Shown here: positions 1 through 64,000 of the stretch, in pieces
How positions within the stretch are numbered: the first letter of the stretch is position 1
Layout: each line of letters opens with the position of its first letter
From: Candidatus Latescibacterota bacterium
Lineage (GTDB): Bacteria > Latescibacterota > UBA2968 > UBA8231
Length of the DNA stretch: 64,000 nucleotides
Assembly: GCA_965242865.1 (NCBI GenBank)
Contig: CBDETK010000013.1
Span: 4,704,001-4,768,000, forward strand
Direction of reading: 5' to 3'
The notes under the pieces: model-generated
What the model was told of the DNA's origin: nothing
The model's input: only the letters and a program-made list of their open reading frames with translations
Database searches by the model: none
Program-made: the position numbers and the translations under genes

Positions 1-480
1 GCCGCGGCCCTGCGCCAACAGGGCTTAGTCCCGGACCTCGTGCCTCCGCGCCAATCGCAGGCCGCGCTTGCCCAAGCCTTTGCCGCCTTCGAGGTGGCCG
101 ACCAAGCGATCCTCTTGCCGGCCTCGTCCATTGGACGCACTGAGCTCGCGGACGCACTCGCCGCCCGCGGCGCCCGCGTTCACCACCTAACGACGTACGT
201 AAATCGCCTGCCCGACCGAGTCGAACTTCCGGCCGCACTTGCCGAGAACAAACTCGACCTCATCGTCTTTGCCAGCCCCTCTAGCGTTCACAATTTTCAT
301 CGGGTCCTCGGCCCCAAACGCACGGCGGCCGTCTTGACCCGCACCCACCTCGCCTGCATTGGGCCGACCACGGCCGCGGCCGTGCGCCAGCTCGGGTTTG
401 CCGTTCACGTTCAGCCCACCGAAAGCAGCATCCCCGCGCTCGTCCAAGCCATCGTCGCCTTTTACACTGGTCGTTGGTGA
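1..480 (+). CDS. hemD: Uroporphyrinogen-III synthase domain, 5'-truncated by the window (possibly a CobA/HemD fusion)
   Basis: Frame is open from base 1. Motifs DLIVFASPSSV, ACIGPTTAAAVRQLG and VQPTESSIPALVQAI are typical of HemD. Confidence 0.85.
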   Translation, partial: AAALRQQGLVPDLVPPRQSQAALAQAFAAFEVADQAILLPASSIGRTELADALAARGARVHHLTTYVNRLPDRVELPAALAENKLDLIVFASPSSVHNFHRVLGPKRTAAVLTRTHLACIGPTTAAAVRQLGFAVHVQPTESSIPALVQAIVAFYTGRW

Positions 481-708
481 ATCGGAGGCCGAGGGGCATG
501 TGGGCTTTGCATCAGGGAGACCCAGAACCAATGGTTAATAAGCAAGGACGCACAGGAAAATGGTAAGGCGGCAATCGCCGCCAGCGGCCAAGCGCGGCTA
601 CGTGCTCGCAACGAGCGGCGGCATGGCAAAGCACAATAGCCATTGCCGCACTTGAGACCGCGTCCTATCTTGGAGTATCCATCTAAAACCCACCACAAGA
701 AGGACTTT

Positions 709-2532
709 ATGAACTCGTTTTTCAGCATGACCCGAATCGCCGGAATCGCCGCGGCGTGTCTGGCGGTCGTACTGGCCGGTTGTGGCAAAGAACACAACCC
801 CACGGCGGCCCAACCCGTGGTCACGGCCAACCCGGCCCAACCCGTGGCCAAGCAAGCCAGCATGACGCCCGAACAAGCCCGGGCGGAGATTGACCGGCGC
901 GAAATTCCTTATGCGGACTGGGCGTTTCTGTTGTACGCGCAAATGGGCAATCTGGAGGTTGTCAAGCTATTCCTTGCCGCGGGGATGGCGATTGAAACGA
1001 AAAACCCGACCGATCACTTTACCGCGTTGCACACGGCGGCGACCTATGGGCATTTGGCGGTAGTCAAGTATCTGGTAGGGCAATCGGCCACGGTGGACGC
1101 CAAAGGCAAGAACGGAGAAACGCCTCTTCAGTGGGCGGCGTTCAATGGGCATTTGGAGATCGTCAAGTATTTAGAGGAGCAAGGGGCCGACCTGTTAGCA
1201 GAAACGACCCGCGGCGATAGGGCGAAAGACTTGGCCGAACAAGGCGGGTTTACGGCGGTCGTAACGTTTCTCCAAGGTCAAGAAAAATGGAGGTTTGTAG
1301 GGGCGGCACAGGTTGGCAACCTTGAACGTGTCAAGGCATTTGTAGCGGCGGGCATGTCGGTTGACGCGTGGGAAGGCCACTTCGGCCTTACCGCCCTTCA
1401 CAGGGCGGCGCAGGGTGGTCATTTGGAGATCGTCAAGTATTTAGTGGGGCAAGGGGCCAGCCTAACGGCGACGGACAACTACGGCCATACCGCCCTTCAC
1501 AAGGCGGCGGGGGGTGGTCATTTGGAGATCGTCAAGTATTTAGTGGGGCAAGGAGCCAGCCTAACGGCGACGAACAACTACGGCCATACCGCCCTTCACT
1601 ATGCGGCGGGGGGTGGTCATTTGGAGATCGTCAAGTATTTAGTGGGGCAAGGGGCCAGCCTAACGGCGACGAACATCGGCGGCAATACCGCCCTTCACTT
1701 TGCGGCGCGGCATGGTGGTCATTTGGCGGTGGTGAAGTATTTAGTGGGGCAAGGAGCCAGCCTAACGGCGACGAACAACGACGGCCGGACGGCTAAAGAC
1801 CTAGCCAGCTCCTGGACCGGGGGCAGGGGTGCCGTCGTAGAATATCTCTCTGGTCAAGAAGAAAAGCAATTTCGTGCGGCGGCAGGGGCTGGCAACCTTG
1901 AGCGTGTCAAGGAATATGTAGCGGCGGGCGTGGCGATTGACGCTAAGAGCACCACCTACGGCTGGACCGCCCTTCACGCGGCGACGTGGGCGAATTATGG
2001 TGGTTTGGCGGTGGTCCAGTATCTGAAAGAGCAAGGGGCCAGCCTAACGGCGACGAACAACGCCGGCGGTAACGCCCTTCACACGGCGACGCAACGTGGT
2101 CATTTGAAGATCGTCAAGTATTTAGTGGAGCAAGGGGCCAGCCTAACGGCGACGGACAACTACGGCCAGACCGTCCTTCACACGGCGGCGCTGGATGTGG
2201 CGTTGGTCCAGTATCTGAAAGAGCAAGGGGCCAGCCTAACGGCGACGAACAACGACGGCCAGACCGTCCTTCACAAGGCGGCGGCTAATGGTGTTTTGGC
2301 GGTGGTCCAGTATCTGAAAGAGCAAGGGGCCAGCCTAACGGCGACGAACAACCGCGGCTGGACCGCCCTTCACTCGGCGGCGACCTATGGTAGTTTGGCG
2401 GTGGTCCAGTATTTAGTGGGGCAAGGGGCCAGCGTTACGACGGCGGACAACCGCGGCGAGACCGCTAAAGACTTGGCCAGCATCGGAGGCCATACCGACA
2501 TCGTGGAGTATTTGGAGTCGGTCGGCGGGTAG
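709..2532 (+). CDS. Ankyrin-repeat lipoprotein 1
   Basis: ATG at 709 follows AAGGA. Signal peptide has lipobox LAGC. Many TALHxAAxxGHLxxVxYLVGQGA repeats; ends EYLESVGG. Confidence 0.92.
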   Translation: MNSFFSMTRIAGIAAACLAVVLAGCGKEHNPTAAQPVVTANPAQPVAKQASMTPEQARAEIDRREIPYADWAFLLYAQMGNLEVVKLFLAAGMAIETKNPTDHFTALHTAATYGHLAVVKYLVGQSATVDAKGKNGETPLQWAAFNGHLEIVKYLEEQGADLLAETTRGDRAKDLAEQGGFTAVVTFLQGQEKWRFVGAAQVGNLERVKAFVAAGMSVDAWEGHFGLTALHRAAQGGHLEIVKYLVGQGASLTATDNYGHTALHKAAGGGHLEIVKYLVGQGASLTATNNYGHTALHYAAGGGHLEIVKYLVGQGASLTATNIGGNTALHFAARHGGHLAVVKYLVGQGASLTATNNDGRTAKDLASSWTGGRGAVVEYLSGQEEKQFRAAAGAGNLERVKEYVAAGVAIDAKSTTYGWTALHAATWANYGGLAVVQYLKEQGASLTATNNAGGNALHTATQRGHLKIVKYLVEQGASLTATDNYGQTVLHTAALDVALVQYLKEQGASLTATNNDGQTVLHKAAANGVLAVVQYLKEQGASLTATNNRGWTALHSAATYGSLAVVQYLVGQGASVTTADNRGETAKDLASIGGHTDIVEYLESVGG

Positions 2533-2557
2533 CGCGTCCCTTTCGTCAAGCAGTAGG

Positions 2558-2710
2558 TTGGGCGGCAGTCGGTTCGGTTCGGGTGTCGCCCTTTTTTTTG
2601 GGTGCTGGGGTCGTCAAATAGGAGATTTAGGATGCGCTTTTTGGTGCTCTTGGTTGGTTGGGCCGCGGCGGTGGGCTGCGGCGAGCTCGCCCTTCACGTG
2701 GCGGCGCGGA
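2558..2710 (+). repeat. Intergenic/leader duplication; second copy at about 5129-5280
   Basis: TTGGGCGGCA..CGGTTCGGTTCGGGTGTCGCCCTTTTTTTTGGGTGCTGGGGTCGTCAAATAGGAGATTTAGGATGCGC is nearly identical at both sites. Confidence 0.9.
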
Positions 2711-3252
2711 GTGGTTCTTTGGCGGTGGTCCAGTATTTAGTGGGGCAAGGGGCCAGCCTAACGGCAACGGACAACCTAGGCCGTACCGCCCTTCACGGGG
2801 CGGCGCGTTTTGGTCATTTGGCGGTGGTGGAGTGTTTAGTGGGGCAAGGGGCCAGCCTAACGGCGACGGACAACGACGGCGATACCGCCCTTCACTTGGC
2901 GGCGCTTTATGGTAGTTTGGAGATGGTCCAGTATTTAGTGGGGCAAGGAGCCAGCGTTACGGCGACGGACAACCTAGGCCGTACCGCCCTTCACTTGGCG
3001 GCGCTTTATGGTGGTTTGGAGATGGTCCAGTATTTAGTGGGGCAAGGAGCCAGCGTTACGGCGACGGACAACCTAGGCCGTACCGCCCTTCACTTGGCGG
3101 CGCTTTATGGTGATTTGGCGGTGGTGGAGTATTTAGTGGGGCAAGGAGCCAGCGTTACGGCGACGAACTCCTACGGCCGGACCGCTAAAGACTTGGCCAG
3201 CAGGAAGGGCCATACCGCCATCGTGGAGTATTTGGAGTCGGTTGGCGGGTAG
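2632..3252 (+). CDS. Ankyrin-repeat lipoprotein 2
   Basis: RBS AGGAG, MRFLVLLVGWAAAVGC signal/lipobox, about 5 ankyrin repeats plus a C-cap. Confidence 0.9.
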   Translation: MRFLVLLVGWAAAVGCGELALHVAARSGSLAVVQYLVGQGASLTATDNLGRTALHGAARFGHLAVVECLVGQGASLTATDNDGDTALHLAALYGSLEMVQYLVGQGASVTATDNLGRTALHLAALYGGLEMVQYLVGQGASVTATDNLGRTALHLAALYGDLAVVEYLVGQGASVTATNSYGRTAKDLASRKGHTAIVEYLESVGG

Positions 3253-3600
3253 CGTCCCAGCGAACAAAGCAAGTTGGGCGGCAGCTGGGGGCGTAAAAAT
3301 CGCTTACGGGTCAAAAAACAGATAGCAAATTGCCGCGGCGTTGCCGCCGGTGACCGTGGCCACGGTGTCGATTGCCGAAGTGGGCGCGGTATCGGCTGCC
3401 GAAGTGGGGCGCGTGGACGTGGGCGCGGTGACCGTGATCACGGTGTCGCTTGCCGACGTGGGGCGCGTGGGCGTTACCGATTGGGGCCGTTTTTGTGCAA
3501 AAAGTCGTCACTTGACCGAGCGGTTCAGGCCCATAAAGGGCCATTCGGTACAGGGTTCCCTTGACCTATGGGCCGTGCAACGGCGAGTCTTGGGCGGCAT
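3253..3600 (+). repeat. Post-ankyrin intergenic module; copies at about 5725-6016 and partial at 7029-7090
   Basis: CGTCCCAGCGAACAAAGCAAGTTGGGCGGCAGCTGGGGGCGTAAAAATCGCTTACGGGTCAA occurs 3 times; GGTACAGGGTTCCCTTGACCTATGGGCCGTGCAACGGCGAGTCTTGGGCGGC occurs twice. Confidence 0.9.
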
Positions 3601-3744
3601 GGCAAGGCACAATAGCGATTGACGCACTGAGAGTGCGCCCTAGCTTGGAGTATCCGCCTAAAACCCATCACAAGAAGGATTTTATGAACTCGTTTTTCAG
3701 CATGACCCGAGGGTCCCTTGACCTATTCACTTAGGAGCTTTGGT

Positions 3745-5112
3745 ATGCGCTTTTTGATTTTTGTGTTGGTTGGCTTGGTGTTGGGGTGTGGGGACGGTCC
3801 GCTCTCTCCTATAGAAGAAATAGAGACAAAGGAGGCTCTGCGGAATGCTGCGAGGAATGGTGATTTGGCGAAGGTCAAGCGGCTTATTAAGAGGTTTCCT
3901 AAGACAGATCGGGAAGCGGTGAGAGAGGAGGCGTTGCGTCCGGCGGCTGAAGGGGGTCATTTGGATGTGGTTCGTTTTTTGGTGGAGCAGGGTGCGAACG
4001 TCAACGCTCATTCGGAAAAAGGCTGGACGGCGTTGCATCGGGCGGCGGGGGAAGGTCATTTGGATGTGGTTCGTTTTTTGGTGGAGCAGGGTGCGAACGT
4101 CAACGCTCATTTGAATGGCGGCTGGACGGCGTTGCATCGGGCGGCTGAAGGGGGTCATTTGGATGTGGTTCGTTTTTTGGTGGAGCAGGGTGCGAACGTC
4201 AACGCTGATTCGAGAAACGGCTGGACGGCGTTGCATCGGGCGGCTGAAGGGGGTCATTTGGATGTGGTTCGTTTTTTGGTGGAGCAGGGTGCGAAAGTGT
4301 TTATGAGGGGCACGACGTCATACAACGCGGGCGGCGAGGATATCTTAGCGGGGGTTTTCCTCGACGTTCTAACTGGCTTTGCGTTTAATTTTACTGGTCG
4401 TGCGGCAAATTCGAGAGAGAAGAGGTTTGACTCCTGGACGGCCAGAGACTTGGCACAGCGTAAAGGTCATAGGGAGGTGGTGGCTTACTTCGATTTGATT
4501 GACGATTGGGCAACGCAGTGGGCAACGCAGTCGACGGTGTTTCTTGATGCGGCGAGGGCGGGCAACTTGGAAGTCGTCAAGCAAATCGTGGAGGCGGGCA
4601 TGGGCATGGGCATGCCCATTGACGCGACGGACGCCTTTGACAATACCGCCCTTCACTTGGCGGCGGAGGGTGGTCATTTGGCGGTGGTGGAGTATTTAGT
4701 GGGGCAAGGGGCCAGCCTAACGGCAACGAACAACCTAGGCTATACCGCCTTTCACAGGGCGGCGGCGGGTGGTGATTTGGCGGTGGTGGAGTATTTAGTG
4801 GGGCAAGGGGCCAGCCTAACGGCGACGACCTACAGCGGCCGTACCGCCCTTCACTTGGCGGCGGAGGGTGGTCATTTGGCGGTGGTGGAGTATTTAGTGG
4901 GGCAAGGGGCCAGCCTAACGGCGACGAACTACTGGGGCGAGACCGCCCTTCACTTGGCGGCGGAGGGTGGTCATTTGGCGGTGGTGGAGTATTTAGTGGG
5001 GCAAGGAGCCAGCGTTACGGCGACGGACGACAGCGGCCGTACCGCTAAAGACTGGGCCAGTGACCGCGGCCATACCGACGTCGTGGAGTATTTGGAGTCG
5101 GTCGGCGGGTAG
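3745..5112 (+). CDS. Ankyrin-repeat lipoprotein 3 (chimera of two repeat families)
   Basis: MRFLIFVLVGLVLGC lipobox. N-half repeats read HLDVVRFLVEQGANVNA; C-half repeats read HLAVVEYLVGQGASLTA. Confidence 0.9.
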   Translation: MRFLIFVLVGLVLGCGDGPLSPIEEIETKEALRNAARNGDLAKVKRLIKRFPKTDREAVREEALRPAAEGGHLDVVRFLVEQGANVNAHSEKGWTALHRAAGEGHLDVVRFLVEQGANVNAHLNGGWTALHRAAEGGHLDVVRFLVEQGANVNADSRNGWTALHRAAEGGHLDVVRFLVEQGAKVFMRGTTSYNAGGEDILAGVFLDVLTGFAFNFTGRAANSREKRFDSWTARDLAQRKGHREVVAYFDLIDDWATQWATQSTVFLDAARAGNLEVVKQIVEAGMGMGMPIDATDAFDNTALHLAAEGGHLAVVEYLVGQGASLTATNNLGYTAFHRAAAGGDLAVVEYLVGQGASLTATTYSGRTALHLAAEGGHLAVVEYLVGQGASLTATNYWGETALHLAAEGGHLAVVEYLVGQGASVTATDDSGRTAKDWASDRGHTDVVEYLESVGG

Positions 5113-5202
5113 CTTGCCGGCGAATAAGTTGGGCGGCACTCGGTTCGGTTCGGGTGTCGCCCTTTTTTTTGGGTGCTGGGGTCGTCAAATAGGAGATTTA
5201 GG

Positions 5203-5724
5203 ATGCGCTTTTTGGTGCTCTTGGTTGGTTGGGCCGCGGCGGTGGGCTGCGGCGAGCTCGCCCTTCACGTGGCGGCGCGGGGTGGTTCTTTGGCGGTGGT
5301 CCAGTATTTAGTGGGGCAAGGGGCCAGCCTAACGGCAACGGACAACCTAGGCCGTACCGCCCTTCACAAGGCGGCGGAGCGTGGTCATTTGGCGGTGGTG
5401 GAGTGTTTAGTGGGGCAAGGGGCCAGCCTAACGGCGACGGACAACTACGGCGATACCGTCCTTCACTATGCGGCGTTTTATGGTCATTTGGCGGTGGTGG
5501 AGTATTTAGTGGGGCAAGGGGCCAGCCTAACGACGACGAACAACGACGGCAATACCGTCCTTCACTATGCGGCAAGGCGTGGTCATTTGGCGGTGGTGGA
5601 GTATTTAGTGGGGCAAGGGGTCAGCGTTACGGCGACGAACAACGACGGCCGTACCGCTAAAGGCGAAGCCAGCCGCAACGGCCGTACCGACGTCGTGGCG
5701 TATTTGGAGTCGGTTGGCGGGTAG
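5203..5724 (+). CDS. Ankyrin-repeat lipoprotein 4 (paralog of 2632-3252)
   Basis: Leader and signal peptide match gene 2; about 4 repeats plus a C-cap. Confidence 0.9.
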   Translation: MRFLVLLVGWAAAVGCGELALHVAARGGSLAVVQYLVGQGASLTATDNLGRTALHKAAERGHLAVVECLVGQGASLTATDNYGDTVLHYAAFYGHLAVVEYLVGQGASLTTTNNDGNTVLHYAARRGHLAVVEYLVGQGVSVTATNNDGRTAKGEASRNGRTDVVAYLESVGG

Positions 5725-6047
5725 CGTCCCAGCGAACAAAGCAAGTTGGGCGGCAGCTGGGGGCGTAAAAATCGCTTACGGGTCAAAAAACAGATAGCAA
5801 ATTGCCGCGGCGTTGCCGCCGGTGACCGCGGTCACGGTGTCGATTGCCGCGGTGGACGTGGCCGCGGTGGACGTCTTGGGGCGCGTGGACATGGCCGAAG
5901 TGGGCCGTTTTTGTGCAAAAAGGCTGCACTTGGCCAATCGGTTTTGGCCCATAACGGGCCGTTTGGTACAGGGTTCCCTTGACCTATGGGCCGTGCAACG
6001 GCGAGTCTTGGGCGGCTTTACTCACTCTTTCACTTAGGAGATTTAGG

Positions 6048-7028
6048 ATGCGCTTTTTGGTGCTCTTGGTTGGTTTGGCCGCGGCGGTGGGCTGCGGCGA
6101 GCGGTCTATGCCGGCGGTCGGAGATAGCACGGCGGCGGCGGCGGATACGCTGGCGCAAGCGGCGGCGGCGGCGTTTCTGGCGGCGGCAGAGGCTGGCAAC
6201 CTTGAAAATGTCAAGGAATATGTAGCGGCGGGCGTGGCGATTGACGCTTCGGACACCGACGGCTTTACCGCCCTTCACTTTGCGGCGGCTGATGGTCATT
6301 TGGCGGTGGTCCAGTATCTGAAAGAGCAAGGGGCCAGCCTAACGGCGACGAACATCGACGGCGATACCGCCCTTCACTTTGCGGCGTGGCATGGTCATTT
6401 GGCGGTGGTGGAGTATTTAGTGGGGCAAGGGGCCAGCCTAACGGCAAAGGACAACAGCGGCGAGACCGCCCTTCACTCTGCGGCGTTTTTTGGTCATTTG
6501 GCGGTGGTGGAGTATTTAGTGGGGCAAGGGGCCAGCGTTACGACGGCGGACACCGACGGCTTTACCGTCCTTCACTGGGCGGCGTTTCGTGGTCATTTGG
6601 CGGTGGTCCAGTATCTGAAAGAGCAAGGGGCCAGCGTTACGACGAACATCGACGGCGAGACCGTCCTTCACTCTGCGGCGTTTTTTGGTCATTTGGCGGT
6701 GGTGGAGTATTTAGTGGGGCAAGGGGCCAGCCTAACGGCGACGACCACCAGCGGCGAGACCGCCCTTCACTTTGCGGCGTTTAATGGTCATTTGGCGGTG
6801 GTGGAGTATTTAGTGGGGCAAGGGGCCAGCCTAACGGCGACGACCACCAGAGGCTTTACCGTCCTTCACGGGGCGGCGTTTCGTGGTCATTTGGCGGTGG
6901 TGGAGTATTTAGTGGGGCAAGGGGCCAGCGTTACGACGGCGGACAACGACGGCGATACCGCTAAAGACTTGGCCAGCATCGGAGGCCATACCGACGTCGT
7001 GGAGTATTTGGAGTCGGTTGGCGGGTAG
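6048..7028 (+). CDS. Ankyrin-repeat lipoprotein 5
   Basis: RBS AGGAG, MRFLVLLVGLAAAVGC, N-cap, about 7 repeats, ends EYLESVGG. Confidence 0.92.
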   Translation: MRFLVLLVGLAAAVGCGERSMPAVGDSTAAAADTLAQAAAAAFLAAAEAGNLENVKEYVAAGVAIDASDTDGFTALHFAAADGHLAVVQYLKEQGASLTATNIDGDTALHFAAWHGHLAVVEYLVGQGASLTAKDNSGETALHSAAFFGHLAVVEYLVGQGASVTTADTDGFTVLHWAAFRGHLAVVQYLKEQGASVTTNIDGETVLHSAAFFGHLAVVEYLVGQGASLTATTTSGETALHFAAFNGHLAVVEYLVGQGASLTATTTRGFTVLHGAAFRGHLAVVEYLVGQGASVTTADNDGDTAKDLASIGGHTDVVEYLESVGG

Positions 7029-7673
7029 CGTCCCAGCGAACAAAGCAAGTTGGGCGGCAGCTGGGGGCGTAAAAATCGCTTACGGGTCAAGGCGCATAAG
7101 TGATTTTGGTCTCTGGCGTGGCTTTAGCGGGTGCTCGATTGTGCGAATTGTGCGAATTGTGGCTTTTTTTGCGGTCTTGGGCGGCCCAATGCGTTTTGAG
7201 TTCGGCCAGCACGTCAAAATCTTCGGGGGGCGGCAATTTGCTATCTGTTGGTTCTGCTTTCTTCTCAGAACGTTCTTTGGTGGGCGGTATTAACAGATAG
7301 CAAATTGCGGCGGCTGGCGGGTATAGCGTGGGGCGCGGGCGCGGGCGGACGATGCGTTGGCGCGTGGCTTGCACGGTGCTGAACGGGGTAGCGAGGTAGG
7401 CTTGTATGGACCGTTCGGAACGCCCAAGCGCGGCGGCTATTTGCTTGGTGGATAGGCCGGCCCGTCTTAGGGCGTGGGCGCGGTAGGCGTGGGCGTTGGC
7501 TTGCTTGCCGCGGCGAGCGGAGCGGCGATTGCCCTTTGCTTTTTCCGTGAGCGGCCAACTGCGGCGCGGCGACTGCCGGCGGACGAAATCGCACGCCTGT
7601 TTGCCTAACGCCGGCTACCTTGACATCGGCGCGGCGCGCTAGCTACTTTCCCTCCGGTATCGAGAGGATGGCC

Positions 7674-8825
7674 ATGCCCTTCCAAACCCACTTCGACTTT
7701 CGCCACCCTACCCGCATTGTCCACGGCCCCGGGTCCATCGCCTGCTTGGCGGATTGCTTTTCCCCGGCCGACACGGTCCTGATCGTCTCCGATCAGGTCT
7801 TGGGGGACCTCGGCGTCGTGGCAGCGGTCGCCGCGGCCCTCGGCACCATCCCGCATGCCGTCTATCTCAAAGACGGTGTGAGCGAGCCGACTCAAGAAGC
7901 GGTCGCCGCAGGAGTCCAACTCTACCAGCAAAAACGCTGCACCGCCCTTATTGGCCTCGGCGGCGGCTCCCCCATGGACGTAGCCAAAATGATCGGCGTG
8001 CTCGCGTCCAACGACGGCCGCATCACCCAGTACTTGGGCAACGACAAAGTCGCAAACGACCTGCCCTATCTCGCGTGCGTCCCCACCACCTACGGCACCG
8101 CCAGCGAAGTCACGCCCTTTGCCGTGCTAGACAATCCGGCCAGCGGCAACAAAGACCCGGTTATTAGCTGGAAAATCGCGCCCCAAATCGGCGTCCTCGA
8201 TCCCGACCTGTCGATGGCCCTGCCGGCCGCCATTGGCGCGGCTACGGGCATGGACGCCCTAACCCACGCGCTCGAATCCTATATCAATTTAGCGGCCACG
8301 CCCCTCACCGAAGGGCTCGCGCTCCACGCCATCCGCCTCATCGGCGCCAACCTGCGCTTGGCCTGCGCCAACGATTACGCGCTCGCCGCGACCGAAACCA
8401 TGCTCATCGCCAGTATGCTGGCGGGCGTCGCCTTTTCCCAGACGCGCCTCGGCAATGTCCACGCCATGTCCCATCCGGTCGGCGCCCACTACCACGTCCA
8501 TCACGGGCTGCTCAACGCCATCTTGCTGCCGCACGTCATGGAGTTCAACTGGCTCGCCTGCCCCGGCAAATTCGCCGCCATAGCCGAGGCCCTCGGCCAA
8601 CCCACCGCCGGGTTGAGCCCACGCCAAGCCGCGCAAGCGGCCATCGCCGCGGTGCGACACCTCAACGCCGACTTAGGCATCCCGGCCAAGCTAGGCGCGG
8701 TCGGCGTTGATGAGGCCCACATTCGCGCTATGGCGCAGATGGCCATGCAGAGCGGCAACATCGCCGTCAACCCGCGCAAAACCACCCAGCGCGATCTCGA
8801 ACTTTTATTTCAACAAGCCATTTAG
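7674..8825 (+). CDS. Iron-containing alcohol dehydrogenase
   Basis: GLGGGSPMDVAK, VPTTYGTASEVT, TGMDALTHALES, HAMSH and HHGLLN motifs. Alternative start at 7668. Confidence 0.93.
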   Translation: MPFQTHFDFRHPTRIVHGPGSIACLADCFSPADTVLIVSDQVLGDLGVVAAVAAALGTIPHAVYLKDGVSEPTQEAVAAGVQLYQQKRCTALIGLGGGSPMDVAKMIGVLASNDGRITQYLGNDKVANDLPYLACVPTTYGTASEVTPFAVLDNPASGNKDPVISWKIAPQIGVLDPDLSMALPAAIGAATGMDALTHALESYINLAATPLTEGLALHAIRLIGANLRLACANDYALAATETMLIASMLAGVAFSQTRLGNVHAMSHPVGAHYHVHHGLLNAILLPHVMEFNWLACPGKFAAIAEALGQPTAGLSPRQAAQAAIAAVRHLNADLGIPAKLGAVGVDEAHIRAMAQMAMQSGNIAVNPRKTTQRDLELLFQQAI

Positions 8826-8842
8826 CATTTAGGAGGTACACC

Positions 8843-10102
8843 ATGTCTCTGCCCCGCATGTTCCGCGTCCGCCAACTCTTTTCCGCGCCCACAGTCGAGG
8901 ACATCCCCGCGGCCGTGCGCACCGAGGTCCAGCGCCTCGACTTAGGTCCCAACGTCAACCCCGGCGAGACCATCGCCATCTCGGTCGGCAGCCGCGGCAT
9001 TGCCAACATCGCGCTGGTGATCAAAAGCCTCGTGGCCGAATTCAAGGCCCTCGGCCTCCAGCCCTTTCTCGTCCCGGCCATGGGCAGCCACGGCGGCGGC
9101 ATTGCCGAGGCGCAACAGGCCATTATCGAGGGCTACGGCGTCACCGAGGAATACACCGGCGCGCCCATTAAGGCGTCGATGGAAACCGTACAGGTGGGAG
9201 CGACCGAAGACGGCGTTCCCGTCTTTTTCGACCGCTACGCCTTTGAGGCAGACCACGTAGCCGTCGTCGGTCGCGTCAAGCCGCACACCGACTTTGTCGG
9301 CGAAATCGAGAGCGGCCTGCACAAGATGATGCTCATCGGCTTGGGCAAGCACAAAGGCGCGGCCCTGTACCACCAAGCCATTGTCCACTACAGCTTCGAC
9401 CGCATCGTCCGCTCGGTCGGCCAAACCGTCATCGACCAGTGCGGCGTGCTCATGGGGCTGGCCCTCGTCGAAAACCAGTACGACCAAACCGCGCTCATCC
9501 GGGGCGTGGGGGCCGACGAGTTCGTGGAGCGCGAAAAGGAATTGCTCGTCCTCGCCAAGCAATGGATGCCGCGCCTGCCCTTCGACGAAGTCGATCTGCT
9601 CATCGTCGATGCAATCGGCAAAAACATCTCCGGCGCTGGCATGGACACCAACGTCGTTGGCCGCAAGTTCCACGACAACCACGCGGCCGACAAGGAGTAC
9701 CCCAAAGTAACCCGCATCCTAGTCCGCAGCCTGACCGAGGAGACCCACGGCAACGCCTCGGGCATTGGCACGGCCGAATACGCGCACCAGCGCGCCGTCG
9801 AGCAGATGGACCGCGAGATTACGTACATCAACTGCATGACCGGCAATCACCCTTCGGGCGCCCACATTCCGCTCTACTTCGACACCGATCGCATCTGCAT
9901 TGAAAAGGCCCTAGAGACCATTGGCCTAGTCGAGCCTGAAAACGCCAAGGTCCTGCGCATCCACAACACCCTCGCGCTCGGCGAGTTGCTCGTCTCAGAA
10001 GCCTATCGCTCCGAACTCGAGCCGCGCGAGGACTTGGAAATCATCGCCGAGGCCGAAGAAATGACCTTCGACGCCAACGGCGACCTGCCGCTTACCTTCT
10101 AG
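8843..10102 (+). CDS. Lactate racemase (LarA-like)/DUF362 domain protein
   Basis: VGSRGIANI, PAMGSHGG, RVKPHTDF..ESGLHKM..IGLGK and GKNISGAGMD motifs; strong RBS AGGAGG. Confidence 0.75.
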   Translation: MSLPRMFRVRQLFSAPTVEDIPAAVRTEVQRLDLGPNVNPGETIAISVGSRGIANIALVIKSLVAEFKALGLQPFLVPAMGSHGGGIAEAQQAIIEGYGVTEEYTGAPIKASMETVQVGATEDGVPVFFDRYAFEADHVAVVGRVKPHTDFVGEIESGLHKMMLIGLGKHKGAALYHQAIVHYSFDRIVRSVGQTVIDQCGVLMGLALVENQYDQTALIRGVGADEFVEREKELLVLAKQWMPRLPFDEVDLLIVDAIGKNISGAGMDTNVVGRKFHDNHAADKEYPKVTRILVRSLTEETHGNASGIGTAEYAHQRAVEQMDREITYINCMTGNHPSGAHIPLYFDTDRICIEKALETIGLVEPENAKVLRIHNTLALGELLVSEAYRSELEPREDLEIIAEAEEMTFDANGDLPLTF

Positions 10103-10104
10103 CG

Positions 10105-10221
10105 ATAGCTGTCCTAAATGACTTGCAAGCATGGAATGTTCATCGACGCCGTCTTTTTTCTTAATGAAGCGTCATTCCCGCGAACGCGGGAATCCAGTCT
10201 TGAACGATGTAGGACTGCTAT
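10105..10221. mobile_element. MITE-like element enclosing a REP palindrome
   Basis: Terminal inverted repeats ATAGCTGTCCTAAAT / ATGTAGGACTGCTAT (13/15 match); internal GTCATTCCCGCGAACGCGGGAATCCAG at 10171-10197. Confidence 0.7.
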
Positions 10222-10224
10222 AGC

Positions 10225-11130
10225 ATGACCCAAAAATCGCGCGGCGTGTCCCCCATTTTCTTGGACGAGCCGCCGCGTTCAGCGCCCCCCGGCTATACGC
10301 GCCGTCGCATCGTATTCGGCTGGTACGGCGGGAAGTTCTCGCACCTCGACTGGCTGCTGCCCCGGCTGCCGACGTGTCATCACTACTGCGAGCCGTTTGC
10401 CGGTTCTGGGGCCGTGCTCATCAACCGCGCACCCGCGCCGGTCGAGACCTATAACGATCTCGACGGCGAGGTAGTGAACTTCTTTCGGGTGCTGCGCGAC
10501 CAGCACCAAGCCCTGATCCGCGCCATCGCCCTGACGCCGTTTTCACGCGAAGAATACTACTACGCCATCTACGGCGGCACAGAGGACGTCACCGACCTAG
10601 AACGCGCCCGACGGTTTTACATCCGGGCGCGGCAGACCCGCACCGGGCTAGCGCAAACGGCCTCCCTCGGCCGGTGGGCCAACTGCAAGAATACGAGCCG
10701 CGCTGGCATGTCGGGCGTGGTCTCGCGCTGGTTGGGAGGCGTAGATGCGCTCGCCGAGATTGCCCAGCGTCTGCTCCGCGTTCAGATTGAAAACCGACCC
10801 GCGGTCGATGTGATTCAACTCTACGACAGCCCCAAAACCCTGTTCTACTGCGACCCGCCCTACCTACACGCCACCCGGGGCGACGCCAAAGCGTACGGCT
10901 TTGAAATGGACGAGGACGAGCACCGCACGTTGGCGGAAGCCGTCAATACGTGCGCGGGCAAGGTGGCCGTGTCCGGCTACGCTCATCCCTTAATGGACGA
11001 GCTATTCCCTCCCAACCGCTGGTTCAAGACAGAAGGACCAGATAAGACCATCCATTCCACCAAGGGCAGCCGACGAGAAGTGCTGTGGACCAACTACGAG
11101 CCGACAGTAGCGGCTGAAAGCGACGAGTGA
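10225..11130 (+). CDS. DNA adenine methyltransferase (Dam/D12 class)
   Basis: WYGGK, EPFAGSGAV, YNDLD and FYCDPPY motifs; C-terminal EVLWTNY. Confidence 0.92.
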   Translation: MTQKSRGVSPIFLDEPPRSAPPGYTRRRIVFGWYGGKFSHLDWLLPRLPTCHHYCEPFAGSGAVLINRAPAPVETYNDLDGEVVNFFRVLRDQHQALIRAIALTPFSREEYYYAIYGGTEDVTDLERARRFYIRARQTRTGLAQTASLGRWANCKNTSRAGMSGVVSRWLGGVDALAEIAQRLLRVQIENRPAVDVIQLYDSPKTLFYCDPPYLHATRGDAKAYGFEMDEDEHRTLAEAVNTCAGKVAVSGYAHPLMDELFPPNRWFKTEGPDKTIHSTKGSRREVLWTNYEPTVAAESDE

Positions 11131-11146
11131 GCCGCTAGGACCTATC

Positions 11147-11486
11147 ATGCGCTTCTTTTGCACCGCCGGCCCTGTCCGCAGCCAAAATCACTACTGTTTG
11201 CCGCCGCTGACGCGCTTGGCACTCAGCGAGGTGTTGGCGCTTATAGATCAACAGCAGTACTTCGTGCTACACGCGCCGCGGCAGACCGGAAAGACTACTT
11301 GCCTGCTCGCCCTGACGGAACATCTCAATCGCGCCGGAAAGTACCACGCGCTCTATGGATCTATGCGCGACCGACGAAGGACATTTGCTCATTTTTGACC
11401 GCGACGCGAACAAGACGTGGTCGGAGAAAGTATTCCGGCGCACCCAACCCTGTCGCGGTGCCATCATAACCATCTGGGGAATGTGA
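11147..11486 (+). pseudogene. Internally deleted AAA-like ATPase
   Basis: N-terminus MRFFCTAGPV...HAPRQTGKTT (Walker A) is joined out of frame at about 11355 to the family's typical C-terminus MDLCATDEGHLLIFDRDANKTWSEKVF...ITIWGM*. Confidence 0.8.
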
Positions 11487-11530
11487 AACTAATAGTTCGT
11501 TTAATTCCCTGTCGATGTGCCGAGCACCAC

Positions 11531-13435
11531 TCACCCGTGAAAATAAGCGTGTCCCTCGCCCATAAACCAGCCGATATCCACCAAATACGACAACCCAATC
11601 CCCAAGAAGTACCCAGCGATCAACCCCATAAAAAACGGCCGCGCCTGCCGGTACGCGGCCAAGCCCCCATAGCGCATAATCGCGCTCTTGGCCACCCACG
11701 CCAGCAAGACCGAAAACGCGATGAGGCGGGTCATCCACAGCGGGGCGACCGCAATGCCCACCGGATGCAGCGGCCACCAGTGGAAGCGATACTGGAGGAA
11801 GGCCAAAATTGAATAGACCCCCATGCCGATGCCAAAGTAGGACAGCTTGTTCCAGTCGGTCGGCCAAGGATCGTTGAAGTGCCGGATCACCCCGTTGTAC
11901 GCCATGCCGCCCGCACCACCGCCGGCGATAAAATACCAAGAGCCGAAATTGCCCGCGCCGTATTGGTAGCACAGCGAGAGGACGAAGTACAGACACGTGG
12001 TAAAGCCCACGACAGCGGCCAAGCCCAGTGCCCAAGCCATTGACCGGCGCACCCGGTACAGCTCGCCGAGCCGCGCGCCGTGCGCCGCGGCCGGCATAAA
12101 GAGCGATTGCACATCCCCGAACCAAGTGTAGGAAATCCCCAGCGCGACCAAATTGTGCCCGCCGATTCCGGTGCCGGTTATGGCCAGCGCAAAAGCCTGA
12201 GCACCCACGGGCGGCGTCAAAAAATAGACCCCGGCCTGCACCACCAGCCGCGTGATGCCGTAGTAGGCGACCAACACGCCAAACACAAAGAGCGCGGCGA
12301 TGTGGAGATCCATCCCAGACCGCCACAGCCAGCCGAGGATGTAAGCCAACGCGGCCATGAAGCCGCAAACCGCCGTGCGATAGGAAACCATTTCCCCGCG
12401 GTCGTCTATAGTCGGCCGGCCCCACAGCGCTTGGCGCACGACCGCCCGCAAATGGCCCCGCGCCATCCACAAGCTCCACAACACCATCGCCGTAAATCCG
12501 CCCCAAGCCTGCCAAGAAAGCGACTGCATCCCCCAGACAAAGGCGTCGGGCCGGGTCACATCGTAGCCGATGCGGTTGGTAATGCCCTCTTGCAAGACGG
12601 CTACCAAGTAAAAGAACACGATGCTGAACGAGACGCTGGTGCTGACCAAGTACATAAACCCGATCACCGGGAAGTAGAGCATGAAACTGATGGTGGGAAA
12701 TTCCCGGCTCAGTTGCAGGTTGACGGCGTGGTTGAAGTTGATTTTGGGAAAGCCGAGGTAGAACGAGCCAATGATGTTGAAGAGGATCATGCCGAGTGGA
12801 ATGGCCGCGCCGATCCAAAACCCCTTGCAGCGCACCATCGCCCGCCCGCCGTCGTCGATCAGCAGGCGCGGCATCTCCATCAGGGGAAAGACTAAGCGCT
12901 CGTTTTCGACCCACTGGCGGCGAAAGATCACCACCAAGCAGAAGCAGGCAAAGTACAAGGCTAGGATCAGGCTCAACAGCCAAAACAGCGGCCCGATCCA
13001 GACCTCCAACGGCAGGGCTTGGCCTTGGGGCAGCCCTTCGTAAAACCAGCGTATGGCGTCGCCGTCATCGCGCGGCACAACCCAATCGGGCAGGTAGGGA
13101 TGAATGTTGCCGGCCCAATCGTTTTCCGGGGTGGCACCGTAGTAGGGCGACGAAATGATCGCCAGCAAGGTGCCGACGATAAAGGTCGGAATCCCGGTCG
13201 CGGCCAAGCCCATGATCACCAGGGTCGCCAGCTCGGCCGGCCGCAACGCCCACGCCGGCCGCAGCCAGCGCACCAGCGCATTGGCCAGCAGAATCACCAC
13301 AAAGCAAAAGCCGGCGCTCGTGGGAAAGTACGACCAAGTAATCTCCGAAGAGCGCACCATCCAAATCGAATAGGGCGCGCCCGTCACAATGGCCATCACG
13401 ACCCCAATCCCCAGCACGGCCGAGCGCAACGTCAC
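11531..13435 (-). CDS. Polytopic membrane protein, DUF6785/DUF6784-like putative peptide transporter
   Basis: Many hydrophobic helices; RRQWVENERLVFPL, WWPLHPVG and RYGG...PFFMGLIAG motifs. Confidence 0.75.
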   Translation of the reverse strand: MTLRSAVLGIGVVMAIVTGAPYSIWMVRSSEITWSYFPTSAGFCFVVILLANALVRWLRPAWALRPAELATLVIMGLAATGIPTFIVGTLLAIISSPYYGATPENDWAGNIHPYLPDWVVPRDDGDAIRWFYEGLPQGQALPLEVWIGPLFWLLSLILALYFACFCLVVIFRRQWVENERLVFPLMEMPRLLIDDGGRAMVRCKGFWIGAAIPLGMILFNIIGSFYLGFPKINFNHAVNLQLSREFPTISFMLYFPVIGFMYLVSTSVSFSIVFFYLVAVLQEGITNRIGYDVTRPDAFVWGMQSLSWQAWGGFTAMVLWSLWMARGHLRAVVRQALWGRPTIDDRGEMVSYRTAVCGFMAALAYILGWLWRSGMDLHIAALFVFGVLVAYYGITRLVVQAGVYFLTPPVGAQAFALAITGTGIGGHNLVALGISYTWFGDVQSLFMPAAAHGARLGELYRVRRSMAWALGLAAVVGFTTCLYFVLSLCYQYGAGNFGSWYFIAGGGAGGMAYNGVIRHFNDPWPTDWNKLSYFGIGMGVYSILAFLQYRFHWWPLHPVGIAVAPLWMTRLIAFSVLLAWVAKSAIMRYGGLAAYRQARPFFMGLIAGYFLGIGLSYLVDIGWFMGEGHAYFHG

Positions 13436-13501
13436 GGTTTATCGCTCCTGTGCAAATCGTTCATTTTTTTATTTATATTTATTAACGCAAACGCACTGAC
13501 T

Positions 13502-14671
13502 ATGTACAACAACCGCCTCTTGCCCCTCATCCTCGTCCTGCTGCTGACGGCCTGCTCCACGAGCACCGGCCCGGCTAGTCCCCCAGCCCGCTGTGCGGAC
13601 GCGCCCGGCACCATCTGCACTTGGGCCGGTACGGGCGAAGCCGGCTTCAATGGCGACGGTCAGCCGCGGCTGGCCTCCACCTTGTACTGGCCCGTCGATA
13701 TAACCTTTGCTCCCTCGGGTCAGACTTACCTCCTCGACTGGAACAACCACCGCGTGCGCCGCGTGACCGAGGAGGGCACCCTCGTCACCGTCATCGGCAC
13801 GGACTTCGTCGGCGATGGCCCCTACGATGAATCCGACCGAGTGCCCCCGGGCGCGCCCGGCACCGAAGTCCACCTCAACCACCCGACCCACCTCCTACCG
13901 CTGGCCGACGGTACGCTGCTGCTGACGGCTTGGCACAACCACAAGCTGCGCCTCTACGACCCGCAGACCGGGCTCGTCCAAGTGATATGCGGCGCGGGGC
14001 CGGGGTTTGCCGGCGACGGCGGACCGGCCCGCGACGCGCTCTTGAGCCAGCCGCCGCAGACGGTCCTAGGCCCCGACGGCGGGCTGTACATCCTCGACCA
14101 GCGCAATCAACGGGTGCGTACAATAGACCGCGACGGCATTATCACGACCGTCGTCGGCACGGGCGAGGCCGGGTTTGCCGGCGATGGCGGCCGCCCGCTC
14201 CACGCCGAGTTGCAGTTCCCGGCCGGGTCCAACCCGCCGCCGGCCGGGAGCTTGGCCTTTGACGCGCAGGGCCGGCTTTACATCGCCGACGCCCTCAACC
14301 ACCGCATCCGCCGCGTTGACTTTGCCCGCGACCAAATCGAAACGGTGGCCGGCACGGGCGCGGCGGATTTTTTCGGCGACGGCGGCCCGGCCCGCAGCGC
14401 GGCTTTGAACAACCCGCGCGACTTGGCTTTTGGCCCGGATGGCCGGCTTTACATCGCCGACGAATTCAACCACCGCGTCCGCGCCCTGGAGTTGGCGACC
14501 GGCATCATTGAGACGGTGGTCGGCAGCGGCGAGCAGGGCTTTTCCGGCGATGGCGGCCCGGCCCTCGCCGCAGCCCTCAACCGACCGGCCGGACTCGATT
14601 TCGACCCCGAGGGGCGGCTCTATATTGCGGACGCATACAATCACCGCATCCGCCGCGTCGTCTTGCCATGA
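13502..14671 (+). CDS. NHL-repeat beta-propeller lipoprotein
   Basis: Lipobox LTAC; repeated GFxGDGGPA...LYIADxxNHRIR. Confidence 0.88.
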   Translation: MYNNRLLPLILVLLLTACSTSTGPASPPARCADAPGTICTWAGTGEAGFNGDGQPRLASTLYWPVDITFAPSGQTYLLDWNNHRVRRVTEEGTLVTVIGTDFVGDGPYDESDRVPPGAPGTEVHLNHPTHLLPLADGTLLLTAWHNHKLRLYDPQTGLVQVICGAGPGFAGDGGPARDALLSQPPQTVLGPDGGLYILDQRNQRVRTIDRDGIITTVVGTGEAGFAGDGGRPLHAELQFPAGSNPPPAGSLAFDAQGRLYIADALNHRIRRVDFARDQIETVAGTGAADFFGDGGPARSAALNNPRDLAFGPDGRLYIADEFNHRVRALELATGIIETVVGSGEQGFSGDGGPALAAALNRPAGLDFDPEGRLYIADAYNHRIRRVVLP

Positions 14672-15789
14672 TTTACGCTGCGTTCTTGCTCATCGCCCTG
14701 TTGGCCTGCGGGGAAACGCCCACCGGCCCGAGCGGCCCCTACGGACGCATCGAACCCTTTGCCGGCACCGGCGACGCTGGCAAAGGCCCGGAAGAAGCGA
14801 CCCGGCGGCAAGCGCACTTCTACCTGCCGCAAGACCTGACCTACGGCCCCGACGGGCGGCTCTACATCCTCGACTGGAACAACCACCGCGTCCGCGTGGT
14901 CGCCGAGGGGCGCGTCACCACCTTGATCGGCACCGGCGAACTCGGCGACGCCCCGGCCGGCCGGGCGCGTGAAATTGGCCTCAACCACCCGACGCACATC
15001 TCCTTTGACCCGCTCGGCCGCCTGATCCTCTCGGCTTGGCACAATTCGCTCATCCTGCGCTACGACTTTGCCACCGACTACGTCGAGCCGATCTGCGGCA
15101 CGGGCGAGCGTTCCTACGGCGGCGACGGCGGCCCGGCCGCTCGGGCGCAGGTCAACTTGCCGAGCGCGACCGCCTTTGACCCGCTCGGCCGCCTGTACAT
15201 CTCCGATCAGGAAAACCAGCGCGTCCGCATGATCGACCTCGACGGCACGATCTCCACGGTCGTCGGCACGGGCGAGGCCGGGTTTGCCGGCGACGGCGGC
15301 CCGGCCACCGCGGCCCGGATCTGGGCGCCCGTGAGCCAAGCCGCACCGCCCACCAGCCGCATCGCCATCGACGATTTGGGGCACCTCTACCTCGCCGATA
15401 CCTTCAACAACCGCATCCGCAAGGTCGATGCCGCGACCGGCATCATCACCACCATTGCCGGCAACGGGGACAACCGCCCGGCGTCGAGCAGCGAAGAAGA
15501 CGGGGCCGACGCGCTGGCGGCTTTTCTGTACTGGCCCTGCGACGTGGCCATTGACTCGGCGGGCCGCGTGTTCGTGGCCGACACCTTTAACCACTGCGTG
15601 CGCCGCATTGAACTCGACGGCACGATCGCTACGGTGGCCGGTCAGTGCGGCAAATCCGGCGACCGCGGCGACGGCGGCCCGCCCCAGTCCGCCCTGCTCA
15701 ACCGCCCCTACGGCATTGAACTCGACCCGGACGACAACCTCTACATCGCCGATACGCGCAATCACCGCATCCGCCTAGTGCGAAAGTGA
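14668..15789 (+). CDS. NHL-repeat beta-propeller lipoprotein (tandem paralog)
   Basis: ATGA overlap with the upstream gene, lipobox LLAC, the same NHL repeats and a shared LDWNNHRVR. Confidence 0.88.
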   Translation: MIYAAFLLIALLACGETPTGPSGPYGRIEPFAGTGDAGKGPEEATRRQAHFYLPQDLTYGPDGRLYILDWNNHRVRVVAEGRVTTLIGTGELGDAPAGRAREIGLNHPTHISFDPLGRLILSAWHNSLILRYDFATDYVEPICGTGERSYGGDGGPAARAQVNLPSATAFDPLGRLYISDQENQRVRMIDLDGTISTVVGTGEAGFAGDGGPATAARIWAPVSQAAPPTSRIAIDDLGHLYLADTFNNRIRKVDAATGIITTIAGNGDNRPASSSEEDGADALAAFLYWPCDVAIDSAGRVFVADTFNHCVRRIELDGTIATVAGQCGKSGDRGDGGPPQSALLNRPYGIELDPDDNLYIADTRNHRIRLVRK

Positions 15790-15922
15790 GAAGCGGTCTG
15801 AAAACCACCTTGAGGCGTGTTGAACAGGCAGTAAGACGGTCGCTGTCCTTCCCGCGAAAGCGGGAATCCAGCCGATAGCGTTTAGACGCAAGGGACTATC
15901 TCCAGAGTGTTCAGACAGCCTC
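15790..15922. mobile_element. MITE (IS5-like ends) enclosing a REP palindrome
   Basis: Terminal inverted repeats GAAGCGGTCTGAA / TTCAGACAGCCTC, flanked by a TGA duplication (15787-89 and 15923-25); REP at 15845-15871. Confidence 0.75.
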
Positions 15923-15941
15923 TGAAATTAGGGGCTGACCG

Positions 15942-16730
15942 CTAATCGCCCAGATTGCCCTCAACGATGGCCGCCCCGGCAAACCCCTCCGCGGCCAGCC
16001 GCTCGGCAAACGCCTGCACCGCAGCTTGGGGCAGGCGTGCGTTGTTGCTGATGATCAAATCGGCCCCCACGTAGCGGACGCCGCGCAACCCAGCGAGGCT
16101 TTGCAACGCGCCGTTGCCGCTGACTTCCAAAAAATCCCGCACCCGCGCTAGGTAGTGCAGGCCCTCTAGGCTTTGCAGCGCGTCGTTGAACCAGATATCT
16201 ACGCTGCCTTCGATCGCCACCAAGTGCGACAGGTCCGTCAGCGACGTCAGTGCCTCATTGCGGACGAGCGCCAAGCCCCCGCGGACAAAAGCCAAGTTCT
16301 CCAGCCCTTGGAGCGAGCGCAGGGCCTTGTTTTCAAAGATCAACAGCCCTTCCACCACGTGCGCGGCTTTCCCGGCTGCGACCGCCGGCACCGGGCCGAG
16401 CCCCGCCCCGACGCTTTCGAGCCCTTCCAGCCCGGCGAGGCTTTCCAAGCGGTCGTTATACCAAATCTCAACGCTGCCCTCGACGCGCCGCAGCCCTTCC
16501 AAGCCCGTCAGCGTGGCCAAGTTGGTCCCGGCGATCTGCAAGTCGCCGTCAATTATATACGCAGCCCCTCCTCTTGCTTGAAGGGCCGCTATATCGGCCA
16601 GCGATTCGATGACCACGCCCTCTGTTAAGGTGACCGTGACCGGCACTACGGGGTCTTTGCCGCAGCCGACCAGCGCGACGAGCACCGGCCCGATCGCCCG
16701 CTCAAAAATCCCGCGCACACCGGAATCCAA
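15942..16730 (-). CDS. Receptor L-domain/leucine-rich solenoid lipoprotein
   Basis: Lipobox LVGC; repeats LxSLxGLxxLxxVxGxLxIxxN. Confidence 0.8.
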   Translation of the reverse strand: MDSGVRGIFERAIGPVLVALVGCGKDPVVPVTVTLTEGVVIESLADIAALQARGGAAYIIDGDLQIAGTNLATLTGLEGLRRVEGSVEIWYNDRLESLAGLEGLESVGAGLGPVPAVAAGKAAHVVEGLLIFENKALRSLQGLENLAFVRGGLALVRNEALTSLTDLSHLVAIEGSVDIWFNDALQSLEGLHYLARVRDFLEVSGNGALQSLAGLRGVRYVGADLIISNNARLPQAAVQAFAERLAAEGFAGAAIVEGNLGD

Positions 16731-17532
16731 TATCTATATCGGTCCGCAGCGGGCGATAGGCTTGCCGATTCGCGGCCGGCAGGGCCTCCTTCTCAAACCA
16801 CCACGACCCACCCCGCAGCACCCCAAACTCGCCGCGCACCGGCCCCGGCGGATTGTCGCGGGGACTCTCGGCATAGTACGCGTCCCCGTACCAATCGGCG
16901 ACCCACTCCCACACATTGCCCGCCATGTCGTAGGCCCCGTACGGGGACGCGCCGGCCGGTCGGCTGCCCACCGGCTCGGTCGCGCCGGCGATAAAGCGGA
17001 AATTGGCTTCGTCGCCTACGAGCTCGTAGCCCCAAGGATACGGGCGTCTGTCGGTTCCGCGCGCGGCCTTTTCCCACTCGGCCTCGGTCGGCAGCCGCAG
17101 GCCAGCCCACGCGCAATAGTCGAGCGCGTTTGGGCGGTTTACGCAGTTGATGGGATGGGTGTCGTCGGCAAAGCCGTCGTAGTTGCAGCGCGGGGCGTAG
17201 GCCGGCTCTTCGCAGGCCGCGGCCTCCACGCAGCGCCGGTACTGCCCGACGGTGACCTCGAACTGATCGATGTAGTACGCGGAAAGGAAAACCGGGTGCG
17301 GCGGCGCTTCGTCCGGGTCGCCCGCGTCCCACCCCATCACGAAGACGCCCTCGGGCACGAGGACCATGGCGCGATCAATTTGGCGGACCGCGGGCGGCAC
17401 GGGGGAACTTTCACTGGGTGGGGCCGCGCCCGCTGGAGGGGGTGCGACCACGCGGTCTCCGCTCGTTTGCCCTGAGTCCTTGGGGCTGCAACCCAGCGCC
17501 CACAAGGCCATGCACACCAGTGCGCGACGCAA
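16702..17532 (-). CDS. FGE-sulfatase (SUMF1-like, C-type-lectin fold) lipoprotein
   Basis: TTG start after GAGGAG; ALGC lipobox; RLPTEAEWEKAARG, DMAGNVWEW, RGGSW and GFRCA motifs. Confidence 0.88.
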   Translation of the reverse strand: MRRALVCMALWALGCSPKDSGQTSGDRVVAPPPAGAAPPSESSPVPPAVRQIDRAMVLVPEGVFVMGWDAGDPDEAPPHPVFLSAYYIDQFEVTVGQYRRCVEAAACEEPAYAPRCNYDGFADDTHPINCVNRPNALDYCAWAGLRLPTEAEWEKAARGTDRRPYPWGYELVGDEANFRFIAGATEPVGSRPAGASPYGAYDMAGNVWEWVADWYGDAYYAESPRDNPPGPVRGEFGVLRGGSWWFEKEALPAANRQAYRPLRTDIDIGFRCARDF

Positions 17533-17543
17533 CGGGCAGCTCC

Positions 17544-19523
17544 TCAGAACACGACCTGCGACACGGCCTTGGAAATCAGCGCGACGGCAATGGACGTCAT
17601 GCCGATTAGGCCCACGCCGCACGAGTACCCAGCCAGCACGATGGGCGCGTACGCGTACCAGCGGTCGGGGCCAAAGCGCTTTTGCAGGTAGAAGCGGCCC
17701 AGCAGCGCGCCGACGAAGTTGAGGATGGCAAAGTGCGGCCAGCCGCCGAGGCCGGCGACAAAACCATAGAAGATCCCCAGCGGCGCACTCAGCGCACTCA
17801 GCAGCGCGTACAACGCGCCGCTAAAGACCAGCCCAATCCCGATGTAATCCCAGCGAATAATTTGCGTCACCAAGCTCTGGCCCGCGCCCGGCAGGGTGGA
17901 TTTGGCCCAGAACGCCTGCATGGTGGCGTGGAAGGGCCACATCTTTTGCACGAATGGGTACGCGGACGAGGGAATCGGCCCGAGCTTCCAGATCAGCGAC
18001 CAGAATAGGAAGCTACACGCGAACATGACGGCCAAGGTCAGGGCCGTCATCTTGACGATGCTGCCAAAGCGGGTGCGAGTTAGCTCTAGTTGCTTAAACA
18101 CTTGCGCCTCGTACCCCCACTGGAAGATCGGCACCGGCGCGAACCAGATTCCAGCCCCTTGGTAGCCGGACAAATAGAAGCTGGCCTCGCGCAGATAGGG
18201 GAACGTGACGCCCTGCGGCGACCCGGTCAGGCCGATCATGCGCGTGCCGATGTACGAGTAGATGGGCGTCCACACAAAGCCAAAGAGCGCGGTGATCCAC
18301 CACGGAAAATCCGGCACCAAATAGTACACCATCAGCACAAAGCCCAGCGTGCTCACCGCCCAAATCCCCAAAGCCGTGACTATGCGGATGTCGCCGCGCT
18401 CGGGGAGAGCCTCCCGAAGGGAGGCGCGCTCCTTGCCGGCCGCGAGCAAGACCTTGCCCGCCGTGTAAAAGCCCATGGCCGCGACCACGACGGCCCCACC
18501 GAGCGAAAAGCTCAACCAGAAGTCAAAGGTATTGGCGATCTGGGTGGGAATCGACGACATGCCCGGCTCCCAAGTGTGCAGGATGCCGTAGGCATAGAGG
18601 ACGGGGTTGGCGATTAGGTTGACCGCGATCGACGAGGCAAACACCCCGACTACGACCCAGAACGGCAGCACCAAGCCGAATAGCACGTGGATCAAATCCG
18701 TGGCCAAGCCGATGACCGCGGCCGGCAGCACCGCCTTTAGCGGCACGGTGAAGTCGATGAAGGGGATCGGCAAAATCGACACGGTTTCGGTTAGAAAGAC
18801 CGACGACAGGGTGGGCACCACCACGTAGAACACGCCCCACACCGCTCCGATAAAGGCCCCGGTGCTGAACACGTGCCAGCGCCAGCCCTCGCGCTTGGCC
18901 GAGGTTTCGGCGAGGGCCGTGGCGCCGCCGGCCTGTATGTACGCCATGGGAAAGGGCAGGCGCTCAATGTCGTGGGTGATGCGGAAGAGCACGTAGCCCA
19001 AGGACAGGGCATTGACGCGCTGTAGGGCGACGGCGCAGAGGAGGATGACGATGGGCTTGAGCCACGCGCTGTCGAGGAAGCTGCGCTCCAACAGGGCCTC
19101 CGAACCGCACGGCGGCACGACCCAAGTGGGAATGTGTTCGGCCAGTCCGTCGGCTTGGGGCGATTGGATCAGGTATTGGTCCCAGATCAACACGCCGAAC
19201 GGGCCGCCAAAGAGGTCGGCCCCGGTGCCCAGCTTGCCGCCCATCATCACCAAGCCCCCGGCCACCCAGTAGAGGATGATGATCTCTTGGGTCCGCAGCG
19301 ATACAAAGGTGCGCTTGGCCATTTCGATGAAGAGAATCAAGGTGACCCATTCGGCACCCCCGGCCATGCTCATCCCGGTCACCAGCCCGAGGTAAATCGC
19401 ACCCGGCAGCATGACGAAGCCCACAAACAGCGCGGCCCACAGGGTCTTTGTGTTAAAGCCCGGTTCAAAGGGGGCGTCGGCGGGCATAACCGCGAAGCGC
19501 GCTGGGGCGTTGGCGGACGACAA
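17544..19523 (-). CDS. OPT-like polytopic inner-membrane transporter
   Basis: 659-aa hydrophobic protein; DIERLPFPMA motif is similar to ENERLVFPL in 11531-13435. Confidence 0.7.
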   Translation of the reverse strand: MSSANAPARFAVMPADAPFEPGFNTKTLWAALFVGFVMLPGAIYLGLVTGMSMAGGAEWVTLILFIEMAKRTFVSLRTQEIIILYWVAGGLVMMGGKLGTGADLFGGPFGVLIWDQYLIQSPQADGLAEHIPTWVVPPCGSEALLERSFLDSAWLKPIVILLCAVALQRVNALSLGYVLFRITHDIERLPFPMAYIQAGGATALAETSAKREGWRWHVFSTGAFIGAVWGVFYVVVPTLSSVFLTETVSILPIPFIDFTVPLKAVLPAAVIGLATDLIHVLFGLVLPFWVVVGVFASSIAVNLIANPVLYAYGILHTWEPGMSSIPTQIANTFDFWLSFSLGGAVVVAAMGFYTAGKVLLAAGKERASLREALPERGDIRIVTALGIWAVSTLGFVLMVYYLVPDFPWWITALFGFVWTPIYSYIGTRMIGLTGSPQGVTFPYLREASFYLSGYQGAGIWFAPVPIFQWGYEAQVFKQLELTRTRFGSIVKMTALTLAVMFACSFLFWSLIWKLGPIPSSAYPFVQKMWPFHATMQAFWAKSTLPGAGQSLVTQIIRWDYIGIGLVFSGALYALLSALSAPLGIFYGFVAGLGGWPHFAILNFVGALLGRFYLQKRFGPDRWYAYAPIVLAGYSCGVGLIGMTSIAVALISKAVSQVVF

Positions 19524-19525
19524 AA

Positions 19526-21199
19526 TCAGTTCCGCGCCAAGTCGTCGTCCAAATACCGCAGACGCTCTTCGCGGATGTCAATTTGCGCGGCGTATTTTTG
19601 GCGCAAATCCCGCAGATAGCGGTTGAAAGACTCCCGCTCGATGCGCTCGCGCATGTCGTGCACCACCGCCTTCCGCACCCGCTCCAGCGTTAGGTCGTAG
19701 TACGTCTCTGGCCAGCGCTCGATAACCCGGAAGATCGAATGGCCGCCCCGCATTTGGATCGGCCCTTGGAGCTCGCCTAACTCGGCCTGCATCACCGCGT
19801 TCATCCAAGCCTCCCCCAAAAAGGGGGCCTGCGATTCAGAGACGTACAGAATGCCATCTTCGGCGTCGCGGCGGAGACTGTGGGCGCGAGCGAGTGCCGC
19901 CCACTCGGCCCCGGCCTCAATCTGCGCGGCGATTTGCCGGGCCTCGGTCGGCGTGTCGAGCAAAATCTCCTCTAATTGCGCTTGGGGCGGGCTGCGGAAG
20001 CGGCGCTTGTGCTCCTCGTAGAACGCCCGCAGCTCGTCCTCGGTCGGCTCGGGCGCTGCGGTCAAAATTTGCTCGCGCAGTTTTATCAACATCAGGTTGC
20101 CCAACGCCAAGGCCTGGGACCGCGCAAAAGCCTCGGTTTTATCGAGGCCCTTGCGCCGAGCGTCGTGGGCCATGAGGCGGGTGGGGAAGTGGTGCTCAGA
20201 TAGCTTCTCGTTGACCGAGTCCGCGCTGGCTGCCAGCCACAAGCGGCCCGAGGGGCGCACGGCCTCCAAGACCTCGGCCACGTCCATCTGCAAGCCCTCG
20301 AAAGAATAGACCGGGCGCTGGTGCGCGGCCCCATCCAAGTCCGCATAATCGACCGCGCCCTGCAAGACCGCTACGACCACGTCCATGCCCTCGGCGTCAA
20401 AAACCGTGTCCAAATCCCACTTGAGGTGCCGCAGGTACGATTCGCGCAGTTGCTTTTGCTGCTCGGCGCGGAGTGCTTGGCGGATGCCTTCCTCGACCTC
20501 GGGCAAATCGACGCGGTGCCGCTCGGCCACCTTGGCGATGACGAAGCCGCCGCGCAAGGGGAGCGGCTCAGTCACCCCGCCCACGGGCCGGGCAAAGACC
20601 GCTTCGGCGAGGGCGCGGGGGCTGTCGAAGGGCGAATAGGCCAGCCGCCGGATTTCGCCGGTGTGCATGCCGTAGTAAGGGTCGGCCGCGAATTGACGCC
20701 CGGCTTCGGCAAAGTCCGCGCCCTGCGCCAACAGCGCTTGCACCTGCCGCGCCTGTTGCCGACTGGGCACAAAAATCTCCAGCGCGACGACTTTTTCGCC
20801 CCAGCCCGGCCGCGCGTAAGCGGCCTCGATGTCATCCGCATCCACCGCGACCTTGGCCGCGACATTGCGCTTTAGCATGGCGTCGGCGAGGGCCTTGGTT
20901 TCGCGCTGGGCGAGCTCGGCCAAGATCGCCTCGTCGCGCTGCAACCCCCGAGCGCGGGCCTCCAACAGCAACACCTCGCGGTCGATGAGCGTCTGCAAAT
21001 TGGCCCGGTGCTGGGCGCGCTGGGCACTCGTCTTGCGGCCGTCGGCAAAGGCGCGTAGATCGGCCGCGGTAATTTCGACCGCGCCGACTCGGGCCAGCAA
21101 CTCCCTGTCGTCTGGCCGCTCGGCGTCGCAGCTAATACAGTGCATAAAAAGAGGAGCTAGACGGAAGGTCCAGCTCCTCGCAACGAGCCATCCTGCCAT
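19526..21199 (-). CDS. Peptidyl-prolyl isomerase/foldase (SurA/PrsA-like, two parvulin domains)
   Basis: LIDREVLLLEARARGL, GADFAEAGRQF and GAEWAALARAHS...GPIQMRGGHSIFRV. Confidence 0.8.
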   Translation of the reverse strand: MAGWLVARSWTFRLAPLFMHCISCDAERPDDRELLARVGAVEITAADLRAFADGRKTSAQRAQHRANLQTLIDREVLLLEARARGLQRDEAILAELAQRETKALADAMLKRNVAAKVAVDADDIEAAYARPGWGEKVVALEIFVPSRQQARQVQALLAQGADFAEAGRQFAADPYYGMHTGEIRRLAYSPFDSPRALAEAVFARPVGGVTEPLPLRGGFVIAKVAERHRVDLPEVEEGIRQALRAEQQKQLRESYLRHLKWDLDTVFDAEGMDVVVAVLQGAVDYADLDGAAHQRPVYSFEGLQMDVAEVLEAVRPSGRLWLAASADSVNEKLSEHHFPTRLMAHDARRKGLDKTEAFARSQALALGNLMLIKLREQILTAAPEPTEDELRAFYEEHKRRFRSPPQAQLEEILLDTPTEARQIAAQIEAGAEWAALARAHSLRRDAEDGILYVSESQAPFLGEAWMNAVMQAELGELQGPIQMRGGHSIFRVIERWPETYYDLTLERVRKAVVHDMRERIERESFNRYLRDLRQKYAAQIDIREERLRYLDDDLARN

Positions 21200-21204
21200 A
21201 CGCG

Positions 21205-21966
21205 CTAACTCGCCCCATTGGCCGGGGGTTTTTCCCGCGTCCCTTGGTCCACGGCAAAGCGGAACTCGACATCGATGGTCTCTTCTGGGTTGCCGCTGGC
21301 GTCAAAGGAAAGCACAAATTCGCGGAAGGTGAGCAACAACTCGTCGTTTTCTGGCAGCAACGGGTCAAAGACTAACATGCCTTTTTGGCGGCTGTCGCGG
21401 AAGATGGGCCGATGGCGGTGAAAAACCGTCTTGTAGATAATGCCCATGCGCTCCAAGTTGATTTCGCGCTCATTGCCGGAAGTGCCGAGCTCCATTTTGT
21501 AGTACTTGGTGAAGCTGTTGCCCCCCAACACGATGGCCCCCTCGCGCCCGGGATCGTAGTAGCGATAGGTCTCGCCGCCCGATTCCATGGTCGCCTTAGC
21601 CGGGTCGAACTCGATCTTGGCGTAAGTCAGGTTTACGACCTCGACTTCAAACACGGTGAATTGCGGGGGAATGTAGCCCTTTTCGGGGTCAATCGTGCCC
21701 CGGGTGTAGGGGTTGACGTGACGACCGTCGTACAGGGGCGGGAAGCGCTCGTTGAGCTCGGGATCGCTCAGATGCCGCACCTTGATCAAAAGCCCCTCTT
21801 TGCTAAATACCATCGAGCTGTCGTCTGGGTCGATGGTGTAATCGCCGCGGCCCTCGGGCAGGACGGGCATCACGTGCAGGTCGTACACGCGTTGGGGCGG
21901 GATGAGCCCGCCGCAACTCCAGACCAGCCCGAGTGCCACAAGGAGCACCATGTACCTCGCTGTCAT
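21205..21966 (-). CDS. Lipoprotein of unknown function (paralog of 32989-33771)
   Basis: ATG at 21966 after GAGGGAG; VWSC lipobox; shared YxIDPxDSS, GxxPP..TVFxVxVxN and FxFxVDxG motifs. Confidence 0.75.
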   Translation of the reverse strand: MTARYMVLLVALGLVWSCGGLIPPQRVYDLHVMPVLPEGRGDYTIDPDDSSMVFSKEGLLIKVRHLSDPELNERFPPLYDGRHVNPYTRGTIDPEKGYIPPQFTVFEVEVVNLTYAKIEFDPAKATMESGGETYRYYDPGREGAIVLGGNSFTKYYKMELGTSGNEREINLERMGIIYKTVFHRHRPIFRDSRQKGMLVFDPLLPENDELLLTFREFVLSFDASGNPEETIDVEFRFAVDQGTREKPPANGAS

Positions 21967-21998
21967 AACACTGCAACTCCCTCTTTTGCTAGCTGTTG

Positions 21999-22418
21999 TC
22001 AATGGGTTGGTTCCTCGGTTTCCACGTCGATTTGTTCGACGCCGGCCAGGGTGGCCGTTTCCATCGCGTCGATGATATGGCCGTGGGCCGCATCCGCGTC
22101 CGCGGTGATGATCAACGTCGATGAGCCGGTGCGGACCTTCTCGCGCTCTAGCCAACTGGCGAGCTGCCCCATGGCCACCAACTGCCCGTTGATTTCGAGC
22201 TGGCCCTCGCTCGAGATGCGCAGGTTCAGCTTCTTCTCGGCCTTGAGTTGATCGTAGTGGATCGAGTCGGGCAGCTCAATTTTGAGCTGAGTGGCCTTGA
22301 CAAAGACCGTGGTGGTCATAAAGAAGATCAGCAGCAGGAACACCGCGTCGATCATCGGCGTTAGGTTCAGCTCAAATTCGCCGGCCTTGTCGGCCAGCGA
22401 CTGTCTCCGTTTAGCCAT
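21999..22418 (-). CDS. exbD: ExbD/TolR family protein
   Basis: LNLTPMIDAVFLLLIFFM transmembrane motif with the conserved Asp; ITADADAAHG. Confidence 0.92.
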   Translation of the reverse strand: MAKRRQSLADKAGEFELNLTPMIDAVFLLLIFFMTTTVFVKATQLKIELPDSIHYDQLKAEKKLNLRISSEGQLEINGQLVAMGQLASWLEREKVRTGSSTLIITADADAAHGHIIDAMETATLAGVEQIDVETEEPTH

Positions 22419-22423
22419 GCCGC

Positions 22424-22843
22424 TTATCCTTCTCCGCTCTTGGCAAAGGCAATGGCTTCAATGCCCTCGCCGCGGGCAATGTCCATCACCTGCACCACGT
22501 AAGCGTGAGGCACGGACCGCGCGGACTCCAAGATAACGTTCTTGGTGTTGTCGGCCGCTATGACCTGACGAATTTTTTCCGCCAACCTCGCCTTGTCGGT
22601 GACCTCGCCGTTGACTTGGATCGTCTGGTCCGGGTCGATCACGATGTTCATGTCCTTGGTCGCTCTCGACTCGCCTTCGCCGCCCGGCAGATCTACGCTC
22701 AGGCCCTTGGGGTTGACGAACGTGGTCGCCACCATAAAGAACACCAACAGCAAGAACATGCAGTTGATGAGCGGAGTCAGGTCGGGATTCTCCGTGGTCT
22801 TGAAGGCACTTTGGCCGAACCCGCTCTTTCGTCGCTGCCGCAT
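22424..22843 (-). CDS. exbD: ExbD/TolR family protein (second copy, TM Asp replaced by Asn)
   Basis: PDLTPLINCMFLLLVFFM; VVQVMDIAR. Confidence 0.88.
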   Translation of the reverse strand: MRQRRKSGFGQSAFKTTENPDLTPLINCMFLLLVFFMVATTFVNPKGLSVDLPGGEGESRATKDMNIVIDPDQTIQVNGEVTDKARLAEKIRQVIAADNTKNVILESARSVPHAYVVQVMDIARGEGIEAIAFAKSGEG

Positions 22844-22846
22844 CCT

Positions 22847-23521
22847 TTAGCTCGCCTCGCGCTGGCTGGCCTGAAAGCGCACCAGCAGGGTATTGGCGAA
22901 GGCGTGGCAGTACAGCTCCACGCTCTTGAAGACCTTTTCCGCCCGACCGGAGAGGTAGCGGTGGAAGACGATGGTCGGAATGGCGACGATGAGGCCGCTG
23001 GCTGTGGTAATCAGGGCCTCGGAGATGCCGCTGGCTACGGCCGCTGGATCGCCGGCCCCGGCGCGGGCAATGGCGTCAAAGGCGTGAATCATGCCCATGA
23101 TCGTGCCCAACAGGCCCATCAGCGGGGAGAGGACGCCAATGGTGCCGAGCGCGTTGAGCAGGCGGCCGAGATAGATCTCGCCGGCCTCCTCCGTGGCCAA
23201 GATCAACTCTTGGCGCATGTCCTCTAGGTCCGTGCGATTTTCCAAGACTAAGGTGTCGTAGCGCTTGACCAAGGCGGCGAAGATGAAGTTGAGCACGCCG
23301 CTGCCCTGCCGGAACAGCTCGATGGCCCCGCCTTCGCCTTGGCTTTTGAGCACGTCCTCGGCCTCGTTGAGCTGCTGTTCGGCCTCTTGTTCGCCCGGGA
23401 CCATCAGCAGGCGATACAGCCGTTCTATGATGATGGCTAGGGCGATCAACAAGCACAGCAACATGGGCCACATCATCGGCCCGCCTTTGAAAAACTGGTC
23501 CACTAAAAAATTCTGCTCCAT
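22847..23521 (-). CDS. exbB: MotA/TolQ/ExbB proton channel
   Basis: KGGPMMWP, PLMGLLGTIMGMI.AF and GISEALITTASGL motifs. Confidence 0.92.
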   Translation of the reverse strand: MEQNFLVDQFFKGGPMMWPMLLCLLIALAIIIERLYRLLMVPGEQEAEQQLNEAEDVLKSQGEGGAIELFRQGSGVLNFIFAALVKRYDTLVLENRTDLEDMRQELILATEEAGEIYLGRLLNALGTIGVLSPLMGLLGTIMGMIHAFDAIARAGAGDPAAVASGISEALITTASGLIVAIPTIVFHRYLSGRAEKVFKSVELYCHAFANTLLVRFQASQREAS

Positions 23522-23569
23522 TACAACCTCCCGGTATTGGGTCCTGCTTTGCGTTGCGTTGAAAGCGGG

Positions 23570-26500
23570 CTAGAGCCGGTTTTCCACGATCCATTCTCGG
23601 TGCAGCTTGGCAAAACTGACCACATCGGCGTTTTCCGGCTCGTCCCCCCCCTTTTCTTCCACGACCTGATAGTTTTCTACGGCCTGCGACCACTGGCGGG
23701 TGATTTCATAGACCAGCCCCAAGTTGCAGTACGCGGCCAACTCGGTATAGGTGCCGGGGTAATCGCGGATGATCCCCTGTAGGGCTGGCACGGCCCGGTC
23801 GTAGTCTTTGGCCTCAAACAGCTTCATGGCCTCGTTGTAGCTAAAGCTCGCTTGGATCTCGCTTAGCTCTTCTACTAAGGAGGTGGCCCGCGACGCCTCC
23901 TCGGAATCGGGATAGCGCGCGATTACTTGCTCGTACGCGGCCATGGCCTCGTCGTACGACTGGATATTGTAGTAGTAATCGCCGATGGTAAACTGCGCTT
24001 TGGGGGCGAATTCGCTCTGGGGGTAGTTGGCGACGAGAGCTTGCATCGCGCCGACGGCTTGCTCCATCTGCTCTTGCTCGACAAAGGACCACGCCAACGC
24101 GTACTGCGCCGAGCCGCCGTATTGGCCTTGGGGATATTTGGCCAAGAGCGCTTGGTAGGCCGGCACGGCTTCGGCAAAGGCCCGCTCGTTGTAGTGGTTT
24201 TCGCCAATGAGGAAAAGTGCTTCCTCCTCGTATTGGGACTGGAGATGGTGCTCGACGAGCGCGGCAAAAGCGGCCGCAGCCTCCTCAAACTGGGTCAGAG
24301 CTTGGAGGCTGTGGGCCAGATAGTACTGGCCGTGCATGCGGTTGGCATTGCGCGGATATTTTTTGATAAAGGTTCGGAAGCTCTCGGCCGCGGTCGCGTA
24401 GTCGCCGTAGCTGATTTCGGCAAAGCCCTTGGAGAAGGCCAAGTTGCCGCTCTCGCCCGAATTTGGATAGCGCTTGAGCCCTTGGGCAAAGATGCGGGCG
24501 GATTCCTCGTACTGTTGCTGCTGCAACAGCGCGTTGCCGATGATGGAATAGGCGCGTTCCTTGCGGTAGTACCCGGCTTGGTCGTCGTCTTCAAACTGCA
24601 TGTCGAGGAGCTGGCGAGCGAATTTTTCGGCTTGGACGAAGTCCTGCTGGTCGTAGTACAGCTCGGTCAGCAGCATGCGAAAGGTCGCCTGCTCTTGGGG
24701 GTCGGCCGACGCGGCAATGAGCTCTTGGTAGTAGTTGGCGGCCTCCTCTTGACGCCCCAAGCGAATCATGCCGGCCCCCAGCGTGCGGAAGGCGCTGTCC
24801 TTGATCTGGGGGGTCGGCCCGCTGTCGAGCAGGGCCTTCATATCCTTTAGCGACGCCTCATAGCTTAGGCGCGCCTCGGCCGTGTCGCCGGCCGCGTCTT
24901 GCTGTTTGGCGACCTCGTAGTACGCACCGCCGCGCGCCAACAGCGAATTTTGCAAGATGTGCGCGGGCGGATTGAGCGCGATGGCCTGCCCCCAAGAGCC
25001 GATGGCCCCCGCGAAATTGTCCTCGGCAAAATGCACCCGGGCCAAGGTGTAGTGCATCTGGCCTCTCAAGGTGTCGTCGCCCGCTCGATCCAAGGCGCGA
25101 GACAGGGCCTGACCCGCCTCGGCGTACGCTTGGTGGCCCATGTATAGCTCAGCCAACTCGACCTGCACAGTAGGCCACTTGTCCCACTCCTCTTCCACTG
25201 TCTCATACGCGGCGATGGCGCGGTCTGTGTCCTGCAGGTGCTTGTACACAAGCCCAAGCTCCATCCGCGCGGTGTTGCGTAGGTCTGAGCTTGGGAAGCG
25301 GTCGAGGAAGGACCTGTAGATCGCTTCGGCCCGGTTGAATTCGGCCGCAGCATAGGCGATGCGGGCCAACTGCAAAAGCCCGTTGGGGGCCGCCGGATGG
25401 TCTGCATATTCAGCGACTAATCGCTGGTACAGGGGCTGGGCCGCTTGGTCGTTGTCGAGGAGCTGGTTGGCAAAGCCGGCGTTAAAAAGCACGTCTGGAA
25501 TTAGGACGTTGTCCGCGCGCACGCTCAGGAGCTGGTCGTAGCTTGCGAGGGCCTTGGCGATTTCCTCGTCGGCGCGCACCGGGTCTTCGCTGCGGAGCTG
25601 CCGGCCGCGTTCTTGGTGGCACTGGGCTATGCGAAAGAGAACCTTGTAGCGGTCAAAGCCAATGCGCTGCGCCACATCGCCGTAGGCATTGAGGTAAATC
25701 TCGTATTCTTGCGCCGACTTGAGGTACTCGTGCTGGTCGAAAAGCATTAGGGCGACCGTGAGCTGGGTCCGGGCCTGAAAGAGCCGGTCCTCAACCTTTT
25801 CAATGGCGTCCTTGTACGCGGCAATGGCCGCGGTCGTGCCCTGTTCCTTCTGCACCAACTCGGCGGTGCGAATGTAGCTGTTTTGCACCAAGACCGGCTC
25901 GGCTGCGTATTCGGCCGGGAGCACGGCATAGGCGGCGAGGGCCTTTTCGACCTCGCCGTTGCGGGCGTAGATGTCGCCCTTTTTCAGATGAGCCTTGGCG
26001 ACCAGTTCGCGCGCGGTCTCCTTGACCAAGCCCTTGAGCTTGAGGGTGGTCATCTCGATGATCTCTTCCTCGGTCATCTGCGTGAAGTCGTAGCGGGCGA
26101 TGAGGCGGTCGAGGTAATCGAGCGCGTCTGCGTACTGCCCGAGCTCGTCGTAGCTCTCGGCGATCTGGAAGAGCGAGCGGTCCGCGTTGGACCCTCGGGG
26201 GGCCAAGACCAAGACCTGCTTGAAGCTGGCGATGGCCTCGTCGTAGCGCTCCAATTCAAACAAGGACCACGCTCGGTCGTAGTGAACGGACGCCTCGTAG
26301 AGGCTGTGGGGGAAGCGGCGCAGCAGCGCGTCCCCTTCGCCAATGACCTGCTCGTAGTCCTTGAGCTGGTAACTCGTCTGGATCATCTGGTACTGCGCCA
26401 TTACCCGGGTGCGATTATCGACGCTTTCGTCCGCGGCGAGGCTGCGAAAGAAGTCGCGGCTCTGGTTGAGATCGCGCAGGGCTTCCTCGTAGCGCGCGTC

Positions 26501-26842
26501 GGCCGCGGCTTCCTTCTTTTCCGAGCGCAAAAACTGCGAGCGTTGCAATTTTTCTAGCCCGAGCTTGTTGTACGTGTTGCCGAGCTGGTACGTGGCGCCC
26601 ACGCGCACCGGCAGGATGAACTCGTCGACCGCCACGGTTACGTCCTCCACGTTGATCATGGCGTTGCTCTCGGTGGAGAGAATGACCTCGTAGCGCTCAA
26701 TGGCTTTGTCGTAGTCGCCGAGCGCGTAGAGCTTTTGCCCCTCCTCAAAGCGGTCTTGCAATTCCACCGGCGAGAAAAAGCGCGTACTCAGGCTGGCGGC
26801 CGCGCCGACCGCTGCGATGAGCAGCAGATTTACCAGAATCAT
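23570..26842 (-). CDS. Large tetratricopeptide-repeat protein (BamD/CpoB-like repeats)
   Basis: N-terminal hydrophobic segment; many A..Y..L...YP.S.....A.Y TPR units over 1090 aa. Confidence 0.88.
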   Translation of the reverse strand: MILVNLLLIAAVGAAASLSTRFFSPVELQDRFEEGQKLYALGDYDKAIERYEVILSTESNAMINVEDVTVAVDEFILPVRVGATYQLGNTYNKLGLEKLQRSQFLRSEKKEAAADARYEEALRDLNQSRDFFRSLAADESVDNRTRVMAQYQMIQTSYQLKDYEQVIGEGDALLRRFPHSLYEASVHYDRAWSLFELERYDEAIASFKQVLVLAPRGSNADRSLFQIAESYDELGQYADALDYLDRLIARYDFTQMTEEEIIEMTTLKLKGLVKETARELVAKAHLKKGDIYARNGEVEKALAAYAVLPAEYAAEPVLVQNSYIRTAELVQKEQGTTAAIAAYKDAIEKVEDRLFQARTQLTVALMLFDQHEYLKSAQEYEIYLNAYGDVAQRIGFDRYKVLFRIAQCHQERGRQLRSEDPVRADEEIAKALASYDQLLSVRADNVLIPDVLFNAGFANQLLDNDQAAQPLYQRLVAEYADHPAAPNGLLQLARIAYAAAEFNRAEAIYRSFLDRFPSSDLRNTARMELGLVYKHLQDTDRAIAAYETVEEEWDKWPTVQVELAELYMGHQAYAEAGQALSRALDRAGDDTLRGQMHYTLARVHFAEDNFAGAIGSWGQAIALNPPAHILQNSLLARGGAYYEVAKQQDAAGDTAEARLSYEASLKDMKALLDSGPTPQIKDSAFRTLGAGMIRLGRQEEAANYYQELIAASADPQEQATFRMLLTELYYDQQDFVQAEKFARQLLDMQFEDDDQAGYYRKERAYSIIGNALLQQQQYEESARIFAQGLKRYPNSGESGNLAFSKGFAEISYGDYATAAESFRTFIKKYPRNANRMHGQYYLAHSLQALTQFEEAAAAFAALVEHHLQSQYEEEALFLIGENHYNERAFAEAVPAYQALLAKYPQGQYGGSAQYALAWSFVEQEQMEQAVGAMQALVANYPQSEFAPKAQFTIGDYYYNIQSYDEAMAAYEQVIARYPDSEEASRATSLVEELSEIQASFSYNEAMKLFEAKDYDRAVPALQGIIRDYPGTYTELAAYCNLGLVYEITRQWSQAVENYQVVEEKGGDEPENADVVSFAKLHREWIVENRL

Positions 26843-26859
26843 GGTGTCAATCTCCTCGG

Positions 26860-29808
26860 CTAGAACCCGGCCACAATATCGAAGAAGAGGCGCGAGTTGT
26901 CGAAGCTATCGGACGCGCGCGTGGCATGGTCGTACTCCCGGCTGGTTCGGATAAAGCCGAACTGGGAGGCGAGATTGTAGCCGTAGTGATCCGAGCGGTT
27001 GCTCATCATCAGCACCAGCGTCCATTCCTTAAAATCGTTCCTCTCTTCCCGCCGGTCTAAACTCGTGTGACGCCAGAATGGGAAGCCTTGGAAGCCTAGT
27101 TGCAGATTGGACTTGGCCGTCAAGTCAAAGCGGGTCCTGAGGATCGGGGCGTAAATCGAGTACGACTCAATGATGCCTTTGTCCGTGTCCCCGGCGTCTT
27201 CGAGGACGCTCGAATGCTCGCGCAACAACAGGTGCTTGAACATCGGGCGGATGTTTAGGTTGCCGGCGTTGATCGTGTAGTCGAGCCGGTTGACCATCGC
27301 AAAGGTCGAGAGCACCCCGGCTTCCTGTTGGGTGCCGTCGTCGAACTCGTCTGCGGCTTGGCTGTTGCGGATCCATTGGATGCTGTTGATGACGTTGAGG
27401 TTGGAAAACTGCCGAAAGGTCGAGCTGATGAACAAGGTATTGACCAAGCTGTTGCGCATGTTCAGGGGATCGACATCCGGCGGAAAAATCTGCGAATTGA
27501 TGTCCCGCGCCTCGATCATCGGGCCTTTCAAGTGCGGAACGGGGCTGGGTATCCGCTGGGTAAAACCCGTGTCTTCCCAGACGTACACGTCGTCGCGAAT
27601 GCTGTCGCGGACCTGCTTGACGTCTTCGTTGATGCGGATTTTGCCCAAGTAGGGCGAGGTGAAGTTGTGCTCGTAGCGGGCGTAGAACGCGTGCGCCTTG
27701 CCGCCGCCGGCCGGCTCCTCCATGGTGTAATAGCCGACCGAGGCCCATTTGCCCCAGCGGCCCAAGCCCTTCTTGGTGGCCACGAAGTGGGCCCCTCGGC
27801 GGTCCCGGGGGTAGGGATAGTCCGGCAGGGCGTCGTTTTCGCGGTAATCGACCACGCCGTTGTTGTTGAAGTCAATGCCGTAGATGAAATCCGGCGGGTC
27901 CGCGTCGTAAAAGAGGATCGGCTCGGTCCAATCGGGAATGCCGTTGAAGTTCTGGTCGCTGTCCGGGATGAGGTCGTTGTTTTCGTCCAAGCCGGGGAAA
28001 ATGCCCGAATCCGCCTTCTCCGCACTGGGCAGCTCGTTGAGCATTTCGTCGGGCCACTGGTCGTTGTCGTCGTTGTCGGTCATAACGGACATTTCCTGCA
28101 TCTGGGGACACACAAAACAATCGTCGCTAAAGAAGGCCACGCCGCCGCGGTCGCTGTCGTAGTTGCCGCTGTAGTCTGGGTCTAGGTTGAAAACTTCGCC
28201 CCCCAGCTCTAGCGGGCCTACCTCCTTTGAGGCGGTGAGGAAATAGCCGAGGGCCTGCTTGTCAAAGCGCTTGCCGGCGTTGCTGCCCACCGGGAAGAGG
28301 AAGTATTGGGGATTGGCGACCAACTCGCCCTTTACTTTTAGCCCCTTGAAGTCCAAGTCCCAGTCCAACCCGTAGAGTGCCTGCCCGGTGGGGATGCCGT
28401 AGTCAAATTCGACCACCTTGCGGCCCGAATCGCGACCGTCGGAGCGCAGGACCGTGTAGGCTGCCCGGGTCGGATCGAGCAAATCCCACTTGAATTGCAA
28501 AAACGGCGACGCTTGGGTCGTGCCCGGATTTGGCTGCACCGGCCACTGCTTGAAAGGTGGCTTCTTGAAGGCTTCGGGATCTGCGTGGAATTCTTCTGCT
28601 AGCACGTCCAGAGGCTTGAGCGCGTCATCGCCGGTCTGGCTGGTAAAAGGATTGACGTAGCTCCTGCCCCCCGGAGCGTAGCGGTCGTCTCCCTCGGCCA
28701 CTTTGTCCACGTTCTTTTGGTGGGCCTGCTGGTCGAAAAACAAGTGCTGTTGGCGCACCAAGATGCGATAGTCGCCCTCGACATCGGCCAAAAAGCGCAC
28801 GGATTTCATCGTCAGCCCCGGGGCGAAGCCATCGGGATCGGCCGAATACTCGGCCGCGTCCGGCAGGTTGAATTGCGGCATTTGGAAGCGGAAGACCGCT
28901 TGCTCGCTGCCGGCGACCGACAGCCCGCCCGCAACCCCGCCGACCGGATCGATCAGCTTGAGGCTCGAGTCGTATTCGGGATCGCCTTCAATGCTGGTCA
29001 AGCGCACCCGCTGCCCCTGGGACTCCCCGATGATCACCACATCTACGTCATAGACGGTGGCCGCCCGGCCCATATCGTCGGGCGAGTCGTCTTCGACGAT
29101 GACTTCGATAAACGAGGGCGGCAGCATGCTGTACGGGGTATCGCCCTTGAGAAAGGAGCCGTTTTCGTCGGCCGTATTGGCCATGTGCTGGTTGAAGTAC
29201 GTGGCCCCCAAGCGCAGCACATTGCCCAACTTGGTCTCCCAGTGGCCGCCAAAGATCAGCACCGGCGAGGTTTCGCGAGTCGCCTTGAAGGTCGAAAACT
29301 TGGCGGCGTTTAACAGGTCGCCGCCTTGGCTGAGCATCAGGGTGAATTTGTTGTCCGAGGACGCGCCGTCGAGCAGGATGCCGAAAAAGCGCGGGTCGCT
29401 AAAGGTCAGGTCGGAGAACTTGGCGCGGATGTCCTCGCCCAAGGTCACTCGGTAGTTCCAGCCCTTGTACGAGTCGTTGAGCATCACCAAGTTGGCGAAC
29501 CACCCCAAGTACTGGGCCGTGCGGGTGTTGATGTTGCTCTCGCCCGGGCGAGAAAATTCCCACGTAAAGACATTGAAGCCGCGCGACAGGTAATTGCCCA
29601 AGCGGTCGTAGCGATTGCGCGCGTTGATCACCGAAGGATAGGGATCGTACTCCTTGCGGCCGTAGTTCAAATACGGTTCGGGATGGCCGAGGTTGAGGAA
29701 ATCCCGGTTGCGCAGAAAGGTCTGCGCTTGGGCTTCGGCGCCCAGCATACCCAACCCAACAGCCGCTAGCAGCGCGGTCCGCCCCAGTTTTCTCGCAGTA
29801 CTACTCAT
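26860..29808 (-). CDS. Giant putative outer-membrane protein A2 with Ca-binding-like Asp repeats
   Basis: ATG at 29808 after GAGGA; signal AEAQA; DNDDNDQWPD / DENNDLIPDSDQNFNGIPD / DFNNNGVVD; amphipathic strands ending in Phe. Confidence 0.7.
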   Translation of the reverse strand: MSSTARKLGRTALLAAVGLGMLGAEAQAQTFLRNRDFLNLGHPEPYLNYGRKEYDPYPSVINARNRYDRLGNYLSRGFNVFTWEFSRPGESNINTRTAQYLGWFANLVMLNDSYKGWNYRVTLGEDIRAKFSDLTFSDPRFFGILLDGASSDNKFTLMLSQGGDLLNAAKFSTFKATRETSPVLIFGGHWETKLGNVLRLGATYFNQHMANTADENGSFLKGDTPYSMLPPSFIEVIVEDDSPDDMGRAATVYDVDVVIIGESQGQRVRLTSIEGDPEYDSSLKLIDPVGGVAGGLSVAGSEQAVFRFQMPQFNLPDAAEYSADPDGFAPGLTMKSVRFLADVEGDYRILVRQQHLFFDQQAHQKNVDKVAEGDDRYAPGGRSYVNPFTSQTGDDALKPLDVLAEEFHADPEAFKKPPFKQWPVQPNPGTTQASPFLQFKWDLLDPTRAAYTVLRSDGRDSGRKVVEFDYGIPTGQALYGLDWDLDFKGLKVKGELVANPQYFLFPVGSNAGKRFDKQALGYFLTASKEVGPLELGGEVFNLDPDYSGNYDSDRGGVAFFSDDCFVCPQMQEMSVMTDNDDNDQWPDEMLNELPSAEKADSGIFPGLDENNDLIPDSDQNFNGIPDWTEPILFYDADPPDFIYGIDFNNNGVVDYRENDALPDYPYPRDRRGAHFVATKKGLGRWGKWASVGYYTMEEPAGGGKAHAFYARYEHNFTSPYLGKIRINEDVKQVRDSIRDDVYVWEDTGFTQRIPSPVPHLKGPMIEARDINSQIFPPDVDPLNMRNSLVNTLFISSTFRQFSNLNVINSIQWIRNSQAADEFDDGTQQEAGVLSTFAMVNRLDYTINAGNLNIRPMFKHLLLREHSSVLEDAGDTDKGIIESYSIYAPILRTRFDLTAKSNLQLGFQGFPFWRHTSLDRREERNDFKEWTLVLMMSNRSDHYGYNLASQFGFIRTSREYDHATRASDSFDNSRLFFDIVAGF

Positions 29809-29852
29809 GGCAGCTATCCTCATGCAGTGTAGAGATTCGGTCTTATTCCAAC

Positions 29853-30713
29853 TCAGCGCTGGCGATACCCAACGCCGAACCAATGCACGCCGCCGTAACC
29901 GGACAGATGCAGAGGGTAGGAATAAGCGTAATCGAAATGCCATTGCTTATAGTTGTGGCCAAGCCCCACGTTGAGTTCTCTATCGTCAAAACCCGCACCC
30001 ACCGCGGCCCCGCCCATGCGGAACCGCGCGCCGTTGAGGCTCACCGTCCGCGCCTCGAACCCGACCCTAAATTCGGTCTGCCCATCGCGGTGCTCCATGT
30101 CAAGCAGGACTTCCCGCCCCGCCCAGTTGAGCACGGCCGCGGCGACCACGGCCGGCTTTTCCTCGCCCGCGGCTTGGCCGCCGGCCGCGATATTCGCGCC
30201 GTTAAGGCCCTTGGCGACCAACGCCAAGCGCAGGTACGCCCGCGGGTGGACGAAACCCACTTCCCAAGTGGCCCCCACGTCGAGGAACCAAGCTCGGTGG
30301 GCCAAATCGCCCGCGTTCCAAGCGCTGGTGCGCACGCCGCCGCCCAAGGCAAACCGCTCGTGCAACGGCCGCCCGTAGCCCAAGGCGATCACTTCTTCGC
30401 GCCAGCCATCGGCCCCTAAAAACGAAAGGCCCAGTTGGAAGCCGCCGCCCCGCAAGGGACCGGCCACGGCCACGCCGTTTAGGGCTGGACTCTGGTCCAA
30501 CCCGGGGTAAAGCAGCGCGTGGGACGTGCCGGCTCGCCATTTTTGCTGCTGGGCGTTGCCGGCCGGATTGTACCAAACGGCCTCAGCCGTCTGAATGCTG
30601 GCGGCAAAGGCCCCGCCCAAGGCCGTGCTCTGCGCCCCCTGAGCCGCAAATTCAAAAGCAGCACCGACCGGGGGGGCGCAAGCCAGCAAGAGGACGCTAG
30701 TACGCCACCACAA
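29853..30713 (-). CDS. PorP/SprF/PorV-like beta-barrel protein
   Basis: Probable TTG start overlapping the upstream stop; GAQSTALGGAFAA....AVWYNPAG N-terminal motif; C-terminal FDYAY...HWFGVGY. Confidence 0.72.
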   Translation of the reverse strand: MWWRTSVLLLACAPPVGAAFEFAAQGAQSTALGGAFAASIQTAEAVWYNPAGNAQQQKWRAGTSHALLYPGLDQSPALNGVAVAGPLRGGGFQLGLSFLGADGWREEVIALGYGRPLHERFALGGGVRTSAWNAGDLAHRAWFLDVGATWEVGFVHPRAYLRLALVAKGLNGANIAAGGQAAGEEKPAVVAAAVLNWAGREVLLDMEHRDGQTEFRVGFEARTVSLNGARFRMGGAAVGAGFDDRELNVGLGHNYKQWHFDYAYSYPLHLSGYGGVHWFGVGYRQR

Positions 30714-32340
30714 AGGTGCCTCGGCGCGCCGGGCCGCTTTCTTCGATCCCGACCTCGTACAGGTAAAGCCCCGGCTCGACGACGCGACCGCGTTCATCGC
30801 GGCCATCCCACTCAAACTGATAGGTGCGGGCGCTGCCGGTTTGCGCCAACTGGCGAATGGGCCGCCCGGTCAAGCTGTACATTTTTAGCACCACTTCCCG
30901 GCCCACTTCGATGTTGCCGACGACCAAGGCAAAGCGCGCGTACTCGTCGGCAAACGGAGAGAACGGGCGCGGCTGCACCTGCACTTCGCCCAAAAGCGGC
31001 AACGGCGTCCCCGCCGCCAGTACCGTCCAAGTGGCGCCCGGCTTTTCTCGCCCCTGCTGCCAGTTCACGTAGCCGTCGCGGTCGCCTTGGGCCTTGTTGC
31101 CGGCGGCAAAGCGCAGGGCGGTCTTGTCGCGCACAAAGAGCGCCGGCCCCTCAATTTCGACCGTGGCCAGCGCGTTGATTCGCTCGTCCGGGGCGAGCTC
31201 TACCTGCAGGCCCTCCCGGTCTGCGGTCGGCCCCCAAGTGTAGCCGACGCCGGGCGCGAGTTCGCGGCCATGGACGCGCACGGCCGTTACGCCGAGCAAG
31301 GGGCCTTGGACTCGCAAGAGATCGACCCCGTAATCATCGACGCCCGCCGCGATTTCCACGCGGCCAATCAGGGCTACTTCCTCGCCCTTGTGCAGGGCAT
31401 CGGGCGCGACCACCTCGGCCCAGACCTGTTGGGCGACCAAGACGGGATCGTAGTCAACGGCGACGCGCTTGAGCACCGGGCTGACAAACGGGGCCGAGTT
31501 CGTCAGGCGGGCCCGGTACGCCAACCGCTCGACCGGCTCGTCCCCGTCGTAGAAAAATTCCCCGACCTCGTGGGCTGCAACGCTTTCCCAAGGCGCTGGG
31601 CCGCCGCGCACCTGCAACTCAATGCCCGTGCGCTCTGGGCGCTCGGCTTGCCAGCGAATCTGCCCGACATTGACCGGCGTGGGCGGGGCAAAGCTATCCT
31701 CGATAAAGCCTTCGCTGCCGTAGCCGGCGCCGAACACCTCGATTTCCCCGATCGCGACCCAGTTGCTGCGGTCTTGGCGGATGAGCGTCAGCCGCACAAA
31801 GCGCCCCTCGCGCGGGACGGCTTCCCCGCGCGCGTCAATCGCGGCCCAAGTGGAATCCGCACTCGTATCGACATTGAGGACGAAATTGTCCGGCTGTTCC
31901 GCCAAGAGCCGCCAGACTTGCGGCGTTGCTTGGGCCGCCGTTTCGAGCCTGTACCCGCGCACGAAGTATTCGGGCTGGTTCAGCGCGGTCTCGCCGGCGA
32001 GCACCCGCACCCGCTTAATCGCCCGGTCCAGCCCCAGATCGACGGTAAACTGCTTGTCGAACACGTGGTTGGTGCCCGAGATCCACTCGCTCCGCACGAG
32101 GTCAATCGCGCCATCCGTTAGGGGCACGGGCTTGTCAAAATCGTCGATCACCGATCGTCCTAAAGCCACGTTTACAGCCTCGTCCAACTGCGCCAGAATG
32201 ACGAGGCTATCGGGATGCACCTGTACGCCTTGGGTCGCTCCCAAGGCAAAGGTCTCGACCGCGTCCACCACCCAAGTCTTTAATTCGGCGCGACACGGAC
32301 TCAACGAAAGCACCAGCAAAAGTGCGCCCAGCCCCAGCAC
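30697..32340 (-). CDS. Exported discoidin-like protein with C-terminal FlgD-Ig/T9SS-CTD-like domain
   Basis: Signal peptide; FTVDLG...RFVRL...IGEIEVFG; C-terminal PRPFSP...MYSLTGRPIRQL...WDGRDERGRVVEPGLYLYEV. Confidence 0.75.
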   Translation of the reverse strand: MLGLGALLLVLSLSPCRAELKTWVVDAVETFALGATQGVQVHPDSLVILAQLDEAVNVALGRSVIDDFDKPVPLTDGAIDLVRSEWISGTNHVFDKQFTVDLGLDRAIKRVRVLAGETALNQPEYFVRGYRLETAAQATPQVWRLLAEQPDNFVLNVDTSADSTWAAIDARGEAVPREGRFVRLTLIRQDRSNWVAIGEIEVFGAGYGSEGFIEDSFAPPTPVNVGQIRWQAERPERTGIELQVRGGPAPWESVAAHEVGEFFYDGDEPVERLAYRARLTNSAPFVSPVLKRVAVDYDPVLVAQQVWAEVVAPDALHKGEEVALIGRVEIAAGVDDYGVDLLRVQGPLLGVTAVRVHGRELAPGVGYTWGPTADREGLQVELAPDERINALATVEIEGPALFVRDKTALRFAAGNKAQGDRDGYVNWQQGREKPGATWTVLAAGTPLPLLGEVQVQPRPFSPFADEYARFALVVGNIEVGREVVLKMYSLTGRPIRQLAQTGSARTYQFEWDGRDERGRVVEPGLYLYEVGIEESGPARRGTFVVAY

Positions 32341-32341
32341 T

Positions 32342-32992
32342 TCAGAATAGCAATCGCTGGGTTAGGCTGGTCACCACCGCGATGGCGAGGGCCTCCTCCA
32401 ACTCCCGCGAGTTGAAGGTCATGACAATGCCGGCATCCACTGGGCTTTTCTTGCTCACTTTGCCGGTCTTGAGATCCTTCACCGCGACCTCGACCTGCAC
32501 CCGTTGCGTTTGCGGCGAGAATACTTTGCGCACCCGCTGACTGGTAATTATGGCCGTGCCGCTAATTTCCAAGTCGGCCTCGTCCGAGTCCTCGGCCACG
32601 AGCGCGAAGGGATTGTTCACCTGCCGCACGCTGTCTTCGTCTAGCACCTCGACCCGGTCCGTCTGCATGAAGACCCGCACCCGCTGCTTGCGGAGCTCGC
32701 GCAACAAGGCCCCGGACAGGTCCTCAATGCGCGAAGGCCGAGTAATCTGCAACAATCGGTTGCCGTGGCTGGCGAGGGCGTTGGTGCTGTACTGGCCCCC
32801 TTGATCCGCGACCGAATTGGCACTCCGCGGATCGACCACGTTGGCCTTGCTCTCAACCGGAAATTCCTTGACGTATATTTTGACCGGCATCGCCGGCGGG
32901 TTGGGCAAGCTGGTGTCCTTGAGGGCCTCGTACTTCAAAGTGCAGGCCGTCAAGCCGACGAGCAGCAGCGCGCCGAGACATATCTTTTTCAT
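32342..32992 (-). CDS. Lipoprotein, unknown function
   Basis: MKKICLGALLLVGLTAC lipobox; start overlaps the upstream stop. Confidence 0.75.
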   Translation of the reverse strand: MKKICLGALLLVGLTACTLKYEALKDTSLPNPPAMPVKIYVKEFPVESKANVVDPRSANSVADQGGQYSTNALASHGNRLLQITRPSRIEDLSGALLRELRKQRVRVFMQTDRVEVLDEDSVRQVNNPFALVAEDSDEADLEISGTAIITSQRVRKVFSPQTQRVQVEVAVKDLKTGKVSKKSPVDAGIVMTFNSRELEEALAIAVVTSLTQRLLF

Positions 32993-33771
32993 GGGCTATT
33001 CTCCACCCAACGCACGCCGTGATCGACCTTGAAGTGGAATTTCAGGTCGGTAAATTCCGTTGGATTGCCGTACCCTACTTGAAAGCGATCAAAGGCCAGA
33101 ATGAATTCGTTTACTTCGAGGGTGAACGACCTCGTCTCGGCCGGCAGCGGCGGAAAGGTCAGCTTGCCGCTGTATATGGAGCCTTTGCGCACGGGCTTTT
33201 CCCGGCTGTACTCGCTCTTGCTCCAGATTGGGTCGCGGTCCAAGCTGGCGTGGTATTTCACATTGCCTTCTTGCCCCCCCCACTTCAAGTAGGAATAATC
33301 GAAAAACTCGTCCGCGTCGTACCAATTGCCCGCCCCTTGGCGGCAGAGCAGGCGGCGGTCGTCGTCCAAGCGCAGAATGGCCTGCGTGGGATCGAGCTCC
33401 ACCCGCTCCCGAGTGCGGTTGATCACCGTCACGTCAAAAACGGTCCACAGCGGCGGCGTGTAATCCAACCCGGGGATTTCGACGCCCGTGAGCGTATAGG
33501 GCGTGAAGCGGGTGCCGTATTCGGCGTCGAGCATGGCATCGTCGTAGAACTTGACCTTGACTTGCACCCCTTGCTCGCTCCACACGACCGAGCTGTCAAT
33601 TGGATCGATGTAATAGGTATCTCCAGCGGGCAGGACCGGGTCCAGCTCGATGACGTACTCGCGCTGGGCCTGCGATTCGAGGGAGCGGAGGGTGGCGCAT
33701 CCCCCGGCGGCCAACGCCACGCACAGCAGGACGCGAATGTGTTTTGCGCTTGGTCTCATCTGCGTTCGCAT
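32989..33771 (-). CDS. Lipoprotein of unknown function (paralog of 21205-21966)
   Basis: AGGC lipobox; collinear similarity to 21205-21966. Confidence 0.75.
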   Translation of the reverse strand: MRTQMRPSAKHIRVLLCVALAAGGCATLRSLESQAQREYVIELDPVLPAGDTYYIDPIDSSVVWSEQGVQVKVKFYDDAMLDAEYGTRFTPYTLTGVEIPGLDYTPPLWTVFDVTVINRTRERVELDPTQAILRLDDDRRLLCRQGAGNWYDADEFFDYSYLKWGGQEGNVKYHASLDRDPIWSKSEYSREKPVRKGSIYSGKLTFPPLPAETRSFTLEVNEFILAFDRFQVGYGNPTEFTDLKFHFKVDHGVRWVENSP

Positions 33772-33773
33772 CG

Positions 33774-36743
33774 TTAGAAGGGGGATATTAGCTCCACAAA
33801 GAGGATGCCTTGCTTGGAATCGGGCCGCCCTGCATGGCTAAAGTCTCGCCGCGTGCGCTGATAGCCGAAGAATATCGAATTGTCGCGGATGCCAAAGTAA
33901 TCTGCGGTGATGCTCAGCATGGCCAGATAATCGGTTTGGCTGTACGTCTCGTCCTCAAAGGCGCGATCCCAGTGCTTAAACGGCAGCAAGGGCAGCCCTT
34001 GGATGCCCAACTGAAAGCTGGTCTTGGGCGTGAGCTTGTACCGCCCCATTACGATGGGGATGAAGTCGCTGTACGACTTTCGCGGCCCCTCTTCGCTATC
34101 GACCTGCTCAAAGATCGTCCGGTGCTTGAGCTTGGGCGTGATGCTGAAGGCCCCCCAGCTGTGGGTAAAGTCGATCTTGTTGACGATGGAAAAGCGCGAG
34201 CGCACATCTTGGGGCTGCAACAGCCCGCTGCCGTCGGCAAGCTCAATTTCGGCTTGGCTGTTGCGCTGCCACAGGAAGCCGTTTTCAATGTTGAAGCCGC
34301 GGAAGCCCTGATAGGTGCTGTCGAAAAAGAGGAGATGCACAAAGCTGTCGCGCATCAGTAGCTCGTCCGGCGTGGCCGGCCGCCAAAAGCCGGCGCGCTC
34401 GGGCGGCCCGTCCGGCTCGTTGAACCAGTTGATGACCTCTATATCGTCAATGGGCACTCGGTACACGTACGTGTGATCCGGGATGTCGTCTTTGACCTGC
34501 TTGGCGTCGAAGTTGATTTTCAGCGCGCCAACGCCGCGCTTTTCCACCGAATAGGCGTAGCGGAAGTACATCCCCTCGGACTTGCCCGGGCCGGCGATCT
34601 GGCTGTTGTCGTAGCGGCCTATGCTGATGAACTTGCCCCAGCGCCCCAAGCGGTCGTAGCGGAGGAAGAGGTGGTTGCCCCGTTGGTCGCGCGGGTAGGG
34701 GTAGTCTGGCTTGTCGTCGTTTTCGCGGAAATCGGGCACGTTGTTGTTGTTGAAGTCAATTCCATAGACAAATTCGGGCGGCTCTGAATCATAGGTCAGA
34801 AACGCCTCTTCCCAATCGACGATGAAGTTCTCGTTGCGGTCCATGTCCGGGATGTTATCGACGTTCTCGTCGAGGCCCGGATACACCGAGGCACTCGGAT
34901 TGCCGGGATAAAGCAACCGCGGCTCAGCAGTGGCCGTATCGTCGCTGTGGCTATCGGGGAAGCTGTCGTGATCGTCGTTGTCCTCGTGGAGCGGGAACTC
35001 CTCGGTGACCGTAGAGGTCCGCTCGCCGGGCGCAGGCTGCCCATCGTAGTGGAAGGCCATGCCGCCGCGATAGCTGTCGTACCCGCCGCCGTAGTCGGGC
35101 TCCATGCGGTACAGCTCGCCGCCCACGGCCAAGCCGCCGGCGAGATCCTTGACGCCCTTGACCCACCACGCCAAGGCGCGCTCGCTGCTGCGCTCGCCCT
35201 CGTTATTGCCGACCGGGAACATGAAGTTCTGCAGGTTGTGCGCCATCTCGCCGCTGACTTCCAGCCCTACCAAGTCGATCTGATAGTTGATCGAGGCCAA
35301 GCTCTGCCCGGTGGGAATGCCGTAGTCAAAGGAGACCATCCGCCGATTGGCACCGCTACTGTCGCTGCCATCGGCGCGGACGACGGTGTAATAGATTTCC
35401 TCGTCTTCGTCTGTGTACCACTTGAACGGACGCCGGATGGCCCGCTCGTTGCTTTTAGTGATAGGGGCGGGCCAAGCCGACTCAGTGATCGTGGCGTCGC
35501 CCCGGCGGCTGATGTTGAAGAAGTCGTGGGTCTGGCTGACGCCAATTCGGTAATCGCCAGCCACGTCGGCGACAAAACGCGCCGAGCGCACCGTCACGTC
35601 CGGCGGAAGGACAAAGGTGTACACCACCGGCACCTTGCCTTCGGCCTCGCGCCCGCCGCCGGCGAGGGCGGCCCCCCCTTCGGGCGGCCCGGCTTCTATC
35701 GACGGATCGTAATCCGGGTCGTCGTCGAGGCTGGTCAGGCGCACCGGCTCTGCGTTGCGCTCGCCCTCGAGGACGATGTCCACGCCATAGACTATGGCAT
35801 TGGCGCGGGCGTTGTCGGGCGAGTCGTCGGCCACGAAGACGCGGATGGTCTTGGGGCCGAGCATCTCGTAGGGCAAGTCACCGCGCCAAGCACTGGTGCG
35901 CGACAGCGCTGGCGAGGCCATAATTTGGTTGACGAGCGTCCCGCCAACGCTGGCAAAGCTACCTACTTCGTGCTGCCAGTGGCCGCCAAAGAGCAGCACC
36001 GGCGAATTGTCCCAAGCGTCGTCGCCTTCTTGACCAAAGGCCCATTTGGAGAATAGCTGAGCACCGGAGTGGTCGCCGCCGCGTGAATAGAGGAACGTCG
36101 CCCGGTCGCGCGCCTTGTAGTTGATGTCCATGCGCAACACGTTCAGCTTGCTGTTGACCAGCGTGAGCGGCGTGAAGATGGTGCGCACATCCGTCGCACC
36201 GTCCGGTGAGCCCACGTTGCCCACTGTGGCGATCCAGTGCAAATCCTTGTGCGTGTAGTGGCCGATCCGAAACGAGCGATACTTGTGGTCGATGTAGCTA
36301 TACCCACTAAAGTCGTTGCCACTGCGCGATTCTTCTATCGTCAGGAGCCGCTGATAGCCACCGCCCATGTAGTTGCCCATCCGGTCCCAACCCACTTTGC
36401 GGGTCCGCTCCGTGCGGCCCGACGGGGTGGCCCAAGCAACCGTCTCTCGGTAGTAAGCAATGTATTTTTCGTCGGCGTAGTTGAGATAGGGAACGCTCAC
36501 TGCGGCGTTGAGGAAGGCCCTCCCGATCCCTCGGTCATAGCGGTCTTGGGGGCCGCGCAGGAAGGGGGGCCGCTTTTTCCACGGGGGGTCTTGCGGTGTG
36601 CCGGGAGCAGGGTTGTAATAGGGCCGCGCACCAGCAGATTCAGGGTGGCGCTGCGCCTCGGCTGGCGCGGACAAGCCAGTACCAACCAGCACGGACAAGA
36701 CCACCCAGCACTTGACAATACGGCGTTTTAGGAAATACAGCAT
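33774..36743 (-). CDS. Giant putative outer-membrane protein A1 (paralog of 26860-29808)
   Basis: Signal APAEA; shares PYLNY, SPVLxFGGHW, FxADVxGDYRI, FDYGIPTGQ and YGIDFNNN...DYPYPRD with A2; C-terminal Phe. Confidence 0.7.
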   Translation of the reverse strand: MLYFLKRRIVKCWVVLSVLVGTGLSAPAEAQRHPESAGARPYYNPAPGTPQDPPWKKRPPFLRGPQDRYDRGIGRAFLNAAVSVPYLNYADEKYIAYYRETVAWATPSGRTERTRKVGWDRMGNYMGGGYQRLLTIEESRSGNDFSGYSYIDHKYRSFRIGHYTHKDLHWIATVGNVGSPDGATDVRTIFTPLTLVNSKLNVLRMDINYKARDRATFLYSRGGDHSGAQLFSKWAFGQEGDDAWDNSPVLLFGGHWQHEVGSFASVGGTLVNQIMASPALSRTSAWRGDLPYEMLGPKTIRVFVADDSPDNARANAIVYGVDIVLEGERNAEPVRLTSLDDDPDYDPSIEAGPPEGGAALAGGGREAEGKVPVVYTFVLPPDVTVRSARFVADVAGDYRIGVSQTHDFFNISRRGDATITESAWPAPITKSNERAIRRPFKWYTDEDEEIYYTVVRADGSDSSGANRRMVSFDYGIPTGQSLASINYQIDLVGLEVSGEMAHNLQNFMFPVGNNEGERSSERALAWWVKGVKDLAGGLAVGGELYRMEPDYGGGYDSYRGGMAFHYDGQPAPGERTSTVTEEFPLHEDNDDHDSFPDSHSDDTATAEPRLLYPGNPSASVYPGLDENVDNIPDMDRNENFIVDWEEAFLTYDSEPPEFVYGIDFNNNNVPDFRENDDKPDYPYPRDQRGNHLFLRYDRLGRWGKFISIGRYDNSQIAGPGKSEGMYFRYAYSVEKRGVGALKINFDAKQVKDDIPDHTYVYRVPIDDIEVINWFNEPDGPPERAGFWRPATPDELLMRDSFVHLLFFDSTYQGFRGFNIENGFLWQRNSQAEIELADGSGLLQPQDVRSRFSIVNKIDFTHSWGAFSITPKLKHRTIFEQVDSEEGPRKSYSDFIPIVMGRYKLTPKTSFQLGIQGLPLLPFKHWDRAFEDETYSQTDYLAMLSITADYFGIRDNSIFFGYQRTRRDFSHAGRPDSKQGILFVELISPF

Positions 36744-36828
36744 GAAAACCCCTCGCGGGTCACTTGCGTATTGAGTAACTGAAAATCAACGGGCGAAAAC
36801 ATATACTTGCCAAATCTCGCGGGTCAAG

Positions 36829-36867
36829 AAAAAAAAACGGGAAGCAGGCGTCAAGCCCACTTCCCGT
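36829..36867 (-). terminator. Rho-independent terminator after the CBM9-like gene
   Basis: Stem ACGGGAAG/CTTCCCGT followed by a T-run on the minus strand. Confidence 0.7.
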
Positions 36868-36898
36868 CTTTCGTATAAACCTATCCAAGAGCCGTTGA

Positions 36899-37852
36899 CT
36901 ACTGGACGAAGGTCTCCTTGACGCGGCCCCAAGAATCGTCCTCAACCGAGGTTCCTGTCGGACCAGCCTGATCATCCACAAAGACATAGTTGGCGAACTC
37001 GGACATATTGCCACCCGCCCAAGCCACGCACTGGATCTGGCCGCCATAAGCGTCTTCGCCATCGGGATCGATCGGCAGCCAAGCAAAGCCCATCTCCGAG
37101 CCAACCGTGGGGGCTTCGTAGAGGTTTCCGTTGCGGAGGAAGGTATCCCACGGCAGCTTGCCTTCAATCACGTAGTCGGCGTCGCCATCTTCGCCGAACT
37201 CGGAGCCGGCGTCGCGGAAGCCGTATTCAAACCCATCAATCGCGTCGGGGTCGTGGACATCCACGCGCGCCATATCCACAGTGGTGATTAAGCAGACAGA
37301 CCACTCGTGCGAGCCAAAGGGCAGAGCCATGAAGTTGACCACATTCAAGTTGACGAACTCTCTGGTCGGGTCACCACCGGGGTGATCTTCATTATTCAGG
37401 TCGAGGTAGAGAGATATGCTGTCGCGCTCCCACCAAGCCCGAGCTTCACCCCCGCCCTCGGTGTCTCGGACATTGTCGCTGACCTCGGCGAGATAGTACA
37501 GGGCATCGTCGTCCCACGCCTGTAGGATGACCGACTCGAAATCGGCGTTGGTGCGGCCCTCGCCTGCAACCTCGGTCTCGCCGTTTTCATTGAGCTGGTT
37601 GGTGCTGACTTCGCTAGCCTGCTGCTCGATATTGCGCCAGCCATACTCTTGACCATCGAGCTGGATCTGGTCTGGCGAGCAGGGAAATTCCAGCGCACCA
37701 GCCCACTCGTCAGCCACGGTTGCGCGGTCGCCATCGAGCGTGGGGGCTTGGGTGAACTTGGGCAAGTCGAAGTAGCGCACAGGTGGCTGGGCGCTGGCCA
37801 GCGTCGTAAAACAAAGGGCCGCAATAGCGACCAAAAGAGCCAACTTCTTCAT
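36899..37852 (-). CDS. Exported CBM9/DOMON-like sugar-binding protein
   Basis: Signal peptide; APTLDG..DEW, AWDDDALYYLAEVSD, DSISLYLD and YVIEGKLPW; C-tail SVEDDSWGRVKETFVQ. Confidence 0.72.
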   Translation of the reverse strand: MKKLALLVAIAALCFTTLASAQPPVRYFDLPKFTQAPTLDGDRATVADEWAGALEFPCSPDQIQLDGQEYGWRNIEQQASEVSTNQLNENGETEVAGEGRTNADFESVILQAWDDDALYYLAEVSDNVRDTEGGGEARAWWERDSISLYLDLNNEDHPGGDPTREFVNLNVVNFMALPFGSHEWSVCLITTVDMARVDVHDPDAIDGFEYGFRDAGSEFGEDGDADYVIEGKLPWDTFLRNGNLYEAPTVGSEMGFAWLPIDPDGEDAYGGQIQCVAWAGGNMSEFANYVFVDDQAGPTGTSVEDDSWGRVKETFVQ

Positions 37853-37901
37853 TACTGCATCTCCTTAGCTGTGAGAAGTGGACGAAAAATTTGAAGGGTT
37901 T

Positions 37902-37930
37902 ATAGTAAATTCTCGCTAAAAGGCTGTCAA
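37902..37930 (-). promoter_or_regulatory. Sigma70-type promoter at the head of the envelope locus
   Basis: TTGACA-17 bp-TACTAT on the minus strand, upstream of RBS TAAGGAG. Confidence 0.7.
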
Positions 37931-37974
37931 GAAAAAAGTTGCTCTACATGCGTCTTCTGCATTCGTCTGCGTCC

Positions 37975-38356
37975 CCTATCGTTTGTAGCCAATAAAGGCC
38001 AGCGGGGGTGGTAATCAACCTTTTAACAAGATGCTTACAAGCAAGCCGACCAACGCGACAAATGTTCCGATTTGAATACCAATAAGCCAGTCAATCCGCC
38101 GGTTGACAGCGGCGAACTCTCGCTGCATGTCTTGGCGTAGCACGGCAATGTCTTGGCGCGTATCCTGTCGCAGCGCGGCAATGTCCTCGCGTTGGTGAGG
38201 CTCGATCCGGTCCAAGCGGCGCTCAATGGAGTCGAGCCGCTTGGATAGCTCGGCCACGACGCTGGGCAGCGGATCAGGATTTAGTTCGGGGGGAGTGGTC
38301 ATGATCTGCAACTCCTATCGTTTGTAGCCAATAAGGCTAGCGGGGTGGGTGGTAAT
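37975..38356. repeat. Direct repeats of about 42 bp (37975-38015 and 38314-38356) bracketing the small gene
   Basis: CCTATCGTTTGTAGCCAATAA(A)GGC(C/T)AGCGGGG..GTGGTAAT at both sites. Confidence 0.85.
38015..38302 (-). CDS. Small coiled-coil protein with C-terminal TM helix (DUF1640-like)
   Basis: EDIAALRQDTRQDIAVLRQD repeats followed by WLIGIQIGTFVALVGLLVSILL; RBS TAGGAG. Confidence 0.7.
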   Translation of the reverse strand: MTTPPELNPDPLPSVVAELSKRLDSIERRLDRIEPHQREDIAALRQDTRQDIAVLRQDMQREFAAVNRRIDWLIGIQIGTFVALVGLLVSILLKG

Positions 38357-38451
38357 TCTGAGACTTCTGTCTGTTTATAGACAGAGCTACTATTATAAGA
38401 TAGTTTCTAAACAAAACACAGGTTTTCCACCGAGATCGCGCATTCAATCCC

Positions 38452-39483
38452 GTGAAACCTCTCTTCCTCATCGGATGGGCCGCCATCCTATTCGGCAACC
38501 AACCAGCCAACGCCCAGCCGCACATCTACACCATCGGCCTAGTCTTTACCGATCTCGTCGATCAAGAGGCCCTGCCCGTCCACCTCGCCGATCAACACCC
38601 CCTCTTAATGCGGGAAATCGACCGCACACTCAGCGACCTCTTTGCCGGCATGGGCCGCTTTCGCGCCGTGCGCTTGCCGAGCAGCGGCGAGGCCCGCGAT
38701 CCTGTATATCAAGGGGAAGAATCCGTCGATTACATCGCCCATTTCATGCTCAACAAGGCTTATAAAACATACCACAACAAGGTCATTCGCTACGAGAATT
38801 TGGGCCTGTTCGACGACGGAAGGCCGAGCGAAGACCGTTCTTATGAAGTGATTTCCCTGCCCGCCATCGTCGCCCAATTCGAAGTCAAGCTGGAGGACCC
38901 GCGCCGGGACAGAATTTTTTGGTCGGACTTGCGCGACACGTCGGCCGTGATACCTTATGACAATCAGCTATACCTTTATAATAGTTGGAAGTATCCGGGC
39001 GCGTCGCATCCGAGTTTGACGCGCGCTTTCCTAGCCGACCTCCTCCGGTTGCAGATGGCTAATCCCTCCACAGAACGCGCCCTGAACGTCGCCGAGCGTT
39101 GGTTTATCTCCAAGCCCAGTAGCGACCTCGCCGTTGCCCGAGGGGTGTTAAAGGGGCTGGCGGACCATCTAGCGCCCGACCTAGACGCGAATTTGCCGCT
39201 AGAGGGCCGCATCGCCGCCCTATTGCCCACGCGAAAAGGCAAGCCCCACGTCCGGCTCAACATCGGCGCTCGGCACGGGCTGCTAAAGCGAATGCGGTTC
39301 GAGGTGTGGCGGCCTAGGCCATCGCAGCAGAAAGTCGGGCAAATAGAGGTGGTTGAGATAGACTCCACTACGGCCATCGCTCGGCTGCGAAAACTCGACA
39401 AGGCACTCAAAAAACGCGGCGATGGCCTACAAATCCAAGACCGAGTCATTTCCCCCAAACGCCCTTTAAGGAGGTCACTATGA
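38452..39483 (+). CDS. Exported hypothetical protein (FlgT-like C-terminal beta domain)
   Basis: Signal peptide ANA|Q; LEGRI...VRLNIGARHGL...FEV...VGQIEVVEI. Confidence 0.6.
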   Translation: MKPLFLIGWAAILFGNQPANAQPHIYTIGLVFTDLVDQEALPVHLADQHPLLMREIDRTLSDLFAGMGRFRAVRLPSSGEARDPVYQGEESVDYIAHFMLNKAYKTYHNKVIRYENLGLFDDGRPSEDRSYEVISLPAIVAQFEVKLEDPRRDRIFWSDLRDTSAVIPYDNQLYLYNSWKYPGASHPSLTRAFLADLLRLQMANPSTERALNVAERWFISKPSSDLAVARGVLKGLADHLAPDLDANLPLEGRIAALLPTRKGKPHVRLNIGARHGLLKRMRFEVWRPRPSQQKVGQIEVVEIDSTTAIARLRKLDKALKKRGDGLQIQDRVISPKRPLRRSL

Positions 39484-40682
39484 GTAAAAAATGGGTCTCC
39501 ACGCGCTTTGCCTCGCCCGCTCAAGGCTTCGACCTTGACAGTCTGGTCCGCCGCCTGCGCCGAGGCTTTTATATCGCCCTAGCCTCGGCTGCGGCCCTCC
39601 TACTCGTCGTCGTTGCGATCAACCCCTTTGAGCAAGACGAGAAAAAGACGCCTCGCCCCCTGACGACCAAGTTCATCAAGCGCGAGCCGCGCCTGACCAA
39701 GCCGCTGGAGTTGCGCAAAATCCCCCAGCCCAAGCGTCAGCTCGCCCGCCGCGAAGTCCAGCTCGCGCAAGCGCGCATGGATCAAGTACAGGCTACGGCC
39801 TCGTTCAATACCCGCAGCCTCATCGCCGGGGTCAGCGGCTCGGGGATTCGCCTGTCTGGGCAATCCGCCTTCAGCCCCACGGGGACCATGACCATTGAGC
39901 CTAAGCTGACGGCCGCGGCCGTGACCAGCACCCGCACCTCCGAGCACAAAATCGACATGGGTCTAGAGATGCTCGACGTCAACGACATGGACACCGGTCG
40001 CTACCGCGCCATTATCGTCCAAGACGCCACGGACAAGCAGGCCATCAAGGGCTTTGTCAAGATGGCCCAAGTCGTATCCTCGCGGGCATTGGCCGGCAAC
40101 GCCGGGCTCAACGTCAAAACCATTGACCGGCTGCGCGATGTGGTCAACGAATACACTGGCCTCAAGGCCGAATTCCTCGGCTTTGTCACGTTCGACGACC
40201 CGCGGCTAATGGAAGTACCCATCATCCTACCCTACGGCTCGCCCAACGAGACCGAAATGGCCAACTTGGCTCAGTACCTCAAGTCGGGCGGCTTTACCTT
40301 TACGTTTAACGGAATCTATGAAGAAGCCCTCGAAAAGTACGGCGGCCTAGTCCGCGGCAAGGACTTCTGGTCCGAGCGGCTGCCGGAAGATCACCCCGTC
40401 TATACCGCCTTTTTCGACCTAAGTGGAGGCATGCCTTTTGGCTATTCTCCCTCGCTAGGGCAGGGCAAGTCGGGCGTCAGGACTTGGAACTATCTGCGCG
40501 GCCATTACATCAAAGGTAGGTTAGCGGGCGTCACGCCCGGCGACACCGGCGGCTGGGGTTGGCAAAACGACACGCGCGGCGGGGACTCAACGCGCCAGCT
40601 ACAACTGGCGGTCAACATCATCATCTACGCCCTGACGCAGGAAGGCTCCATTACCCAACGCCTAATGCAGATGGTCAACTAG
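39480..40682 (+). CDS. Membrane-anchored DUF4159-domain protein
   Basis: Single N-terminal TM and linker; LAQYLKSGGF, LPEDHPVYTAFFD and LAVNIIIYALTQ. Confidence 0.75.
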   Translation: MSKKWVSTRFASPAQGFDLDSLVRRLRRGFYIALASAAALLLVVVAINPFEQDEKKTPRPLTTKFIKREPRLTKPLELRKIPQPKRQLARREVQLAQARMDQVQATASFNTRSLIAGVSGSGIRLSGQSAFSPTGTMTIEPKLTAAAVTSTRTSEHKIDMGLEMLDVNDMDTGRYRAIIVQDATDKQAIKGFVKMAQVVSSRALAGNAGLNVKTIDRLRDVVNEYTGLKAEFLGFVTFDDPRLMEVPIILPYGSPNETEMANLAQYLKSGGFTFTFNGIYEEALEKYGGLVRGKDFWSERLPEDHPVYTAFFDLSGGMPFGYSPSLGQGKSGVRTWNYLRGHYIKGRLAGVTPGDTGGWGWQNDTRGGDSTRQLQLAVNIIIYALTQEGSITQRLMQMVN

Positions 40683-40761
40683 TCGCCCAATGCCCTCTTT
40701 GTGCCTTTTGTGCCTCTTGTGGCCCTCTATACCAAACCAAGGCAAGAATCAGCCGCACTAC

Positions 40762-41580
40762 ATGTCCAAGCTCGCCCTAGCCGGCCTGTGCGTCGGCCTC
40801 TTGAGTTGCGCCGCCCAACAGGCCGAGTACTACATCGACCAACTCGCCGATCCACGACGTCAAGTCCGCCTCGACGCCAGCCATGCCTTGGTCCAACTAG
40901 GCGGCGCAACTATCGAGCCATTGATGGAGCGCGCGGCCACGGGCAGCGATACCCTGCGCTACATTGCCGCCCAAGTCCTCGGCCAAATCGGCGACCGGCG
41001 CGCCATCCCGTTCCTCAAATCGCTCCTCCGCGATGAAAACCTCCATGTCCGCGAACAAGCCGTCCGCGCCCTCGGCCAGCTCGACGCGCCCCAGCTCCAC
41101 CCCACCGTAGCCAGCGTCCTCGCCGGCGACTCAGTGCCCGAGGTGCGCGGCGCGGCCGCTTGGAGCTTGGGCAACCTCCGCGACACCACGGCCGTGCCCT
41201 CGCTGGTGCGCGCCTTGGCAGATACCGTGCCCTCGGTGCGCCGACAAGCCCTCGCCGCGCTGCAATTTCTGTGGACATCGGCCGCCGAAGCAGCGGTCCT
41301 CAACGCGCTCAGAGACCGCGACGCCAACGTGCGCTACGTCGCCGCGCAGCTATTGGGGCACCACCGAACTCACCGCGCCTTCGACGCACTGTGCCTCGCC
41401 TTGACCGACGACAATATCTGGGTCCGCGTGGAGAGCGCCCGCACCCTCGGCCGCATCGGCGACCCCGCGGCCGTGGCCCCGCTAGAACGCCTATTCGCCG
41501 AGCGCGAAGGCCCCGACCACGAGGCAGCAAAAGAAGCATTGCAACTGCTCACGGGCCTGAACTACGCAGTCGCCCCGTAG
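40762..41580 (+). CDS. HEAT-repeat lipoprotein
   Basis: LLSC lipobox; repeated LxDxxxxVRxxAxxALGx. Confidence 0.88.
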   Translation: MSKLALAGLCVGLLSCAAQQAEYYIDQLADPRRQVRLDASHALVQLGGATIEPLMERAATGSDTLRYIAAQVLGQIGDRRAIPFLKSLLRDENLHVREQAVRALGQLDAPQLHPTVASVLAGDSVPEVRGAAAWSLGNLRDTTAVPSLVRALADTVPSVRRQALAALQFLWTSAAEAAVLNALRDRDANVRYVAAQLLGHHRTHRAFDALCLALTDDNIWVRVESARTLGRIGDPAAVAPLERLFAEREGPDHEAAKEALQLLTGLNYAVAP

Positions 41581-41781
41581 CCTTGCGCGTCTCGCCGCTG
41601 CTTTGCGCCGCTTCGTCATCCCGCGCACGAACGTCACCCCGTGCTCCGACACGGGGCGGGAATCCAGTCGCCCCGTAGCCGTACGCATCTTGCCGCTTTT
41701 TTGCGCCGTTTCGTCATTCCCGCGAAAGCGGGAATCCAGTCGCCCCGTAGCCTTGCGCGTCTCATCGCTGCTTTGCGCCGC
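41567..41781 (+). repeat. Three ~45-bp direct repeats alternating with two REP palindromes
   Basis: CAGTCGCCCCGTAGCC...TTTGCGCCG at 41567, 41665 and 41737; REPs at 41615-41667 and 41713-41739. Confidence 0.85.
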
Positions 41782-43426
41782 GCTGCTTTGCACCCCCCTA
41801 CACGCCCAGCCCCAATTTAGCGACCAAACCGCGGCCGCTGGCATCACTTACCGCAATGTATTCGGCGGGCCAGAGAAGCAGTACATCCTAGAATCCCACG
41901 GCAGCGGCGCGGCCTTCTTCGACCACGACTCCGACGGCGACCTCGACCTCTACATAGTCAACGGAGCCACCTTTGCCACCTACCGCGACCGCTCAGGGCC
42001 GGGCAACGCGCTCTACCGCAATCGCGGCGACGGAACTTTTGTGGAAATCACCCGAGCAGCCGGGGTCGGCCACGCCGGTTGGGGCGGGGGCGCGGCCGTG
42101 GGCGACATCGACAACGATGGCCACCCAGACCTCTACGTGACCAACTACGGGGCCAACGTGCTCTACCGCAATCGCGGCCGCGACCGCTTTGCCGATGCGA
42201 CCCGAGCAGCAGGCGTCGGCGGCGATCAATACAGCGCCAGCGCGGCCTTCTTCGACTACGACCTCGACGGCGACCTCGACCTCTACGTGGCCAACTACGT
42301 CGTCTTCGATGCCGAGCGTCGGCCAGCCAAGCCCAAGCTCTGCACCTTTTTCGGCGGCCTCCGCGTCTATTGCGGCCCCAAAGGCTTGGTCGGCGCACCG
42401 GATGTGCTCTACCGCAACGAGGGCGACGGCGCGTTTACCGACGTCACCCAAGCGTCCGGTGTAGCCGCGGCCAATCGCTATTACGGCTTGGGCGTAGTGC
42501 CGGCCGATTGCGACTCCGACGGCGACCCCGACCTCTTTGTCGCCAACGACGAGACGCCCAACGTGCTCTTCCAAAACCAAGGCGACGGCACCTTCCAAGA
42601 TGTCGCCCTCATCGCGGGTGTGGCGTACAACGGCGATGGCGACGTCGAAGCGGGCATGGGCGCGGACTTTGGCGACTACGACGGCGATGGCGACCCCGAC
42701 CTGTACGTTACCCACTTTTTTACCGAGACGAATACGCTCTACCGCAACGAGGGCGGCATGCGGTTCGCGGACGTCACGACCACGGTCGGCCTCGCCGCGC
42801 CCACCGTAGAGTTGTTGGGCTGGGGAACGCGCTTTTTCGACTACGACAACGACGGCCGCCTCGATCTCTTCGTCGCCAACGGCCACGTATATCCGCAGGT
42901 TGACCCCGCCACAACCGGCACTACGTACCGCCAGCCCAACCAACTCTTCCGCAACGAGGGCGCCGCCGGCTTCGTCCCCGTACCGGCCGGTCCGGGGCTA
43001 GCCCAAGCCAAAGTCAGCCGCGGCACCAGCTTTGGCGACTACGACGACGACGGCGATATCGACCTCTTCGTCGTCGAGCTCAACGACGCGCCGACTTTGT
43101 TGCGCAACGATGGGGGGAATGCGGGAAATTACCTCGTGGTGCAGGTCTTGGGGCGCGAAGACAACCGCGCTGGGGTCGGCACCCGCATCGGCTTGCTGGC
43201 GGCCGGCCAGCGCCAATGGCGCACGGTCAACGGCGCGGGCAGCTACCTGTCGCACAGCGACTTGCGCACTCACTTTGGCTTGGGCGCAGCCCAAACCATC
43301 GACCGCGTCGAAATCACCTTTCCCAACGGCAGCACCTACGCGGTCGAAACCGTGCCGGCGAACAAGCTCTTAGTCGTCTGCCAAGGGCAGGGCCACGCCC
43401 TCCGCGAACTAGGCGCGAAGCCTTAG
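41753..43426 (+). CDS. CRTAC1/ASPIC-UnbV family FG-GAP repeat protein
   Basis: Probable TTG start at 41753 with a signal peptide; repeated DYDxDGDLDLYV; GSYLSHSD...HFGLG. Confidence 0.9.
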   Translation: MRVSSLLCAALLCTPLHAQPQFSDQTAAAGITYRNVFGGPEKQYILESHGSGAAFFDHDSDGDLDLYIVNGATFATYRDRSGPGNALYRNRGDGTFVEITRAAGVGHAGWGGGAAVGDIDNDGHPDLYVTNYGANVLYRNRGRDRFADATRAAGVGGDQYSASAAFFDYDLDGDLDLYVANYVVFDAERRPAKPKLCTFFGGLRVYCGPKGLVGAPDVLYRNEGDGAFTDVTQASGVAAANRYYGLGVVPADCDSDGDPDLFVANDETPNVLFQNQGDGTFQDVALIAGVAYNGDGDVEAGMGADFGDYDGDGDPDLYVTHFFTETNTLYRNEGGMRFADVTTTVGLAAPTVELLGWGTRFFDYDNDGRLDLFVANGHVYPQVDPATTGTTYRQPNQLFRNEGAAGFVPVPAGPGLAQAKVSRGTSFGDYDDDGDIDLFVVELNDAPTLLRNDGGNAGNYLVVQVLGREDNRAGVGTRIGLLAAGQRQWRTVNGAGSYLSHSDLRTHFGLGAAQTIDRVEITFPNGSTYAVETVPANKLLVVCQGQGHALRELGAKP

Positions 43427-43586
43427 AAGCGTTCTTAAAACTCATATTGCTTTTGGCTCGTCTTGCCTGACGACTCGTACGGTCATTCCCGCGCAAGAAC
43501 GTCACCCCGTGCTCCGACACGGGGCGGGAATCCAGAAAAGGACCAAGCCAAGTCAGAGACCGAAACCCTAGTTTTAAGAACGCTTC
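43426..43586. mobile_element. MITE (IS5-like ends) enclosing a composite REP
   Basis: Perfect 17-bp terminal inverted repeats GAAGCGTTCTTAAAACT / AGTTTTAAGAACGCTTC with a TTA duplication; REP at 43482-43535. Confidence 0.82.
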
Positions 43587-43655
43587 TTAGAAGTAAGCAG
43601 GTTGCGGCTTCTGCGTTTAGGCTTTTATTTAACGACAGCAAAGAACCTACAATCA

Positions 43656-43828
43656 GGGGCGGCCCCCGTGCCTGCCCGTTAGAATCCCGTTGGGGCAGGC
43701 CCCCGTGCCTGCCCGTTAGAATCCCGTTGGGGCGGCCCCCCGTGCCTGCCCGTTAGAATCCCGTTGGGGCAGGCCCCCGTGCCTGCCCGTTAGAATCCCG
43801 TTGGGGCAGGCCCCCGTGCCTGCCCGTT
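43656..43828. repeat. 37-bp tandem repeat of a REP-like hairpin (about 4.7 copies)
   Basis: Unit GGGGCAGGCCCCCGTGCCTGCCCGTTAGAATCCCGTT. Confidence 0.9.
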
Positions 43829-44404
43829 ACAGCGGCAAATTTGGCACGATCGGTTGGCAAATGAACGAGACGATGGTTAAGCATTTCACATCAGGCAGGG
43901 GCCTTGCTGTGGGGCAAAACCCTGTTGGGTGCTTGGAATCGTCGTCGGATTTAATGTGTCGTAAGTCCTTGAAAAACAACGACTTACCCCCCCCCCCCCC
44001 CCCGAAAATTCTCCGCTAGCACCAAGCACTAAACTCTCTACTTCTCAGCATAGGCCGACGGATTGTGCGCGGCTGTTGGGCGGCGCGGCGGTCTGGCCGC
44101 GTGGCTCCAAACCGCACACGGCCGGTCGGCCTTCGTCTGTACGCCGTGTCCTTAGGCTGGGGTCTGTCCAAAGTATCGCCCTAGGGCGAGCCCGGCCGCG
44201 CCATTCCTCTTCTTCCTCACGATACGACCCACCACTCGCCTCCTTAATGATCGGGGGCATCCTGTCCTCGTCAAAGGCGAGACGCCCTCCAGCTCGGATT
44301 CATCGAGAACAGCGGAAAAGGCGACCGCAAAGTAGGGGGCGTGTATTCGGCCCCTCTTCCAACCTCCACACCATTTCTTCCCCAACCATACAAAGGAGCA
44401 AAAA

Positions 44405-46069
44405 ATGACTTCGTTGAAATCTCTCAAAACCCTGCTTGGGTTCGTCCTTTTAGGCGTCGTCGGGGCTTGGATGGGCTGTTCGGACTCCGCGCCGGTCGCC
44501 TCTCGGCCAGCGGGCAAAGCCACCTGTTCCTTGTGCGAATTCTTGGGCGACGACACCTATACCGCTGCCGACGGGCTGCCCGCCCCGGAAAGCCCCGACA
44601 CCACCCAAACCGACGCCGATAGCACTCAGACCGACGCTGACGCCGACAGCACCCAATCGGCGGTCGTGGAGTTCGCCGACGCCAATCTGGAGCGATGTGT
44701 GCGGGAAGCGTTAGATCGCCCGTCAGGGCCTCTGACCCCGACAGACCTAGCGGCCCTGACCGAACTCGACGCGAGCTATAAAAACATTGAGAGCGTGGCC
44801 GGCCTCGAACACGCGACGGCGCTGCACACGCTGTATCTGCGGGACAACGCGATTACCGACGTGAGTCCCTTGGCCAGTCTGACCAATCTGCACACGCTGT
44901 CGCTGTGGGGGAACAAGGTGGCGGACGTCAGTCCGCTGGCCAGCCTGATCCGCTTGCGCAAGCTGGATCTGTGGGGCAACGCGATTACCGACGTGCAGCC
45001 GTTAGCCGGCCTAACGAACCTGCAATGGCTCCAGCTAGGAGACAACGAGATTGAGGATGTGAGTCCGTTGGTGAGCCTGACCAACCTGCACACGCTGAGC
45101 GTGGTAGAAAACGCCCTCAGCCAGCACGCGGTCAACCAACAACTCGCCGCCGTGATAGAAAGCGGCCTCAGCGTCCAAGCGGTGATCGAAAAGTTCCCCC
45201 CCGTCGAAACCGTCCCAGTCGATCCTGAGCCGGAGATACCGATACCACAAGTGATCTCCATATACTGGACGGACACGGGCACGGATAAAATTCAGCGGGC
45301 CAACCCGGATGGCTCAGAGGTCACAGACCTCGTCACCGACACCGAGGGATTGTTGAGGCCAAGGTTTATCGCGCTGGATATGAGGCGTAGAAAGATGTAC
45401 TGGACGGACGCGGACGCGGATACGATTAAGCGGGCTAGCTTGGATGGATCAAGCATCGAAAACCTCGTCACCACGGCCGAGGGATTGGATCGTACAGGGG
45501 GCATCGCGCTGGATGTGGGGCGCGGAAAGATGTACTGGACGGACTATGGCACGGATAAAATTCAGCGGGCTAACTTGGATGGCTCAGAGGTCACAGACCT
45601 CGTCACCGACACCGAGGGATTGGCAACGCCATGGGGCATCGCGCTGGATCTGCAGGGCGGAAAGATGTACTGGACGGACAGTGGCACGGATAAAATTCAG
45701 CGCGCTGACTTGGATGGATCAAACATCGAAAACCTCGTCACCACGGCCGACACGCCCATAGTGACGCCATGGGGTCTCGCGCTGGATGTGGGGCGCGGAA
45801 AGATGTACTGGACGGACACGGGCACTTCGCCGAGTAGGATTAATCGGGCCAACTTGGATGGCTCTAGTGTCGAAGTCCTCCTCACCACGGGATTGACTAA
45901 TCCAGCGGGCATCGCGCTGGATGTGGTGGGCAAAAAGATGTACTGGACAGACTGGGGCACGGATAAAATTGAGCGGGCCAACTTGGATGGCACCACAGGC
46001 CGCGAAGAACTCGTCACCGCCGCCGATGGATTGAGTTGGCCAGAGGGCATCGCGCTGGAAATTCGGTAG
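44405..46069 (+). CDS. Lipoprotein with internalin-like LRRs and LDL-receptor class B (YWTD) repeats
   Basis: RBS AAGGAG, WMGC lipobox, LxxLxLxxNxIxDVSPLxxL repeats and six YWTD repeats. Confidence 0.92.
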   Translation: MTSLKSLKTLLGFVLLGVVGAWMGCSDSAPVASRPAGKATCSLCEFLGDDTYTAADGLPAPESPDTTQTDADSTQTDADADSTQSAVVEFADANLERCVREALDRPSGPLTPTDLAALTELDASYKNIESVAGLEHATALHTLYLRDNAITDVSPLASLTNLHTLSLWGNKVADVSPLASLIRLRKLDLWGNAITDVQPLAGLTNLQWLQLGDNEIEDVSPLVSLTNLHTLSVVENALSQHAVNQQLAAVIESGLSVQAVIEKFPPVETVPVDPEPEIPIPQVISIYWTDTGTDKIQRANPDGSEVTDLVTDTEGLLRPRFIALDMRRRKMYWTDADADTIKRASLDGSSIENLVTTAEGLDRTGGIALDVGRGKMYWTDYGTDKIQRANLDGSEVTDLVTDTEGLATPWGIALDLQGGKMYWTDSGTDKIQRADLDGSNIENLVTTADTPIVTPWGLALDVGRGKMYWTDTGTSPSRINRANLDGSSVEVLLTTGLTNPAGIALDVVGKKMYWTDWGTDKIERANLDGTTGREELVTAADGLSWPEGIALEIR

Positions 46070-46206
46070 GCATGGAGGTTCACCTGCCCGGCTTGCATAG
46101 CGTTGAGGCGACGCGGCAGAACGGGCTAAGGAGCCGAGCAGCCCGCCTCTACGGCTTGTTCAACATGCCCCAAGGTAGAATTTGCGGAGCAGACCGCTTC
46201 TAAGGG

Positions 46207-46255
46207 CCGCCCCCCTTAGCTTCCTGCTGTTGCGGCAAGGGAGCTAAGGGGGCGG
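46207..46255. terminator. Long hairpin between convergent genes
   Basis: CGCCCCCCTTAGCTTCC...GGGAGCTAAGGGGGCG inverted repeat. Confidence 0.55.
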
Positions 46256-46264
46256 TAATTCTGC

Positions 46265-48397
46265 TTAATCTCCTTCTGCTGCTTCGACGACTTCTATCTC
46301 CAGGGTTTGCATCCCTTCGAGCAATAAATCGACATCCTCCTGCGTAGAAATAGGCTCCGGGGGCAGGTAGTCGTCCCAACTTCCCACAAGCACTTCCTCG
46401 CCTTCGGTCTCTTCCTCGCCTTCCGCCTCTTCCTCGCCTTCAAACTCCCCCTCCTCGCCTTCCGGCGGGTCGGGGGGTGAGACAAACGTCAAGCGAGCTT
46501 TTAAGAGGACGTTTTCGTCGGGTTTGTTTAGGCGGGCAAAAACATCGTCGAGCGTTTCGTCGTCGCCAAAATCGTCAAAGCCCCACTCCAAATCATCGGC
46601 CCCTAAAGAGGCGGCGGACCCCACTCCGAGTTGGTAAAAGCCCGGGGGCAGCGTGTCCGGTATGCTGAGGGCCAGCTCGACTTCTTGGTTGTGGCGGCGT
46701 CCCACGCGCAGGGAAGTGGTAATCGCCAGCGTGTTGCCGAGACTGACGACCGTGTCGGCCGCAACCTTTGTCACGGTGGCAAAACGAGTCTCGGGAATCA
46801 CTTCGACATGCACCTCGGCCGCGCGCACCTGTACGGCGTAATCGTTCCGCGTCATAAGCTCCGCGAGTGCGAGGTACACGTCGTCGTAAGCACTGTAAGT
46901 CGAGGCCAAAAGCCGTCCGCCCGGCGAGGAGTAGAGCCGGGAACGAGCGAGCGTTGAATCGGTGCCGGCAAAAGAAATATCCGTGGCAACGCGGATGCTG
47001 TGCTCAGGATCGTTGTCGATCCGGGCGATCAAGGGAGAGAAAAAGGCGCGGGCGACCAGCCCGAGCGAGGTATATGGGCCGATACTGACGGCCATCCGGT
47101 GCGCGAGTTCGAGTTCGCGGCCCGCTGGAAACGCATAGACGCTCTTAATCGGCACTAAGGCCGGCTCCGCGCCCAACACGCCGCGCACCGCCGGCCGCCG
47201 GTCTTCGGTCAGAGTGCCCCGCACCGTTGGATTCATCGCCACGTATTTGAACGGGGCGAACAAGTTGGAGATTTCGCCGAGTACCCGGGATTCGATGATG
47301 GGAAGCTCGACCGGACCCGCACTAGACATGGAGTGCCCAAACCCGTATATCCGGTTGCCATCCACGTACGATATGGTGCCGAACGAACCCAGCGTAAGCT
47401 CCCCGAGCAGCAACCCCACGGTCAGGGGCCGACCGGCCTCAAAGCTCGCTTGGCGTTCTTGGGTTATACCAGCGGCACTGGCTTGGCTCAGGATCGACGG
47501 CCTCCCGTCGGGCAGCGCATGCACGCCATTGAGGCCCGTGCTCAGCAAGGGAATCTCCAAGGGGATTATGCGGTTCCCCGCCCACGTGGCCGCGGGTTTG
47601 GCCGCCGGCGCGGTTCCTTGCGTGCCGATGACCCATTCTATGGGGGTGGCAAAAGCGTAGTACGGCGGGCTGTCTTGGCTATCAAAGCTATAAGCAACGG
47701 CCCCCCAAGTGCCCTGCTCGGTAAAAACGGGCGAACCGCTCATCCCCGCAGCAATGCCCCCGAGCTGGATCAAAACGGGATCAGAGGCTTCTAACATGTA
47801 AACCGGCATGGGCGCCAAGAAATCATCGACCACTTGGACGAAGGTCATTTCGAGATCGACCAGCTCGCCGTGGGCAAATTCAGTGCGTAGGAATACGGGC
47901 GTCCCCACGGGCAGGGCGCGGATTTCGTCCACCGAGACAATGGGCGACAGCTCCCAAGGCTTTAACTCCCCGGTTGGGCGCACTGGCATCTGCAGCGAAT
48001 GGGTCGCTGTCAGCATGGAGTCGGCCGCGGCGAGCATGGTATGGGCCGCGGCGAGCAGGGCGTCGGCATCGGCGGCAATCGTAGAGTCCGCGTCGGCTGC
48101 GACCATGGCGTTGGCCGCTGTCTGCATGGAATTAGCGGTGGCCATCATGTCATTGGCCGCGGCGAGCAGGGCGTCGGCATCGGCGGCAATCGTAGAGTCC
48201 GCGTCGGCTGCGACCATGGCATTGGCCGCTGTTCGCATGGAATCGGCCGTGGCCAGCATGGTATTGGCGGTGGTTAGCATGGCGTCGGCCGTGGCCAGCA
48301 TGGAATCGACAGCCGCGGCCGTTGGGGCCGGATCGCTGTCATCTCCACAGCTCCACAGACCAACGACGAGGGCGAATGGGGCTAAACGGATTAGCAT
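46265..48397 (-). CDS. SpoIVB peptidase S55-domain lipoprotein
   Basis: LWSC lipobox; GGIAAGMSGSPV; GTISYVDGNRIYGFGH; Ala/Met-rich N-terminal repeats and an acidic tail. Confidence 0.8.
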   Translation of the reverse strand: MLIRLAPFALVVGLWSCGDDSDPAPTAAAVDSMLATADAMLTTANTMLATADSMRTAANAMVAADADSTIAADADALLAAANDMMATANSMQTAANAMVAADADSTIAADADALLAAAHTMLAAADSMLTATHSLQMPVRPTGELKPWELSPIVSVDEIRALPVGTPVFLRTEFAHGELVDLEMTFVQVVDDFLAPMPVYMLEASDPVLIQLGGIAAGMSGSPVFTEQGTWGAVAYSFDSQDSPPYYAFATPIEWVIGTQGTAPAAKPAATWAGNRIIPLEIPLLSTGLNGVHALPDGRPSILSQASAAGITQERQASFEAGRPLTVGLLLGELTLGSFGTISYVDGNRIYGFGHSMSSAGPVELPIIESRVLGEISNLFAPFKYVAMNPTVRGTLTEDRRPAVRGVLGAEPALVPIKSVYAFPAGRELELAHRMAVSIGPYTSLGLVARAFFSPLIARIDNDPEHSIRVATDISFAGTDSTLARSRLYSSPGGRLLASTYSAYDDVYLALAELMTRNDYAVQVRAAEVHVEVIPETRFATVTKVAADTVVSLGNTLAITTSLRVGRRHNQEVELALSIPDTLPPGFYQLGVGSAASLGADDLEWGFDDFGDDETLDDVFARLNKPDENVLLKARLTFVSPPDPPEGEEGEFEGEEEAEGEEETEGEEVLVGSWDDYLPPEPISTQEDVDLLLEGMQTLEIEVVEAAEGD

Positions 48398-48498
48398 AAT
48401 GCGGGTTCTCCTAAGTTAGGTGTATGCGGTGTTCTCGCGCTCGGCCTTGTAACCCCAAACGAGCCAAAAAATGCACAAAAGGCACAATTTGTATGACC

Positions 48499-49263
48499 TC
48501 AGACGCAGCCTGGGTGCGCTCGGCCTCGCAACAGGGGGTATTCGGGCTTGGCCTCGGGGCGGCCCGTCCAGTGCGAGCGCGCGCTCATGTAGTGAGTGGC
48601 CATGCCGCGGCGGCGCGTGGTGGTTTGGTTGGGACCGGAGCGGTGCAGGAGCAGGCTGTGGTGGAAGGAGCAGTCGCCCGCTTGCAGCAGGATGGGCCGC
48701 TCGCGCTGGCGGTTGATGGCTGCGTCGGGCACTTTTTTGTCTTGCCGCGAGCCGACCATCCACACCTCGCTGTGGTCAACCAACCCCTCGCGGTGGCTGC
48801 CCGGCACGACCCACAAGCAGCCGTTTTCAAGGGTAACATCGTCTAAGGCGACCCAAGCGGTAGCCAAGGCCATCGGCTCAATGTGGAAGTACGCGGAGTC
48901 TTGGTGATAGGTTTTTTCGATGCCGCCCGGTCCTTTAATAAAAACTTGGTCGCCGAAGAGCTTGACGTCTGGGCCGAGTAGGTCGACGGCTGCGGTGAGG
49001 AGGGGTTCCCGCGCGGCGTGGTCGCGGAAGAAGGCGTCGCATTGGGACGGGCCGTTGATCTTGCGCAAGTGATCGATGTGGCGTTGCCGGGGCGCGTTGG
49101 GGTCGAACTCGAGGCGCGCCTCGGGAAAGGGCCGGACGCCCGCGGCGATCCCTTCGAGGTGGACGCGGAGGGCACGCACGTCTTCTGCGGCGAGGGCGTT
49201 TCTCAAGATGGTGTACCCGTCTTGCTGGTACTGGACGATTTGTTTCGGGCTAAGTGCAGACAT
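48499..49263 (-). CDS. Phytanoyl-CoA dioxygenase (PhyH) family protein
   Basis: YHQDSAYF, WVALDDVTLENGCLWVVPGSH and LLHRSGPN..RR motifs. Confidence 0.92.
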   Translation of the reverse strand: MSALSPKQIVQYQQDGYTILRNALAAEDVRALRVHLEGIAAGVRPFPEARLEFDPNAPRQRHIDHLRKINGPSQCDAFFRDHAAREPLLTAAVDLLGPDVKLFGDQVFIKGPGGIEKTYHQDSAYFHIEPMALATAWVALDDVTLENGCLWVVPGSHREGLVDHSEVWMVGSRQDKKVPDAAINRQRERPILLQAGDCSFHHSLLLHRSGPNQTTTRRRGMATHYMSARSHWTGRPEAKPEYPLLRGRAHPGCV

Positions 49264-49556
49264 GGCTTGCTCCAATTAGGGGATCTCGGCCGGCTTAACA
49301 TGGCTCTAGCTCAATTGTCGTATCAGCGATACGACAATCTCCCTATCCGGGAAACATTCGGCAAAACGGATCATTTCTTCAATTTCCTTCCGTCTCCCGC
49401 CCGGCGCATCAATGTCGGCGGCTTGAGTATATAAAATGGACTAAAAGCACAAGCGCAATGGCCGCGGCCCCGAGGAGTTGACGCGGCGGCTGTTCGCACC
49501 CATTCTTCTCGGGTCGCACACCATTCACCGCCCACCCCTCACCGCTCGCCACGGCC

Positions 49557-50651
49557 ATGTCCCCAACCGAATACGCCGTTGAAGTCGCGTCCTCCACGGA
49601 GGTTTCGCTGATCGACTGCGACGTCCACAACTATCCAAATTCCATCGACGACCTCATGCCCTTTTTGTCGGCGCGCTGGCAGGTGTACGTGCGGCAATCC
49701 GGGTTTAGCGGCCCGCCCGGGCCGATTTATCCCAAGGGGTTTGCCCAAGCCGCGCGGCGCGATGCTTGGCCGCCTTCGGGCCTGCGGCCGGGGGGCGATC
49801 CCGGGTTTGCACGCACCCAGTTGCTCGACGCTTGGGGCATTGACGTGGCCGTGCTCAATCCGCTCTACGGCATGACGGCCCTGCACAACCTCGACTTTGC
49901 CAACGCGCTGATGCGAGCGGTCAACGAGTGGACCGCGCACACTTGGCTCGACCACGACCCGCGCTGGCGCGGCTCCATTGTGGTCAATGCCAACGACCCG
50001 GCGCAGGCGGCCGCAGAAATCGAGCGGGCCGCGGCCGACCCGCGCTTTGTGCAGGTGCTGCTCTTGGTGCGGTCGAGTGCGCCCTATGGCAAACGGCAGT
50101 TTAGGCCGATTTTTGCCGCGGCCTGCGAGGCCGGTCTGCCGGTGGGGATCCACTTCGGCGGCAGCGGCCAGCCGATCACGGCCTGCGGCTGGCCTTCCTA
50201 TTATATCGAAGATCACACGGCCATGGCGCAAGCCTTTGAGGCGCAAGTCATCAGCCTCGTTTGCGAGGGGGTGTTCTGCGAATTTCCCGCGCTGCGCGTC
50301 GCGCTGATTGAGGGGGGATTCGCGTGGCTGCCCGGGCTGATGTGGCGGCTGGACAAAAACTACCGCGGCTTGCGCAGCGAGGTGCCGTGGCTGAAGAAGC
50401 GGCCCAGCGAGTACATCCGCGCCCACTGCCGCGCCACGACCCAGCCCATGGAAGAGCCAGACGACCCCCGGCACTTATTGCACATCATCGACATGATCGG
50501 TTGCGAGGATTTCCTGATGTTCGCCACGGATTATCCGCATTGGGACTTTGACTCGCCGGCCCGCGCGCTGCCGCCGGTGCTCGACGATGCGCTACGCCGG
50601 GGCATCATGGCCGATAATGCCGAGGCATGGTATGGGTTTGCAGCGCGTTGA
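49557..50651 (+). CDS. Amidohydrolase family 2 protein
   Basis: IDCDVH, NEW...W, IEGGFAW and FATDYPHWD motifs. Confidence 0.92.
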
Positions 50652-51003
50652 CTTGGGGCCGGTTGCGGCCTTTGCCGACGGCGCGGTCCGCCGGGTCGAG
50701 GTTGCGGGGAGGGGCTTGGCCATAGTGCGGCAGGGGGATGCTTGGTACGCGCTCCGCGATGTGTGCCCGCACCAAGGGGCGCGCCTGTCCGATGGGCGGG
50801 TCGGGGGCACAGCGCTGGCGCCGCGTCCGGGGGCCGAGATCGTCTTGGGGCGCGTGGGCGAGATTTTGAGTTGCCCGTGGCACGGCTGGGAATACGACGT
50901 GTGTACGGGCCGCTCGCTCTGCGAGCCTGAGCGGGTGCGGGTGCGGACCTATCCGGTGCGGGTGGAGGATGGGCGGGTGGTCGTGGAGGTGGAGGTGGAC
51001 TAA
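50638..51003 (+). CDS. Rieske [2Fe-2S] ferredoxin
   Basis: CPHQG...CPWHGWEYD; start uncertain (TTG 50638 or ATG 50626/50632). Confidence 0.9.
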
Positions 51004-51009
51004 GGGGAT

Positions 51010-51140
51010 GGCCACAAGAGGCACAAGGGGCACAAGAGGATCGGCCCTAGCAGCAGGTTAGGAGCAGGGGGTGGCCACAAGAGGCACAAAGGGCACAAGA
51101 GGCGGCGGCCCCAGCAGGTTTAGGAGCAGGGGGTGGCCAC
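51010..51140. repeat. Tandem unit of about 62 bp containing 9-bp periodic CACAAnnGG motifs
   Basis: GGCCACAAGAGGCACAA(G/A)GGGCACAAGAGG...CAGGTT(T)AGGAGCAGGGGGT twice, plus a partial third copy. Confidence 0.8.
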
Positions 51141-51145
51141 GAGAT

Positions 51146-52624
51146 TTAGAGATCCGCGGAGCGCCAGTTGCTTAGTCCAGTCACCAAACACTCTTCGAGC
51201 CAAACGCGGAATCGATCCTCTATGGACGCTCGGTCTTCCCGATAGTTGATCTGAAACAGGCTGCGCGCAAGCACTTGGGCCGGACTCGTCTCCCGTTCTT
51301 CGCGGTCCGTCTGAACTCGCTGAAAGAATACGGCCGAACAGGCCAGTACCCCACGGAATTCGCGTCCGATCCCATGGAAGGAAAGCAGAATCTGGCTCTG
51401 GTTTGCATTGTGGATGACCAGACGCACCCAAGCGCGGTAGGACTCTAAATTGGCGAAGTAGTTGAGTGCCTGCGCCCCGGCCACGATCTGCTGCTGGAAA
51501 TAGTGGCTGCGCTCGCCGTGGTCGGATTCTCCATCGACAAATACATGAACATGATCGAGGACCGCGCCCATGTTGGTCTCGATGGCCGCCTTGAGTTCGT
51601 TCATCCGCGTCTCGGCGCCCTGCCGCAGATATTCCGCCCGATCCTTGGCTTTGTTCCATTCGCCCGCGAGGCCGTCGCGCCGATGCTCCAATTCTCGGCG
51701 CGTGGCGCGGATCAAATCCTCGGCGCGAAAGTCCTTCTCCACTTCGCGGGACAAACCGAGTGCCCGCACGAATTCGCGTTGCTGGATTTCCGCAAAAAAG
51801 CCGATGAGTGGCTTTAGATCGCCGCGATCCGCGGCTTGCAGAGCGTCCAAATAGTCGCCTTTTGCCTTGCTCCGCACGACCAGAGGAAAGCGGCGCGCCT
51901 TGACGAGAACGAGCGTGGCCAGTGCTCTCGCTACTCGGCCATTGCCATCCTGAAACGGATGGATCTGCGTGAAGCGATGGTGGAGCCAAGCGGCCTCGAC
52001 TTCGGGCGCGATCTTTTCGTGGGCGCGGTGCATTTCGATTAGCCGGTCCATCTCGGAAGCGACCTGTTCGGGCGGACAGTATTCGTGGATTGCGCCGCCG
52101 CGGCCGAGCGGATTGTTGGGTCGTTTCTTGTAGTCGCCGCGTAGCAGCGGAATCCGCACCCGTTTCCCAAGCCGGTCCCTTCCCTCGGCGGTCTCCTGAT
52201 TCTGCGTCAGCAGTTGGTGAAGCTCCTTGATGTAGCTCGTGGAAAGGGTGCGCTCGTCCTTGACGAAGGCGAATACATACTCGATAGCCGCCTCGTGATC
52301 CTGAATCATGGAAGCGATCCGCTCCGGGTCGTCGCCCGAGCCGTGCGGGATTAAGGTCGCGTCAATGCCGCGCTCAATCAGGAGTTCTGTGACGCCGCGG
52401 TCGAAGTCGTACACCCGTTCTATCAATCCGGTCTCGATCGCCCATTCCCGGTGCAGTTTCCGGTTAAACTCGGACAGGGCCTCCGAGTCTGCTAACCGGC
52501 TGCGCTCTGTTTCCCATACCGCAGCGAGCGAATCGAGCTCCTGCTGAGCCAAGGGCGCCGGGTCGTTCTCATAGTCGAGGATCGGAGTCCACTTGTACCC
52601 GTTGTCTATACTACTTCTCGCCAT
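51146..52624 (-). CDS. Fic-domain protein
   Basis: Canonical HPFQDGNGRVAR motif. Confidence 0.92.
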   Translation of the reverse strand: MARSSIDNGYKWTPILDYENDPAPLAQQELDSLAAVWETERSRLADSEALSEFNRKLHREWAIETGLIERVYDFDRGVTELLIERGIDATLIPHGSGDDPERIASMIQDHEAAIEYVFAFVKDERTLSTSYIKELHQLLTQNQETAEGRDRLGKRVRIPLLRGDYKKRPNNPLGRGGAIHEYCPPEQVASEMDRLIEMHRAHEKIAPEVEAAWLHHRFTQIHPFQDGNGRVARALATLVLVKARRFPLVVRSKAKGDYLDALQAADRGDLKPLIGFFAEIQQREFVRALGLSREVEKDFRAEDLIRATRRELEHRRDGLAGEWNKAKDRAEYLRQGAETRMNELKAAIETNMGAVLDHVHVFVDGESDHGERSHYFQQQIVAGAQALNYFANLESYRAWVRLVIHNANQSQILLSFHGIGREFRGVLACSAVFFQRVQTDREERETSPAQVLARSLFQINYREDRASIEDRFRVWLEECLVTGLSNWRSADL

Positions 52625-52785
52625 GACTGCGCTCGTCGAGGCACTGCGCCGCGAATTGTTAAGGTGGGTTCCGCGGAAAAATAGGCGTTGAGGAACGATT
52701 AGCGACTAACCGCCGACGCTTTCAATTTACCTAAGTACGCGACCCTTACTTTGCGTCTGCCTTTTCTGGTGTTGCCGCTGCGTCC

Positions 52786-52834
52786 GGGATCGAGGGCGTC
52801 CCGCCCTTGACGAGGGCAAGATGCCCTCGATCCC
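52786..52834. repeat. REP-like hairpin
   Basis: GGGATCGAGGGCGTCCCGCCCT...AGGGCAAGATGCCCTCGATCCC. Confidence 0.7.
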
Positions 52835-52885
52835 GGGGAAGGCGGGGCGCTGGTAGGAGCTTTGCTACACGCCCCGGCCCCATTC

Positions 52886-53872
52886 CTACCGCGGCACCGG
52901 AATGGGCACTGGCACGTTACCCTGTTTTTGCGATTCTAAGAACCCGATGATCAGCTCTACCACGAGGTGCCCGGCCCGGCCCGGCGACACGGACTCGACG
53001 CCTTGGTCCATGGCGGCGATGAGTTCGTGGATGCCGGCCGGAATGCCCTCGACCGGCCAAGCAGGCGGCGCAAGGGGTTCGGCCTCTTCGCCGCGATACA
53101 GGGTGCCGCTGTCGCTGCCGAGCAGCACTCGCCCGGTGGTGCCGACCACTTCGATTTGCTGCTTGGGCGCGGGCGTGGTCTTGGAGCCGCCGATGTAAAA
53201 ACCCCGCACCCCGTCGGCAAAGTGGATGTACCCGTTGGCCCCGGGCTCGGTGGCCGGCACGTGGCCGCCGTCGCCGCGGTACTCGGCGTACTCGGCGTAT
53301 CCCTCCTCCAGCTCGGCCACCACCCACTGGGGCTGCGCGCCCGCGTAGTAGCAAATAGCGTCGAGGGTGTGGGTGCCGTTGCGGAAGAGCATGGCGCGGG
53401 GGCCGGAGAGCGTGCCGATGACGTATTGCACCGGGCCGATGACGCCTTGATCGACGATGGCTTCTTTGGCATGCCGCCACAGGGGCATAAAGCGCCGGGT
53501 GTGATCGACCGACAGGGTGGTGGTGTTGGCGTTGCAAGCGGCGATCATGCGGTCGGCGTCGGCGAGGTTGGTCGCCAGCGGCTTTTCGCAGAAGATGCCC
53601 TTGGCCCCGGCGTTGGCCGCATCCACGACTAAGGCGGCGTGGCGGTGGTCCGAGGTGGCGACGGTGACGATGTCGAGTCTTTCGCGGGCGAGCATCTCGC
53701 GGTGATCGCGGTACAGGGCGAGGGATGCGTCCGGCCAGCGTTGTTCAAACTCGTGGAGAATCGCTTCGTCGAGATCGCAAGCCGCCACGAGGCGGGCGCG
53801 GTCCGATCCGACGATTCCGGTGGCGTGGGCCGCGCCAATGCCGCGGCAACCAATGACTCCAGCTCTATACAT
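52886..53872 (-). CDS. Gfo/Idh/MocA oxidoreductase
   Basis: MYRAGVIGCRGIG, IFCEKPLA and NGTHTLD motifs. Confidence 0.92.
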   Translation of the reverse strand: MYRAGVIGCRGIGAAHATGIVGSDRARLVAACDLDEAILHEFEQRWPDASLALYRDHREMLARERLDIVTVATSDHRHAALVVDAANAGAKGIFCEKPLATNLADADRMIAACNANTTTLSVDHTRRFMPLWRHAKEAIVDQGVIGPVQYVIGTLSGPRAMLFRNGTHTLDAICYYAGAQPQWVVAELEEGYAEYAEYRGDGGHVPATEPGANGYIHFADGVRGFYIGGSKTTPAPKQQIEVVGTTGRVLLGSDSGTLYRGEEAEPLAPPAWPVEGIPAGIHELIAAMDQGVESVSPGRAGHLVVELIIGFLESQKQGNVPVPIPVPR

Positions 53873-53915
53873 GATTGTGCTCCTTGTGAAGGGATTTGCG
53901 CTGCGATCTATCTCA

Positions 53916-54962
53916 TTACCAAGCGCTCTTGAGCTCGCCCCACGTCGCCTCGAACACGGCCGTCGAAGGGTCCCACTGCGCGGCGCGCTGCATAAACACC
54001 GTGGGGTCGGCGCGCCAATCGCCGTAGCCAATGCGCTGGTTGTCCGTGAGATAGTTGATCTTGTCGTCGATGCAGGCTGCGAGGTCCGCGTCCGCTGCGG
54101 CGAGCGTGAACCCGCCCTGCTCGGCGTCGGCGTCGAGGGCCGTGACCGCAAACGCGCCGTTGGAAGCGTGGCTCGCGTCGCGGTTGCCGATTTCGCCGCG
54201 GGCGACCGCGTCAATGCGGCCGGCCGCGAGGGCGTCTAGCAACTCTATTTCGCCGGTCTCTTGCCCGAGGTACAGCACTTGCGGCATGGTGGCCGCAGGC
54301 GGCTCCAGCCGCAGCCGCCCTTCGAGATTGGCCGACGCGCCGGCCGCGGTGATGGTGTAATCGGCCGTGCCGTCGGCTACGAGCTCGCCATCGGCTGTTG
54401 TGATGCGCGTACCGGTCGCGAGTACGCCGTTGGCATCAACTACGCCCGTTAGCTCCAGCAGGCGGAACTCGCCCGTGGTGCCGCTCAGCACTCCCACTCG
54501 ATCGTCGCTGGTCAGGTCGCTGTGGCTGGCGAGCCGCTCGGCGTCTTCGGCCCGCACCAGCAGCGATTGCCGGAAGGCGATGTGCCCGGACGTGAAGTTC
54601 ACCACGTGTTCACCGGCTGCATTGCGGGTGCGGGAGTCGAGGATGGTGATGCCGCCGCCGACCAAGTCGTACGCCGGCCCGGCCGATTGCAGCCATATAT
54701 CGGGCCACTCGGCGATGGCCCGGCGTTCAAAGGACAATCCCGCCCCATCCATGGCCTCTAGCGCGGTCAACAAGTCCGCTTCGTACCCGCGATGTTCGTT
54801 GAACCCGGCTGTGTTGGGATCGGAGTCTGCGCTGTAACTGACCGGCTCGAAAAAGGCGTAGAACCCGACTTGGAGCCCCTGTCCGTCGCCGCATGCCACG
54901 GCTGAGGCCGAGCGAGCCGCTAAGACCACTAGGAAGAGGGATGCGTAAAAGGATGAGGGCAT
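53916..54962 (-). CDS. Exported substrate-binding (family 3-like) protein
   Basis: Signal peptide; GYEADLL, GGITILDSR, VGVLSGTTGE and ALAAGRIDAV; C-tail TAVFEATWGELKSAW. Confidence 0.78.
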   Translation of the reverse strand: MPSSFYASLFLVVLAARSASAVACGDGQGLQVGFYAFFEPVSYSADSDPNTAGFNEHRGYEADLLTALEAMDGAGLSFERRAIAEWPDIWLQSAGPAYDLVGGGITILDSRTRNAAGEHVVNFTSGHIAFRQSLLVRAEDAERLASHSDLTSDDRVGVLSGTTGEFRLLELTGVVDANGVLATGTRITTADGELVADGTADYTITAAGASANLEGRLRLEPPAATMPQVLYLGQETGEIELLDALAAGRIDAVARGEIGNRDASHASNGAFAVTALDADAEQGGFTLAAADADLAACIDDKINYLTDNQRIGYGDWRADPTVFMQRAAQWDPSTAVFEATWGELKSAW

Positions 54963-55037
54963 GGAGGATACCTCGTTTTGGAGTGATGAGGATGGATGGG
55001 AGGAATATGGGGCGGGCAAAGGGGCGGAGCAAACCCG

Positions 55038-56468
55038 TTACTCGGCGTAGGGAACAGTGCCGCGAGCATCTACTCGGTAGCCCCAGCGGTCGAGATAGGC
55101 TGGGCCGGGGAGGAAGGGGTCGTCGGCTGCGGTGAGGCGGCGCGTTAGGTGGGCGTCTAATTCGTCGAGCAAGCCCTGCTGGCCGGGCTGGCCCACGAGA
55201 TTGTCCTGTTGGAAGGGGTCGGCTTGGTTGTCGTAGAGCAGCCACGGCCCCTCTAAGGCGCGCACGTACGTGTGGCGGCGAGTGCGCAAACCCCGGTAGG
55301 ACCGGCCGCCCACGCCGGTCCACCACTGCCCAAAGGGCTGGGGACACTGCAACAGGGCGGCGCCGTCCGAGGGATCGGGGCCGCCTCGCAGATACCCGGA
55401 GAAGTCGATTCCCTCCACAGTGGCAGGAATGGGTAGGCCGCACAGGCCCAACAGGGTCGGCATGAGGTCCGGCAGGTCAATCGGCGCGTCGAGTTGCCGA
55501 CCGGCCGCTCCCAGCCCCGGGTAGCGCAGCAGGAACGGGACGCGGATGGACTCTTCGTAGGGCTTTTGCTTTTTGTCCATGCCCTGCGAGCCGAGCATGT
55601 CGCCGTGGTCGGAGAAGAACAGGAAGATGGTCTCTTGCTCGAGTTCCTCCTCCTGCAAGGTCTGGAGCAACGCGCCGACGCAGTCGTCCAGTGCCGTGCA
55701 ATGGGCGTAGTACCCGGCGAGCCACTGCCGCGCACTATCGGCCCAGCTAGCCGGCACATTGGGCCGCAGGGCGATAGCGGCCGGATCGTACCGGGCTTGG
55801 TACGCTTGCGGGGCCGTGTGATAGGGGGCGTGCGGCGGCCCCCACGACAGGACCAGCAAAAAGGGCTTGGTCTCGCCGGAAGTCCCGCGCTTGCGGATAT
55901 AGGCTTGGGCGTCGCGGGTTTGGGCCGAGGCGTCGTAGCCTTCCCACACGAGTTGCTCGTCCGAGTCGCCGGCATAGTACGCCGAGCGATTGTAGGCGTG
56001 GGTGCATTCGAGGACCTTCCAGTACTCAAAGCCCTGCCGCCGCTCGGGCGGAATATAGCGGGAGCGGCCCCGGCCATTGACGTGCCACTTGCCGATATAG
56101 GCCGTGTCGTAGCCGCCCGCGCCAAAAGCCTGCGCCAGGCTCGTGGCGTCTTGGCCCAGTGCTACGTCGTTGACGAAGACGCCGTGCGTGAGGGGGTATT
56201 GGCCGGTCAGGAGCGAGGCACGCGCCGGCGAGCACACCGAGCAGCCAGACACCGCGTGGGTGCAGTTGACGCTGCGGCGGGCGAGCGCGTCCAAGTTCGG
56301 GGTTTGCACGTTGGGGTCGCCGGCGTACCCGAAGGCTTGGGCACGCCATTGGTCGGCGAATACGAGGACGACATTGGGCGGTTTGATGGCGCGTCTCCTG
56401 TTTTCTTTCTGCAATGAGGACGGGCCTTGCGGCCCGGAAGATAATTTGATGGAGCCTTTCCGGCCCAT
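55038..56468 (-). CDS. Sulfatase (Cys-type); true start uncertain, see findings
   Basis: PNVVLVFADQ, CSPARASLLTG, YIGKWH and SDHGDM motifs. Confidence 0.92.
   Translation of the reverse strand: MGRKGSIKLSSGPQGPSSLQKENRRRAIKPPNVVLVFADQWRAQAFGYAGDPNVQTPNLDALARRSVNCTHAVSGCSVCSPARASLLTGQYPLTHGVFVNDVALGQDATSLAQAFGAGGYDTAYIGKWHVNGRGRSRYIPPERRQGFEYWKVLECTHAYNRSAYYAGDSDEQLVWEGYDASAQTRDAQAYIRKRGTSGETKPFLLVLSWGPPHAPYHTAPQAYQARYDPAAIALRPNVPASWADSARQWLAGYYAHCTALDDCVGALLQTLQEEELEQETIFLFFSDHGDMLGSQGMDKKQKPYEESIRVPFLLRYPGLGAAGRQLDAPIDLPDLMPTLLGLCGLPIPATVEGIDFSGYLRGGPDPSDGAALLQCPQPFGQWWTGVGGRSYRGLRTRRHTYVRALEGPWLLYDNQADPFQQDNLVGQPGQQGLLDELDAHLTRRLTAADDPFLPGPAYLDRWGYRVDARGTVPYAE
56409..56442 (-). CRISPR. Single degenerate CRISPR-like repeat (type I-G/I-U-like); no array
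   Basis: Minus strand ATCTTCCGGGCCGCAAGGCCCGTCCTCATTGCAG: GC hairpin and an ATTG(A>C)AG-like 3' end, adjacent to a cas1 fragment. Confidence 0.45.
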
Positions 56469-56529
56469 TGTCGCGGACTCCTGCGTAATTCAGGTCATCG
56501 ACAACGGCGCGCTCAAGCCGGGCGATGTC
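56440..56529 (+). pseudogene. cas1: cas1 fragment
   Basis: Translates DNLMEPFRPIVADSCVIQVIDNGALKPGDV, matching the Cas1 signature DLMExFRPxxADxxVxxxINxGxxxxxDF. Confidence 0.65.
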
Positions 56530-56627
56530 AGCCCGCTAAACCATGTCTAATCTTGCTACCGCTTCTTTAGATAATCAACAAATAGGCGGAATGTTCACAA
56601 GGGACAGTGCCTTTGGCCTCGGCGGCG

Positions 56628-58178
56628 TCAATCGTCATAGCGGATGAGCAACTCGACGTCGGTCAGCAGCAAGTCGCAGGCAAGCTGGGGGTGGCGTTGC
56701 AAGAGGACGACTTCTAAGCGATGGAGGCCGCGGGTGGCTTGGGCGGTCGTGAGCGCGAAGCTATGCCAAGCGGCAGTGCTGACATCGGCGATGGGCTGGG
56801 GATCGCCGTCGTGGCAATAGCTGATATCCGGGTCGGCCAATACCGCGCCATCCCAGCAGCAGCGAAGCTGGTCGCCGGCAACCCAATCTTGCAGCCGCAG
56901 CCGCAGGGTAAGGGCTGTCGGCGGATCTGCGCTCAGATCGTCGGCGAGGTCGAAGTCGAAGTGGGGGCCGGTCGCCCGCAAGGTCGGGTAGAGGGCGACG
57001 GGGAGGGTGCCGCGCAGCCGGTCGTGCTGGTACGCGCCGCGCCAAGGGCCGGTGTGCTGTCGGAAGCGGTGGGTTGCGTGGTAGAGCTTGCTCTGGCGGC
57101 GCAGGGTCTGCACCGCGCCCACTTGGGTTAGCAACTCGCGCTTTGAGTTGCGGTCGGCATGCCAGTTGAAGGCGTATATGCCGGTCGCCCCTTGGCGGTG
57201 ATACTGCATGGCCGTGGCTTTGGTGCGCATGGCGTGGCAGCGCAATTGACCTTCGGGGCCGGTCGCCGGGCCGGGGACGCCGCTGTCAAAACCCGGATAG
57301 ACTGCGATGTCGCGGTCGGCGCAGAGCGCGCGAAAGGCGCGGATTTCAATGGCCGGATCGGTGCCGGCCGCACCGGCCGGGATCAAGACATCGACGAGAC
57401 GTTCCTCGGCCCAAGTCTCCACATCGTAGCCAATGCGGTGGCAGCCCTCAATGGAGCCAGCGACGCGGGCCGCTAGGTAAAAGGGCCGGCCGCGCTGTTG
57501 GGCCAGTTCAGCGGTCCGTTGCCGCGCCGCCCGCATGAAGTCGGTGAGGACGTAGCGCAGGCGATAGCCTTGGTCGGCGGGAAAGTGGAAGGGGTGGCGT
57601 TGCCAGTCGAGTTCGACGCCGTCCCAAGGGTGGTTTTGGCAGACTTCGCGCAGGTGCTGGAAGCGATTTTCGCGCACTTGGGAGATGGCCATATTCCACG
57701 ACAGGGCAAACCACTCCTCGGTATCCGCGCCGAGGACCCATTCGGGGTGGTCCTTCCGCAGTTGGGTCAGTTCGGTGTGGTGCAGGGTCTGAAGGTCGCT
57801 TGGTTGTGCGCCGTTGAAGTGATTGTCGTTCATGCGCAACGAGGCATACACGTGCAGCCCGAGTTGGTGGCCGCGGTCAATGAGTGCCTCGTGGGGATCT
57901 TCGCCCCGCTCCAACATGCGGCGAATGTTTTCGGTGTGCGTGTACGCAGCGGCACTCTCATAGTGCCGCTGATGCACGTCGCCGAGCAGTTCGAGGGCGT
58001 CGCTTGGCCAGCGGGTGGCGTGTTCGCCTACGCACCAAAACAGGGCGCCGACTTGGGTGTCGTTGAGCGGGGCGTACACCTTGTCGAGAAAGGCGTCCAT
58101 GGACTGGGGAACGGGCGAGTACCCGTGCGGTGCGCTGTCCCAGTTGTAGATGATGCCGTAGTCAGGGGGGGCGGCCAT
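56628..58178 (-). CDS. Glycoside hydrolase-like (GHL10-like TIM barrel) protein
   Basis: IIYNWD, ASLRMNDNH, WDGVELDWQR and GATGIYAFN motifs. Confidence 0.65.
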   Translation of the reverse strand: MAAPPDYGIIYNWDSAPHGYSPVPQSMDAFLDKVYAPLNDTQVGALFWCVGEHATRWPSDALELLGDVHQRHYESAAAYTHTENIRRMLERGEDPHEALIDRGHQLGLHVYASLRMNDNHFNGAQPSDLQTLHHTELTQLRKDHPEWVLGADTEEWFALSWNMAISQVRENRFQHLREVCQNHPWDGVELDWQRHPFHFPADQGYRLRYVLTDFMRAARQRTAELAQQRGRPFYLAARVAGSIEGCHRIGYDVETWAEERLVDVLIPAGAAGTDPAIEIRAFRALCADRDIAVYPGFDSGVPGPATGPEGQLRCHAMRTKATAMQYHRQGATGIYAFNWHADRNSKRELLTQVGAVQTLRRQSKLYHATHRFRQHTGPWRGAYQHDRLRGTLPVALYPTLRATGPHFDFDLADDLSADPPTALTLRLRLQDWVAGDQLRCCWDGAVLADPDISYCHDGDPQPIADVSTAAWHSFALTTAQATRGLHRLEVVLLQRHPQLACDLLLTDVELLIRYDD

Positions 58179-58284
58179 ATCTGCTCCTTTGCTGGTCTGG
58201 CCCAAGGTACGGAGATTGTCCGAGACGAGCAACGGAGGCTGCTATGGCGACAAGCGTCCAGCGAGTGTAACCTAGCTACTTGGA

Positions 58285-58797
58285 TTAAAGCCCTTGGTCA
58301 ACGTCGAGAAAAATTCCCTTGTGTACTTTGGCAAAAAATTTGGTGTAGTACTGCCCGTCCGCGATCTGACGAACCGCTTTAGTACCCCCATTCCTTTTGA
58401 AGGTTTTAATCTGGAAGTTGACTCGGACGCGACATTTTTCGCCGTGTTTGGAGACATTGGCGGTTGCTTCAACGACCGAGTTCTGCGCCAGTTCTCCCTG
58501 AGTGTTGGTATAGGCTGCACCGAGCTCCGCCCAGAATGAGGTTTTCTCCTCATACTCCCTGACGGCCGAAAGAATTCCCAATTCTGAGTTAGCGTCCTTG
58601 ATCATGTAGCCACCGTCTTGGAGGACATTGACCATAGCCTTGAGAACGGCCTTGTCGTCTGGGGTTTCAAACATCCGGGTTTGCAACTGGCGTATCTGTA
58701 GCTGGGTCTTGGCCGGAGCCGGAGCCGTCGTTGCACAGCTAGTGAGGTACGTGAGCGCACCGAGTCCGGCTAGCATGAAAACTAGTACGTTACGCAT
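58285..58797 (-). CDS. Lipoprotein, unknown function
   Basis: LTSC lipobox; TQLQIRQLQTRMF..VLQDGGY.IKDANSELG. Confidence 0.75.
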   Translation of the reverse strand: MRNVLVFMLAGLGALTYLTSCATTAPAPAKTQLQIRQLQTRMFETPDDKAVLKAMVNVLQDGGYMIKDANSELGILSAVREYEEKTSFWAELGAAYTNTQGELAQNSVVEATANVSKHGEKCRVRVNFQIKTFKRNGGTKAVRQIADGQYYTKFFAKVHKGIFLDVDQGL

Positions 58798-58809
58798 TGA
58801 GAGCCTCTT

Positions 58810-59232
58810 TTAGAATTTGCTAGTGTGGTAGGAAAACGTATCGACGAGTTGCTGATCGTCGAACTTGATGACCACCGTCAAGGTTTTCTGCGTTGAAGCG
58901 GCGGCTCCAGAGTTCCTGCTGAGGCCACCGACTAGGAGTAATCCGATGCCGCTCGAACCGGTGGAATAGGATACTTCCGAGGCGATTTTGTCGTAAATCC
59001 AAGTCTCCTTGCCCTCCTTGTCCTTGCTGACGATGTTGGGAGATCCCAAGGCTTCAGCGACAGCCGCTTGATCCATCCCTTGGTAAATCTCTCGCTGAAC
59101 CGTGCCCACGGTCATCTCGCGTCCAGCGGCGGAGTGCAGATTGCGATGATGCTGGCTGCCGGACGCACATCCTAGGATGATCAACGCTGTCAGCCCGACC
59201 ATCACTTGCAGTACTGTTCTATCAAATCTCAT
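58810..59232 (-). CDS. SmpA/OmlA (BamE-like) lipoprotein
   Basis: ILGC lipobox; GMDQAAVAEALGSPN...ETWIY...LTVVIKFD. Confidence 0.72.
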   Translation of the reverse strand: MRFDRTVLQVMVGLTALIILGCASGSQHHRNLHSAAGREMTVGTVQREIYQGMDQAAVAEALGSPNIVSKDKEGKETWIYDKIASEVSYSTGSSGIGLLLVGGLSRNSGAAASTQKTLTVVIKFDDQQLVDTFSYHTSKF

Positions 59233-59339
59233 CTAATTTTCTCCTTAGCTTTGAAGTGGCATTTAACCAACTAAAAAAGAGGAAAAGAATTGGATGCGTT
59301 ATCGCATCTCTAGGTTCTTGCAGAAACAATCTGACGGTC

Positions 59340-59576
59340 CTAAAACAATCCTCCCAAAGTAAAGTTTAGTGCTCCGACAGAGTCGCCTTCTACTCGCCGC
59401 CCAGCTACGTTGATTTGGAAGGTCAAGCGCGTGCCGCTGGTGATTGGCTGAGACCAGCCAGCTCCCACTAACCCGCCTATGCCCCACTCGCTTGTTTCGT
59501 CAACGGTATTATCGTCAGAGGTGACGCGAAAAACAGCAGGTAGAAAATAGCAACAATGTACGGCTTCATAGGTCAT
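59340..59576 (-). pseudogene. Probable C-terminal remnant of an outer-membrane beta-barrel gene
   Basis: WGIGGLVGAGWSQPITSGTRLTFQINV...LNFTLGGLF strands with terminal Phe; no signal peptide. Confidence 0.4.
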
Positions 59577-59901
59577 CTCCCTTTGGTGAGGATGAGTGGC
59601 TTCAAGTACGTTTGGTTAGGCTGAATTTTTGAATCAGCAGACTCCCATTTTCCAGTGAACACAAAAAGCCATTGACCGGACCCGATAGGGTGCCGGGCCA
59701 TGTCAACATCACACAGGTATAGTGGAAGTTCTGCCTATTTGCCGGGCTTCGGGGAGCTACCCCATGCCGAATAAAGGCTATTTTATTCAACAGATAACCC
59801 GACTGGCGGGTACCTGTCTGATGTTGACAGATGCTAATTTAAGATGAGAATATCCCAAGTCAACACTTCACTTTGTTTTTATCGCAAAAGGAGCTTTCTC
59901 A

Positions 59902-61056
59902 ATGAAAGACAACATACTACAGGCCGTTTATGAGCAGCGCCTACTTGACACGGCCCAAGAGCTGATTGCAGTGCCCAGCCCGACGCTGGACGCCGGTGCC
60001 GCGGCGGATGCGTTGGCGTCTATCCTAGCGGCCGAGGGGTTTGCCGTAGAGCGGCCCTCAGCCGATTGGCCCCCAGCACCGGCCGTAGTCGCTCGCCTCG
60101 ACAGCGGCCGGCCCGGGCGGGTGTTGCAGTTCGACGGGCACTTGGACACGGTGCATCTGCCCTTTGTGCCGCCCAAGGTGGAGGACGGCCAGCTCTATGG
60201 GTCGGGGGCGTCCGACATGAAGGGCGGGATTGCCGCCTTCGTCGAGGCACTGCGGGTACTGCGGGATGCGGGCGCACCGACGCAGGGGGCGATCTTGCTT
60301 ACGGCCCACGACCACCACGAAGCACCGTGGGGCGACCGCCGCCAGCTTTTGGCCTTGATTCGCGCCGGCTTGATCGGCGACGGGGTACTACTGCCGGAGT
60401 ACTTGGGCGATGCATTGCCGGTCGCCGGTCGCGGCTTGGCCGTGTTTAACGTGGCGATTGAGCGCGATGGGGTGCCCGTCCACGAGGTGCTGCGGCCCGC
60501 CGGACTGCCGGACGTACTAGCGGCCGGAGCCGAGGTCGTCGGGCGGCTGAATGCGCTGAACGAGCAGTTGCGCGAGCAAACCGCGCCTTACGTCGGCAGC
60601 GATTCGTTGTTTATCGGGCGGATCGAAGGCGGCCAACTCTACAATCAGGTGCCGACCCAATGCCGCATCGAAGGGACGCGCCGCTGGGTGACGGCTGGAG
60701 CGGAGTCCGCCGCGCGCTGCCAAATCGAAGCCCTACTCGCCGAGGTCGCCGCGGCCAGCGGCACTCGCATCCGGCTCGCCGACTGGAACGTGCCCGGCGA
60801 TGCCTTTGCGCTCGCGCCGAACAGCCCGTTAGTGGGCGCGTTCCAAGCCGCGCACGAGCAGGTGACCGGGAAGCCGTTGCCCGTGGGCGGCAAGCCCTTT
60901 ATCGACGACGGCAACGTCTTTATAGCAGCCGGGATTGAGGCCCTAACCCATGGTCCTTGCGCCGTGGGGGCGCACACGACCGACGAGCAGGTGGAGGTGG
61001 CCGAATTGGTGCGGGTGGCCAAGGTCTATGCGCTGACCGCGCAGGCGTTTTGCTAG
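59902..61056 (+). CDS. M20/M25/M40 metallopeptidase (ArgE/DapE-like)
   Basis: GHLDTV, LYGSGASDMKGG and GAHTTDE motifs. Confidence 0.9.
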   Translation: MKDNILQAVYEQRLLDTAQELIAVPSPTLDAGAAADALASILAAEGFAVERPSADWPPAPAVVARLDSGRPGRVLQFDGHLDTVHLPFVPPKVEDGQLYGSGASDMKGGIAAFVEALRVLRDAGAPTQGAILLTAHDHHEAPWGDRRQLLALIRAGLIGDGVLLPEYLGDALPVAGRGLAVFNVAIERDGVPVHEVLRPAGLPDVLAAGAEVVGRLNALNEQLREQTAPYVGSDSLFIGRIEGGQLYNQVPTQCRIEGTRRWVTAGAESAARCQIEALLAEVAAASGTRIRLADWNVPGDAFALAPNSPLVGAFQAAHEQVTGKPLPVGGKPFIDDGNVFIAAGIEALTHGPCAVGAHTTDEQVEVAELVRVAKVYALTAQAFC

Positions 61057-62333
61057 GAGGCTTCAAGGGCGCGGGCCGCGGCCGTGCCTCGCTCCTCATC
61101 GACGAAAAAGAGGCAGGCCCCGCCGGCGATGAAGAGGACGACGATCGACAAAATGCCCACTCGCGGGCTGCCGGTCAGCACCCCAATCCAGCCCACGAGC
61201 ACCGGGCCGATGACGGCCGCGAACTTGCCCAGCATGTTGTAAAAGCCGAAAAACTCGGCCGCTCGGTCGCGGGGAATGAGCCTTGAATAGAGCGAGCGGC
61301 TCAGGGCTTGGACCCCGCCTTGGACGAGGCCGACGGCGATGGCCAAGGCGTAAAATTCCCACACGGCATCTAAAAAGTAGCCCCACACGGTCGCTGCGAC
61401 ATAGACGGCTAGGCCGATGAAAATTCCCTTGCGGGTGCCAATTCGCTCGCCGAGCCAGCCAAAGGCGAGGGCCGCGGGAAAGCCCACGAACTGGGTAATG
61501 CCCAAGGCGAGGAGCAGGTCGTCGGTGGCAAGGCCCAGCGACAGGCCGTAGTCAATGGCCATGCGGATGATGGTATCGACGCCGTCGATGTACAGCCAAT
61601 AGCCAATGAGAAAGACAAAGGTCGTGCGCAGCTGCCCAATGGCGCGGCCGGTCGCGATGAGCTGCCGGTAGCCAGCCAAGACCGCGCCCCAGCCGCGGCG
61701 GACGCGCACCGGTGGGGACTCCTCGACCCACAAAAAGAGCGGCAGCGAAAAGCCAGCCCACCACAGGGCGACGAGCAAAAAGCTCACCCGCACGGCCGCG
61801 CTGGCATCGGCCAACCCAAAGGTCGTGGGGTGGAGGACCATGGCCACATTGAGCGCGAACAGCAAGCCGCCGCCCAGATAGCCGAGGCTGTATCCGAGCG
61901 CCGAGACCGAGTCCGACTTGTCGCGGCCGGCCACCTCCACGAGGAGCGCGTCGTAAAAGGTGTTGCCACCGGCGAAGCCAATGCCGGCCAAGACATAGAC
62001 CACCACCGCCAATTCCCACGCGCCAGCGGCGACCCAGTAGAGGCACCCGGTGGCGAGGACGCCCAAGAAGGCGAAGGCAAAAAGGAACTTGCGCCGGGTG
62101 CCGCCTTGGTCGGCAATAGCCCCCAAGAGGGGGGCCAGCAGCACGACGGTCAGACTGCTGAGCGAGTTGGCCAACCCCAGTTGGAAGGTGCTCTCGGTGA
62201 CGTCGCGGCCGGCGCTCCAATAGGACTTAAAAAACACCGGGAAGAAGGCGGCCAGGACCGTGGTGGCAAAGGCCGAGTTGGCCCAGTCGTACAAGGCCCA
62301 AGCGAGGATCGGTTTTTTGGCGTTGGTCGGCAT
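61053..62333 (-). CDS. MFS transporter (UMF1/ATG22-like)
   Basis: [25 protein letters not shown] and EFFGFY motifs. Confidence 0.92.
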
Positions 62334-62430
62334 GGTATTATTTACTTCTAGCTAGGAATCAGGTTTAAGATAGTATAAGGCAAAAAGGATCGGGTTGTCG
62401 CTGGCGCGACCCAGAAAGGACGATGTATCT

Positions 62431-63456
62431 ATGAACGACGAATGGCTGCGTTTTGACGCGGCGACCAACCCTTATGGGCCGTCGCCCAAGGTGCGGGAGG
62501 CGCTGGCGGCCTTTGCCCGCACCGGCGACTTCAGTCGCTACGACGACCAAGCGCGTGCGGAGCCGTTGCGCGAAGATTTGGCCGCGCATTGGGGGCTGTC
62601 GCCCGACCACTTCATCGTGTACAACGGCTCCGGGGAGGCCGTAGTCTGGCTCTTTTTGGCGCGGTTGCTGCTGGAACGGGAGTGCCTACTCGTCCCGGCC
62701 CCGTCGTACGAGCGCTTTGTGGCGTTGGGGCAGCGGTGCGCGACCGAAGTGATCCCGGTGCCCCTGCACGAGGCGGATTTTGCCTTGATCCCCGAGCGCG
62801 TTATCGAGGCGGGTCAGCGGTCGGGTGCGCGGGTGTTGCTGTTGAGCAGCCCCAACAACCCCACGGGCAACCTCCTGTGCGGCGATGGGGAGCTGGCGCG
62901 GGTGCTCGAGGAGTTGCCCGACTGTCTGTGCATCGTCGATGAAGCGTACGCCGACTATGCCGGCCACAGTTGGGTGCCTTGGGTGCGCGAGCGAGCCAAC
63001 TTGGTGGTACTGCGGACCTTTTCCAAAGCCTACGGCATGGCTGGTTTGCGGGTTGGCTATGCCATAGGGCCTAAGCCCGTGGTCGCGGCCTTGGGGCGGC
63101 TGCAGGTTCCTTGGGCCGTCAATGCGCTGTCGCTGGCCGCGGCGCGGGCCGCGCTGGCCGACCAGTGCTATTTGCGCCGGGTCGTCGCCCAGATCCGCAG
63201 CGATTGTCAGGTGCTCTACGAGGGGCTGAATGAGCGGCCGTGGTTGCGAGCCTATCCGAGCGCGGCGAATTTCTTTTGGGTGCGCTGCACGGGGCTTGAC
63301 TCGGCGCGGCTGCAGGCGGGTTTGGCCGAGCGGCGGATCCGCGCACGCTGGCGTCGAGACGCGCCCGGCTTTGTGCGGCTTACGTCGCTGCACCCCCAAG
63401 ACAACGACTATTTGTTGACCGCGCTCGACGAGGTCGGGCATACAGACACAGACTAA
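62431..63456 (+). CDS. hisC: Histidinol-phosphate aminotransferase-like PLP enzyme
   Basis: SPNNPTG, VDEAY and RTFSKAYGMAGLRVGY motifs. Confidence 0.8.
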   Translation: MNDEWLRFDAATNPYGPSPKVREALAAFARTGDFSRYDDQARAEPLREDLAAHWGLSPDHFIVYNGSGEAVVWLFLARLLLERECLLVPAPSYERFVALGQRCATEVIPVPLHEADFALIPERVIEAGQRSGARVLLLSSPNNPTGNLLCGDGELARVLEELPDCLCIVDEAYADYAGHSWVPWVRERANLVVLRTFSKAYGMAGLRVGYAIGPKPVVAALGRLQVPWAVNALSLAAARAALADQCYLRRVVAQIRSDCQVLYEGLNERPWLRAYPSAANFFWVRCTGLDSARLQAGLAERRIRARWRRDAPGFVRLTSLHPQDNDYLLTALDEVGHTDTD

Positions 63457-63471
63457 CACGAGAGGAGCGTT

Positions 63472-64000
63472 ATGGAATACCGCAATTTGGGTAAGGCCGG
63501 CGTCAAGGTGTCCAAGGTGTGCTTGGGCACGGCGTTTCGCGGCGAGGAGGACGAGGCGACCTGCATCGAGGTGGTGCAGCGGGCCTTGGACTTGGGCTGC
63601 AATTTCATCGATACGGCCCTGTATGGGGAGGGACGATCGGAAACAGTGGTCGGCAAGGCCATTCAGGGACGGCGCGAGGAAGTGGTGCTGACGACCAAAA
63701 TTTTTGGCACCTTGGGCCAAAGCCCCAATCACGTGGGGTTGTCGCGGGTCAATCTGCTGCGGGGCATTGAGGCGTCGTTGCAGCGGCTACAGACCGATTA
63801 TGTCGATCTGTACTTGCTGCACTCGTTTGACCCGGGCACGCCGCTGGAGGAGACCTTGGGCGCACTCGACGACATTGTGCGGCAGGGCAAGGCGCGCTAC
63901 GTGGGGTGTTCTAACTTCCCGCCGTGGAAGATCGTCGAGGCCCTGTGGATTGCGCAGCGCGAGCGGTTGGCCTCCTTTGCCTGCATCCAAAATCAGTACA
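63472..64000 (+). CDS. Aldo/keto reductase, 3'-truncated by the window
   Basis: MEYRNLGKAGVKVSKVCLGT, FIDTALYG, SLQRLQTDYVDLY and GKARYVGCSN. Confidence 0.92.
   Translation, partial: MEYRNLGKAGVKVSKVCLGTAFRGEEDEATCIEVVQRALDLGCNFIDTALYGEGRSETVVGKAIQGRREEVVLTTKIFGTLGQSPNHVGLSRVNLLRGIEASLQRLQTDYVDLYLLHSFDPGTPLEETLGALDDIVRQGKARYVGCSNFPPWKIVEALWIAQRERLASFACIQNQY

Follow-up and report, generated by a model that had tools for sequence, protein, structure and literature searches.

Ankyrin repeat units with a conserved framework and hypervariable surface codons in a multi-locus gene family of a Latescibacterota bacterium

We find a cluster of five ankyrin (ANK) genes in which a 99-bp repeat unit combines a framework that is held alike within the genome with a few codons that vary strongly, almost always by amino-acid replacement. 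The family is likely a species-specific, multi-locus set of exported ANK proteins formed by duplication and shuffling under diversifying selection, with no dedicated mutator. Under this reading the proteins would be built from capped, DARPin-like modules, and both units and whole gene cassettes would be duplicated and shuffled via homologous recombination or gene conversion. Concerted evolution would keep the 25 framework codons, most of their silent sites included, alike within the genome, and diversifying selection would fix replacements in some five to eight codons of the target-binding face. If the proteins resemble the eukaryote-like ankyrin proteins of symbionts in this respect, their putative targets are probably proteins of a host or of other cells.

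The gene cluster and its duplicated cassettes

The five genes are all open reading frames of the forward strand and span positions 643-7028 of the window, i.e. the 64,000-nucleotide stretch of DNA analysed here. Pfam identifies ankyrin repeats in 5/5 proteins (Ank_2 E-values from 2.7e-136 to 5.5e-43), with PF12796 scoring 146-445 bits in all of them (cut-off 27.3). Ankyrin families are the only ones above the cut-off in the five proteins; NACHT and NB-ARC are absent.

Gene 1 (643-2532, forward strand, 629 amino acids as listed) contains three capped ankyrin modules, and its unit arrays lie within 1372-2442 (1372-1770 and 1948-2442). Read by eye, its translation probably begins with the ATG at 709 (MNSFFSM...), behind which comes LAGC, similar to a lipobox. 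Gene 2 (2602-3252, forward, 216 amino acids) has a putative signal peptide with a lipobox-like AVGC, five units and a C-cap. Three consecutive units among the five differ at only 3-7 of 33 residues. Gene 3 (3718-5112, forward, 464 amino acids) has two modules. The first (3930-4295) is a separate repeat subfamily that is also internally conserved (GHLDVVRFLVEQGANVNA), with a period of 99 and 91% matches, and the second uses the main framework. Gene 4 (5173-5724, forward, 183 amino acids) is a paralogue of gene 2, and gene 5 (5979-7028, forward, 349 amino acids) consists of an N-cap, seven internal units and a C-cap, its array at 6253-6961 having a period of 99 and also of 294.

The lipobox of bacterial lipoproteins follows the motif [LVI][ASTVI][GAS]C. 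By eye, the hydrophobic N-termini of genes 1 to 5 are followed by LAGC, AVGC, VLGC, AVGC and AVGC, respectively, and from this putative lipoprotein-type signal we infer that the ANK proteins may be exported and lipidated.

Non-coding sequence is shared between the genes as well. According to blastn, the junction between genes 1 and 2 (2533-2601, forward strand) shares 96% identity over 48 nt with the junction of genes 3 and 4 (5113-5172) and with junctions on contig C13 at 1219503 and 1730287; the two-gene module itself has therefore been duplicated. The copy at 5131-5162 contains a terminator-like hairpin of 13 pairs followed by a T run. Behind the stop codon of gene 2, a 62-nt tail (3253-3314, forward, blastn) is 100% identical behind genes 2, 4 (5725-5786) and 5 (7029-7090). 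A segment of roughly 480 nt at 7058-7545 recurs behind ANK arrays at six other places in the genome, with 77-93% identity, and belongs to the duplicated cassette.

Arrays with the same framework are also found on C13 at 1.2197-1.2212 Mb and at 1.7304-1.7323 Mb, with single units elsewhere. The unit family is therefore wider than the window, with 41 clean units genome-wide. Outside this genome, a nucleotide match to the family was found in only 2/30 other genomes of the genus (70-72%), and the closest public protein is 63% identical. Among 18 relatives found in the same genus, eight were examined at the site between the conserved flanks, and none of the eight has an ANK gene there.

The genome is a metagenome-assembled genome (MAG) of 13 contigs, 93.6% complete with 6.8% estimated contamination, and contigs from sequencing runs break inside the arrays, so mosaic units produced by strain mixtures or collapsed repeats were considered. 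We regard such an artefact as extremely unlikely. Among the longest matches listed, the unique pieces of the cluster that include whole units, 738-1442 and 4266-4674, are reproduced with 0 differences in the contigs of two samples. All genes are open with their caps in place, and the same architecture is seen at other loci and in a sister species.

Replacement changes at eight variable codons

The original prediction of about 30 copies of the 99-bp unit across the five genes agrees with our count of about 32. The arrays of period 99 in the cluster show 71-91% nucleotide matches. Anchoring on the motif gives 35 units, C-terminal caps included, and an nhmmer profile of the unit gives 93 matches genome-wide, 32 of them inside the cluster. 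For the substitution analysis gap-free units were used, 23 in the window and 41 genome-wide. The 23 show the predicted consensus, ACG X1-X3 GGC X4 ACC GYC CTT CAC X5 GCG GCG X6-X7 GGT X8 TTG, where the hypervariable codons X1-X8 are codons 2-4, 6, 11, 14, 15 and 17 of each 33-codon unit. Their variability is not even: X1 (mostly D/N) and X8 (mostly H) vary only moderately, and the truly hypervariable codons are X3-X7, with 2.4-3.4 bits in the 41 units.

It had also been proposed that the third base is nearly fixed at the X codons. This is correct for four of them. In the window, X1 and X2 are NNC in 23/23 units each, and X7 and X8 are NNT in 23/23 units each, i.e. the first and second bases vary and the third never does. 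Genome-wide, X2 remains NNC in 41/41 units, X7 and X8 remain NNT in 41/41, and X1 is NNC in 39/41. At X3-X6, however, the third base has an entropy of 0.8-1.6 bits, and in the window units it is C in 16, A in 6 and G in 1 at X3, T in 17 and G in 6 at X4, and G in 15 and T in 8 at X5. Of the minimum-spanning changes at the eight X codons together, 11/84 fall on the third base, which is not significantly below an expectation of 20% (one-sided binomial p 0.07) but is below 25% (p 0.006).

A comparison of per-codon entropy and of replacement with silent change, suggested together with the original prediction, places the replacement excess at the X codons. Pairwise pN at these codons is 0.523 in the window (23 units) and 0.560 in the genome (41 units), and framework pN is 0.086 and 0.095. 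Framework pS is 0.118 and 0.189, so the synonymous sites of the framework are not almost invariant as had been claimed. Common silent dimorphisms in the latter half of the unit, counted in the 23 units, are GTG/GTC 13:10, TTA/CTG 20:3 and GGG/GGA 18:5. Parsimony on a FastTree tree of the 41 units, which ignores recombination, gives 223 replacement and 5 silent changes at the X codons vs 87 and 38 in the framework. The rate ratio at the X codons is 10.9 relative to the silent sites of these same codons and 6.3 relative to those of the framework; ratios taken to framework pS are inflated, since gene conversion removes silent differences there. Codons 4, 6, 11, 14 and 15 each have a replacement excess with p < 0.006.

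Could relaxed constraint alone give this pattern, with surface codons drifting, the framework under purifying selection and conversion, and no positive selection? Solvent-exposed ankyrin positions tolerate most residues, and conversion depresses framework pS and thereby inflates the ratios. Yet the X codons comprise 4.7 silent and 19.3 replacement sites, and under neutrality about 45 of their 228 changes should be silent, not 5. X7 alone takes nine amino acids with zero silent variants in the 41 units. We consider relaxed constraint unlikely, and we infer from the sequences that selection caused the diversity of the X codons. The excess fits one of the readings originally put forward, that diversifying selection plus gene conversion gives a repertoire of surface binders. 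Ongoing selection is read only from paralogues, because the samples that hold the cluster are represented by Logan contigs, which are broken in repeats and blind to minor variants.

If diversifying selection is the cause, the frozen third base may be a by-product, because nearly all X-codon changes alter the amino acid, mostly via the first and second bases. Silent third-base changes would have had too little time to accumulate in this lineage.

Exchange among units and comparison with a sister species

We compared the 41 units of this genome with 19 units of the sister species. For 41/41 and 19/19 units, respectively, the unit with the most similar framework belongs to the same genome, and framework identity is 0.879 and 0.816 within the two genomes and 0.765 between them. 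Silent differences are nearly fixed between the species: codon 7 is ACC in 37/41 units here vs ACG in 14/19 in the sister species, codon 24 is TTA in 32/41 vs CTG in 19/19, codon 26 is GGG vs GGC/GGA and codon 31 is CTA vs CTC. Frameworks are mosaic, as all four gametes occur at 140/253 informative framework site pairs, all within 99 nt. The gene conversion part of the surface-binder reading also fits this grouping by genome, the near-fixed silent differences and the mosaic frameworks.

In the sister species the same type of module alternates with CARDB adhesion-type domains in an open frame of 3179 amino acids, which by eye begins with a signal-peptide and lipobox-like stretch. Neither the frozen wobble nor the NNY restriction is present at the X codons of its units. 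The third base takes 11/84 of the X-codon changes here vs 23/82 there (Fisher p 0.02), and a mild wobble deficit in the genome of this window remains beyond the simplest model.

Divergence at the X codons is saturated at about 12/24 nt regardless of framework distance, and five unit pairs with identical frameworks still differ at 1-14 X bases. Genes 2 and 4 are recent paralogues. The first 272 nt of gene 2 equal gene 4 except for 8 nt, which fall in four X codons; in all, 8/54 X-codon bases differ and 0/219 other coding bases (Fisher p 1.5e-6). Five of the differing bases are consecutive (codons 69-70), and the donor combination is found in no unit of the genome. Both this run and the saturation at the X codons count against the main reading.

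Such a pattern could arise if an undescribed targeted process, either a mutator other than a diversity-generating retroelement (DGR) or templated conversion of very short tracts, rewrote only the binding-surface codons. Besides the comparison of genes 2 and 4, the unit pairs with 0/75 framework differences and up to 14/24 X differences speak for it, as does the mild deficit of third-base changes. We find it quite unlikely. The excess is within reach of site-specific positive selection (ratio 6-11), and ordinary conversion tracts would be invisible outside the X codons, the frameworks being identical. When the 1.22 and 1.73 Mb loci are compared, two pairs of paralogous units show 0 X differences, with 1 framework difference per pair, so change at the X codons is not automatic. 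The wobble pattern is not kept in the sister species. The ORF list, Pfam and Rfam reveal no candidate diversification machinery in or beside the cluster, and there are no Rfam families in the window. In its concrete forms, templated conversion of very short tracts across the more than 40 units, or a mutator that acts locally, we rate the chance of undescribed rewriting as rather remote; if true, it would be a somatic-like diversification system on an ankyrin scaffold, working without a retroelement.

Retroelements, designed binders and fungal receptors

The original prediction had also raised DGR-like adenine-directed mutagenesis, in which a reverse transcriptase (RT) acting in trans copies an adenine-rich template and rewrites AAY codons of the units to NNC/NNT. 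Several observations are of the expected kind: the third base is invariant and the first two are variable at four X codons, the most frequent codon at X2 is AAC, the most frequent base is A at both X2 positions and at the second position of X1, and a homogenised framework is also expected from retrohoming. However, the idea fails at each defining feature examined (RT, Avd, template, adenines and 3' variable region), and we consider it very unlikely.

The genome-wide search for a DGR RT that had been advised returned a single RVT_1 match, 0.78 Mb away, which scores as the defence RT Drt4 (E 1.8e-152), although with a genome 93.6% complete the absence of a DGR RT is unproven. Avd (PF05635), an accessory common in DGRs but not universal, has no match in the genome. 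A template copy was likewise to be sought, and none of the 93 unit-like copies resembles one. The X codons have 16 first and second positions, of which A occupies at most 10 in any of the 93, and the copies that reach 10/16 are ordinary coding units. All but one of the copies are open in frame, and the one with a stop is the end of a gene. The original prediction had stated that a genome lacking RT and template, if read-level variation were lacking too, would leave only ordinary selection plus duplication, and the first half of this applies to the assembly.

The adenines themselves do not behave as DGR targets. In the framework, A is invariant in five columns and reaches at least 90% in eight. 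Variation also affects sites that a single template could not have as A throughout (GCC/GTC, GTG/GTC, TTA/CTG, CTA/GTT), and the third base of X4-X6 is mostly T or G and almost never A. More than 40 units are spread throughout many genes at several loci, vs the single 3' variable region of a DGR, and the NNY restriction is missing at the equivalent codons of the sister species. DGRs and this family have in common a conserved scaffold that surrounds the variable residues, and variation of the NNC/NNT type, here at four codons; they differ in the RT, Avd and template, none of which was found here, in the conserved framework adenines and in the many dispersed units. The variable proteins of DGRs have a C-type lectin scaffold according to the available part of PMC6328139, whereas the fold here is ANK, and in the literature as far as its text was available we found no paper tying DGR targets to ankyrin folds. 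Caution is due here, because on its own a frozen third base in NNC/NNT variation does not make a DGR footprint.

ANK genes have been described in sponge-associated Latescibacterota MAGs (PMC12993501), and single eukaryote-like proteins altered the uptake of bacteria by sponge cells (PMC13747020). The family studied here resembles the eukaryote-like ANK proteins of symbionts in that host-associated bacteria have expanded ANK gene sets. In their available text these reports count domains (PMC12993501, PMC13747020), and in the literature so covered no bacterial frozen framework with hypervariable codons is described. The diversifying-selection reading, if true, would give a concrete handle on what eukaryote-like ankyrin proteins bind.

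Among solved structures, gene 4 matches a DARPin best, namely chain 6mol_A (E 5.3e-113). X2, X3, X4, X6 and X7 align with positions that differ between the modules of 6mol_A, and they coincide with what we take to be the DARPin design positions 2, 3, 5, 13 and 14. The proposal that most of the X codons are positions randomised in designed ankyrin libraries is thus borne out, by the alignment and the design positions, for these 5/8. Like DARPins, the natural proteins have capped N-x-C modules of consensus-like 33-residue repeats. Unlike DARPins, they also vary positions 1, 10 and 16, which are fixed in the designed proteins, and they hardly vary at DARPin positions 33 and 26. DARPin diversity comes from synthesis, that of this family from evolution. 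If the reading is true, nature would have supplied eight capped modules of the DARPin type, and their variable residues would mark the paratope.

Among known systems, the nearest are the WD/ANK/TPR repeats of fungal NLRs, with their high internal conservation. In the available text of the study of Podospora, the repeats of nwd/het-e NLRs are near-identical within a genome, evolve in concert and are positively selected at surface positions (PMC4986451). They are exchanged within and between paralogues, which was read as generating recognition diversity (Dyrka et al. 2014, PMC4986451). The same text reports five positively selected positions at a Podospora ANK locus, with the selected NLR codons on the concave binding face, and RIP was proposed as a mutator (PMC4986451). 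The proteins here are different in being bacterial, with N-termini of signal-peptide/lipobox type and without a NOD (NACHT/NB-ARC) or effector domain. RIP is not known from bacteria. On average, two units share 68% amino-acid identity here (framework 83%), vs the >85% over at least 100 residues used as the criterion in PMC4986451; only parts of gene 2 come up to the 85%.

The likeness to fungal NLRs lies in repeats that are more alike within one genome than between related genomes, and in a few codons per repeat with a replacement excess, placed on the binding face via the DARPin alignment. If our reading is right, bacteria would share an evolutionary device of fungal immune receptors, in which recombination keeps the framework uniform and thereby lets a small number of surface residues change and be reshuffled fast, in this case on putatively exported ankyrin proteins of an uncultured Latescibacterota lineage.

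Organisation of the ankyrin genes and their surroundings

Five open reading frames lie on the + strand between 643 and 7028, here genes 1 to 5 (643-2532, 2602-3252, 3718-5112, 5173-5724 and 5979-7028). All five proteins match ankyrin (ANK) families, and only these, above the Pfam cut-off, and Tandem Repeats Finder reports arrays of period 99 with 71-91% matches in each gene. A motif anchor located 35 units in the cluster, including C-terminal caps, and when 23 gap-free units were made into a profile, it matched 93 places in the 6.0-Mb source genome (G000), of which 32 are within the cluster. At the N-terminus of every protein a short hydrophobic segment ends in LAGC, AVGC or VLGC, read by eye as a putative lipoprotein signal peptide. 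A module consists of three to seven internal units between an N-cap (AGNLE.VK...) and a C-cap (G.TAKDLA...GHT..VEYLES), and eight such capped modules are present in the window. Silent-cassette antigenic variation was set aside, because each of the five genes has its own start, putative signal peptide and caps.

The first module of gene 3 (3930-4295, + strand, GHLDVVRFLVEQGANVNA) is a separately homogenised second subfamily, its copies matching each other at 91%. Weak nucleotide matches (64-70%) at other places in several genomes of the genus are confined to this part of the cluster. GC-rich short tandem repeats, with periods of 24/39 and 15, are located between genes, at 3348-3467 upstream of gene 3 and 5846-5874 upstream of gene 5, and these two intergenic regions are 77% alike. 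In the window, Rfam at the gathering score gave 0 matches and a sigma-70 promoter scan 0 sites.

The flanks of the cluster, 1-465 and 7609-10100, match at 77-89% in 18 genomes of the same genus (83-89% in 14), and at this site none of the 18 has a match to the cluster. Across the genus, the equivalent of 465-7609 forms a variable island whose flanks lie about 1.6 to 30 kb apart in 13 genomes. No ankyrin gene was found between the flanks in the eight islands of relatives examined. Ten ORFs from four islands encode an acyltransferase, SIMPL, PhyH, a Kelch protein and similar families; the Kelch-repeat protein is in the island of the genus member G005, and the content differs among the four islands scanned.

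Nucleotide matches to the family occur in just two of the 30 other genus members compared, the sister species G031 (71-72%) and G042 (70%). No conspecific orthologue was found among these 30 genomes, nor among 5.8 billion proteins, where the highest identity was 63%, nor among metagenome contigs, which reached 58% for one short segment and elsewhere 51% or less. In G031, an open frame of 3179 aa with a lipobox-like signal start (L112, G031:C1:3196000-3208500, - strand) contains capped ankyrin modules in alternation with CARDB repeats, which number about 17 and are nearly identical (Pfam E 1.2e-33 for a piece of 301 aa), an arrangement that speaks for a cell-surface or extracellular location. 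The frame also has an N-terminal proline-rich repeat.

Variation within the 99-nt unit

The original prediction described a unit in which eight variable codons (X1-X8, unit codons 2, 3, 4, 6, 11, 14, 15 and 17 of 33) are set in a framework, and this consensus was borne out in 23 clean window units. The third bases, described as nearly fixed, are so at X1 and X2 (NNC) and at X7 and X8 (NNT), each in 23/23 clean window units, but vary at X3 to X6: X3 ends in C in 16, A in six and G in one, X4 in T in 17 and G in six, and X5 in G in 15 and T in eight. Among 41 clean units of the genome the third base is kept at X2, X7 and X8 in all, and at X1 in 39. Over all X codons, 11 of 84 minimum-spanning changes fall on the third base, which does not differ significantly from an expectation of 20% (p 0.07) and is a mild deficit against 25% (p 0.006). 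Silent sites of the framework were said to be almost invariant, which does not hold: comparing units pairwise gives a pS of 0.118 within the window and of 0.189 for the whole genome, and dimorphic silent sites are common in the unit's second half. Variability is only moderate at X1 (D/N) and X8 (mostly H), and the truly hypervariable codons are 4, 6, 11, 14 and 15.

Substitution counts show that the X codons are enriched in replacement change beyond chance. The pairwise replacement difference is 0.52-0.56 at the eight X codons versus 0.09 in the framework. By parsimony on a tree built with FastTree from the 41 units, we counted 223 replacement and five silent base changes in the X codons, and 87 and 38 in the framework. 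The replacement rate ratio at the X codons is 10.9 relative to their own silent sites and 6.3 relative to framework silent sites, and the excess is individually significant at codons 4, 6, 11, 14 and 15. All these tree-based figures are rough, because the tree ignores recombination. Genes 2 and 4 are a natural experiment, cleaner than these tree counts. Over the stretch that begins 45 nt before the start and ends at coding base 272, the two paralogues have one upstream and eight coding differences, and all eight are in four X codons (8/54 X bases versus 0/219 other bases, Fisher p 1.5e-6).

Improbable targeted mutagenesis, probable homogenisation and exchange

One of the two mechanisms proposed at first was a diversity-generating retroelement (DGR), with NNC and NNT codons as the footprint of adenine-directed mutagenesis. 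On the evidence available we reject this for the ankyrin units, as none of the defining features that could be tested was found. The single RVT_1 match in the genome (93.6% complete) scores as a Drt4-type defence reverse transcriptase of 516 aa (PADLOC E 1.8e-152), encoded on the - strand at L001:808-2358, i.e. at about 5.488 Mb of the source contig C13 and 0.78 Mb from the cluster; other long ORFs adjoin it. Avd (PF05635) has no match in the same genome. The 93 unit-like copies carry A at no more than 10 of the 16 positions formed by bases one and two of the X codons, and the unit frame is open in all but one, the exception being a gene end, therefore no copy is template-like. Adenine-directed mutagenesis should have scrambled the framework adenines, yet these are conserved, five columns being invariant and eight at least 90%. 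A single template is unable to explain the many C/T, G/C or T/C alternations among units, and the third base of X4-X6 is T or G, almost never A. The variable codons are repeated in every unit across many genes instead of being gathered in a single variable region at the 3' end, and the NNY restriction is absent from the corresponding codons of G031. A literature search for DGRs together with ankyrins brought up no link between the two among the papers listed, and one of these, PMC8195603, proved irrelevant.

The third base accounts for 23 of 82 X-codon changes in G031, compared with 11/84 in G000 (Fisher p 0.02), and X7 of G031 includes GAG, CGG, CAG, TAC and GGA. The frozen third base therefore describes the condition of the G000 lineage and is not a trait of the family. 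Such a freeze would be expected where nearly all accepted changes are replacements and silent changes are still few: replacements would mostly hit bases one and two, and would be limited to these where the starting codon is four-fold degenerate, as GGT is. A mild deficit against the 25% expectation remains beyond this account.

We compared the 41 clean units of G000 with 19 clean units of G031. The nearest framework neighbour is in the same genome for 41/41 and 19/19 units, respectively, and framework identity is 0.879 (G000) and 0.816 (G031) within genomes and 0.765 between them. Near-fixed silent choices differ between G000 and G031 at codons 7 (ACC vs ACG), 24 (TTA vs CTG), 25 (GTG vs GTC/GTT), 26 (GGG vs GGC/GGA) and 31 (CTA vs CTC), a pattern that needs homogenisation, or amplification from one founder per lineage. 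Framework variants in G000 are small, freely combined blocks (EIVK, AVVE, AVVQ..KE, EMVQ; SLTA vs SVTA), and 140 of 253 informative framework site pairs have four gametes within 99 nt. Several loci share gene junctions and a downstream segment of about 480 nt, and the 62-nt tail behind genes 2, 4 and 5 is identical. Behind gene 5 this segment (7058-7545) looks non-coding, has no Rfam match, and is 77-93% identical to six other genome positions; these copies lie behind ankyrin arrays (C13:1729850, 4027932, 1219221, 3231830, 1046656 and 5098995). Free block combination and shared junctions, tails and segment indicate that whole cassettes and single units were duplicated and exchanged.

However close or distant the frameworks of two units, their X codons have reached saturation, differing at about 12 of 24 bases. 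Five unit pairs with an identical 75-nt framework differ at 1, 6, 7, 11 and 14 X bases, and for the run of five adjacent bases in which gene 2 departs from gene 4 the current G000 genome contains no donor. A targeted mechanism that rewrites X codons is very improbable. Part of this divergence is explained by the block structure of framework variation and part could be due to short conversion tracts, which are invisible outside the X codons because donors share the framework. Two paralogous unit pairs (loci at 1.22 and 1.73 Mb), each with zero X differences and one framework difference, speak against an automatic mutator.

Among the 12 sequencing runs listed as containing this DNA, all in the form of Logan contigs, none is from RNA. 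Contigs from two samples (sequencing runs labelled X1 and X2) match unique pieces of the cluster with 0 differences, and contigs of runs X1, X2, X4 and X5 end inside repeat arrays. A contig of run X4 joins 5169 to 5760 (seven other letters between, depth 119), which would remove gene 4, and in this run the cluster is patchily covered by a strain diverged by about 2%. These hints may reflect strain differences or paths in the repeat graph. Runs X6-X9, labelled sponge metagenome, contain small shares only, which is no evidence of habitat.

Comparison with known repeat systems

Among solved structures, gene 4 matches a DARPin best (chain 6mol_A, E 5.3e-113). Most of the X codons had been equated with the positions randomised in designed ankyrins, which we take to be 2, 3, 5, 13 and 14. 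In the alignment this agrees for X2, X3, X4, X6 and X7, which fall on positions that differ between the modules of the DARPin itself, but not for X1, X5 and X8, where DARPins are fixed, unlike the present units.

The variability noticed originally is real, although partly overstated, and its second explanation, diversifying selection plus gene conversion, is supported; for the unit family we regard selection and conversion as the likely reading. Sponge-associated Latescibacterota genomes (MAGs) are reported to contain ankyrin genes (PMC12993501), and single eukaryote-like proteins reportedly altered the uptake of bacteria by sponge cells (PMC13747020). By analogy, the present ankyrin proteins might have a host target. 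Searches of openly accessible main texts found no such repeat regime described for bacterial ankyrin proteins.

The nearest precedent in evolutionary terms comes from fungal NOD-like receptors (NLRs), whose WD, ANK and TPR repeats are highly internally conserved. These repeats are reported to combine concerted evolution, polymorphic repeat number and positive selection acting on a small number of codons at the surface, with five positively selected codons in a Podospora ANK locus (PMC4986451). The working is similar, but the present proteins are bacterial and predicted to be exported, and they are not NLRs because Pfam finds no NOD domain. The cluster family is a clear bacterial case of the already known rapidly diversifying repeat families.
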